64,000 nt of DNA from Eledone cirrhosa (Eukaryota): assembly GCA_964016885.1 (NCBI GenBank), contig OZ024744.1, positions 18,352,001 to 18,416,000 on the forward strand, given 5' to 3'. Numbering within the stretch: the stretch's first letter is position 1; every line of letters starts with the position of its first letter. Of this stretch, positions 1 to 64,000 are shown in pieces. The notes beneath the pieces are model-generated. The model was not told where the DNA came from, did not search any database, and saw nothing but the letters and a program-made list of their open reading frames with translations. A program made the translations under genes and the position numbers.

Positions 1-3000
1 ATGTCTGTGTCTCTGTGTATGTCACTGTATGTTTCTGTATGTCTGTTTCACTGTGTATGTCACTGTGTCTTTATGTATGTCTGTGTCACTCTGTATGTCA
101 CTGTATATTTCTGTATGTCTGTGTCACTGTGTATATCACTGTATGTTTCTGTATGTCTGTGTCACTGTGTATGTCACTGTGTGTTTCTGTATGGCTGTGT
201 CACTGTGTATGTCACTGTATCTTTCTGTATGTCTGTGTCACTGTGTATGTCACAGTGTGTTTGTGTATGTCTGTGTCACTGTCTATGTCACTGTATGTTT
301 CTGAATGTCTGTGTCACTGTGTATGTCACTGTGTGTTTGTGTATGTCTGTGTCACTGTATGTTTCTGTATGTCTGTGTCACTGTGTATGTCACTGTATGC
401 TTCTGTATGTCTGTGTCACTGTGTAAGTCATTGTATCTTTGTGTATGTCACTGTATGTTTCTGTATGTTTGTGTCACTGTGTATGTCACTGTGTGTTTCT
501 GTATGTCTGTGTCACTGTGTATGTCACTGTGTGTTTCTGTATGTTTGTGTCACTGTGTATGTCACTAAATGTTTGTGTGTGTCTGTGTCTCTGTGTATGT
601 CACTGTTTGTTTGCGTGTGTCTGTGTCACTGTGTATGTCACTGTGTGTTTCTGTATGTCTGTGTGACTGTCTATGTCACTGTGTGTTTCTGTATGTTTGT
701 GTCACTGTGTATGTCACTAAATGTTTGTGTGTGTCTGTGTCTCTGTGTATGTCACTGTTTGTTTGCGTGTGTCTGTGTCACTGTGTATGTCACTGTATGT
801 TTCTGTATGTCTGTGTCACTTTGTATGTCACTGTGTGTTTCTGTATGTATGTGTCACCGTGTATGTCACTGTATCTTTGTGTATGCCTGTGTCACTGTGT
901 ATGTCACTGTGTGTTTCTGTATGTCTGTGTCACTGTGTATGTCACTGTGCGTTTCTGTATGTCTGTGTGACTGTGTATGTCACTGTTTGTTTGTGTATGT
1001 CTGTGTCACTGTGTGTGTTTCTGTATGTCTGTGTCACTGTGTATGTCATTGCATCTTTGTGTATGTCTGTCTCACTGTGTATGTCACTGTGTGTTTCTGC
1101 ATGTCTGTGTCACTGTGTATGTCACTGTGTGTTTCTGTATGTCTGTGTCACTGTGTATGTCACTGTATGTTTCTGTATGTCTCTTTCAGTGTGTATATCA
1201 CTGTGTGTTTCTGTATGTCTGTGTCACTGTATATGTCGCTGTATCTTTGTGTATGCCTGTGTCACTGTCTATGTCACTGTATGTTTCTGTATGTCTGTTT
1301 CACTGTGTATGTCACTGTATATTTGTGTATGTCTGTGTCACTCTGTATGTCACTGTGAGTTTCTCTATGTCTGTGTCACTGTGTATGTCACTGTATGTCT
1401 CTGTATGTCTGTGTCACTGTCTATGTCACTGTATCTTTGTGTATGTCTGTGTCACTGTGTATGTCACTGTGTGTTTCTGTATGTCTGTGTCACTGTGTAT
1501 GTCACAGTTTGTTTCTGTATATATGTGTCTCTGTGTATGTCACTGTAGTTTTGTGTATGTCTGTGTCACTGTGTGTTTCTGTATGTCTGTGTCACTGTGT
1601 ATGTCACTGTTTGTTTCTGTATGTATGTGTCACTGTGTATGTCACCGTATGTGTGTGTATGTCTGTGTCACGGTGTATGTCACTGTATCTTAGTGTATGC
1701 CTGTGTCACTGTGTATGTCACTGTGAGTTTCTGTATGTCTGTGTCTCTGTGTATGTCACTGTATCTTTGTGCATGTATGTGTCACTGTGTATGTCACTGT
1801 ATGTTTCTGTATGTCTGTGTCACTGTGTATATCACTGTGTGTTTCTGTATATCTGTGTCTCTGTGTATGTCACTGTATCTTTGTGTATGTCTGGGTCACT
1901 GTGTATGTCACTGTATATTTGTGTATGTATGTGACACGGTGTATATCACTGTATGTTTGTGTATGTCTGTGTCACTGTGTATGTCACTGTGTGTTTCTGT
2001 ATGTCTGTGTCACTGTGTATATCAATGTGTGTTTCTGTATCTCTGTGTCACGGTGTATGTCACTGCATGTTTGTGTATGTCTGTGTGACTGTGTATGTCA
2101 CTGTGTGTTTCTGTATGGCTGTGTCACTGTGTATGTCACTGTATCTTTGTGTATGTCTGTGTCACTGTGTATGTCACAGTGTGTTTCTGTATGTCTGTGT
2201 CACTGTCTATGTCACTGTATGTTTCTGAATGTCTGTGTCACTGTGTATGTCACTGTGTGTTTCTGTATGTCTGTGTCACGGTGTATGTCACTGTATGTTT
2301 GTGTGTGACTGTGTCACTGTGTATGTCACTGTGTGTTTGTGTATGTATGTGTCACTGTAAGTTTCTGTATGTCTGTGTCACTGTGTATGTCACTGTGTGT
2401 TTCTGGATGTCTGTGTCACTGTGTATGTCATTGTATCTTTGTGTATGTCTGTGTCACTGTGTATGTCACTGTATGTTTCTGTAAGTTTGTGTCACTGTGT
2501 ATGTCACTGTGTGTTTCTGTATGTCTGTGTCTCTGTGTATGTCACTGTATGTTTCTGTATATCTGTTTCACTGTGTATGTCACTGTGTCTTTATGTATGT
2601 CTGTGTCACTCTGTATGTCACTGTATATTTCTGTATGTCTGTGTCACTGTGTATATCACTGTATGTTTCTGTATGTCTGTGTCACTGTGTATGTCACTGT
2701 GTGTTTCTGTATGGCTGTGTCACTGTGTATGTCACAGTGTGTTTCTGTATGTCTGTGTCACTGTCTATGTCACTGTATGTTTCTGAATGTCTGTGTCACT
2801 GTGTATGTCACTGTGTGTTTGTGTATGTCTGTGTCACTGTATGTTTCTGTATGTCTGTGTCACTGTGTATGTCACTGTGTGTTTCTGTATGTCTGTGTCA
2901 CTGTGTATGACATTGTATCTTTGTGTATGTCTGTGTCACTGTGTATGTCACTGTATGTTTCTGTATGTTTGTGTCTCAGTGTATGTCACTGTATGTTTCT

Positions 3001-5660
3001 GTATGTCTGTTTCACTGTGTATGACACTGTGTCTTTCTGTATGTATGTATCACTGTGTATGTCACTGTGTGTATCTGTATGTCGGTGTCACTGTGTAAGT
3101 CATTGTATCTTTGTGTATGTCTGTGGCACTCTGTATGTCGTTGTGTGTTTCTGTATGTATGTGTCTCTGTGTATGTCACTGTATATTTGTGTATGTATGT
3201 GTCACTGTGTATGTCACTGTGAGTTTCTCTATGTCTGTGTCACTGAGTATGTCACTGTATGTCTCTGTATGTCTGTGTCACTGTCTATGTCACTGTATCT
3301 TTGTGTATGTCTGTGTCACTGTGTATGTCACTGTGTGTTTATGTATGTCTGTGTCACTGTGTATGTCACAGTTTGTTTCTGTATGTCTGTGTCACTGTGT
3401 ATGTCACTGTTTGTTTCTGTATGTATGTGTCACTGTGTATGTCACCGTATGTGTGTGTATGTCTGTGTCACGGTGTATGTCACTGTATCTTAGTGTATGC
3501 CTGTGTCACTGTGTATGTCACTGTGAGTTTCTGTATGTCTGTGTCTCTGTGTATGTCACTGTATCTTTGTGCATGTATGTGTCACTGTGTATGTCACTGT
3601 ATGTTTCTGTATGTCTGTGTCACTGTGTATATCACTGTGTGTTTCTGTATATCTGTGTCTCTGTGTATGTCACTGTATCTTTGTGTATGTCTGGGTCACT
3701 GTGTATGTCACTGTATATTTGTGTATGTCTGTGTCACGGTGTATATCACTGTATGTTTGTGTATGTCTGTGTCACTGTGTATGTCACTGTGTGTTTCTGT
3801 ATGTCTGTGTCACTGTCTATATCAATGTGTGTTTCTGTATCTCTGTGTCACGGTGTATGTCACTGCATGTTTGTGTATGTCTGTGTGACTGTGCATGTCA
3901 CTGTGTGTTTCTGTATGGCTGTGTCACTGTGTATGTCACTGTATCTTTGTGTATGTCTGTGTCACTGTGTATGTCACAGTGTGTTTCTGTATGTCTGTGT
4001 CACTGTATATGTCACTGTATGTTTCTGAATGTCTGTGTCACTGTGTATGTCACTGTGTGTTTCTGTATGTCTGTGTCACGGTGTATGTCACTGTATGTTT
4101 GTGTGTGACTCTGTCACTGTGTGTTTGTGTATGTCTGTGTCACTGTAAGTTTCTGTATGTCTGTGTCACTGTGTATGTCACTGTGTGTTTCTGGATGTCT
4201 GTGTCACTGTGTATGTCATTGTATCTTTGTGTATGTCTGTGTCACTGTGTATGTCACTGTATGTTTCTGTAAGTTTGTGTCACTGTGTATGTCACTGTGT
4301 GTTTCTGTATGTCTGTGTCTCTGTGTATGTCACTGTATGTTTCTGTATGTCTGTTTCACTGTGTATGTCACTGTGTCTTTATGTATGTCTGTGTCACTCT
4401 GTATGTCACTGTATATTTCTGTATGTCTGTGTCACTGTGTATATCACTGTATGTTTCTGTATGTCTGTGTCACTGTGTATGTCACTGTGTGTTTCTGTAT
4501 GGCTGTGTCACTGTGTATGTCACTGTATCTTTCTGTATGTCTGTGTCACTGTGTATGTCACAGTGTGTTTGTGTATGTCTGTGTCACTGTCTATGTCACT
4601 GTATGTTTCTGAATGTCTGTGTCACTGTGTATGTCACTGTGTGTTTGTGTATGTCTGTGTCACTGTATGTTTCTGTATGTCTGTGTCACTGTGTATGTCA
4701 CTGTATGCTTCTGTATGTCTGTGTCACTGTGTAAGTCATTGTATCTTTGTGTATGTCACTGTATGTTTCTGTATGTTTGTGTCACTGTGTATGTCACTGT
4801 GTGTTTCTGTATGTCTGTGTCACTGTGTATGTCACTGTGTGTTTCTGTATGTTTGTGTCACTGTGTATGTCACTAAATGTTTGTGTGTGTCTGTGTCTCT
4901 GTGTATGTCACTGTTTGTTTGCGTGTGTCTGTGTCACTGTGTATGTCACTGTGTGTTTCTGTATGCCTGTGTGACTGTCTATGTCACTGTGTGTTTCTGT
5001 ATGTTTGTGTCACTGTGTATGTCACTAAATGTTTGTGTGTGTCTGTGTCTCTGTGTATGTCACTGTTTGTTTGCGTGTGTCTGTGTCACTGTGTATGTCA
5101 CTGTATGTTTCTGTATGTCTGTGTCACTTTGTATGTCACTGTGTGTTTCTGTATGTATGTGTCACCGTGTATGTCACTGTATCTTTGTGTATGCCTGTGT
5201 CACTGTGTATGTCACTGTGTGTTTCTGTATGTCTGTGTCACTGTGTATGTCACTGTGTGTTTCTGTATGTCTGTGTGACTGTGTATGTCACTGTTTGTTT
5301 GTGTATGTCTGTGTCACTGTGTGTGTTTCTGTATGTCTGTGTCACTGTGTATGTCATTGCATCTTTGTGTATGTCTGTCTCACTGTGTATGTCACTGTGT
5401 GTTTCTGCATGTCTGTGTCACTGTGTATGTCACTGTGTGTTTCTGTATGTCTGTGTCACTGTGTATGTCACTGTATGTTTCTGTATGTCTCTTTCACTGT
5501 GTATATCACTGTGTGTTTCTGTATGTCTGTGTCACTGTATATGTCACTGTATCTTTGTGTATGCCTGTGTCACTGTCTATGTCACTGTATGTTTCTGTAT
5601 GTCTGTTTCACTGTGTATGTCACTGTATATTTGTGTATGTCTGTGTCACTCTGTATGTCA
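1..5660 (+). repeat. Higher-order duplications with 4308-bp and 1800-bp offsets
   Basis: Identical or near-identical ORF-track translations at 305/4613, 439/4747, 569/4877 (offset 4308) and 1769/3569, 2095/3895 (offset 1800). Confidence 0.8.
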
Positions 5661-8134
5661 CTGTGTGTTTCTGTATGTCTGTGTCACTATGTATGCCACT
5701 GTGTATTTGTGTTGTCTGTGTCATTGTGTATGTCACTGGGTGTTTCTGTATGTCTGTGTCACTGTGTATGACACTGTGTCTTTCTGTATGTATGTATCAC
5801 TGTGTATGTCACTGTGTGTATCTGTATGTCGGTGTCACTGTGTAAGTCATTGTATCTTTGTGTATGTCTGTGGCACTCTGTATGTCGTTGTGTGTTTCTG
5901 TATGTATGTGTCTCTGTGTATGTCACTGTATATTTGTGTATGTATGTGTCACTGTGTATGTCATTGTGAGTTTCTCTATGTCTGTGTCACTGTGTATGTC
6001 ACTGTATGTCTCTGTATGTCTGTGTCACTGTCTATGTCACTGTATCTTTGTGTATGTCTGTGTCACTGTGTATGTCACTGTGTGTTTCTGTATGTCTGTG
6101 TCACTGTGTATGTCACAGTTTGTTTCTGTATATATGTGTCTCTGTGTATGTCACTGTAGTTTTGTGTATGTCTGTGTCACTGTGTGTTTCTGTATGTCTG
6201 TGTCACTGTGTATGTCACTGTTTGTTTCTGTATGTATGTGTCACTGTGTATGTCACCGTATGTGTGTGTATGTCTGTGTCACGGTGTATGTCACTGTATC
6301 TTAGTGTATGCCTGTGTCACTGTGTATGTCACTGTGAGTTTCTGTATGTCTGTGTCTCTGTGTATGTCACTGTATCTTTGTGCATGTATGTGTCACTGTG
6401 TATGTCACTGTATGTTTCTGTATGTCTGTGTCACTGTGTATATCACTGTGTGTTTCTGTATATCTGTGTCTCTGTGTATGTCACTGTATCTTTGTGTATG
6501 TCTGTGACACGGTGTATATCACTGTATGTTTGTGTATGTCTGTGTCACTGTGTATGTCACTGTGTGTTTCTGTATGTCTGTGTCACTGTGTATATCAATG
6601 TGTGTTTCTGTATCTCTGTGTCACGGTGTATGTCACTGTATATTTGTGTATGTCTGTGACACGGTGTATATCACTGTATGTTTGTGTATGTCTGTGTCAC
6701 TGTGTATGTCACTGTGTGTTTCTGTATGTCTGTGTCACTGTGTATATCAATGTGTGTTTCTGTATCTCTGTGTCACGGTGTATGTCACTGCATGTTTGTG
6801 TATGTCTGTGTGACTGTGTATGTCACTGTGTGTTTCTGTATGGCTGTGTCACTGTGTATGTCACTGTATCTTTGTGTATGTCTGTGTCACTGTGTATGTC
6901 ACAGTGTGTTTCTGTATGTCTGTGTCACTGTCTATGTCACTGTATGTTTCTGAATGTCTGTGTCACTGTGTATGTCACTGTGTGTTTCTGTATGTCTGTG
7001 TCACGGTGTATGTCACTGTATGTTTGTGTGTGACTGTGTCACTGTGTATGTCACTGTGTGTTTGTGTATGTCTGTGTCACTGTAAGTTTCTGTATGTCTG
7101 TGTCACTGTGTATGTCACTGTGTGTTTCTGGATGTCTGTGTCACTGTGTATGTCATTGTATCTTTGTGTATGTCTGTGTCACTGTGTATGTCACTGTATG
7201 TTTCTGTAAGTCTGTGTCACTGTGTATGTCACTGTGTGTTTCTGTATGTCTGTGTCTCTGTGTATGTCACTGTATGTTTCTGTATATCTGTTTCACTGTG
7301 TATGTCACTGTGTCTTTATGTATGTCTGTGTCACTCTGTATGTCACTGTATATTTCTGTATGTCTGTGTCACTGTGTATATCACTGTATGTTTCTGTATG
7401 TCTGTGTCACTGTGTATGTCACTGTGTGTTTCTGTATGGCTGTGTCACTGTGTATGTCACAGTGTGTTTCTGTATGTCTGTGTCACTGTCTATGTCACTG
7501 TATGTTTCTGAATGTATGTGTCACTGTGTATGTCACTGTGTGTTTGTGTATGTCTGTGTCACTGTATGTTTCTGTATGTCTGTGTCACTGTGTATGTCAT
7601 TGTATCTTTGTGTATGTCTGTGTCACTGTGTATGTCACTGTATGTTTCTGTAAGTTTGTGTCACTGTGTATGTCACTGTGTGTTTCTGTATGTCTGTGTC
7701 TCTGTGTATGTCACTGTATGTTTCTGTATGTCTGTTTCACTGTGTATGTCACTGTGTCTTTATGTATGTCTGTGTCACTCTCTATGTCACTGTATATTTC
7801 TGTATGTCTGAGTCACTGTGTATATCACTGTATGTTTCTGTATGTCTGTGTCACTGTGTATGTCACTGTGTGTTTCTGTATGGCTGTGTCACTGTGTATG
7901 TCACTGTATCTTTGTGTATGTCTGTGTCACTGTGTATGTCACAGTGTGTTTCTGTATGTCTGTGTCACTGTCTATGTCACTGTATGTTTCTGAATGTCTG
8001 TGTCAGTGTGTATGTCACTGTGTGTTTGTGTATGTCTGTGTCACTGTATGTTTCTGTATGTCTGTGTCACTGTGTATGTCTCTGTGTGTTTCTGTATGTC
8101 TGTGTCACTGTGTATGACATTCTATCTTTGTGTA

Positions 8135-11100
8135 TGTCTGTGTCACTGTGTATGTCACTGTATGTTTCTGTATGTTTGTGTCTCAGTGTATGTCACTGTA
8201 TGTTTCTGTATGTCTGTTTCACTGTGTATGTCACGGTGTCTTTATGTATGTCTGTGTCACTCTGTATGTCACTGTATATTTCTGTATGTCTGTGTCACTG
8301 TGTATGTCACTGTATGTTTCTGTATGTCTGTGTCACTGTGTATGTCACTGTATGCTTCTGTATGTCTGTGTCACTGTGTATGTCACTGTATCTTTGTGTA
8401 TGTCTGTGTCCCTGTGTATGTCACTGTATGTTTCTGTATGTTTGTGTCACTGTGTATGTCACTGTGTGTTTCTGTATGTCTGTGTCACTGTGTATGTCAC
8501 TGTGTGTTTCTGTATGTTTGTGTCACTATGTATGTCACTAAATGTTTGTGTGTGTCTGTGTCTCTGTGTATGTCACTGTTTGTTTGCGTGTGTCTGTGTC
8601 ACTGTGTATGTCACTGTGTGTTTCTGTATGTCTGTGTGACTGTCTATGTCACTGTGTGTTTCTGTATGTTTGTGTCACTGTGTATGTCACTAAATGTTTG
8701 TGTGTGTCTGTGTCTCTGTGTATGTCACTGTTTGTTTGCGTGTGTCTGTGTCACTGTGTATGTCACTGTATGTTTCTGTATGTCTGTGTCACTTTGTATG
8801 TCACTGTGTGTTTCTGTATGTATGTGTCACCGTGTATGTCACTGTATCTTTGTGTATGCCTGTGTCACTGTGTATGTCACTGTGTGTTTCTGTATGTTTG
8901 TGTCACTGTGTATGTCACTAAATGTTTGTGTGTGTCTGTGTCACTGTGTATGTCACTGTATGTTTCTGTATGTCTCTTTCACTGTGTATATCACTGTGTG
9001 TTTCTGTATGTCTGTGTCACTGTATATGTCACTGTATCTTTGTGTATGCCTGTGTCACTGTCTATGTCACTGTATGTTTCTGTATGTCTGTTTCACTGTG
9101 TATGTCACTGTATATTTGTGTATGTCTGTGTCACTCTGTATATCACTGTGTGTTTCTGTATGTCTGTGTCACTATGTATGCCACTGTGTATTTGTGTTGT
9201 CTGTGTCATTGTGTATGTCACTGGATGTTTCTGTATGTCTGTGTCACTGTGTATGACACTGTGTCTTTCTGTATGTATGTATCACTGTGTATGTCACTGT
9301 GTGTATCTGTATGTCGGTGTCACTGTGTAAGTCATTGTATCTTTGTGTATGTCTGTGGCACTCTGTATGTCGTTGTGTGTTTATGTATGTATGTGTCTCT
9401 GTGTATGTCACTGTATATTTGTGTATGTATGTGTCACTGTGTATGTCACTGTGAGTTTCTCTATGTCTGTGTCACTGTGTATGTCACTGTATGTCTCTGT
9501 ATGTCTGTGTCACTGTCTATGTCACTGTATCTTTGTGTATGTCTGTGTCACTGTGTATGTCACTGTGTGTTTCTGTATGTCTGTGTCACTGTGTATGTCA
9601 CAGTTTGTTTCTGTATATATGTGTCTCTGTGTATGTCACTGTAGTTTTGTGTATGTCTGTGTCACTGTGTGTTTCTGTATGTATGTGTCACTGTGTATGT
9701 CACTGTATGTTTCTGTATGTCTGTGTCACTGTGTATGTCACTGTTTGTTTCTGTATGTATGTGTCACTGTGTATGTCACCGTATGTGTGTGTATGTCTGT
9801 GTCACGGTGTATGTCACTGTATCTTAGTGTATGCCTGTGTCACTGTGTATGTCACTGTGAGTTTCTGTATGTCTGTGTCTCTGTGTATGTCACTGTATCT
9901 TTGTGCATGTATGTGTCACTGTGTATGTCACTGTATGTTTCTGTATGTCTGTGTCACTGTGTATATCACTGTGTGTTTCTGTATATCTGTGTCTCTGTGT
10001 ATGTCACTGTATCTTTGTGTATGTCTGGGTCACTGTGTATGTCACTGTATAGTTGTGTATGTCTGTGACACGGTGTATATCACTGTATGTTTGTGTATGT
10101 CTGTGTCACTGTGTATGTCACTGTGTGTTTCTGTATGTCTGTGTCACTGTGTATATCAATGTGTGTTTCTGTATCTCTGTGTCACGGTGTATGTCACTGC
10201 ATGTTTGTGTATGTCTGTGTGACTGTGTATGTCACTGTGTGTTTCTGTATGGCTGTGTAACTGTGTATGTCACTGTATCTTTGTGTATGTCTGTGTCACT
10301 GTGTATGTCACAGTGTGTTTCTGTATGTCTGTGTCACTGTCTATGTCACTGTATGTTTCTGAATGTCTGTGTCACTGTGTATGTCACTGTGTGTTTCTGT
10401 ATGTCTGTGTCACGGTGTATGTCACTGTATGTTTGTGTGTGACTGTGTCACTGTGTATGTCACTGTGTGTTTGTGTATGTCTGTGTCACTGTAAGTTTCT
10501 GTATGTCTGTGTCACTGTGTATGTCACTGTGTGTTTCTGGATGTCTGTGTCACTGTGTATGTCATTGTATCTTTGTGTATGTCTGTGTCACTGTGTATGT
10601 CACTGTATGTTTCTGTAAGTTTGTGTCACTGTGTATGTCACTGTGTGTTTCTGTATGGCTGTGTCACTGTGTATGTCACAGTGTGTTTCTGTATGTCTGT
10701 GTCACTGTCTATGTCACTGTATGTTTCTGAATGTCTGTGTCACTGTGTATGTCACTGTGTGTTTGTGTATGTCTGTGTCACTGTATGTTTCTGTATGTCT
10801 GTGTCACTGTGTATGTCATTGTATCTTTGTGTATGTCTGTGTCACTGTGTATGTCACTGTATGTTTCTGTAAGTTTGTGTCACTGTGTATGTCACTGTGT
10901 GTTTCTGTATGTCTGTGTCTCTGTGTATGTCACTGTATGTTTCTGTATGTCTGTTTCACTGTGTAAGTCACTGTGTCTTTATGTATGTCTGTGTCACTCT
11001 CTATGTCACTGTATATTTCTGTATGTCTGTGTCACTGTGTATATCACTGTATGTTTCTGTATGTCTGTGTCACTGTGTATGTCACTGTGTGTTTCTGTAT

Positions 11101-14100
11101 GGCTGTGTCACTGTGTATGTCACTGTATCTTTGTGTATGTCTGTGTCACTGTGTATGTCACAGTGTGTTTCTGTATGTCTGTGTCACTGTCTATGTCACT
11201 GTATGTTTCTGAATGTCTGTGTCAGTGTGTATGTCACTGTGTGTTTGTGTATGTCTGTGTCACTGTATGTTTCTGTATGTCTGTGTCACTGTGTATGTCA
11301 CTGTGTGTTTCTGTATGTCTGTGTCACTGTGTATGACATTGTATCTTTGTGTATGTCTGTGTCACTGTGTATGTCACTGTATGTTTCTGTATGTTTGTGT
11401 CACTGTGTATGTCACTGTGTGTTTCTGTATGTTTGTGTCTCAGTGTATGTCACTGTATGTTTCTGTATGTCTGTTTCACTGTGTATGTCACGGTGTCTTT
11501 ATGTATGTCTGTGTCACTCTGTATGTCACTGTATATTTCTGTATGTCTGTGTCACTGTGTATGTCACTGTATGTTTCTGTATGTCTGTGTCACTGTGTAT
11601 GTCACTGTATGCTTCTGTATGTCTGTGTCACTGTGTATGTCACTGTATCTTTGTGTATGTCTGTGTCCCTGTGTATGTCACTGTATGTTTCTGTATGTTT
11701 GTGTCACTGTGTATGTCACTGTGTGTTTCTGTATGTCTGTGTCACTGTGTATGTCACTGTGTGTTTCTGTATGTTTGTGTCACTGTGTATGTCACTAAAT
11801 GTTTGTGTGTGTCTGTGTCTCTGTGTATGTCACTGTTTGTTTGCGTGTGTCTGTGTCACTGTGTATGTCACTGTGTGTTTCTGTATGTCTGTGTGACTGT
11901 CTATGTCACTGTGTGTTTCTGTATGTTTGTGTCACTGTGTATGTCACTAAATGTTTGTGTGTGTCTGTGTCTCTGTGTATGTCACTGTTTGTTTGCGTGT
12001 GTCTGTGTCACTGTGTATGTCACTGTATTTTTCTGTATGTCTGTGTCACTTTGTATGTCACTGTGTGTTTCTGTATGTATGTGTCACCGTGTATGTCACT
12101 GTATCTTTGTGTATGCCTGTGTCACTGTGTATGTCACTGTGTGTTTCTGTATGTTTGTGTCACTGTGTATGTCACTAAATGTTTGTGTGTGTCTGTGTCA
12201 CTGTGTATGTCACTGTTTGTTTGTGTATGTCTGTGTCACTGTGTGTGTTTCTGTATGTCTGTGTCACTGTGTATGTCACTGTATGTTTCTGTAAGTTTGT
12301 GTCACTGTGTATGTCACTGTGTGTTTCTGTATGTCTGTGTCTCTGTGTATGTCACTGTATGTTTCTGTATGTCTGTTTCACTTTGTATGTCACTGTGTCT
12401 TTATGTATGTCTGTGTCACTCTGTATGTCACTGTATATTTCTGTATGTCTGTGTCACTGTGTATGTCACTGTATGTTTCTGTATGTTTGTGTCAGTGTAT
12501 GTCACTGTATGTTTCTGTATGTCTGTTTCACTGTGTATGTCACTGTGTCTTTATGTATGTCTGTGTCACTCTGTATGTCACTGTATATTTCTGTATGTCT
12601 GTGTCACTGTGTATGTCACTGTATGTTTCTGTATGTCTGTGTCACTGTGTACGTCACTGTGTGTTTCTGTATGTCTGTGTCACTGTATATGTCACTGTAT
12701 CTTTGTGTATGCCTATGTCACTGTTTATGTCACTGTATGTTTCTGTATGTCTGTTTCACTGTGTATGTCACTATATATTTGTGTATGTCTGTGTCACTCT
12801 GTATGTCACTGTGTGTTTCTGTATGTCTGTGTCACTATGTATGCCACTGTATGTTTGTGTTATCTGTGTCATTGTGTATGTCACTGGGTGTTTCTGTATG
12901 CCTGTGTCACTGTATGACACTGTGTGTTTCTGTATGTATGTATCACTGTGTATGTCACTGTGTGTTTCTGTATGTCTGTGTCACTATGTAAGTCATTGTA
13001 TCTTTGTGTATGTCTGTGTCACTCTGTATGTCGTTGTGTGTTTCTGTATGTATGTGTCTCTGTGTGTGTCACTGTATATTTGTGTATGTATGTGTCACTG
13101 TGTATGTCACTGTGAGTTTATGTATGTCTGTGTCACTGTGTATGTCACTGTATGTCTATGTATATCTGTGTCACTGTCTATGTCACTGTATCTTTGTGTA
13201 TGTCTGTATCACTGTGTATGTCACTGTGTGTTTATGTATGTCTGTGTCTCTGTGTATGTCACTGTATCTTTGCGTATGTCTGCGTCACTGTGTATGTCAC
13301 TGTGTGTTTCTGTATGTCTGTGTCACTGTGTATGTCACTGTATCTTTGTGTATGTCTATGCCACTGTGTATGTCACTGTATGTTTCTGTATGTATGTTTC
13401 ACTGTGTATGTCACTAAATGTTTGTGTGTGTCTGTGTCTCTGTGTATGTCACTGTGTGTTTGCGTGTGTCTGTGTCACTGTGTATGTCACTGTATGTTTC
13501 TGTATGTTTGTGTCTCAGTGTATGTCACTGTATGTTTCTGTATGTCTGTTTCACTGTGTATGTCACGGTGTCTTTATGTATGTCTGTGTCACTCTGTATG
13601 TCACTGTATATTTCTGTATGTCTGTGTCACTGTGTATGTCACTGTATGTTTCTGTATGTCTGTGTCACTGTGTATGTCACTGTATGCTTCTGTATGTCTG
13701 TGTCACTGTGTATGTCACTGTATCTTTGTGTATGTCTGTGTCCCTGTGTATGTCACTGTATGTTTCTGTATGTTTGTGTCACTGTGTATGTCACTGTGTG
13801 TTTCTGTATGTCTGTGTCACTGTGTATGTCACTGTGTGTTTCTGTATGTTTGTGTCACTATGTATGTCACTAAATGTTTGTGTGTGTCTGTGTCTCTGTG
13901 TATGTCACTGTTTGTTTGCGTGTGTCTGTGTCACTGTGTATGTCACTGTGTGTTTCTGTATGTCTGTGTGACTGTCTATGTCACTGTGTGTTTCTGTATG
14001 TTTGTGTCACTGTGTATGTCACTAAATGTTTGTGTGTGTCTGTGTCTCTGTGTATGTCACTGTTTGTTTGCGTGTGTCTGTGTCACTGTGTATGTCACTG

Positions 14101-17100
14101 TATGTTTCTGTATGTCTGTGTCACTTTGTATGTCACTGTGTGTTTCTGTATGTATGTGTCACCGTGTATGTCACTGTATCTTTGTGTATGCCTGTGTCAC
14201 TGTGTATGTCACTGTGTGTTTCTGTATGTTTGTGTCACTGTGTATGTCACTAAATGTTTGTGTGTGTCTGTGTCACTGTGTATGTCACTGTATGTTTCTG
14301 TATGTCTCTTTCACTGTGTATATCACTGTGTGTTTCTGTATGTCTGTGTCACTGTATATGTCACTGTATCTTTGTGTATGCCTGTGTCACTGTCTATGTC
14401 ACTGTATGTTTCTGTATGTCTGTTTCACTGTGTATGTCACTGTATATTTGTGTATGTCTGTGTCACTCTGTATATCACTGTGTGTTTCTGTATGTCTGTG
14501 TCACTATGTATGCCACTGTGTATTTGTGTTGTCTGTGTCATTGTGTATGTCACTGGATGTTTCTGTATGTCTGTGTCACTGTGTATGACACTGTGTCTTT
14601 CTGTATGTATGTATCACTGTGTATGTCACTGTGTGTATCTGTATGTCGGTGTCACTGTGTAAGTCATTGTATCTTTGTGTATGTCTGTGGCACTCTGTAT
14701 GTCGTTGTGTGTTTATGTATGTATGTGTCTCTGTGTATGTCACTGTATATTTGTGTATGTATGTGTCACTGTGTATGTCACTGTGAGTTTCTCTATGTCT
14801 GTGTCACTGTGTATGTCACTGTATGTCTCTGTATGTCTGTGTCACTGTCTATGTCACTGTATCTTTGTGTATGTCTGTGTCACTGTGTATGTCACTGTGT
14901 GTTTCTGTATGTCTGTGTCACTGTGTATGTCACAGTTTGTTTCTGTATATATGTGTCTCTGTGTATGTCACTGTAGTTTTGTGTATGTCTGTGTCACTGT
15001 GTGTTTCTGTATGTATGTGTCACTGTGTATGTCACTGTATGTTTCTGTATGTCTGTGTCACTGTGTATGTCACTGTTTGTTTCTGTATGTATGTGTCACT
15101 GTGTATGTCACCGTATGTGTGTGTATGTCTGTGTCACGGTGTATGTCACTGTATCTTAGTGTATGCCTGTGTCACTGTGTATGTCACTGTGAGTTTCTGT
15201 ATGTCTGTGTCTCTGTGTATGTCACTGTATCTTTGTGCATGTATGTGTCACTGTGTATGTCACTGTATGTTTCTGTATGTCTGTGTCACTGTGTATATCA
15301 CTGTGTGTTTCTGTATATCTGTGTCTCTGTGTATGTCACTGTATCTTTGTGTATGTCTGGGTCACTGTGTATGTCACTGTATAGTTGTGTATGTCTGTGA
15401 CACGGTGTATATCACTGTATGTTTGTGTATGTCTGTGTCACTGTGTATGTCACTGTGTGTTTCTGTATGTCTGTGTCACTGTGTATATCAATGTGTGTTT
15501 CTGTATCTCTGTGTCACGGTGTATGTCACTGCATGTTTGTGTATGTCTGTGTGACTGTGTATGTCACTGTGTGTTTCTGTATGGCTGTGTAACTGTGTAT
15601 GTCACTGTATCTTTGTGTATGTCTGTGTCACTGTGTATGTCACAGTGTGTTTCTGTATGTCTGTGTCACTGTCTATGTCACTGTATGTTTCTGAATGTCT
15701 GTGTCACTGTGTATGTCACTGTGTGTTTCTGTATGTCTGTGTCACGGTGTATGTCACTGTATGTTTGTGTGTGACTGTGTCACTGTGTATGTCACTGTGT
15801 GTTTGTGTATGTCTGTGTCACTGTAAGTTTCTGTATGTCTGTGTCACTGTGTATGTCACTGTGTGTTTCTGGATGTCTGTGTCACTGTGTATGTCATTGT
15901 ATCTTTGTGTATGTCTGTGTCACTGTGTATGTCACTGTATGTTTCTGTAAGTTTGTGTCACTGTGTATGTCACTGTGTGTTTCTGTATGGCTGTGTCACT
16001 GTGTATGTCACAGTGTGTTTCTGTATGTCTGTGTCACTGTCTATGTCACTGTATGTTTCTGAATGTCTGTGTCACTGTGTATGTCACTGTGTGTTTGTGT
16101 ATGTCTGTGTCACTGTATGTTTCTGTATGTCTGTGTCACTGTGTATGTCATTGTATCTTTGTGTATGTCTGTGTCACTGTGTATGTCACTGTATGTTTCT
16201 GTAAGTTTGTGTCACTGTGTATGTCACTGTGTGTTTCTGTATGTCTGTGTCTCTGTGTATGTCACTGTATGTTTCTGTATGTCTGTTTCACTGTGTATGT
16301 CACTGTGTCTTTATGTATGTCTGTGTCACTCTCTATGTCACTGTATATTTCTGTATGTCTGTGTCACTGTGTATATCACTGTATGTTTCTGTATGTCTGT
16401 GTCACTGTGTATGTCACTGTGTGTTTCTGTATGGCTGTGTCACTGTGTATGTCACTGTATCTTTGTGTATGTCTGTGTCACTGTGTATGTCACAGTGTGT
16501 TTCTGTATGTCTGTGTCACTGTCTATGTCACTGTATGTTTCTGAATGTCTGTGTCAGTGTGTATGTCACTGTGTGTTTGTGTATGTCTGTGTCACTGTAT
16601 GTTTCTGTATGTCTGTGTCACTGTGTATGTCACTGTGTGTTTCTGTATGTCTGTGTCACTGTGTATGACATTGTATCTTTGTGTATGTCTGTGTCACTGT
16701 GTATGTCACTGTATGTTTCTGTATGTTTGTGTCTCAGTGTATGTCACTGTATGTTTCTGTATGTCTGTTTCACTGTGTATGTCACGGTGTCTTTATGTAT
16801 GTCTGTGTCACTCTGTATGTCACTGTATATTTCTGTATGTCTGTGTCACTGTGTATGTCACTGTATGTTTCTGTATGTCTGTGTCACTGTGTATGTCACT
16901 GTATGCTTCTGTATGTCTGTGTCACTGTGTATGTCACTGTATCTTTGTGTATGTCTGTGTCCCTGTGTATGTCACTGTATGTTTCTGTATGTTTGTGTCA
17001 CTGTGTATGTCACTGTGTGTTTCTGTATGTCTGTGTCACTGTGTATGTCACTGTGTGTTTCTGTATGTTTGTGTCACTGTGTATGTCACTAAATGTTTGT

Positions 17101-18130
17101 GTGTGTCTGTGTCTCTGTGTATGTCACTGTTTGTTTGCGTGTGTCTGTGTCACTGTGTATGTCACTGTGTGTTTCTGTATGTCTGTGTGACTGTCTATGT
17201 CACTGTGTGTTTCTGTATGTTTGTGTCACTGTGTATGTCACTAAATGTTTGTGTGTGTCTGTGTCTCTGTGTATGTCACTGTTTGTTTGCGTGTGTCTGT
17301 GTCACTGTGTATGTCACTGTATGTTTCTGTATGTCTGTGTCACTTTGTATGTCACTGTGTGTTTCTGTATGTATGTGTCACCGTGTATGTCACTGTATCT
17401 TTGTGTATGCCTGTGTCACTGTGTATGTCACTGTGTGTTTCTGTATGTTTGTGTCACTGTGTATGTCACTAAATGTTTGTGTGTGTCTGTGTCACTGTGT
17501 ATGTCACTGTTTGTTTGTGTATGTCTGTGTCACTGTGTGTGTTTCTGTATGTCTGTGTCACTGTGTATGTCACTGTATGTTTCTGTAAGTTTGTGTCACT
17601 GTGTATGTCACTGTGTGTTTCTGTATGTCTGTGTCTCTGTGTATGTCACTGTATGTTTCTGTATGTCTGTTTCACTTTGTATGTCACTGTGTCTTTATGT
17701 ATGTCTGTGTCACTCTGTATGTCACTGTATATTTATGTATGTCTGTGTCACTGTGTATGTCACTGTATGTTTCTGTATGTTTGTGTCAGTGTATGTCACT
17801 GTATGTTTCTGTATGTCTGTTTCACTGTGTATGTCACTGTGTCTTTATGTATGTCTGTGTCACTCTGTATGTCACTGTATATTTCTGTATGTCTGTGTCA
17901 CTGTGTATGTCACTGTATGTTTCTGTATGTCTGTGTCACTGTGTACGTCACTGTGTGTTTCTGTATGTCTGTGTCACTGTATATGTCACTGTATCTTTGT
18001 GTATGCCTATGTCACTGTTTATGTCACTGTATGTTTCTGTATGTCTGTTTCACTGTGTATGTCACTATATATTTGTGTATGTCTGTGTCACTCTGTATGT
18101 CACTGTGTGTTTCTGTATGTCTGTGTCACT
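8135..18130 (+). repeat. Tandem ~5.3-kb segmental duplication (about 8135-13466 and 13467-18130)
   Basis: Offset 5332 for 8542/13874, 8922/14254, 9343/14675, 10229/15561, 10731/16063. The offset then becomes 5294 (one monomer fewer) for 11799/17093 and 12307/17601. Shared rare variants: CTGGATGTTT, ATAGTTG, GGCTGTGTAAC. Confidence 0.9.
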
Positions 18131-21100
18131 GTCTATGTCACTGTATGTTTCTGAATGTCTGTGTCACTGTGTATGTCACTGTGTGTTTCTGTATGTCTGT
18201 GTCAGGTGTATGTCACTGTATGTTTGTGTGTGACTGTGTCACTGTGTATGTCACTGTGTGTTTGTGTATGTCTGTGTCACTGTAAGTTTCTGTATGTCTG
18301 TGTCACTGTGTATGTCACTGTGTGTTTCTGGATGTCTGTGTCACTGTGTATGTCATTGTATCTTTGTGTATGTCTGTGTCACTGTGTATGTCACTGTATG
18401 TTTCTGTAAGTTTGTGTCACTGTGTATGTCACTGTGTGTTTCTGTATGGCTGTGTCACATGTATGTCACAGTGTGTTTCTGTATGTCTGTGTCACTGTCT
18501 ATGTCACTGTATGTTTCTGAATGTCTGTGTCACTGTGTATGTCACTGTGTGTTTGTGTATGTCTGTGTCACTGTATGTTTCTGTATGTCTGTGTCACTGT
18601 GTATGTCATTGTATCTTTGTGTATGTCTGCGTCACTGTGTATGTCACTGTATGTTTCTGTAAGTTTGTGTCACTGTGTATGTCACTGTGAGTTTCTGTAT
18701 GTCTGTGTCTCTGTGTATGTCACTGTATGTTTCTGTATGTCTGTTTCACTGTGTATGTCACTGTGTCTTTATGTATGTCTGTGTCACTCTCTATGTCACT
18801 GTATATTTCTGTATGTCTGTGTCACTGTGTATATCACTGTATGTTTCTGTATGTCTGTGTCACTGTGTATGTCACTGTGTGTTTCTGTATGGCTGTGTCA
18901 CTGTGTATGTCACTGTATCTTTGTGTATGTCTGTGTCACTGTGTATGTCACAGTGTGTTTCTGTATGTCTGTGTCACTGTCTATGTCACTGTATGTTTCT
19001 GAATGTCTGTGTCAGTGTGTATGTCACTGTGTGTTTGTGTATGTCTGTGTCACTGTATGTTTCTGTATGTCTGTGTCACTGTGTATGTCACTGTGTGTTT
19101 CTGTATGTCTGTGTCACTGTGTATGACATTGTATCTTTGTGTATGTCTGTGTCACTGTGTATGTCACTGTATGTTTCTGTATGTTTGTGTCACTGTGTAT
19201 GTCACTGTGTGTTTCTGTATGTTTGTGTCTCAGTGTATGTCACTGTATGTTTCTGTATGTCTGTTTCACTGTGTATGTCACGGTGTCTTTATGTATGTCT
19301 GTGTCACTCTGTATGTCACTGTATATTTCTGTATGTCTGTGTCACTGTGTATGTCACTGTATGTTTCTGTATGTCTGTGTCACTGTGTATGTCACTGTAT
19401 GCTTCTGTATGTCTGTGTCACTGTGTATGTCACTGTATCTTTGTGTATGTCTGTGTCCCTGTGTATGTCACTGTATGTTTCTGTATGTTTGTGTCACTGT
19501 GTATGTCACTGTGTGTTTCTGTATGTCTGTGTCACTGTGTATGTCACTGTGTGTTTCTGTATGTTTGTGTCACTGTGTATGTCACTAAATGTTTGTGTGT
19601 GTCTGTGTCTCTGTGTATGTCACTGTTTGTTTGCGTGTGTCTGTGTCACTGTGTATGTCACTGTGTGTTTCTGTATGTCTGTGTGACTGTCTATGTCACT
19701 GTGTGTTTCTGTATGTTTGTGTCACTGTGTATGTCACTAAATGTTTGTGTGTGTCTGTGTCTCTGTGTATGTCACTGTTTGTTTGCGTGTGTCTGTGTCA
19801 CTGTGTATGTCACTGTATGTTTCTGTATGTCTGTGTCACTTTGTATGTCACTGTGTGTTTCTGTATGTATGTGTCACCGTGTATGTCACTGTATCTTTGT
19901 GTATGCCTGTGTCACTGTGTATGTCACTGTGTGTTTCTGTATGTTTGTGTCACTGTGTATGTCACTAAATGTTTGTGTGTGTCTGTGTCACTGTGTATGT
20001 CACTGTTTGTTTGTGTATGTCTGTGTCACTGTGTGTGTTTCTGTATGTCTGTGTCACTGTGTATGTCACTGTATGTTTCTGTAAGTTTGTGTCACTGTGT
20101 ATGTCACTGTGTGTTTCTGTATGTCTGTGTCTCTGTGTATGTCACTGTATGTTTCTGTATGTCTGTTTCACTTTGTATGTCACTGTGTCTTTATGTATGT
20201 CTGTGTCACTCTGTATGTCACTGTATATTTCTGTATGTCTGTGTCACTGTGTATGTCACTGTATGTTTCTGTATGTTTGTGTCAGTGTATGTCACTGTAT
20301 GTTTCTGTATGTCTGTTTCACTGTGTATGTCACTGTGTCTTTATGTATGTCTGTGTCACTCTGTATGTCACTGTATATTTCTGTATGTCTGTGTCACTGT
20401 GTATGTCACTGTATGTTTCTGTATGTCTGTGTCACTGTGTACGTCACTGTGTGTTTCTGTATGTCTGTGTCACTGTATATGTCACTGTATCTTTGTGTAT
20501 GCCTATGTCACTGTTTATGTCACTGTATGTTTCTGTATGTCTGTTTCACTGTGTATGTCACTATATATTTGTGTATGTCTGTGTCACTCTGTATGTCACT
20601 GTGTGTTTCTGTATGTCTGTGTCACTATGTATGTCACTGTATGTTTGTGTTATCTGTGTCATTGTGTATGTCACTGGGTGTTTCTGTATGCCTGTGTCAC
20701 TGTATGACACTGTGTGTTTCTGTATGTATGTATCACTGTGTATGTCACTGTGTGTTTCTGTATGTCTGTGTCACTATGTAAGTCATTGTATCTTTGTGTA
20801 TGTCTGTGTCACTCTGTATGTCGTTGTGTGTTTCTGTATGTATGTGTCTCTGTGTGTGTCACTGTATATTTGTGTATGTATGTGTCACTGTGTATGTCAC
20901 TGTGAGTTTATGTATGTCTGTGTCACTGTGTATGTCACTGTATGTCTATGTATATCTGTGTCACTGTCTATGTCACTGTATCTTTGTGTATGTCTGTATC
21001 ACTGTGTATGTCACTGTGTGTTTATGTATGTCTGTGTCTCTGTGTATGTCACTGTATCTTTGCGTATGTCTGCGTCACTGTGTATGTCACTGTGTATGTC

Positions 21101-21270
21101 ACTGTGTGTTTCTGTATGTCTGTGTCACTGTGTATGTCACTGTATCTTTGTGTATGTCTATGCCACTGTGTATGTCACTGTATGTTTCTGTATGTATGTT
21201 TCACTGTGTATGTCACTAAATGTTTGTGTGTGTCTGTGTCTCTGTGTATGTCACTGTGTGTTTGCGTGTG
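18130..21270 (+). repeat. Further copy of ~10340-13470 (offset ~7790)
   Basis: ORF pairs 10885/18675, 11213/19003, 11799/19589, 12924/20714 and 13004/20794 are all offset by 7790. Confidence 0.85.
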
Positions 21271-22329
21271 TCTGTGCCACTGTGTATGTCACTGTGTGTT
21301 TCTGTATGTCTGTGTGTCTGTGTGACTGTGTATGTCACTGTTTCTTTGTGTATGTCTGTGTCACTGTGTGTGTTTCTGTATGTCTGTGTCACTATGTATG
21401 TCATTGCATCTTTGTGTATGTCTGTGTCACTCTGTATGTCACTGTGTGTTTCTGTATGTCTGTGTCACTGTGTACGTCACTGTGTGTTTCTGTATGTCTG
21501 TGTCACTGTATATGTCACTGTATCTTTGTGTATGCCTGTGTCACTGTCTATGTCACTGTATGTTTCTGTATGTCTGTTTCACTGTGTATGTCACTGTATA
21601 TTTGTTTATGTCTGTGTCACTCTGTATGTCACTGTGTGTTTCTGTATGTCTGTGTCACTATGTATGCCACTGTATGTTTGTGTTGTCTGTGTCATTGTGT
21701 ATGTCACTTGGTGTTTCTGTATGTCTGTGTCACTGTGTATGACACTGTGTCTTTCTGTATGTATGTATCACTGTGTATGTCACTGTGTGTATCTGTATGT
21801 CTGTGTCACTGTGTAAGTCATTGTATCTTTGTGTATGTCTGTGGCACTCTATATGTCGTTGTGTGTTTCTGTATGTATGTGTCTCTGTGTATGTCACTGT
21901 ATATTTGTGTATGTATGTGTCACTGTGTATGTCACTGTGAGTTTCTCTATGTCTGTGTCACTGTGTATGTCACTGTATGTCTCTGTATGTCTGTGTCACT
22001 GTCTATGTCACTGTATTTTTGTGTATGTCTGTGTCACTGTGTATGTCACAGTGTGTTTATGTATTTCTGTGTCTCTGTGTATGCCACTGTATCTTTGTGT
22101 ATGTCTGCGTCACTGTGTATGTCAGTGTGTGTTTCTGTATGTCTGTGTCACTGTGTATGTCACAATGTGTTTCTGTATATATGTGTCTCTGTGTATGTCA
22201 CTGTATCTTTGTGTGTGTCTGTGTCACTGTATGTTTCTGTATGTCTGTGTCACTGTGTATGTCACCGTATGTGTGTGTATGTCTGTGTCACGGTGTATGT
22301 CACTGTATCTTTGTGTATGCCTGTGTCAC

Positions 22330-22625
22330 TGTGTATGTCACTGTGTGTTTCTGTATGTCTGTGTCACTGTGTATGTCACTGTATGTTTGTGTGTCTGTGT
22401 CACTGTGTATGTCAATGTCTCTGTGTGTTTCTGTATGTCTGTGTCTCTGTGTATGTCACTGTATCTTTGTGTATGTATGTGTCACTGTGTATGTCACTCT
22501 GTGTTTCTGTATGTCTGTGTCACTGTGTATGTCACTGTATGTTTGTGTGTCTGTGTCACTGTGTATGTCAATGTCTCTGTGTGTTTCTGTATGTCTGTGT
22601 CTCTGTGTATGTCACTGTATCTTTG
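22330..22625 (+). repeat. Local 156-bp tandem duplication (36+44+38+38-bp monomers)
   Basis: The variant GTCAATGTCTCTGTGTG occurs at 22411 and 22567 and was not seen elsewhere. Confidence 0.85.
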
Positions 22626-23199
22626 TGTATGTTTGGGTCACTGTGTATGTCACTGTATATTTGTGTATGTCTGTGTCACGGTGTATATCACTGTATGTTT
22701 TTGTATGTCTGTGTCACTGTGTATGTCACTGTATGTTTCTGTATGTCTGTGTCACTGTGTATATCAATGTGTGTTTCTGTATCTCTGTGTCACGGTGTAT
22801 GTCACTGCATGTTCGTGTATGTCTGTGTGACTGTGTATGTCACTGTGTGTTTCTGTATGGCTGTGTCACTGTGTATGTCACTGTATCTTTGTGTATGTCT
22901 GTGTCACTGTGTATGTCACAGTGTGTTTCTGTATGTCTGTGTCACTGTCTATGTCACTGTATGTTTCTGAATGTCTGTGTCACTGTGTATGTCACTGTGT
23001 GTTTCTGTATGTCTGTGTCACGGTGTATGTCACTGTATGTTTGTGTGTGACCGTGTCACTGTGTATGTCACTGTGTGTTTGTGTATGTCTGTGCCACTGT
23101 ATGTTTCTGTATGTCTGTGTCACTGTGTATGTCACTGTGTGTTTCTGTATGTCTGTGTCACTGTGTATGTCATTGTATCTTTGTGTATGTCTGTGTCAC

Positions 23200-23745
23200 T
23201 GTGTATGTCACTGTATGTTTCTGTAAGTTTGTGTCACTGTGTATGTCACTGTGTGTTTCTGTATGTCTGTGTCTCTGTGTATGTCACTGTATGTTTATGT
23301 ATGTCTGTGTCACTGTGTATGTCACTGTATGTTTCTGTATGTCTGTGTCACTGTGTATGTCACTGTATGTTTCTTTATGTCTGTGTCACTGTGTATGTCA
23401 CTGTATGTTTCTGTATGTCTGTGTCACTGTGTATGTCACTGTATCTTTGTGTATGTCTGTGTCCCTGTGTATGTCACTGTATGTTTCTGTAAGTTTGTGT
23501 CACTGTGTATGTCACTGTGTGTTTCTGTATGTCTGTGTCTCTGTGTATGTCACTGTATGTTTATGTATGTCTGTGTCACTGTGTATGTCACTGTATGTTT
23601 CTGTATGTCTGTGTCACTGTGTATGTCACTGTATGTTTCTTTATGTCTGTGTCACTGTGTATGTCACTGTATGTTTCTGTATGTCTGTGTCACTGTGTAT
23701 GTCACTGTATCTTTGTGTATGTCTGTGTCCCTGTGTATGTCACTG
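23200..23745 (+). repeat. Local 266-bp (7-monomer) tandem duplication
   Basis: ORFs at 23239 and 23505 share their start sequence. The variants TTCTTTATG and GTCCCTG repeat at +266. Confidence 0.85.
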
Positions 23746-24714
23746 TGTGTTTCTGTATGTCTGTGTCTCTGTGTATGTCACTGTATGTTTCTGTATGTCT
23801 GTTTCACTGTGTATGTCACTGTGTCTTTATGTATGTCTGTGTCACTCTGTATGTCACTGTATATTTCTGTATGTCTGTGTCACTGTGTATATCACTGTAT
23901 GTTTCTGTATGTCTGTGTCACTGTGTATGTCACTGTGTGTTTCTGTATGACTGTGTCACTGTGTATGTCACTGTATCTTTGTGTATGTCTGTGTCACTGT
24001 GTATGTCACAGTGTGTTTCTGTATGTCTGTGTCACTGTCTATGTCACTGTATGTTTCTGAATGTCTGTGTCAGTGTGTATGTCACTGTGTGTTTGTGTAT
24101 GTCTGTGTCACTGTATGTTTCTGTATGTCTGTGTCACTGTGTATGTCACTGTGTGTTTCTGTATGTCTGTGTCACTGTGTATGTCACTGTGTGTTTCTGT
24201 ATGTTTGTGTCACTGTGTATGTCACTAAATGTTTGTGTGTGTCTGTGTCTCTGTGTATGTCACTGTTTGTTTGCGTGTGTCTGTGTCACTGTGTATGTCA
24301 CTGTGCGTTTCTGTATGTCTTTGTGACTGTCTATGTCACTGTGTGTTTCTGTATGTTTGTGTCACTGTGTATGTCACTAAATGTTTGTGTGTGTCTGTGT
24401 CTCTGTGTATGTCACTGTTTGTTTGCGTTTGTCTGTGTCACTGTGTATGTCACTGTATGTTTCTGTATGTCTGTGTCACTTTGTATGTCACTGTGTGTTT
24501 CTGTATGTATGTGTCACCGTGTATGTCACTGTATCTTTGTGTATGCCTGTGTCACTGTGTATGTCACTGTGTGTTTCTGTATGTTTGTGTCACTGTGTAT
24601 GTCACTAAATGTTTGTGTGTGTCTGTGTCACTGTGTATGTCACTGTGTGTTTCTGTATGTCTGTGTGACTGTGTATGTCACTGTTTGTTTGTGTATGTCT
24701 GTGTCACTGTGTGT

Positions 24715-27700
24715 GTTTCTGTATGTCTGTGTCACTGTGTATGTCATTGCATATTTGTGTATGTCTGTCTCACTGTGTATGTCACTGTGTGTTTCTGCAT
24801 GTCTGTGTCACTGTGTATGTCACTGTGTGTTTCTGTATGTCTGTGTCACTGTGTATATCACTGTATGTTTCTGTATGTCTCTTTCACTGTGTATATCACT
24901 GTGTGTTTCTGTATGTCTGTGTCACTGTATATGTCACTGTATCTTTGTGTATGCCTGTGTCACTGTCTATGTCACTGTATGTTTCTGTATGTCTGTTTCA
25001 CTGTGTATGTCACTGTATATTTGTGTATGTCTGTGTCACTCTGTATGTCACTGTGTGTTTCTGTATGTCTGTGTCACTATGTATGCCACTGTATATTTGT
25101 GCTGTCTGTGTCATTGTGTATGTCACTGGGTGTTTATGTATGTCTGTGTCACTGTGTATGACACTGTGTCTTTCTGTATGTATGTATCACTGTGTATGTC
25201 ACTGTGTGTATCTGTATGTCGGTGTCACTGTGTAAGTCATTGTATCTTTGTGTATGTCTGTGGCACTCTGTATGTTGTTGTGTGTTTCTGTATGTATGTG
25301 TCTCTGTGTATGTCACTGTATATTTGTGTATGTATGTGTCACTGTGTATGTCACTGTGAGTTTCTCTATGTCTGTGTCACTGTGTATGTCACTGTATGTC
25401 TCTGTATGTCTGTGTCACTGTCTATGTCACTGTATCTTTGTGTATGTCTGTGTCACTGTGTATGTCACTGTGTGTTTATGTATGTCTGTGTCACTGTGTA
25501 TGTCACAGTTTGTTTCTGTATATATGTGTCTCTGTGAATGTCACTGTAGTTTTGTGTATGTCTGTGTCACTGTGTGTTTCTGTATGTCTGTGTCACTGTG
25601 TATGTCACTGTATGTTTCTGTATGTCTGTGTCACTGTGTATGTCACTGTTTGTTTCTGTATGTATGTGTCACTGTGTATGTCACCGTGTGTGTGTGTATG
25701 TCTGTGTCACGGTGTATGTCACTGTATCTTAGTGTATGCCTGTGTCACTGTGTATGTCACTGTGAGTTTCTGTATGTCTGTGTCTCTGTGTATGTCACTG
25801 TATCTTTGTGCATGTATGTGTCACTGTGTATGTCACTGTATGTTTCTGTATGTCTGTGTCACTGTGTATATCACTGTGTGTTTCTGTATATCTGTGTCTC
25901 TGTGTATGTCACTGTATCTTTGTGTATGTCTGGGTCACTGTGTATGTCACTGTATATTTGTGTATGTCTGTGTCACGGTGTATATCACTGTATGTTTGTG
26001 TATGTCTGTGTCACTGTGTATGTCACTGTGTGTTTCTGTATGTCTGTGTCACTGTGTATATCAATGTGTGTTTCTGTATCTCTGTGTCACGGTGTATGTC
26101 ACTGCATGTTTGTGTATGTCTGTGTGACTGTGTATGTCACTGTGTGTTTCTGTATGGCTGTGTCACTGTGTATGTCACTGTATCTTTGTGTATGTCTGTG
26201 TCACTGTGTATGTCACAGTGTGTTTCTGTATGTCTGTGTCACTGTATATGTCACTGTATGTTTCTGAATGTCTGTGTCACTGTGTATGTCACTGTGTGTT
26301 TCTGTATGTCTGTGTCACGGTGTATGTCACTGTATGTTTGTGTGTGACTCTGTCACTGTGTGTTTGTGTATGTCTGTGTCACTGTAAGTTTCTGTATGTC
26401 TGTGTCACTGTGTATGTCACTGTGTGTTTCTGGATGTCTGTGTCACTGTGTATGTCATTGTATCTTTGTGTATGTCTGTGTCACTGTGTATGTCACTGTA
26501 TGTTTCTGTAAGTTTGTGTCACTGTGTATGTCAGTCACTGTGTGTTTCTGTATGTCTGTGTCTCTGTGTATGTCACTGTATGTTTCTGTATGTCTGTTTC
26601 ACTGTGTATGTCACTGTGTCTTTATGTATGTCTGTGTCACTCTGTATGTCACTGTATATTTCTGTATGTCTGTGTCACTGTGTATATCACTGTATCTTTC
26701 TGTATGTCTGTGTCACTGTGTATGTCACAGTGTGTTTGTGTATGTCTGTGTCACTGTCTATGTCACTGTATGTTTCTGAATGTCTGTGTCACTGTGTATG
26801 TCACTGTGTGTTTGTGTATGTCTGTGTCACTGTATGTTTATGTATGTCTGTGTCACTGTGTATGTCACTGTATGCTTCTGTATGTCTGTGTCACTGTGTA
26901 AGTCATTGTATCTTTGTGTATGTCACTGTATGTTTCTGTATGTTTGTGTCACTGTGTATGTCACTGTGTGTTTCTGTATGTCTGTGTCACTGTGTATGTC
27001 ACTGTGTGTTTCTGTATGTTTGTGTCACTGTGTATGTCACTAAATGTTTGTGTGTGTCTGTGTCTCTGTGTATGTCACTGTTTGTTTGCGTGTGTCTGTG
27101 TCACTGTGTATGTCACTGTGTGTTTCTGTATGTCTGTGTGACTGTCTATGTCACTGTGTGTTTCTGTATGTTTGTGTCACTGTGTATGTCACTAAATGTT
27201 TGTGTGTGTCTGTGTCTCTGTGTATGTCACTGTTTGTTTGCGTGTGTCTGTGTCACTGTGTATGTCACTGTATGTTTCTGTATGTCTGTGTCACTTTGTA
27301 TGTCACTGTGTGTTTCTGTATGTATGTGTCACCGTGTATGTCACTGTATCTTTGTGTATGCCTGTGTCACTGTGTATGTCACTGTGTGTTTCTGTATGTC
27401 TGTGTCACTGTGTATGTCACTGTGTGTTTCTGTATGTCTGTGTGACTGTGTATGTCACTGTTTGTTTGTGTATGTCTGTGTCACTGTGTGTGTTTCTGTA
27501 TGTATGTGTCACTGTGTATGTCATTGCATCTTTGTGTATGTCTGTCTCACTGTGTATGTCACTGTGTGTTTCTGCATGTCTGTGTCACTGTGTATGTCAC
27601 TGTGTGTTTCTGTATGTCTGTGTCACTGTGTATCTCACTGTATGTTTCTGTATGTCTCTTTCACTGTGTATGTCACTGTATATTTGTGTATGTCTGTGTC

Positions 27701-30700
27701 ACTCTGTATGTCACTGTGTGTTTCTGTATGTCTGTGTCACTATGTATGCCACTGTATATTTGTGTTGTCTGTGTCATTGTGTATGTCACTGGGTGTTTCT
27801 GTATGTCTGTGTCACTGTGTATGACACTGTGTCTTTCTGTATGTATGTATCACTGTGTATGTCACTGTGTGTATCTGTATGTCGGTGTCACTGTGTAAGT
27901 CATTGTATCTTTGTGTATGTCTGTGGAACTCTGTATGTCGTTGTGTGTTTCTGTATGTATGTGTCTCTGTGTATGTCACTGTATATTTGTGTATGTATGT
28001 GTCACTGTGTATGTCACTGTGAGTTTCTCTATGTCTGTGTCACTGTGTATGTCACTGTATGTCTCTGTATGTCTGTGTCACTGTCTATGTCACTGTATCT
28101 TTGTGTATGTCTGTGTCACTGTGTATGTCACTGTGTGTTTCTGTATGTCTGTGTCACTGTGTATGTCACAGTTTGTTTCTGTATATATGTGTCTCTGTGT
28201 ATGTCACTGTAGTTTTGTGTATGTCTGTGTCACTGTGTGTTTCTGTATGTATGTGTCACTGTGTATGTCACTGTATGTTTCTGTATGTCTGTGTCACTGT
28301 GTATGTCACTGTTTGTTTCTGTATGTATGTGTCACTGTGTATGTCACCGTATGTGTGTGTATGTCTGTGTCACGGTGTATGTCACTGTATCTTAGTGTAT
28401 GCCTGTGTCACTGTGTATGTCACTGTGAGTTTCTGTATGTCTGTGTCTCTGTGTATGTCACTGTATCTTTGTGCATGTATGTGTCACTGTGTATGTCACT
28501 GTATGTTTCTGTATGTCTGTGTCACTGTGTATATCACTGTGTGTTTCTGTATATCTGTGTCTCTGTGTATGTCACTGTATCTTTGTGTATGTCTGGGTCA
28601 CTGTGTATGTCACTGTATATTTGTGTATGTCTGTGACACGGTGTATATCACTGTATGTTTGTGTATGTCTGTGTCACTGTGTATGTCACTGTGTGTTTCT
28701 GTATGTCTGTGTCACTGTGTATATCAATGTGTGTTTCTGTATCTCTGTGTCACGGTGTATGTCATTGCATGTTTGTGTATGTCTGTGTGACTGTGTATGT
28801 CACTGTGTGTTTCTGTATGGCTGTGTCACTGTGTATGTCACTGTATCTTTGTGTATGTCTGTGTCACTGTGTATGTCACAGTGTGTTTCTGTATGTCTGT
28901 GTCACTGTCTATGTCACTGTATGTTTCTGAATGTCTGTGTCACTGTGTATGTCACTGTGTGTTTCTGTATGTCTGTGTCACGGTGTATGTCACTGTATGT
29001 TTGTGTGTGACTGTGTCACTGTGTATGTCACTGTGTGTTTGTGTATGTCTGTGTCACTGTAAGTTTCTGTATGTCTGTGTCACTGTGTATGTCACTGTGT
29101 GTTTCTGGATGTCTGTGTCACTGTGTATGTCATTGTATCTTTGTGTATGTCTGTGTCACTGTGTATGTCACTGTATGTTTCTGTAAGTTTGTGTCACTGT
29201 GTATGTCACTGTGTGTTTCTGTATGTCTGTGTCTCTGTGTATGTCACTGTATGTTTCTGTATATCTGTTTCACTGTGTATGTCACTGTGTCTTTATGTAT
29301 GTCTGTGTCACTCTGTATGTCACTGTATATTTCTGTATGTCTGTGTAACTGTGTATATCACTGTATGTTTCTGTATGTCTGTGTCACTGTGTATGTCATT
29401 GCATATTTGTGTATGTCTGTCTCACTGTGTATGTCACTGTGTGTTTCTGCATGTCTGTGTCACTGTGTATGTCACTGTGTGTTTCTGTATGTCTGTGTCA
29501 CTGTGTATATCACTGTATGTTTCTGTATGTCTCTTTCACTGTGTATATCACTGTGTGTTTCTGTATGTCTGTGTCACTGTATATGTCACTGTATCTTTGT
29601 GTATGCCTGTGTCACTGTCTATGTCACTGTATGTTTCCGTATGTCTGTTTCACTGTGTATGTCACTGTATATTTGTGTATGTCTGTGTCACTCTGTATGT
29701 CACTGTGTGTTTCTGTATGTCTGTGTCACTATGTATGCCACTGTATATTTGTGCTGTCTGTGTCATTGTGTATGTCACTGGGTGTTTATGTATGTCTGTG
29801 TCACTGTGTATGACACTGTGTCTTTCTGTATGTATGTATCACTGTGTATGTCACTGTGTGTATCTGTATGTCGGTGTCACTGTGTAAGTCATTGTATCTT
29901 TGTGTATGTCTGTGGCACTCTGTATGTTGTTGTGTGTTTCTGTATGTATGTGTCTCTGTGTATGTCACTGTATATTTGTGTATGTATGTGTCACTGTGTA
30001 TGTCACTGTGAGTTTCTCTATGTCTGTGTCACTGTGTATGTCACTGTATGTCTCTGTATGTCTGTGTCACTGTCTATGTCACTGTATCTTTGTGTATGTC
30101 TGTGTCACTGTGTATGTCACTGTGTGTTTATGTATGTCTGTGTCACTGTGTATGTCACAGTTTGTTTCTGTATATATGTGTCTCTGTGAATGTCACTGTA
30201 GTTTTGTGTATGTCTGTGTCACTGTGTGTTTCTGTATGTCTGTGTCACTGTGTATGTCACTGTATGTTTCTGTATGTCTGTGTCACTGTGTATGTCACTG
30301 TTTGTTTCTGTATGTATGTGTCACTGTGTATGTCACCGTGTGTGTGTGTATGTCTGTGTCACGGTGTATGTCACTGTATCTTAGTGTATGCCTGTGTCAC
30401 TGTGTATGTCACTGTGAGTTTCTGTATGTCTGTGTCTCTGTGTATGTCACTGTATCTTTGTGCATGTATGTGTCACTGTGTATGTCACTGTATGTTTCTG
30501 TATGTCTGTGTCACTGTGTATATCACTGTGTGTTTCTGTATATCTGTGTCTCTGTGTATGTCACTGTATCTTTGTGTATGTCTGGGTCACTGTGTATGTC
30601 ACTGTATATTTGTGTATGTCTGTGTCACGGTGTATATCACTGTATGTTTGTGTATGTCTGTGTCACTGTGTATGTCACTGTGTGTTTCTGTATGTCTGTG

Positions 30701-33700
30701 TCACTGTGTATATCAATGTGTGTTTCTGTATCTCTGTGTCACGGTGTATGTCACTGCATGTTTGTGTATGTCTGTGTGACTGTGTATGTCACTGTGTGTT
30801 TCTGTATGGCTGTGTCACTGTGTATGTCACTGTATCTTTGTGTATGTCTGTGTCACTGTGTATGTCACAGTGTGTTTCTGTATGTCTGTGTCACTGTATA
30901 TGTCACTGTATGTTTCTGAATGTCTGTGTCACTGTGTATGTCACTGTGTGTTTCTGTATGTCTGTGTCACGGTGTATGTCACTGTATGTTTGTGTGTGAC
31001 TCTGTCACTGTGTGTTTGTGTATGTCTGTGTCACTGTAAGTTTCTGTATGTCTGTGTCACTGTGTATGTCACTGTGTGTTTCTGGATGTCTGTGTCACTG
31101 TGTATGTCATTGTATCTTTGTGTATGTCTGTGTCACTGTGTATGTCACTGTATGTTTCTGTAAGTTTGTGTCACTGTGTATGTCAGTCACTGTGTGTTTC
31201 TGTATGTCTGTGTCTCTGTGTATGTCACTGTATGTTTCTGTATGTCTGTTTCACTGTGTATGTCACTGTGTCTTTATGTATGTCTGTGTCACTCTGTATG
31301 TCACTGTATATTTCTGTATGTCTGTGTCACTGTGTATATCACTGTATCTTTCTGTATGTCTGTGTCACTGTGTATGTCACAGTGTGTTTGTGTATGTCTG
31401 TGTCACTGTCTATGTCACTGTATGTTTCTGAATGTCTGTGTCACTGTGTATGTCACTGTGTGTTTGTGTATGTCTGTGTCACTGTATGTTTATGTATGTC
31501 TGTGTCACTGTGTATGTCACTGTATGCTTCTGTATGTCTGTGTCACTGTGTAAGTCATTGTATCTTTGTGTATGTCACTGTATGTTTCTGTATGTTTGTG
31601 TCACTGTGTATGTCACTGTGTGTTTCTGTATGTCTGTGTCACTGTGTATGTCACTGTGTGTTTCTGTATGTTTGTGTCACTGTGTATGTCACTAAATGTT
31701 TGTGTGTGTCTGTGTCTCTGTGTATGTCACTGTTTGTTTGCGTGTGTCTGTGTCACTGTGTATGTCACTGTGTGTTTCTGTATGTCTGTGTGACTGTCTA
31801 TGTCACTGTGTGTTTCTGTATGTTTGTGTCACTGTGTATGTCACTAAATGTTTGTGTGTGTCTGTGTCTCTGTGTATGTCACTGTTTGTTTGCGTGTGTC
31901 TGTGTCACTGTGTATGTCACTGTATGTTTCTGTATGTCTGTGTCACTTTGTATGTCACTGTGTGTTTCTGTATGTATGTGTCACCGTGTATGTCACTGTA
32001 TCTTTGTGTATGCCTGTGTCACTGTGTATGTCACTGTGTGTTTCTGTATGTCTGTGTCACTGTGTATGTCACTGTGTGTTTCTGTATGTCTGTGTGACTG
32101 TGTATGTCACTGTTTGTTTGTGTATGTCTGTGTCACTGTGTGTGTTTCTGTATGTATGTGTCACTGTGTATGTCATTGCATCTTTGTGTATGTCTGTCTC
32201 ACTGTGTATGTCACTGTGTGTTTCTGCATGTCTGTGTCACTGTGTATGTCACTGTGTGTTTCTGTATGTCTGTGTCACTGTGTATCTCACTGTATGTTTC
32301 TGTATGTCTCTTTCACTGTGTATGTCACTGTATATTTGTGTATGTCTGTGTCACTCTGTATGTCACTGTGTGTTTCTGTATGTCTGTGTCACTATGTATG
32401 CCACTGTATATTTGTGTTGTCTGTGTCATTGTGTATGTCACTGGGTGTTTCTGTATGTCTGTGTCACTGTGTATGACACTGTGTCTTTCTGTATGTATGT
32501 ATCACTGTGTATGTCACTGTGTGTATCTGTATGTCGGTGTCACTGTGTAAGTCATTGTATCTTTGTGTATGTCTGTGGAACTCTGTATGTCGTTGTGTGT
32601 TTCTGTATGTATGTGTCTCTGTGTATGTCACTGTATATTTGTGTATGTATGTGTCACTGTGTATGTCACTGTGAGTTTCTCTATGTCTGTGTCACTGTGT
32701 ATGTCACTGTATGTCTCTGTATGTCTGTGTCACTGTCTATGTCACTGTATCTTTGTGTATGTCTGTGTCACTGTGTATGTCACTGTGTGTTTCTGTATGT
32801 CTGTGTCACTGTGTATGTCACAGTTTGTTTCTGTATATATGTGTCTCTGTGTATGTCACTGTAGTTTTGTGTATGTCTGTGTCACTGTGTGTTTCTGTAT
32901 GTATGTGTCACTGTGTATGTCACTGTATGTTTCTGTATGTCTGTGTCACTGTGTATGTCACTGTTTGTTTCTGTATGTATGTGTCACTGTGTATGTCACC
33001 GTATGTGTGTGTATGTCTGTGTCACGGTGTATGTCACTGTATCTTAGTGTATGCCTGTGTCACTGTGTATGTCACTGTGAGTTTCTGTATGTCTGTGTCT
33101 CTGTGTATGTCACTGTATCTTTGTGCATGTATGTGTCACTGTGTATGTCACTGTATGTTTCTGTATGTCTGTGTCACTGTGTATATCACTGTGTGTTTCT
33201 GTATATCTGTGTCTCTGTGTATGTCACTGTATCTTTGTGTATGTCTGGGTCACTGTGTATGTCACTGTATATTTGTGTATGTCTGTGACACGGTGTATAT
33301 CACTGTATGTTTGTGTATGTCTGTGTCACTGTGTATGTCACTGTGTGTTTCTGTATGTCTGTGTCACTGTGTATATCAATGTGTGTTTCTGTATCTCTGT
33401 GTCACGGTGTATGTCATTGCATGTTTGTGTATGTCTGTGTGACTGTGTATGTCACTGTGTGTTTCTGTATGGCTGTGTCACTGTGTATGTCACTGTATCT
33501 TTGTGTATGTCTGTGTCACTGTGTATGTCACAGTGTGTTTCTGTATGTCTGTGTCACTGTCTATGTCACTGTATGTTTCTGAATGTCTGTGTCACTGTGT
33601 ATGTCACTGTGTGTTTCTGTATGTCTGTGTCACGGTGTATGTCACTGTATGTTTGTGTGTGACTGTGTCACTGTGTATGTCACTGTGTGTTTGTGTATGT

Positions 33701-34050
33701 CTGTGTCACTGTAAGTTTCTGTATGTCTGTGTCACTGTGTATGTCACTGTGTGTTTCTGGATGTCTGTGTCACTGTGTATGTCATTGTATCTTTGTGTAT
33801 GTCTGTGTCACTGTGTATGTCACTGTATGTTTCTGTAAGTTTGTGTCACTGTGTATGTCACTGTGTGTTTCTGTATGTCTGTGTCTCTGTGTATGTCACT
33901 GTATGTTTCTGTATATCTGTTTCACTGTGTATGTCACTGTGTCTTTATGTATGTCTGTGTCACTCTGTATGTCACTGTATATTTCTGTATGTCTGTGTAA
34001 CTGTGTATATCACTGTATGTTTCTGTATGTCTGTGTCACTGTGTATGTCA
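24715..34050 (+). repeat. Near-perfect tandem 4652-bp duplication (about 24715-29366 and 29367-34050)
   Basis: Identical translations at 25248/29900, 26424/31076, 27196/31848, 27911/32563, 28797/33449. Private variants shared by the two copies: GTCAGTCAC, GTGGAACTC, GTATCTCAC. Confidence 0.93.
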
Positions 34051-37000
34051 CTGTGTGTTTCTGTATGGCTGTGTCACTGTGTATGTCACAGTGTGTTTCT
34101 GTATGTCTGTGTCACTGTCTATGTCACTGTATGTTTCTGAATGTCTGTGTCACTGTGTATGTCACTGTGTGTTTGTGTATGTCTGTGTCACTGTATATTT
34201 CTGTATGTCTGTGTCACTGTGTATGTCACTGTGTGTTTCTGTATGTCTGTGTCACTGTGTATGTCATTGTATCTTTGTGTATGTCTGTGTCACTGTGTAT
34301 GTCACTGTATGTTTCTGTAAATTTGTGTCACTGTGTATGTCACTGTGTGTTTCTGTATGTCTGTGTCTCTGTGTATGTCACTGTATGTTTCTGTATGTCT
34401 GTTTCACTGTGTATGTCACTGTGTCTCTATGTATGTCTGTGTCACTCTCTATGTCACTGTATATTTCTGTATGTCTGTGTCACTGTGTATATCACTGTAT
34501 GTTTCTGTATGTCTGTGTCACTGTGTATGTCACTGTGTGTTTCTGTATGGCTGTGTCACTGTGTATGTCACAGTGTGTTTCTGTATGTCTGTGTCACTGT
34601 CTATGTCACAGTGTGTTTCTGTATGTCTGTGTCACTGTCTATGTCACTGTATGTTTCTGAATGTCTGTGTCAGTGTGTATGTCACTGTGTGTTTGTGTAT
34701 GTCTGTGTCACTGTATGTTTCTGTATGTCTGTGTCACTGTGTATGTCACTGTGTGTTTCTGTATGTCTGTGTCACTGTGTATGACATTGTATCTTTGTGT
34801 ATGTCTGTGTCACTGTGTATGTCACTGTATGTTTCTGTATGTTTGTGTCACTGTGTATGTCACTGTGTGTTTCTGTATGTTTGTGTCTCAGTGTATGTCA
34901 CTGTATGTTTCTGTATGTCTGTTTCACTGTGTATGTCACTGTGTCTTTATGTATGTCTGTGTCACTCTGTATGTCACTGTATATTTCTGTATGTCTGTGT
35001 CACTGTGTATGTCACTGTATGTTTCTGTATGTCTGTGTCACTGTGTATGTCACTGTGTGTTTCTGTATGTCTGTGTCACTGTGTATATCAATGTGTGTTT
35101 CTGTATCTCTGTGTCACGGTGTATGTCACTGCATGTTTGTGTATGTCTGTGTGACTGTGTATGTCACTGTGTGTTTCTGTATGGCTGTGTCACTGTGTAT
35201 GTCACTGTATCTTTGTGTATGTCTGTGTCACTGTGTATGTCACAGTGTGTTTCTGTATGTCTGTGTCACTGTATATGTCACTGTATGTTTCTGAATGTCT
35301 GTGTCACTGTGTATGTCACTGTGTGTTTCTGTATGTCTGTGTCACGGTGTATGTCACTGTATGTTTGTGTGTGACTCTGTCACTGTGTGTTTGTGTATGT
35401 CTGTGTCACTGTAAGTTTCTGTATGTCTGTGTCACTGTGTATGTCACTGTGTGTTTCTGGATGTCTGTGTCACTGTGTATGTCATTGTATCTTTGTGTAT
35501 GTCTGTGTCACTGTGTATGTCACTGTATGTTTCTGTAAGTTTGTGTCACTGTGTATGTCACTGTGTGTTTCTGTATGTCTGTGTCTCTGTGTATGTCACT
35601 GTATGTTTCTGTATGTCTGTTTCACTGTGTATGTCACTGTGTCTTTATGTATGTCTGTGTCACTCTGTATGTCACTGTATATTTCTGTATGTCTGTGTCA
35701 CTGTGTATATCACTGTATGTTTCTGTATGTCTGTGTCACTGTGTATGTCACTGTGTGTTTCTGTATGGCTGTGTCACTGTGTATGTCACTGTATCTTTCT
35801 GTATGTCTGTGTCACTGTGTATGTCACAGTGTGTTTGTGTATGTCTGTGTCACTGTCTATGTCACTGTATGTTTCTGAATGTCTGTGTCACTGTGTATGT
35901 CACTGTGTGTTTGTGTATGTCTGTGTCACTGTATGTTTCTGTATGTCTGTGTCACTGTGTATGTCACTGTATGCTTCTGTATGTCTGTGTCACTGTGTAA
36001 GTCATTGTATCTTTGTGTATGTCACTGTATGTTTCTGTATGTTTGTGTCACTGTGTATGTCACTGTGTGTTTCTGTATGTCTGTGTCTCTGTGTATGTCA
36101 CTGTATGTTTCTGTATGTCTGTGTCACTGTGTATGTCACTGTATGTTTCTGTATGTCTGTGTCACTGTGTATGTCACTGTATGTTTCTTTATGTCTGTGT
36201 CACTGTGTATGTCACTGTATGTTTCTGTATGTCTGTGTCACTGTGTATGTCACTGTATCTTTGTGTATGTCTGTGTCCCTGTGTATGTCACTGTATGTTT
36301 CTGTATGTTTGTGTCACTGTGTATGTCACTGTGTGTTTCTGTATGTCTGTGTCACTGTGTATGTCACTGTGTGTTTCTGTATGTCTGTGTGACTGTGTAT
36401 GTCACTGTGTGTTTGTGTATGTCTGTGTCACTGTATGTTTCTGTATGTCTGTGTCACTGTGTATGTCACTGTGTGTTTCTGTATGTATGTGTCACCGTGT
36501 ATGTCACTGTATCTTTGTGTATGCCTGTATCACTGTGTATGTCACTGTGTGTTTCTGTATGTTTGTGTCACTGTGTATGTCACTAAATGTTTGTGTGTGT
36601 CTGTGTCTCTGTGTATGTCACTGTGTGTTTGCGTGTGTCTGTGTCACTGTGTATGTCACTGTGTGTTTCTGTATGTCTGTGTGACTGTGTATGTCACTGT
36701 TTGTTTGTGTATGTCTGTGTCACTGTGTGTGTTTATGTATGTCTGTGTCACTGTGTATGTCATTGCATCTTTGTGTATGTCTGTCTCACTCTGTATGTCA
36801 CTGTGTGTTTCTGCATGTCTGTGTCACTGTGTATGTCACTGTGTGTTTCTGTATGTCTGTGTCACGGTGTATGTCACTGTATGTTTGTGTATGACTGTGT
36901 CACTGTGTATGTCACTGTGTGTTTGTGTATGTCTGTGTCACTGTATGTTTCTGTATGTCTGTGTCACTGTGTATGTCACTGTGTGTTTCTGTATGTCTGT

Positions 37001-37084
37001 GTCACTGTGTATGTCATTGTATCTTTGTGTATGTCTGTGTCACTGTGTATGTCACTGTATGTTTCTGTAAGATTGTGTCACTGT

Positions 37085-39595
37085 GTATGTCACTGTGTGT
37101 TTCTGTATGTCTGTGTCTCTGTGTATGTCACTGTATGTTTCTGTATGTCTGTTTCACTGTGTATGTCACTGTGTCTTTATGTATGTCTGTGTCACTCTGT
37201 ATGTCACTGTATATTTCTGTATGTCTGTGTCACTGTGTATATCACTGTATGTTTCTGTATGTCTGTGTCACTGTGTATGTCACTGTGTGTTTCTGTATGA
37301 CTGTGTCACTGTGTATGTCACTGTATCTTTGTGTATGTCTGTGTCACTGTGTATGTCACAGTGTGTTTCTGTATGTCTGTGTCACTGTCTATGTCACTGT
37401 ATGTTTCTGAATGTCTGTGTCAGTGTGTATGTCACTGTGTGTTTGTGTATGTCTGTGTCACTGTATGTTTCTGTATGTCTGTGTCACTGTGTATGTCACT
37501 GTGTGTTTCTGTATGTCTGTGTCACTGTGTATGTCACTGTGTGTTTCTGTATGTTTGTGTCACTGTGTATGTCACTAAATGTTTGTGTGTGTCTGTGTCT
37601 CTGTGTATGTCACTGTTTGTTTGCGTGTGTCTGTGTCACTGTGTATGTCACTGTGCGTTTCTGTATGTCTGTGTGACTGTCTATGTCACTGTGTGTATCT
37701 GTATGTTTGTGTCACTGTGTATGTCACTAAATGTTTGTGTGTGTCTGTGTCTCTGTGTATGTCACTGTTTGTTTGCGTTTGTCTGTGTCACTGTGTATGT
37801 CACTGTATGTTTCTGTATGTCTGTGTCACTTTGTATGTCACTGTGTGTTTCTGTATGTATGTGTCACCGTGTATGTCACTGTATCTTTGTGTATGCCTGT
37901 GTCACTGTGTATGTCACTGTGTGTTTCTGTATGTTTGTGTCACTGTGTATGTCACTAAATGTTTGTGTGTGTCTGTGTCACTGTGTATGTCACTGTGTGT
38001 TTCTGTATGTCTGTGTGACTGTGTATGTCACTGTTTGTTTGTGTATGTCTGTGTCACTGTGTGTGTTTCTGTATGTCTGTGTCACTGTGTATGTCATTGC
38101 ATATTTGTGTATGTCTGTCTCACTGTGTATGTCACTGTGTGTTTCTGCATGTCTGTGTCACTGTGTATGTCACTGTGTGTTTCTGTATGTCTGTGTCACT
38201 GTGTATATCACTGTATGTTTCTGTATGTCTCTTTCACTGTGTATATCACTGTGTGTTTCTGTATGTCTGTGTCACTGTATATGTCACTGTATCTTTGTGT
38301 ATGCCTGTGTCACTGTCTATGTCACTGTATGTTTCTGTATGTCTGTTTCACTGTGTATGTCACTGTATATTTGTGTATGTCTGTGTCACTCTGTATGTCA
38401 CTGTGTGTTTCTGTATGTCTGTGTCACTATGTATGCCACTGTATATTTGTGCTGTCTGTGTCATTGTGTATGTCACTGGGTGTTTATGTATGTCTGTGTC
38501 ACTGTGTATGACACTGTGTCTTTCTGTATGTATGTATCACTGTGTATGTCACTGTGTGTATCTGTATGTCGGTGTCACTGTGTAAGTCATTGTATCTTTG
38601 TGTATGTCTGTGGCACTCTGTATGTTGTTGTGTGTTTCTGTATGTATGTGTCTCTGTGTATGTCACTGTATATTTGTGTATGTATGTGTCACTGTGTATG
38701 TCACTGTGAGTTTCTCTATGTCTGTGTCACTGTGTATGTCACTGTATGTCTCTGTATGTCTGTGTCACTGTCTATGTCACTGTATCTTTGTGTATGTCTG
38801 TGTCACTGTGTATGTCACTGTGTGTTTATGTATGTCTGTGTCACTGTGTATGTCACAGTTTGTTTCTGTATATATGTGTCTCTGTGAATGTCACTGTAGT
38901 TTTGTGTATGTCTGTGTCACTGTGTGTTTCTGTATGTCTGTGTCACTGTGTATGTCACTGTATGTTTCTGTATGTCTGTGTCACTGTGTATGTCGCTGTT
39001 TGTTTCTGTATGTATGTGTCACTGTGTATGTCACCGTGTGTGTGTGTATGTCTGTGTCACGGTGTATGTCACTGTATCTTAGTGTATGCCTGTGTCACTG
39101 TGTATGTCACTGTGAGTTTCTGTATGTCTGTGTCTCTGTGTATGTCACTGTATCTTTGTGCATGTATGTGTCACTGTGTATGTCACTGTATGTTTCTGTA
39201 TGTCTGTGTCACTGTGTATATCACTGTGTGTTTCTGTATATCTGTGTCTCTGTGTATGTCACTGTATCTTTGTGTATGTCTGGGTCACTGTGTATGTCAC
39301 TGTATATTTGTGTATGTCTGTGTCACGGTGTATATCACTGTATGTTTGTGTATGTCTGTGTCACTGTGTATGTCACTGTGTGTTTCTGTATGTCTGTGTC
39401 ACTGTGTATATCAATGTGTGTTTCTGTATCTCTGTGTCACGGTGTATGTCACTGCATGTTTGTGTATGTCTGTGTGACTGTGTATGTCACTGTGTGTTTC
39501 TGTATGGCTGTGTCACTGTGTATGTCACTGTATCTTTGTGTATGTCTGTGTCACTGTGTATGTCACAGTGTGTTTCTGTATGTCTGTGTCACTGT
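37085..39595 (+). repeat. Dispersed copy of ~23735-26245 (offset 13350)
   Basis: ORF pairs 23981/37331, 24229/37579, 24675/38025, 25248/38598. Shared variants TATGACTGTG, TTGCGTTTG, GTGCTGTC. Confidence 0.88.
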
Positions 39596-42500
39596 CTATG
39601 TCACTGTATATTTGTGTATGTCTGTGTCACTGTGTATGTCACTGTGTGTTTCTGTATGTCTGTGTCACTGTCTATGTCACTGTATGTTTCTGAATGTCTG
39701 TGTCACCGTGTATATCACTGTATCTTTATGTATGTCTGTGTCACTGTATATGTCACTGTATCTTTGTATATGTCTACGTCACTGTGTATGTCACTGTGTG
39801 TTTCTGTATGTCTGTGTCTTTGTGTATGTCACTGTACCTTTCTGTATATCTGTGTCACTGTGTATGTCACTGTGTGTTTCTGTATGTCTGTGTCACTGTG
39901 TATGTCACTGTGTGTTTCTGTATATCTGTGTCTCTGTGTATGTCACTGTAACGTTGTGTATCTGTGTCACTGTGTATGTCACTGTATCTTTGTGTATGTC
40001 TGTGTCACTGTGTATGTCACTGTGTGTTTCTGTATGTCTGTGTCACTGTGTATGTCACTGTATCTCTCTGTATGTCTGTGTCACTGTCTATGTCGCTGTA
40101 TGTTTCTGAATGTCTGTGTCACTGTGTATGTCACTGTGTGTTTCTGTATGTCTGTGTCACGGTGTATGTCACTGTATGTTTGTGTGTGTCTATGTCACTG
40201 TGTATGTCACTGTGTGTTTCTGTATGTCTGTGTCACTGTCTATGTCACTGTATGTTTCTGAATGTCTGTGTCACTGTGTATGTCACTGTGTGTTTCTGTA
40301 TATCTGTGTCACGGTGTATGTCACTGAATGTTTGTGTGTGTCTGTGTCACTGTGTATGTCACTGTGTGTTTCTGTATATCTGTGTCACGGTGTATGTCAC
40401 TGAATGTTTGTGTGTGTCTGTGTCACTGTGTTTGTCACTGTGTGTTTCTGTATGTCTGTGTCACCGTGTATGTCACGGTATCTTTGTATATGCCTGTGTC
40501 ACTGTGTATGTCACTGTGTGTTTCTGTATTTCTGTGTCACTGTGTATGTCACTGTGTGTTTCTGTATGTTTGTGTCACTGTGTATGTCACTAAATGTTTG
40601 TGTGTGTCTGTGTCTCTGTGTATGTCACTGTGTGTTTGCGTGTGTCTGTGTCACCGTGTATGTCACTGTGTGTTTCTGTATGTCTGTGTCACTGTGTATG
40701 TCACCGTGTGTTTGTGTATGTCTGTGTCATTGTGTGTGTTTCTGTATGTCTGTGTCACTGTGTATGTCACTGTATGTTTCTGTATGTATGTGTCACTGTG
40801 TATGTCACTGTATCTTTGTGTATGTCTGTGTCACTCCGTATGTCACTGTGTGTTTCTGTATGTCTGTGTCAATGTGTATGTCACTGTGTGTTTCTGTATG
40901 TCTGTGTCACTGTGTATGTCACTGTATATTTGTGTATGTCTGTTTCACTGTGTATGTCACTGTGTGTTTCTGTATGTCTGTGTCACTCTGTATGTCACTG
41001 TATGTTTCTGAATGTTTGTGTCACTGTGTATGTCACTGTGTGTTTGCGTGTGTCTGTGTCACTGTGTATGTCACTGTGTGTTTCTGTATGTCTGTGTGAC
41101 AGTGTATGTCACTCTGTGTTTGTGTATGTCTGTGTCACTGTGTGTGTTTCTGTATGTCTGTGTCACTGTGTATGTCATTGTATCTTTGTGTATGTATGTG
41201 TCACTGTGTATGTCACTGTATCTTTGTGTATGTCTGTGTCATTTTGTATGTCACTGTGTGTTTCTGTATGTCTGTGTCACTGTCTATGTCACTGTATGTT
41301 TCTGAATGTCTGTGTCACTGTGTATGTCACTGTGTGTTTCTGTATATCTGTGTCACGGTGTATGTCACTGAATGTTTGTGTGTGTCTGCGTCACTGTGTA
41401 TGTCACTGTGTGTTTCTGTATGTCTGTGTCTCTGTGTATGTAACTGTATCTTTGTGTATGTCGTTGTCACGGTGTATGTCACTAAATGTTTGTGTGTGTC
41501 TGTGTATCTGTGTATGTCACTGTGTGTTTGCGTGTGTCTGTGTCACTGTGTATGTCACTGTGTGTTTCTGTATGTCTGTGTGACTGTGTATGTCACTAGG
41601 TGTTTGTGTATGTCTGTGTCACTGCATGTTTCTGAATGTCTGTGTCACTGTGTATGTCACTGTGTGTTTCTGTATGTATGTGTCACCGTGTATGTCACTG
41701 TATCTTTGTGTATGCCTGTGTCACTGTGTATGTCACTGTGTGTTTCTGTATGTCGGTGTCACTGTGTATGTCACTGTGTGTTTCTGTATGTTTGTGTCAC
41801 TGTGTATGTCATTAAATGTTTGTGTGTGTCTGTGTCTCTGTGTATGTCACTGTGTGTTTGCGTGTGTCTGTGTCACTGTGTATGTCACTGTGTGTTTCTG
41901 TATGTCTGTGTGACTGTGTATGTCACTGTGTGTTTGTGTATGTCTGTGTCACTGTGTGTGTTTCTGTATGTCTGTGTCAATGTGTATGTCACTGTGTGTT
42001 TCTGTATGTCTGTGTCACTGTGTATGTCACTGTATGTTTCTGTATGTCTGTTTCACTGTGTATGTCACTGTGTGTTTCTGTATGTCTGTGTCACTCTGTA
42101 TGTCACTGTATGTTTCTGAATGTTTGTGTCACTGTGTATGTCCCTGTGTGTTTGCGTGCGTCTGTGTCACTGTGTATGTCACTGTGTGTTTCTGTATGTC
42201 TGTGTGACTGTGTATGTCACTCTGTCTTTGTGTATGTCTGTGTCACTGTGTGTGTTTCTGTATGTCTGTGTCACTGTGTATGTCATTGTATCTTTGTGTA
42301 TGTATGTGTCACTGTGTGTGTCACTGTATCATTGTGTATGTCTGTGTCATTGTGTATGTCACTGTGTGTTTCTGTATATCTGTGTCTCTGTGTATGTTAC
42401 TTTATCTTTGTGTATGTCTGTGTCACTGTGTATGTCACTGTATCTTTGTGTATGTCTGTGTCACGGTGTATATCACTGTATGTTTGTGTATGTCTGTGTC

Positions 42501-43249
42501 ACTCTATATGGCACTGTATGTTTCTGTATGTATGTGTCACTGTGTATGTCAATGTGTGTTTCTGTATCTCTGTGACACGGTGTATGTCACTGTATGTTTG
42601 TGTATGTATGTGTGACTGTGTATGTCACTGTATGTTACATTATGTCTGTGTCACTGTGTATGTCACTGTGTGTTTCTGTATGTCTGTGTCACTGTGTATG
42701 TCACTGTATATTTGTGTATGTCTGTGTCACTGTGTATGTCACTGTGTGTTTCTGTATGTCTGTGTCACTGTCTATGTCACTGTATGTTTCTGAATGTCTG
42801 TGTCACCGTGTATGTCACTGTATCTTTATGTATGTCTGTGTCACTGTATATGTCACTGTATCTTTGTGTATGTCTACGTCACTGTGTATGTCACTGTGTG
42901 TTTCTGTATGTCTGTGTCTTTGTGTATGCCACTGTACCTTTGTGTATGTCTGTGTCACTGTGTATGTCACTGCGTGTTTCTGTATCTCTGTGTCATTGTG
43001 TATGTCACTGTAACGTTGTGTATCTCTGTGTCACTGTGTATGTCACTGTATCTTTGTGTATGTCTGTGTCACTGTGTATGTCACTGTATCTTTGTGTATG
43101 TCTGCGTCACTGTGTATGTCATTGTGAGTTTCTGTATGTCTGTGTCACTGTGTATGTCACTGTATCTTTGTGTATGTCTGTGTCACTGTGTATGTCACTG
43201 TATCTCTCTGTATGTCTGTGTCACTGTCTATGTCACTGTATCTTTGTGT

Positions 43250-46200
43250 ATGTCTGCGTCACTGTGTATGCCACTGTGTGTTTTTGTATGTCTGTGTCTC
43301 TGTGTATGTCACTGTATCTTTGTGTATGTCTGTATCACTGTGTATGTCACTGTGTGTTTCTGTATGTCTGTGTCACTGTGTATGTCACTGTGTGTTTCTG
43401 TATGTCTGTGTCACTGTCTATGTCGCTGTATGTTTCTGAATGTCTGTGTCACTGTGTATGTCACTGTGTGTTTCTGTATGTCTGTGTCACGGTGTATGTC
43501 ACTGTATGTTTGTGTGTGTCTATGTCACTTTGTATGTCACTGTGTGTTTCTGTATGTCTGTGTCACCGTGTATGTCAATGTATCTTTGTGTATGCCTGTG
43601 TCACTGTGTATGTCACTGTGTGTTTCTGTATGTCTGTGTCACTGTGTATGTCACTGTGTGTTTCTGTATGTCTGTGTCACTGTCTATGTCGCTGTATGTT
43701 TCTGAATGTCTGTGTCAATGTGTATGTCACTGTGTGTTTCTGTATGTCTGTGTCACTGTCTATGTCACTGTATGTTTCTGAATGTATGTGTCACTGTGTA
43801 TGTCACTCTGTGTTTTTGTATATCTGTGGCACGGTGTATGTCACTGAATGTTTGTGTGTGTCTGTGTCACTCTGTTTGTCACTGTGTGTTTCTGTATGTC
43901 TGTGTAACCGTGTATGTTAGGTATCTTTGTATATGCCTGTGTCACTGTGTATGTCACTGTGTGTTTCTGTATTTCTGTGTCACTGTGTATGTCACTGTGT
44001 GTTTCTGTATGTTTGTGTCACTGTGTATGTCACTAAATGTTTGTGTGTGTCTGTGTCTCTGTGTATGTCACTGTGTGTTTGCGTGTGTCTGTGTCACTGT
44101 GTATGTCACTGTGTGTTTCTGTATGTCTGTGTGACTGTGTATGTCACTCTGTGTTTGTGCATGTCTGTGTCACTGTGTGTGTTTCTGTATGTCTGTGTCA
44201 CTGTGTATGTCATTGTATCTTTGTGTTTGAATGTGTCACTGTGTATGTCACTGTGTGTTTGTGTATACCTGTGTCACTGTGTATGTTACTGTGAGTTTCT
44301 GTATGTCTGTGTCACTGTGTACGTCACTGTATATTTCTGTATGTCTGTGTCAGTGTGTATGTCACTGGTTGATTCTGTATGTCTGTGTCACACTGTATAT
44401 CACTGTATCTTTGTGTAGGTCTGTGTCACCGTGTATGTCACTGTATCTTTCTGTATGTCTGTGTCACTGTATATGTCACTGTATCTTTGTGTATGTCTAC
44501 GTCACTGTGTATGTCACTGTGTGTTTCTGTATGTCTGTGTCTTTGTGTATGTTACTGTACCTTTGTGTATGTATGTGTCACTGTGTGTTTCTGTATGTCT
44601 GTGTCACTGTGTATGTCACTGTGTGTTTCTGTATATCTGTGTCTCTGTGTATGTCACTGTATCTTTGTGTATGTCTGTGTCACTGTGTATGTCACTGTAA
44701 CGTTGTGTATCTCTGTGTCACTGTGTATGTCACTTATCTTTGTGTATGTCTGTGTCACTGTGTATGTCACTGTGTGTTTCTGTATGTATGTGTCACGGTG
44801 TATGTCACTGTATGTTTGTGCATGTCTGTGTCACTGTGTATGTCACTGTATCTTTGTGTATGTCTGTGTCACTGTGTATGTTACTGTGTGTTTCTGTATG
44901 TCTGTGTCACTGTGTTTGTCTTTGTGTGTTTCTGTATGTCTGTGTCACTGTGTATATCACTGTATGTTTGTGTGTGTCTGTGTCACTGTGTATGTCACTG
45001 TATGTCTCTGTATGTCTGTGTCACTGTCTATGTCACTGTGTGTTTGCCTGTGTATGTGTCACTGTGTATGTCACTGTGTGTTTCTGTATGTATGTGTCAC
45101 CGTGTATGTCACTGTATCTTTGTGTATGCCTGTGTCACTGTGTATGTCACTGTGTGTTTCTGTATGTCGGTGTCACTGTGTATGTCACTGTGTGTTTCTG
45201 TATGTTTGTGTCACTGTGTATGTCATTAAATGTTTGTGTGTGTATGTGTCTCTGTGTATGTCACTGTGTGTTTGCGTATGTCTGTGTCACTCTGTATGTC
45301 ACTGTATGTTTCTTAATGTTTGTGTCACTGTGTATGTCACTGTGTGTTTGCGTGTGTCTGTGTCACTGTGTATGTCACTGTGTGTTTCTGTATGTATGTG
45401 TGACTGTGTATGTCACTCTGTGTTTGTGTATGTCTGTGTCACTGTGTGTGTTTCTGTATGTCTGTGTCACTGTGTATGTCATTGTATCTTTGTGTATGTA
45501 TGTGTCACTGTGTATGTCACTGTATCATTGTGTATGTATGTGTCATTGTGTATGTCACTGTGTGTTTCTGTATGTTTGTGACACTGTGTATGTCACTGTG
45601 TGGTTCTGTATATCTGTGTCTCTGTGTATGTTACTTTATCTTTGTGTATGTCTGTGTCACTGTGTATGTCACTGTATATTTGTGTATGTCTGTGTCACGG
45701 TGTATATCACTGTATGTTTGTGTATGTCTGTGTCACTCTATATGTCACTGTATGTTTCTGTATGTATGTGTCACTGTGTATGTCAATGAGTGTTTCTGTA
45801 TCTCTGTGTCACGGTGTATGTCACTGTATGTTTGTGTATGTCTGTGTGACTGTATATGTCACTGTATGTTACAGTATGTCTGTGTCACTGTGTATGTCAC
45901 TGTGTGTTTCTGTATGTCTGTGTCACTGTGTATGTCACTGTATATTTGTGTATGTCTGTGTCACTGTGTATGTCACTGTGTGTTTCTGTATGTCTGTGTC
46001 ACTGTCTATGTCACTGTATGTTTCTGAATGTCTGTGTCACCGTGTATATCACTGTATCTTTATGTATGTCTGTGTCACTGTATATGTCACTGTATCTTTG
46101 TATATGTCTACGTCACTGTGTATGTCACTGTGTGTTTCTGTATGTCTGTGTCTTTGTGTATGTCACTGTACCTTTCTCTATATCTGTGTCACTGTGTATG

Positions 46201-49200
46201 TCACTGTGTGTTTCTGTATGTCTGTGTCACTGTGTATGTCACTGTGTGTTTCTGTATATCTGTGTCTCTGTGTATGTCACTGTAACGTTGTGTATCTGTG
46301 TCACTGTGTATGTCACTGTATCTTTGTGTATGTCTGTGTCACTGTGTATGTCACTGTGTGTTTCTGTATGTATGTGTCACGGTGTATGTCACTGTATGTT
46401 TGTGTATGTCTGTGTCACTGTGTATGTCATTGTGAGTTTCTGTATGTCTGTGTCACTGTGTATGTCACTGTATCTTTGTGTATGTCTGTGTCACTGTGTA
46501 TGTCACTGTGTGTTTCTGTATGTCTGTGTCACTGTGTATGTCACTGTATCTCTCTGTATGTCTGTGTCACTGTCTATGTCGCTGTATGTTTCTGAATGTC
46601 TGTGTCACTGTGTATGTCACTGTGTGTTTCTGTATGTCTGTGTCACGGTGTATGTCACTGTATGTTTGTGTGTGTCTATGTCACTGTGTATGTCACTGTG
46701 TGTTTCTGTATGTCTGTGTCACTGTCTATGTCACTGTATGTTTCTGAATGTCTGTGTCACTGTGTATGTCACTGTGTGTTTCTGTATATCTGTGTCACGG
46801 TGTATGTCACTGAATGTTTGTGTGTGTCTGTGTCACTGTGTATGTCACTGTGTGTTTCTGTATATGTGTGTCACGGTGTATGTCACTGAATGTTTGTGTG
46901 TGTCTGTGTCACTGTGTTTGTCACTGTGTGTTTCTGTATGTCTGTGTCACCGTGTATGTCACGGTATCTTTGTATATGCCTGTGTCACTGTGTATGTCAC
47001 TGTGTGTTTCTGTATTTCTGTGTCACTGTGTATGTCACTGTGTGTTTCTGTATGTTTGTGTCACTGTGTATGTCACTAAATGTTTGTGTGTGTCTGTGTC
47101 TCTGTGTATGTCACTGTGTGTTTGAGTGTGTCTGTGTCACCGTGTATGTCACTGTGTGTTTCTGTATGTCTGTGTCACTGTGTATGTCACCGTGTGTTTG
47201 TGTATGTCTGTGTCATTGTGTGTGTTTCTGTATGTCTGTGTCACTGTGTATGTCACTGTATGTTTCTGTATGTATGTGTCACTGTGTATGTCACTGTATC
47301 TTTGTGTATGTCTGTGTCACTCCGTATGTCACTGTGTGTTTCTGTATGTCTGTGTCAATGTGTATGTCACTGTGTGTTTCTGTATGTCTGTGTCACTGTG
47401 TATGTCACTGTATATTTGTGTATGTCTGTTTCACTGTGTATGTCACTGTGTGTTTCTGTATGTCTGTGTCACTCTGTATGTCACTGTATGTTTCTGAATG
47501 TTTGTGTCACTGTGTTTGTCACTGTGTGTTTGCGTGTGTCTGTGTCACTGTGTATGTCACTGTGTGTTTCTGTATGTCTGTGTGACAGTGTATGTCACTC
47601 TGTGTTTGTGTATGTCTGTGTCACTGTGTGTGTTTCTGTATGTTTGTGTCACTGTGTATGTCACTGTGTGTTTCTGTATATATGTGTCTCTGTGTATGTT
47701 ACTTTATCTTTGTGTATGTCTGTGTCACTGTGTATGTCACTGTATCTTTGTGTATGTCTGTGTCACGGTGTATATCACTGTATGTTTGTGTATGTCTGTG
47801 TCACTCTATATGTCACTGTATGTTTGTGTATGTCTGTGTGACTGTGTATGTCACTGTATGTTACAGTATGTCTGTGTCACTGTGTATGTCACTGTGTGTT
47901 TCTGTATGTCTGCGTCTCTGTGTATGTCACTGTAACGTTGTGTATCTTTGTGTCACTGTGTATGTCACTGTATCTTTGTGTATGTCTGTGTCACTGTGTA
48001 TGTCATTGTGAGTTTCTGTATGTCTGTGTCACTGTGTATGTCACTGTATCTTTGTGTATGTCTGTGTCACTGTGTATGTCACTGTGTGTTTCTGTATGTC
48101 TGTGTCACTGTGTATGTCACTGTATCTCTCTGTATGTCTGTGTCACTGCCTATGTCACTGTATCTTTGTGTATGTCTGTGTCACTGTATATGTCACTGTA
48201 TCTTTGTGTATGTCTACGTCACTGTGTATGTCACTGTGTGTTTCTGAATGTCTGTGTCTTTGTGTATGTCACTGTACATTTGTGTAATGTCTGTGTCACT
48301 GTGTATGTCACTGTGTGTTTCTGTATGTCTGTGTCACTGTGTGTTTCTGTATATCTGCGTCTCTGTGTATGTCACTGTAACGTTGTGTATCTTTGTGTCG
48401 CTGTGTATGTCACTGTATCTTTGTGTATGTCTGTGTCACTGTGTATGTCACTGTGTGTTTCTGTATGTCTGTGTCACTGTGTATGTCACTGTATCTCTCT
48501 GTATGTCTGTGTCACTGCCTATGTCACTGTATCTTTGTGTATGTCTGCGTCACTGTGTATGTCACTGTGTGTTTCTGTATGTCTGTGTCTCTGTGTATCT
48601 GTCACTGTATCTTTGTGTATGTCTGTATCACTGTGTATGTCACTGTGTGTTTCTGTATGTCTGTGTGACTGTGTATGTCACTGTGTGTTTGTGTATGTAT
48701 GTGTCACTGTGTGTGTTTCTGTATGTCTGTGTCACTGTGTATGTCACTGTATGTTTCTGTATGTATGTGTCACTGTGTATGTCACTGTATCTTTGTGTAT
48801 GTCTGTGTCACTATGTATGACACTTTGTGTTATTGTATGTATGTGTCAATGTGTATGTCACTGTGTGTTTCTGTATGTCTGTGTCACTGTGTATGTCACT
48901 GTATGTTTCTGTATGTCTGTTTCACTGTGTATGTCACTGTGTGTTTCTGTATGTCTGTGTCACTCTGTATGTCACTGTATGTTTATGTATGTATGTGTCA
49001 CTGTGTATGTCACAGTGTGTTTCTGTATGTCTGTGTCACTGTGTATGTCACTGTATCTCTCTGTATGTCTGTGTCACTGTCTATGTCACTGTATCTTTGT
49101 GTATGTCTGCGTCACTGTGTATGTCACTGTGTGTTTCTGTATGGCTCTGTCTCTGTGTATGTCACTGGATCTTTGTGTATGTCTGTATCACTGTTTATGT

Positions 49201-52200
49201 CACTGTGTGTTTCTGTATGTCTGTTTGACTCTGTATGTCACTGTGTGTTTCTGTATGTCTGTGTCACTGTGTATGTCACTGTGTGTTTCTGTATGTCTGT
49301 GTCACTGTCTATGTCGCTCTATGTTTCTGAATGTGTGTGTCACTGTTTATGTCACTGTGTGTTTCTGTATGTCTGTGTCACGGTGTATGTCACTGTATGT
49401 TTGTGTGTGTCTATGTCACTGTGTATGTCACTGTGTGTTTCTGTATGTCTGTGTCACCGTGTATGTCACTGTATCTTTGTGTATGCCTGTGTCACTGTGT
49501 ATGTCACTGTGTGTTTCTGTATGTCTGTGTCACTGTGTATGTCACTGTGTGTTTCTGTATGTCTGTGGCACTGTGTATGTCACTGTGTGTTTCTGTATGT
49601 CTGTGTCACTGTCTATGTCGCTGTATGTTTCTGAATGTCTGTGTCACTGTGTATGTCACTGTGTGTTTCTGTATGTCTGTGTCACTGTCTATGTCACTGA
49701 ATGTTTCTGAATGTCTGTGTCACTGTGTATGTCACTGTGTGTTTCTGTATATCTGTGTCACGGTGTATGTCACTGAATGTTTGTGTGTGTCTGTGTCACT
49801 GTGTTTGTCACTGTGTGTTTCTGTATGTCTGTGTCACCGTGTATGTCACGGTATCTTTGTGTATGCCTGTGTCACTGTGTATGTCACTGTGTGTTTCTGT
49901 GTTTCTGTGTCAGTGTGTATGTCACTGTGTGTTTCTGTATGTTTGTGTCACTGTGTATGTCACTAAATGTTTGTGTGTGTCTGTGTCTCTGTGTATGTCA
50001 CTGTGTGTTTGCGTGTGTCTGTGTCACTGTGTATGTCACTGTGTGTTTCTGTATGTCTGTGTCACTGTGTATGTCACTGTGTGTTTGTGTATGTCTGTGT
50101 CACTGTATGTTTCTGAATGTCTGTGTCACTGTGTATGTCACTGTGTGTTTCCGTATGTATGTGTCACCGTGTATGTCACTGTATCTTTGTGTATGCCTGT
50201 GTCACTGTGTATGTCACTGTGTGTTTCTGTATGTCTGTGTCACTGTGTATGTCACTGTGTGTTTCTGTATGTTTGTGTCATTTTGTATGTCACTAAATGT
50301 TTGTGTGTGTCTGTGTCTCTGTGTATGTCACTGTGTGTTTGCGTGTGTCTGTGTCACTGTGTATGTCACTGTGTGTTTCTGTATGTCTGTGTGACTGTGT
50401 ATGTCACTGTGTGTTTGTGTATGTCTGTGTCACTGTGTGTGTTTCTGTATGTCTGTGTCACTGTGTATGTCACTGTATGTTTCTGTATGTATGTGTCACT
50501 GTGTATGTCACTGTATCTTTGTGTATGTCTGTGTCACTCTGTATGTCACTGTGTGTTTCTGTATGTCTGTGTCAATGTGTATGTCACTGTGTGTTTCTGT
50601 ATGTCTGTGTCACTGTGTATGTCACTGTATGTTTATGTATGTCTGTTTCACTGTGTATGTCACTGTGTGTTTCTGTATGTCTGTGTCACTGTGTATGTCA
50701 CTGTATCTCTCTGTATGTCTGTGTCACTGTCTATGTCACTGTATCTTTGTGTATGTCTGCGTCACTGTGTATGTCACTGTGTGTTTCTGTATGTCTGTGT
50801 CTCTGTGTATGTCACTGTATCTTTGTGTATGTCTGTATCACTGTGTATGTCACTAAATGTTTGTGTGTGTCTGTGTCACTGTGTTTGTCACTGTGTGTTT
50901 CTGTATGTCTGCGTCACTGTGTATGCCACTGTGTGTTTTTGTATGTCTGTGTCTCTGTGTATGTCACTGTATCTTTGTGTATGTCTGTATCACTGTGTAT
51001 GTCACTGTGTGTTTCTGTATGTCTGTGTCACTGTGTATGTCACTGTGTGTTTCTGTATGTCTGTGTCACTGTCTATGTCGCTGTATGTTTCTGAATGTCT
51101 GTGTCACTGTGTATGTCACTGTGTGTTTCTGTATGTCTGTGTCACGGTGTATGTCACTGTATGTTTGTGTGTGTCTATGTCACTTTGTATGTCACTGTGT
51201 GTTTCTGTATGTCTGTGTCACCGTGTATGTCAATGTATCTTTGTGTATGCCTGTGTCACTGTGTATGTCACTGTGTGTTTCTGTATGTCTGTGTCACTGT
51301 GTATGTCACTGTGTGTTTCTGTATGTCTGTGTCACTGTCTATGTCGCTGTATGTTTCTGAATGTCTGTGTCAATGTGTATGTCACTGTGTGTTTCTGTAT
51401 GTCTGTGTCACTGTCTATGTCACTGTATGTTTCTGAATGTATGTGTCACTGTGTATGTCACTCTGTGTTTTTGTATATCTGTGGCACGGTGTATGTCACT
51501 GAATGTTTGTGTGTGTCTGTGTCACTCTGTTTGTCACTGTGTGTTTCTGTATGTCTGTGTAACCGTGTATGTTAGGTATCTTTGTATATGCCTGTGTCAC
51601 TGTGTATGTCACTGTGTGTTTCTGTATTTCTGTGTCACTGTGTATGTCACTGTGTGTTTCTGTATGTTTGTGTCACTGTGTATGTCACTAAATGTTTGTG
51701 TGTGTCTGTGTCTCTGTGTATGTCACTGTGTGTTTGCGTGTGTCTGTGTCACTGTGTATGTCACTGTGTGTTTCTGTATGTCTGTGTGACTGTGTATGTC
51801 ACTCTGTGTTTGTGCATGTCTGTGTCACTGTGTGTGTTTCTGTATGTCTGTGTCACTGTGTATGTCATTGTATCTTTGTGTTTGAATGTGTCACTGTGTA
51901 TGTCACTGTGTGTTTGTGTATACCTGTGTCACTGTGTATGTTACTGTGAGTTTCTGTATGTCTGTGTCACTGTGTACGTCACTGTATATTTCTGTATGTC
52001 TGTGTCAGTGTGTATGTCACTGGTTGATTCTGTATGTCTGTGTCACACTGTATATCACTGTATCTTTGTGTAGGTCTGTGTCACCGTGTATGTCACTGTA
52101 TCTTTCTGTATGTCTGTGTCACTGTATATGTCACTGTATCTTTGTGTATGTCTACGTCACTGTGTATGTCACTGTGTGTTTCTGTATGTCTGTGTCTTTG

Positions 52201-55200
52201 TGTATGTTACTGTACCTTTGTGTATGTATGTGTCACTGTGTATGTCACTGTGTGTTTCTGTATGTCTGTGTCACTGTGTATGTCACTGTGTGTTTCTGTA
52301 TATCTGTGTCTCTGTGTATGTCACTGTATCTTTGTGTATGTCTGTGTCACTGTGTATGTCACTGTAACGTTGTGTATCTCTGTGTCACTGTGTATGTCAC
52401 TTATCTTTGTGTATGTCTGTGTCACTGTGTATGTCACTGTGTGTTTCTGTATGTATGTGTCACGGTGTATGTCACTGTATGTTTGTGTATGTCTGTGTCA
52501 CTGTGTATGTCACTGTATCTTTGTGTATGTCTGTGTCACTGTGTATGTTACTGTGTGTTTCTGTATGTCTGTGTCACTGTGTTTGTCTTTGTGTGTTTCT
52601 GTATGTCTGTGTCACTGTGTATATCACTGTATGTTTGTGTGTGTCTGTGTCACTGTGTATGTCACTGTATGTCTCTGTATGTCTGTGTCACTGTCTATGT
52701 CACTGTGTGTTTGCCTGTGTATGTGTCACTGTGTATGTCACTGTGTGTTTCTGTATGTATGTGTCACCGTGTATGTCACTGTATCTTTGTGTATGCCTGT
52801 GTCACTGTGTATGTCACTGTGTGTTTCTGTATGTCGGTGTCACTGTGTATGTCACTGTGTGTTTCTGTATGTTTGTGTCACTGTGTATGTCATTAAATGT
52901 TTGTGTGTGTATGTGTCTCTGTGTATGTCACTGTGTGTTTGCGTATGTCTGTGTCACTCTGTATGTCACTGTATGTTTCTTAATGTTTGTGTCACTGTGT
53001 ATGTCACTGTGTGTTTGCGTGTGTCTGTGTCACTGTGTATGTCACTGTGTGTTTCTGTATGTATGTGTGACTGTGTATGTCACTCTGTGTTTGTGTATGT
53101 CTGTTTCACTGTGTGTGTTTCTGTATGTCTGTGTCACTGTGTATGTCATTGTATCTTTGTGTATGTATGTGTCACTGTGTATGTCACTGTATCATTGTGT
53201 ATGTATGTGTCATTGTGTATGTCACTGTGTGTTTCTGTATGTTTGTGACACTGTGTATGTCACTGTGTGGTTCTGTATATCTGTGTCTCTGTGTATGTTA
53301 CTTTATCTTTGTGTATGTCTGTGTCACTGTGTATGTCACTGTATCTTTGTGTATGTCTGTGTCACGGTGTATATCACTGTATGTTTGTGTATGTCTGTGT
53401 CACTCTATATGTCACTGTATGTTTCTGTATGTATGTGTCACTGTGTATGTCAATGTGTGTTTCTGTATCTCTGTGTCACGGTGTATGTCACTGTATGTTT
53501 GTGTATGTCTGTGTGACTGTATATGTCACTGTATGTTACAGTATGTCTGTGTCACTGTGTATGTCACTGTGTGTTTCTGTATGTCTGTGTCACTGTGTAT
53601 GTCACTGTATATTTGTGTGTGTCTGTGTCACTGTGTATGTCACTGTGTGTTTCTGTATGTCTGTGTCACTGTCTATGTCACTGTATGTTTCTGAATGTCT
53701 GTGTCACCGTGTATATCACTGTATCTTTATGTATGTCTGTGTCACTGTATATGTCACTGTATCTTTGTATATGTCTACGTCACTGTGTATGTCACTGTGT
53801 GTTTCTGTATGTCTGTGTCTTTGTGTATGTCACTGTACCTTTCTGTATATATGTGTCACTGTGTATGTCACTGTGTGTTTCTGTATGTCTGTGTCACTGT
53901 GTATGTCACTGTGTGTTTCTGTATATCTGTGTCTCTGTGTATGTCACTGTAACGTTGTGTATCTGTGTCACTGTGTATGTCACTGTATCTTTGTGTATGT
54001 CTGTGTCACTGTGTATGTCACTGTGTGTTTCTGTATGTATGTGTCACGGTGTATGTCACTGTATGTTTGTGTATGTCTGTGTCACTGTGTATGTCATTGT
54101 GAGTTTCTGTATGTCTGTGTCACTGTGTATGTCACTGTATCTTTGTGTATGTCTGTGTCACTGTGTATGTCACTGTGTGTTTCTGTATGTCTGTGTCACT
54201 GTGTATGTCACTGTATCTCTCTGTATGTCTGTGTCACTGTCTATGTCGCTGTATGTTTCTGAATGTCTGTGTCACTGTGTATGTCACTGTGTGTTTCTGT
54301 ATGTCTGTGTCACGGTGTATGTCACTGTATGTTTGTGTGTGTCTATGTCACTGTGTATGTCACTGTGTGTTTCTGTATGTCTGTGTCACTGTCTATGTCA
54401 CTGTATGTTTCTGAATGTCTGTGTCACTGTGTATGTCACTGTGTGTTTCTGTATATCTGTGTCACGGTGTATGTCACTGAATGTTTGTGTGTGTCTGTGT
54501 CACTGTGTATGTCACTGTGTGTTTCTGTATATCTGTGTCACGGTGTATGTCACTGAATGTTTGTGTGTGTCTGTGTCACTGTGTTTGTCACTGTGTGTTT
54601 CTGTATGTCTGTGTCACCGTGTATGTCACGGTATCTTTGTATATGCCTGTGTCACTGTGTATGTCACTGCGTGTTTCTGTATTTCTGTGTCACTGTGTAT
54701 GTCACTGTGTGTTTCTGTATGTTTGTGTCACTGTGTATGTCACTAAATGTTTGTGTGTGTCTGTGTCTCTGTGTATGTCACTGTGTGTTTGCGTGTGTCT
54801 GTGTCACCGTGTATGTCACTGTGTGTTTCTGTATGTCTGTGTCACTGTGTATGTCACCGTGTGTTTGTGTATGTCTGTGTCATTGTGTGTGTTTCTGTAT
54901 GTCTGTGTCACTGTGTATGTCACTGTATCTTTGTGTATGTCTGTGTCACTCCGTATGTCACTGTGTGTTTCTGTATGTCTGTGTCAATGTGTATGTCACT
55001 GTGTGTTTCTGTATGTCTGTGTCACTGTGTATGTCACTGTATATTTGTGTATGTCTGTTTCACTGTGTATGTCACTGTGTGTTTCTGTATGTCTTTGTCA
55101 CTCTGTATGTCACTGTATGTTTCTGAATGTTTGTGTCACTGTGTATGTCACTGTGTGTTTGCGTGTGTCTGTGTCACTGTGTATGTCACTGTGTGTTTCT

Positions 55201-58200
55201 GTATGTCTGTGTGACAGTGTATGTCACTCTGTGTTTGTGTATGTCTGTGTCACTGTGTGTGTTTCTGTATGTCTGTGTCACTGTGTATGTCATTCTATCT
55301 TTGTGTATGTATGTGTCACTGTGTATGTCACTGTATCTTTGTGTATGTCTGTGTCATTTTGTATGTCACTGTGTGTTTCTGTATGTTTGTGTCACTGTGT
55401 ATGTCACTGTGTGTTTCTGTATATCTGTGTCTCTGTGTATGTTACTTTATCTTTGTGTATGTCTGTGTCACTGTGTATGTCACTGTATCTTTGTGTATGT
55501 CTGTGTCACGGTGTATATCACTGTATGTTTGTGTATGTCTGTGTCACTCTATATGTCACTGTATGTTTCTGTATGAATGTGTCACTGTGTATGTCAATGT
55601 GTGTTTCTGTATCTCTGTATCACGGTGTATGTCACTGTATGTTTGTGTATGTCTGTGTGACAGTGTATGTCACTGTATGTTACAGTATGTCTGTGTCACT
55701 GTGTATGTCACTGTGTGTTTCTGTATGTCTGCGTCTCTGTGTATGTCACTGTAACGTTGTGTATCTTTGTGTCACTGTGTATGTCACTGTATCTTTGTGT
55801 ATGTCTGTGTCACTGTGTATGTCACTGTGTGTTTCTGTATGTCTGTGTCACTGTGTATATCACTGTATCTCTCTGTATGTCTGTGTCACTGCCTATGTCA
55901 CTGTATCTTTGTGTATGTCTGTGTCACTGTATATGTCACTGTATCTTTGTGTATGTCTACGTCACCGTGTATGTCACTGTGTGTTTCTGAATGTCTGTGT
56001 CTTTGTGTATGTCACTGTACCTTTGTGTAATGTCTGTGTCACTGTGTATGTCACTGTGTGTTTCTGTATGTCTGTGTCACTGTGTATGTCACTGTGTGTT
56101 TCTGTATATCTGCGTCTCTGTGTATGTCACTGTAACGTTGTGTATCTTTGTGTCACTGTGTATGTCACTGTATCTTTGTGTATGTCTGTGTCACTGTGTA
56201 TGTCATTGTGAGTTTCTGTATGTCTGTGTCACTGTGTATGTCACTGTATCTTTGTGTATGTCTGTGTCACTGTGTATGTCACTGTGTGTTTCTGTATGTC
56301 TGTGTCACTGTGTATGTCACTGTATCTCTCTGTATGTCTGTGTCACTGCCTATGTCACTGTATCTTTGTGTATGTCTGCGTCACTGTGTATGTCACTGTG
56401 TGTTTCTGTATGTCTGTGTCTCTGTGTATGTCACTGTATCTTTGTGTATGTCTGTATCACTGTGTATGTCACTGTGTGTTTCTGTATGTCTGTGTGACTG
56501 TGTATGTCACTGTGTGTTTGTGTATGTCTGTGTCACTGTGTGTGTTTCTGTATGTCTGTGTCACTGTGTATGTCACTGTATGTTTCTGTATGTATGTGTC
56601 ACTGTGTATGTCACTGTATCTTTGTGTATGTCTGTGTCACTCTGTATGTCACTTTGTGTTTCTGTATGTCTGTGTCACTGTGTATGTCACTGTATGTTTC
56701 TGTATGTCTGTTTCACTGTGTATGTCACTGTGTGTTTCTGTATGTCTGTGTCACTCTGTATGTCACTGTATGTTTATGTATGTATGTGTCACTGTGTATG
56801 TCACAGTGTGTTTCTGTATGTCTGTGTCACTGTGTATGTCACTGTATCTCTCTGTATGTCTGTGTCACTGTCTATGTCACTGTATCTTTGTGTATGTCTG
56901 CGTCACTGTGTATGTCACTGTGTGTTTCTGTATGGCTCTGTCTCTGTGTATGTCACTGGATCTTTGTGTATGTCTGTATCACTGTGTATGTCACTGTGTG
57001 TTTCTGTATGTCTGTTTGACTCTGTATGTCACTGTGTGTTTCTGTATGTCTGTGTCACTGTGTATGTCACTGTGTGTTTCTGTATGTCTGTGTCACTGTC
57101 TATGTCGCTCTATGTTTCTGAATGTGTGTGTCACTGTTTATGTCACTGTGTGTTTCTGTATGTCTGTGTCACGGTCTATGTCACTGTATGTTTGTGTGTG
57201 TCTATGTCACTGTGTATGTCACTGTGTGTTTCTGTATGTCTGTGTCACCGTGTATGTCACTGTATCTTTGTGTATGCCTGTGTCACTGTGTATGTCACTG
57301 TGTGTTTCTGTATGTCTGTGTCACTGTGTATGTCACTGTGTGTTTCTGTATGTCTGTGGCACTGTGTATGTCACTGTGTGTTTCTGTATGTCTGTGTCAC
57401 TGTCTATGTCGCTGTATGTTTCTGAATGTCTGTGTCACTGTGTATGTCACTGTGCGTTTCTGTATGTCTGTGTCACTGTCTATGTCACTGAATGTTTCTG
57501 AATGTCTGTGTCACTGTGTATGTCACTGTGTGTTTCTGTATATCTGTGTCACGGTGTATGTCACTGAATGTTTGTGTGTGTCTGTGTCACTGTGTTTGTC
57601 ACTGTGTGTTTCTGTATGTCTGTGTCACCGTGTATGTCACGGTATCTTTGTGTATGCCTGTGTCACTGTGTATGTCACTGTGTGTTTCTGTATTTCTGTG
57701 TCACTGTGTATGTCACTGTGTGTTTCTGTATGTTTGTGTCACTGTGTATGTCACTAAATGTTTGTGTGTGTCTGTGTCTCTGTGTATGTCACTGTGTGTT
57801 TGCGTGTGTCTGTGTCACTGTGTATGTCACTGTGTGTTTCTGTATGTCTGTGTCACTGTGTATGTCACTGTGTGTTTGTGTATGTCTGTGTCACTGTATG
57901 TTTCTGAATGTCTGTGTCACTGTGTATGTCACTGTGTGTTTCCGTATGTATGTGTCACCGTGTATGTCACTGTATCTTTGTGTATGCCTGTGTCACTGTG
58001 TATGTCACTGTGTGTTTCTATATGTCTGTGTCACTGTGTATGTCACTGTGTGTTTCTGTATGTTTGTGTCATTTTGTATGTCACTAAATGTTTGTGTGTG
58101 TCTGTGTCTCTGTGTATGTCACTGTGTGTTTGCGTGTCTCTGTGTCACGGTGTATGTCACTGTGTGTTTCTGTATGTCTGTGTGACTGTGTATGTCACTG

Positions 58201-58700
58201 TGTGTTTGTGTATGTCTCTGTCACTGTGTGTGTTTCTGTATGTCTGTGTCACTGTGTATGTCACTGTATGTTTCTGTATGTATGTGTAACTGTGTATGTC
58301 ACTGTATCTTTGTGTATGTCTGTGTCACTGTGTATGTCACTGTGTGTTTCTGTATGTCTGTGTCAATGTGTATGTCACTGTGTGTTTCTGTATGTCTGTG
58401 TCACTGTGTATGTCACTGTATGTTTATGTATGTCTGTTTCACTGTGTATGTCACTGTGTGTTTCTGTATGTCTGTGTCACTGTGTATGTCACTGTATCTC
58501 TCTGTATGTCTGTGTCACTGTCTATGTCACTGTATCTTTGTGTATGTCTGCGTCACTGTGTATGTCACTGTGTGTTTCTGTATGTCTGTGTCTCTGTGTA
58601 TGTCACTGTATCTTTGTGTATGTCTGTATCACTGTGTATGTCACTGAATGTTTGTGTGTGTCTGTGTCACTGTGTTTGTCACTGTGTGTTTCTGTATGTC
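43250..58700 (+). repeat. Tandem ~7.7-kb duplication (about 43250-50905 and 50905-58700)
   Basis: Offsets 7655 (43440/51095, 43706/51361), 7667 (44740/52407, 46596/54263) and 7791 (49331/57122, 50297/58088). Shared private variants GTTAGGTATC, CTGGTTGATTC, CACTTATC. Confidence 0.9.
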
Positions 58701-58781
58701 TGTGTCACCGTGTATGTCACGGTATCTTTGTGTATGCCTGTGTCACTGTGTATGTCACTGTGTGTTTCTGTATTTCTGTGT

Positions 58782-58900
58782 CATACACAGTGAAACAGAC
58801 ATACAGAAACATACAGTGACACAGACATACACAAACACACAGTGACATACACAGTCACACAGACATACAGAAACACACAGTGACATACACAGTGACAAAG
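58782..58900 (-). repeat. 119-bp inverted satellite segment (left arm of a perfect inverted repeat)
   Basis: The sequence switches to the CA-rich strand (CATACACAGTGAAACAGAC...AGTGACAAAG). Its reverse complement matches 59310-59428 at 119/119 positions by manual comparison. Confidence 0.97.
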
Positions 58901-59309
58901 TGTGTATGTCACTGTATATTTGTGTATGTCTGTGTCACTGTGTATGTCACTGTGTGTTTCTATATGTCTGTGTCACTGTCTATGTCACTGTATGTTTCTG
59001 AATGTCTGTGTAACTGTGTATGTCACTGTGTGTTTCTGTGTGTCTGTGTCACGGTGTATGTCACTGTATGTTTGTGTGTGTCTGTGTCATTGTGTATGTC
59101 ACTGTGTGTTTCTGTATGTCGCTGTCACCGTGTATGTCACTGTATCTTTGTGTATGCCTGTGTCACTGTGTATGTCACTGTGTGTTTCTGTATGTCTGTG
59201 TCACTGTGTATGTCACTGTGTGTTTCTGTATGTTTGTGTCACTGTGTATGTCACTAAATGTTTGTGTGTGTCTGTGTCTCTGTCTACGTCACTGTGTGTT
59301 TGCGTGTGT

Positions 59310-59428
59310 CTTTGTCACTGTGTATGTCACTGTGTGTTTCTGTATGTCTGTGTGACTGTGTATGTCACTGTGTGTTTGTGTATGTCTGTGTCACTGTATG
59401 TTTCTGTATGTCTGTTTCACTGTGTATG
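59310..59428 (+). repeat. Right arm and probable template of the inverted segment
   Basis: CTTTGTCACT...GTGTGACT...26-bp monomer...GTCTGTTTCACTGTGTATG carries the same rare variant combination as the inverted segment. Confidence 0.93.
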
Positions 59429-60949
59429 TCACTGTGTGTTTCTGTATGTATGTGTCACCGTGTATGTCACTGTATCTTTGTGTATGCCTTTGTCACTGTG
59501 TATGTCACTGTGTGTTTCTGTATGTTTGTGTCACTGTGCATGTCACTAAATGTTTGTGTGTGTCTGTGTCTCTGTGTATGTCACTGTGTGTTTGCGTGTG
59601 TCTGTGTCACTGTGTATGTCACTGTGTGTTTCTGTATGTCTGTGTGACTGTGTATGTCACTCTGTGTTTGTGTATGTCTGTGTCACTGTGTGTGTTTCTG
59701 TATGTCTGTGTCACTGTGTATGTCATTGTATCTTTGTGTTTGTATGTGTCACTGTGTATGTCACTGTGTGTTTGTGTATACCTGTGTCACTGTGTATGTT
59801 ACTGTGAGTTTCTGTATGTCTGTGTCACTGTGTACGTCACTGTATATTTCTGTATGTCTGTGTCAGTGTGTATGTCACTGGGTGATTCTGTATGTATGTG
59901 TCACACTGTATATCACTGTATCTTTGTGTAGGTCTGTGTCACCGTGTATGTCACTGTATCTTTATGTATGTCTGTGTCACTGTATATGTCACTGTATCTT
60001 TGTGTATGTCTACGTCACTGTGTATGTCACTGTGTGTTTCTATATGTCTGTGTCACCGTGTATGTCACTGTATCTTTGTGTATGCCTGTGTCACTGTGTA
60101 TGTCAGTGTGTGTTTCTGTATGTCTGTGTCACTGTGTATGTCATTGTGTGTTTCTGTATGTCTGTGGCACTGTGTATGTCACTTTGTGTTTCTGTATGTC
60201 TGTGTCACTGTCTATGTCGCTGTATGTTTCTGAATGTCTGTGTCACTGTGTATGTCACTGTGTGTTTCTGTATGTCTGTGTCACTGTCTATGTCACTGTA
60301 TGTTTCTGAATGTCAGTGTCACTGTGTATGTCACTGTGTGTTTCTGTATATCTGTGTCACGGTGTATGTCACTGAATGTTTGTGTGTGTCTGTGTCACTG
60401 TGTTTGTCACTGTGTGTTTCTGTATGTCTGTGTCACCGTGTATGTCACGGTATCTTTGTGTATGCCTGTGTCACTGTGTATGTCACTGTGTGTTTCTGTA
60501 TTTCTGTGTCACTGTGTATGTCACTGTGTGTTTCTGTATGTTTGTGTCACTGTGTATGTCACTAAATGTTTGTGTGTGTCTGTGTCTCTGTGTATGTCAC
60601 TGTGTGTTTGCGTGTGTCTGTGTCACTGTGTATGTCACTGTGTGTTTCTGTATGTCTGTGTCACTGTGTATGTCACTGTGTGTTTGTGTATGTCTGTGTC
60701 ACTGTATGTTTCTGAATGTCTGTGTCACTGTGTATGTCACTGTGTGTTTCCGTATGTATGTGTCACCGTGTATGTCACTGTATCTTTGTGTATGCCTGTG
60801 TCACTGTGTATGTCACTGTGTGTTTCTGTATGTCTGTGTCACTGTGTATGTCACTGTGTGTTTCTGTATGTTTGTGTCATTGTGTATGTCACTAAATGTT
60901 TGTCTGTGTCTGTGTCTCTGTGTATGTCACTGTGTGTTTGCGTGTGTCT

Positions 60950-63900
60950 GTGTCACTGTGTATGTCACTGTGTGTTTCTGTATGTCTGTGTGACTGTGTA
61001 TGTCACTCTGTGTTTGTGTATGTCTGTGTCACTGTGTGTGTTTCTGTATGTCTGTGTCACTGTGTATGTCATTGTATCTTTGTGTATGTATGTGTCACTG
61101 TGTATGTCACTGTATCATTGTGTATGTATGTGTCATTGTGTATGTCACTGTGTGTTTCTGTATGTTTGTGACACTGTGTATGTCACTGTGTGGTTCTGTA
61201 TATCTGTGTCTCTGTGTATGTTACTTTATCTTTGTGTATGTCTGTGTCACTGTGTATGTCACTGTATCTTTGTGTATGTCTGTGTCACGGTGTATATCAC
61301 TGTATGTTTGTGTATGTCTGTGTCACTCTATATGTCACTGTATGTTTCTGTATGTATGTGTCACTGTGTATGTCAATGTGTGTTTCTGTATCTCTGTGTC
61401 ACGGTGTATGTCACTGTATGTTTGTGTATGTCTGTGTGACTGTATATGTCACTGTATGTTACAGTATGTCTGTGTCACTGTGTATGTCACTGTGTGTTTC
61501 TGTATGTCTGTGTCACTGTGTATGTCACTGTATATTTGTGTATGTCTGTGTCACTGTGTATGTCACTGTGTGTTTCTGTATGTCTGTGTCACTGTCTATG
61601 TCACTGTATGTTTCTGAATGTCTGTGTCACCGTGTATGTCACTGTATCTTTATGTATGTCTGTGTCACTGTATATTTCACTGTATCTTTGTGTATGTCTA
61701 CGTCACTGTGTATGTCACTGTGTGTTTCTGTATGTCTGTGTCTTTGTGTATGTCACTGTACCTTTCTGTATATCTGTGTCACTGTGTATGTCACTGTGTG
61801 TTTCTGTATGTCTGTGTCACTGTGTATGTCACTGTGTGTTTCTGTATATCTGTGTCTCTGTGTATGTCACTGTAACGTTGTGTATCTGTGTCACTGTGTA
61901 TGTCACTGTATCTTTGTGTATGTCTGTGTCACTGTGTATGTCACTGTGTGTTTCTGTATGTATGTGTCACGGTGTATGTCACTGTATGTTTGTGTATGTC
62001 TGTGTCACTGTGTATGTCATTGTGAGTTTCTGTATGTCTGTGTCACTGTGTATGTCACTGTATCTTTGTGTATGTCTGTGTCACTGTGTATGTCACTGTG
62101 TGTTTCTGTATGTCTGTGTCACTGTGTATGTCACTGTATCTCTCTGTATGTCTGTGTCACTGTCTATGTCGCTGTATGTTTCTGAATGTCTGTGTCACTG
62201 TGTATGTCACTGTGTGTTTCTGTATGTCTGTGTCACGGTGTATGTCACTGTATGTTTGTGTGTGTCTATGTCACTGTGTATGTCACTGTGTGTTTCTGTA
62301 TGTCTGTGTCACTGTCTATGTCACTGTATGTTTCTGAGTGTCTGTGTCACTGTGTATGTCACTGTGTGTTTCTGTATATCTGTGTCACGGTGTATGTCAC
62401 TGAATGTTTGTGTGTGTCTGTGTCACTGTGTATGTCACTGTGTGTTTCTGTATATCTGTGTCACGGTGTATGTCACTGAATGTTTGTGTGTGTCTGTGTC
62501 ACTGTGTTTGTCACTGTGTGTTTCTGTATGTCTGTGTCACCGTGTATGTCACGGTATCTTTGTATATGCCTGTGTCACTGTGTATGTCACTGTGTGTTTC
62601 TGTATTTCTGTGTCACTGTGTATGTCACTGTGTGTTTCTGTATGTTTGTGTCACTGTGTATGTCACTAAATGTTTGTGTGTGTCTGTGTCTCTGTGTATG
62701 TCACTGTGTGTTTGCGTGTGTCTGTGTCACCGTGTATGTCACTGTGTGTTTCTGTATGTCTGTGTCACTGTGTATGTCACCGTGTGTTTGTGTATGTCTG
62801 TGTCATTGTGTGTGTTTCTGTATGTCTGTGTCACTGTGTATGTCACTGTATGTTTCTGTATGTATGTGTCACTGTGTATGTCACTGTATCTTTGTGTATG
62901 TCTGTGTCACTCCGTATGTCACTGTGTGTTTCTGTATGTCTGTGTCAATGTGTATGTCACTGTGTGTTTCTGTATGTCTGTGTCACTGTGTATGTCACTG
63001 TATATTTGTGTATGTCTGTTTCACTGTGTATGTCACTGTGTGTTTCTGTATGTCTGTGTCACTCTGTATGTCACTGTATGTTTCTGAATGTTTGTGTCAC
63101 TGTGTATGTCACTGTGTGTTTGCGTGTGTCTGTGTCACTGTGTATGTCACTGTGTGTTTCTGTATGTCTGTGTGACAGTGTATGTCACTCTGTGTTTGTG
63201 TATGTCTGTGTCACTGTGTGTGTTTCTGTATGTCTGTGTCACTGTGTATGTCATTGTATCTTTGTGTATGTATGTGTCACTGTGTATGTCACTGTATCTT
63301 TGTGTATGTCTGTGTCATTTTGTATGTCACTGTGTGTTTCTGTATGTTTGTGTCACTGTGTATGTCACTGTGTGTTTCTGTATATCTGTGTCTCTGTGTA
63401 TGTTACTTTATCTTTGTGTATGTCTGTGTCACTGTGTATGTCAATGTATCTTTGTGTATGTCTGTGTCACGGTGTATATCACTGTATGTTTGTGTATGTC
63501 TGTGTCACTCTATATGTCACTGTATGTTTGTGTATGTCTGTGTGACTGTGTATGTCACTGTATGTTACAGTATGTCTGTGTCACTGTGTATGTCACTGTG
63601 TGTTTCTGTATGTCTGCGTCTCTGTGTATGTCACTGTAACGTTGTGTATCTTTGTGTCACTGTGTATGTCACTGTATCTTTGTGTATGTCTGTGTCACTG
63701 TGTATGTCATTGTGAGTTTCTGTATGTCTGTGTCACTGTGTATGTCACTGTATCTTTGTGTATGTCTGTGTCACTGTGTATGTCACTGTGTGTTTCTGTA
63801 TGTCTGTGTCACTGTGTATGTCACTGTATCTCTCTGTATGTCTGTGTCACTGCCTATGTCACTGTATCTTTGTGTATGTCTGTGTCACTGTATATGTCAC

Positions 63901-64000
63901 TGTATCTTTGTGTATGTCTACGTCACTGTGTATGTCACTGTGTGTTTCTGAATGTCTGTGTCTTTGTGTATGTCACTGTACCTTTGTGTAATGTCTGTGT
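60950..64000 (+). repeat. Third, partial copy of the domain-B higher-order unit
   Basis: Offset 7923 against 53077/61000, 53267/61190, 54263/62186. ORFs 62404 and 62480 are identical to 40328 and 40404. Confidence 0.85.

Follow-up and report, generated by a model that had tools for sequence, protein, structure and literature searches.

This locus raises the question of how a short piece of satellite DNA came to lie in reverse within an array that otherwise runs in a single orientation. The window, that is, the whole stretch of 64,000 nucleotides analyzed here (Eledone cirrhosa, contig OZ024744.1, positions 18,352,001–18,416,000), belongs to an array of a 38-bp satellite, for which a literature search for a named counterpart returned only unrelated matches and which is therefore left unnamed. 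The array was surveyed over positions 17,702,001–19,500,000 of the contig, without a hole (genome, 3.0 Gb), and its limits fall at 17742060 and 19339376. These ~1.60 Mb are pure satellite: no transposon insertions were seen, and no non-satellite stretch longer than 45 bp was found except for one 200-N gap at 18,996,398.

The initial annotation had described a single strand switch in the window, formed by an exact inverted copy of a site downstream and placed at a break in the register of the array, and all three elements of this description were confirmed. No reverse-strand run other than the insert at 58782–58900 exists in the 64 kb, and this insert is the reverse complement of 59310–59428 at 119/119 bases, with a 0-base extension on either side. 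If the shared CA at the left junction is assigned to the left flank, 117 of these bases are new. The sequence variants of the insert are those of the donor and differ from those of the adjacent monomers. Over the whole array, exactly four reverse runs were detected, each of them the same 119-bp insert; no other reverse-strand occurrence of any of 670 common satellite 10-mers was found in the ~1.60 Mb searched, a screen that shorter or very diverged inversions would escape. A chance origin is thus excluded. A junction-spanning sequence of 201 bp has four matches at 100% on the contig, and both junction k-mers occur four times each in 1.464 Mb. One strand switch survives among ~42,000 monomers, whereas 345 kb contain 242 ends of same-direction duplications. 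The insert and its junctions are referred to below as the scar, and the features of the locus are listed in Table 1.

Table 1. Features of the scar and its surroundings (window positions unless contig positions are indicated).
Feature	Position	Strand	Description
38-bp satellite	1–64000	+	Part of a single-orientation array of ~1.60 Mb, contig OZ024744.1 (G000:C28), ~17.742–19.339 Mb
Unscarred left-flank relative	47627–50911	+	Departs from the scar lineage at least 81 bp before the insert; likely a recombinant without the scar
Left flank	58634–58783	+	Sub-family differs from that of the right flank; exact paralogues at 57554–57703 and 60362–60511
Left junction, likely primer end	58776–58783	+	2-bp microhomology (CA) inside a 6/8 match
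Inverted insert	58782–58900	-	Some three reversed satellite monomers, one of them of 26 bp; reverse complement of 59310–59428, exact and maximal; four identical copies in the array
Right junction	58900–58901		Blunt, 0-base extension; the flank restarts one base off monomer phase
Spacer, 409 bp	58901–59309	+	Sub-family is that of the donor; 15 unscarred paralogues at 7 mismatches or fewer
Scar-private base	58962	+	A in 4/4 scarred copies, G in 15/15 unscarred paralogues; marks a single origin
Donor (template)	59310–59428	+	Intact, same sequence as the insert; sole 0-mismatch match within the window; in the whole array 7 exact copies, of which 4 lie 409 bp from a scar
Likely priming site at far end of donor	59427–59434	+	Interrupted palindrome TGTCA of the monomer; its reverse complement matches 58776–58783 at 6/8; role probable
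Four scar copies	C28 starts 18272337, 18280134, 18410782 (window copy), 18418695		Reverse runs; same insert, identical junctions

Insert and donor are both present at all four scars, so the event represents a copy gain of the inverted segment. The initial annotation had expected the donor site to be the only perfect match. This holds inside the window, where the runner-up (at 36347) has 2 mismatches, but not array-wide, where the donor 119-mer has seven exact forward copies. All seven belong to one local family, and not to a multitude of equally perfect matches across the array, which had been named as grounds for rejecting the reading. Four of the seven lie beside scars and two, at window-relative positions 72332 and 86223, sit in an unscarred sister unit. 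The remaining one, at 81114, was derived from a scar's neighbor by a 13,891-bp tandem duplication (C28:18418981–18446746, 0.04% divergence) that starts at 66981, 168 bp past the second scar, and leaves the insert out. The closest unscarred paralogues of the spacer run on into the donor at the identical 409-bp offset. Because seven exact donors exist array-wide, the template 409 bp away is the most parsimonious choice, short of proven, and a sister copy may have served instead. The insert/donor region has a strong predicted fold (-114 kcal/mol, z -13), as is expected for any inverted satellite piece.

The two junctions are of different character, in agreement with the initial annotation. At the left junction, the flank ends in CTGTGTCA and the corresponding sequence on the template side is CAGTGACA; the two share the terminal CA, which here proved to lie within a 6/8 match. 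When forward-to-reverse joins within 2.5 kb are drawn at random from this array, a match of at least 2 bp has a probability of 0.059, and one of at least 2 bp plus 6/8 a probability of 0.0024 (~0.2%), the 8-base window having been chosen post hoc. The source of the match is the monomer's interrupted palindrome TGTCA, with 61,667 occurrences in 1.464 Mb. At the right junction, which is blunt, no base is shared with the template side (0 bp). A primer folding back from the right end matches the sequence preceding the donor at 0/10 bases, and a fold-back inversion from an adjacent hairpin was rejected on this ground and because the insert carries the variants of the donor and not those of adjacent monomers. 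The two ends miss the monomer phase by a single base, for which the chance is ~3/38. The register break is real, because the exact left-flank paralogues (Table 1) continue differently from 58901 onward; additionally, the sub-families of the left and right flanks differ right up to the junction.

Both junctions are identical to the base in all four scars. Since the four copies also share the private A at 58962, they go back to one event, which was copied later by a 7.8–7.9-kb duplication and then by a ~140-kb duplication. Scars 7,913 bp apart differ at 22/3,820 flanking positions (0.58%) and at 0/119 positions of the insert; scars 138 kb apart show 7/7,980 and 6/7,827 differences (0.08–0.09%). 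The latter lie in a repeated block of ~140–180 kb with many internal indels, whose seam falls at ~39600–39983 of the window (C28 ~18.25–18.56 Mb, ~0.1% divergence). This block may be a genuine tandem duplication or the product of an assembly that joined two haplotypes; in both cases at least two independent, diverged copies of the scar exist. The closest unscarred right flank has 8–10 differences per 1,141 bases. Judged by these divergences, the age of the scar falls between ~0.6% and 0.7–0.9% pairwise divergence, which is a relative date only. The scar is thus old relative to array turnover; the description of it as recent in the initial annotation was not upheld, as it predates both the duplication whose flanks differ at 22/3,820 positions and the later ~140-kb duplication.

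Active copying between insert and donor is not indicated, since 0 differences over four independent 119-bp lineages are expected with ~25% probability at this age. The scar was also considered as a fragile site and rejected: a crude scan, which missed the known end at 66981, showed no excess of duplication ends around the scars (1 observed vs 1.2 expected within 150 bp, 5 vs 3.1 within 500 bp).

A pre-event allele was not found in the array, where the full left flank (58484–58783) occurs only with the scar (four copies at 0–1 mismatch; the next has 12). Each of the four closest unscarred right-flank paralogues has the left-flank 150-mer (0–1 mismatch) 1,337 bp upstream, which suggests a loss of 1,336 bp between the two ends if the nearest unscarred sister unit (window-relative 70437–71923) resembles the earlier state. 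The size of this loss is uncertain: the four paralogues are related copies, exact left-flank 150-mers are also found 1,610 bp downstream, and the longer left flank is restricted to the scar, so that one extra recombination is needed. The candidate lost interval contains no exact donor, and its best donor-like sequence has 4 mismatches.

The unscarred unit at 47627–50911 was considered as the pre-event allele and rejected, as it nests inside the scar lineage. Over 2,048 bp it has 2 differences to the second scar copy, compared with 14 between scar and scar; 12 of 15 variable sites join it to the second scar against the first, and none joins the two scars against it. Two of five polarised sites are shared derived states. 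Its continuation has exact copies at 12 other places, and the upstream sequence is different at each of them. By its sequence relationships it is most simply explained as a likely recombinant that lost the scar, although gene conversion in the flank of the first scar could mimic part of the pattern.

We favor, with a probability of about 0.6, a single template switch at a stalled fork or a break, with a primed left junction, a backward copy of 117 bases and a homology-free join on the right. The left 3′ end (CTGTGTCA) would anneal through the 6/8 match to the same-sense strand at 59427–59434 and copy 117 bases backwards from the donor; the new strand would then detach and be joined to 58901 without homology. 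The DNA between the two ends would be lost, 1,336 bp of it if the nearest unscarred sister unit reflects the earlier state. This reading is favored because the left-junction match is unlikely by chance (0.0024), the right junction is blunt and the donor is intact. Against it, the 2-bp match alone has a chance of 0.059, and a homology-free return does not account for the near-in-phase join. The left side is the probable priming side, and the enzymes proposed are suggested by analogy with other organisms only. Microhomology at the priming junction, as in MMBIR/FoSTeS or hybrid primed synthesis, is present (2 bp within 6/8), and microhomology at the return junction, as in MMBIR/FoSTeS, is absent (0 bp). 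The blunt return fits a second primed switch less well than it fits a hybrid NHEJ return. A route specific to the satellite is doubtful: a break at a monomer palindrome would be followed by backward priming on the palindrome of a neighboring unit and by in-register re-annealing that seals the inverted piece as a hairpin-guided loop, and the array would then tend to shed such scars by recombination. If this were true, shedding would explain why a single event survives in 1.6 Mb, as well as the adjacent scar-free recombinant.

Capture of a fragment is possible but rather unlikely. A short piece of the donor site (a flap or an Okazaki-sized fragment), likely from the sister chromatid, would have been joined by NHEJ into a break in reverse orientation, and an in-phase deletion, coupled to the capture or separate from it, would have produced the register break. 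Both junction sizes (2 bp and 0 bp) are within the range of NHEJ, DNA fragments have been described to be captured at breaks (PMC11724301), and ends lying one base off monomer phase (chance ~3/38) are as expected from a single cut. However, capture has no need for the 6/8 match at the left junction, and a plain insertion does not give flanks whose sub-families differ up to the junction. An in-place inversion accompanied by a deletion on either side, in which a second identical donor copy once located between the flanks was flipped, was already disputed by the initial annotation and is improbable. The seven exact donors, the frequent tandem duplications of 4–14 kb nearby and the absence of the pre-event allele from the array leave room for such a copy. 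Nevertheless, three or four breaks are required, and no inspected left-flank paralogue has an exact donor at that place; the inversion is disfavored by the intact state of the donor and by the candidate lost interval, which holds only the 4-mismatch donor paralogue.

The initial annotation had proposed template switching or polymerase theta end joining. The templated inverted copy at a register break stands, and polymerase theta fits poorly on insert size and template distance. In the latter case the right end would snap back and the final join would use the 2-bp CA. Inverted templated insertions are a known product of this enzyme (PMC7165422), and one junction does carry 2-bp microhomology; yet the tract is unbroken over 117–119 bp and comes from 409 bp away, as against reported insertions of 3–30 bp with templates typically within 30 bp, and the snap-back primer matches the template at 0/10 bases. 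We consider this route quite improbable. Least probable is an artefact of assembly, caused by a fold-back or chimeric read. Nine public sequencing runs were listed, the best of which had a word share of 0.53. No bridging read or contig was present among the listed pieces of public runs, whose contigs have little or no depth at 58773–58786, so that this is no real test. A chimeric read is disfavored because at least two independent, diverged scar copies exist: one bad read does not yield four copies with a common private base in flanks that differ at 22/3,820 positions, and the nearest assembly gap is ~580 kb away.

The favored template switch was compared with published systems, whose supplementary size distributions could shift the size comparisons. 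It resembles the four-point template switch of type 1-4-3-2, in which a reverse-complement fragment is copied from just past the return point and an inverted repeat results (PMC5453318; PMC7954356). This type is reported to account for 31% of 794 high-confidence human-chimp events (PMC5453318). As in that class, an intact template lies beyond the return point, 409 bp past 58901, and at the same offset in unscarred paralogues. The class also has point 1 ahead of point 4 in the ancestral sequence, an order to which the four sister units point with their left 150-mer 1,337 bp upstream, but to which the exact copies 1,610 bp downstream do not. In contrast to the surveyed events, whose copied fragments have a median of 12 bp and a maximum of 128 bp (PMC7954356), the scar comprises 119 bp, a 409-bp spacer and a probable loss of kilobase size; moreover, the survey covers unmasked, non-repeat sequence, whereas the scar is inside a satellite array. 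The same derivative structure is seen in the loss plus inverted duplication (local 2-jump) class, with 472 instances in cancer genomes (PMC7025897). Unlike the cancer events as described there, the scar is sub-kilobase, located in a satellite and inherited through later duplications, and its loss is a probable one only.

Hybrid insertions at yeast breaks, of 2 to ~150 bp, are primed at one end and captured by NHEJ at the other (PMC11724301). The scar is similar in having one junction with imperfect inverted microhomology and one that is NHEJ-like. It differs in that the primed end in yeast folds back on itself (41-nt loop in the account of PMC11724301), whereas the fold-back side of the scar is without homology, so that priming would come from the other end onto DNA past the break. 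Polymerase theta insertions, as summarized in PMC7165422, are likewise locally templated, can be inverted and show short microhomology, but they measure 3–30 bp, with templates typically within 30 bp and first-round synthesis rarely exceeding 10 bp; the present insert is ~4 times the upper range and its template more than 10 times farther away. Orientation changes inside arrays are described for human (10.64898/2026.07.22.740206) and Tribolium madens (PMC13081366) satellites, and in the latter one inversion site has been amplified to thousands of near-identical copies. Those accounts report hundreds of switches or kilobase-to-megabase inverted blocks, in contrast to one 119-bp event in four copies over 1.60 Mb here, and macro-dyad symmetry of the Tribolium type (kilobase inverted sub-arrays at many sites) was not observed. 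A narrow, title-level literature search found nothing on a templated inversion of less than a kilobase that was followed through duplications of its array.

The observation in the initial annotation is thus real and correctly described: it is one old event of a known kind, present four times. Its mechanism would be ordinary, of a class common in human and yeast data, and the scar is likely a neutral passenger, for which we propose no function. Its value is that of a lineage marker that orders events in an otherwise unalignable array: scar formation was followed by the 7.8–7.9-kb duplication and then by probable loss from one lineage and the ~140-kb duplication. The junction k-mers could also be used to type array haplotypes in a population.

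Several other features were recorded along the way. A 4,543-bp higher-order unit is repeated in about five near-identical tandem copies at C28 ~18,474,950–18,497,450. The head-to-head junction pattern, searched genome-wide with exact motifs only and thus as a weak screen, gave 21 matches, namely the four scars and 17 outside the array on contigs C4, C9 and C12; at C12:48725299–48725969 the pattern led to seven copies of a 22-bp near-perfect palindrome spaced 88–139 bp apart. Several further, unrelated tandem repeats of short period occur in the megabases on either side of the array (C28 15.0–17.5 and 20.0–23.0 Mb), and the region looks satellite-rich. Two sampled stretches just outside the array begin (positions 1–70) with sequence that, by eye, resembles a tRNA or a tRNA-derived repeat.
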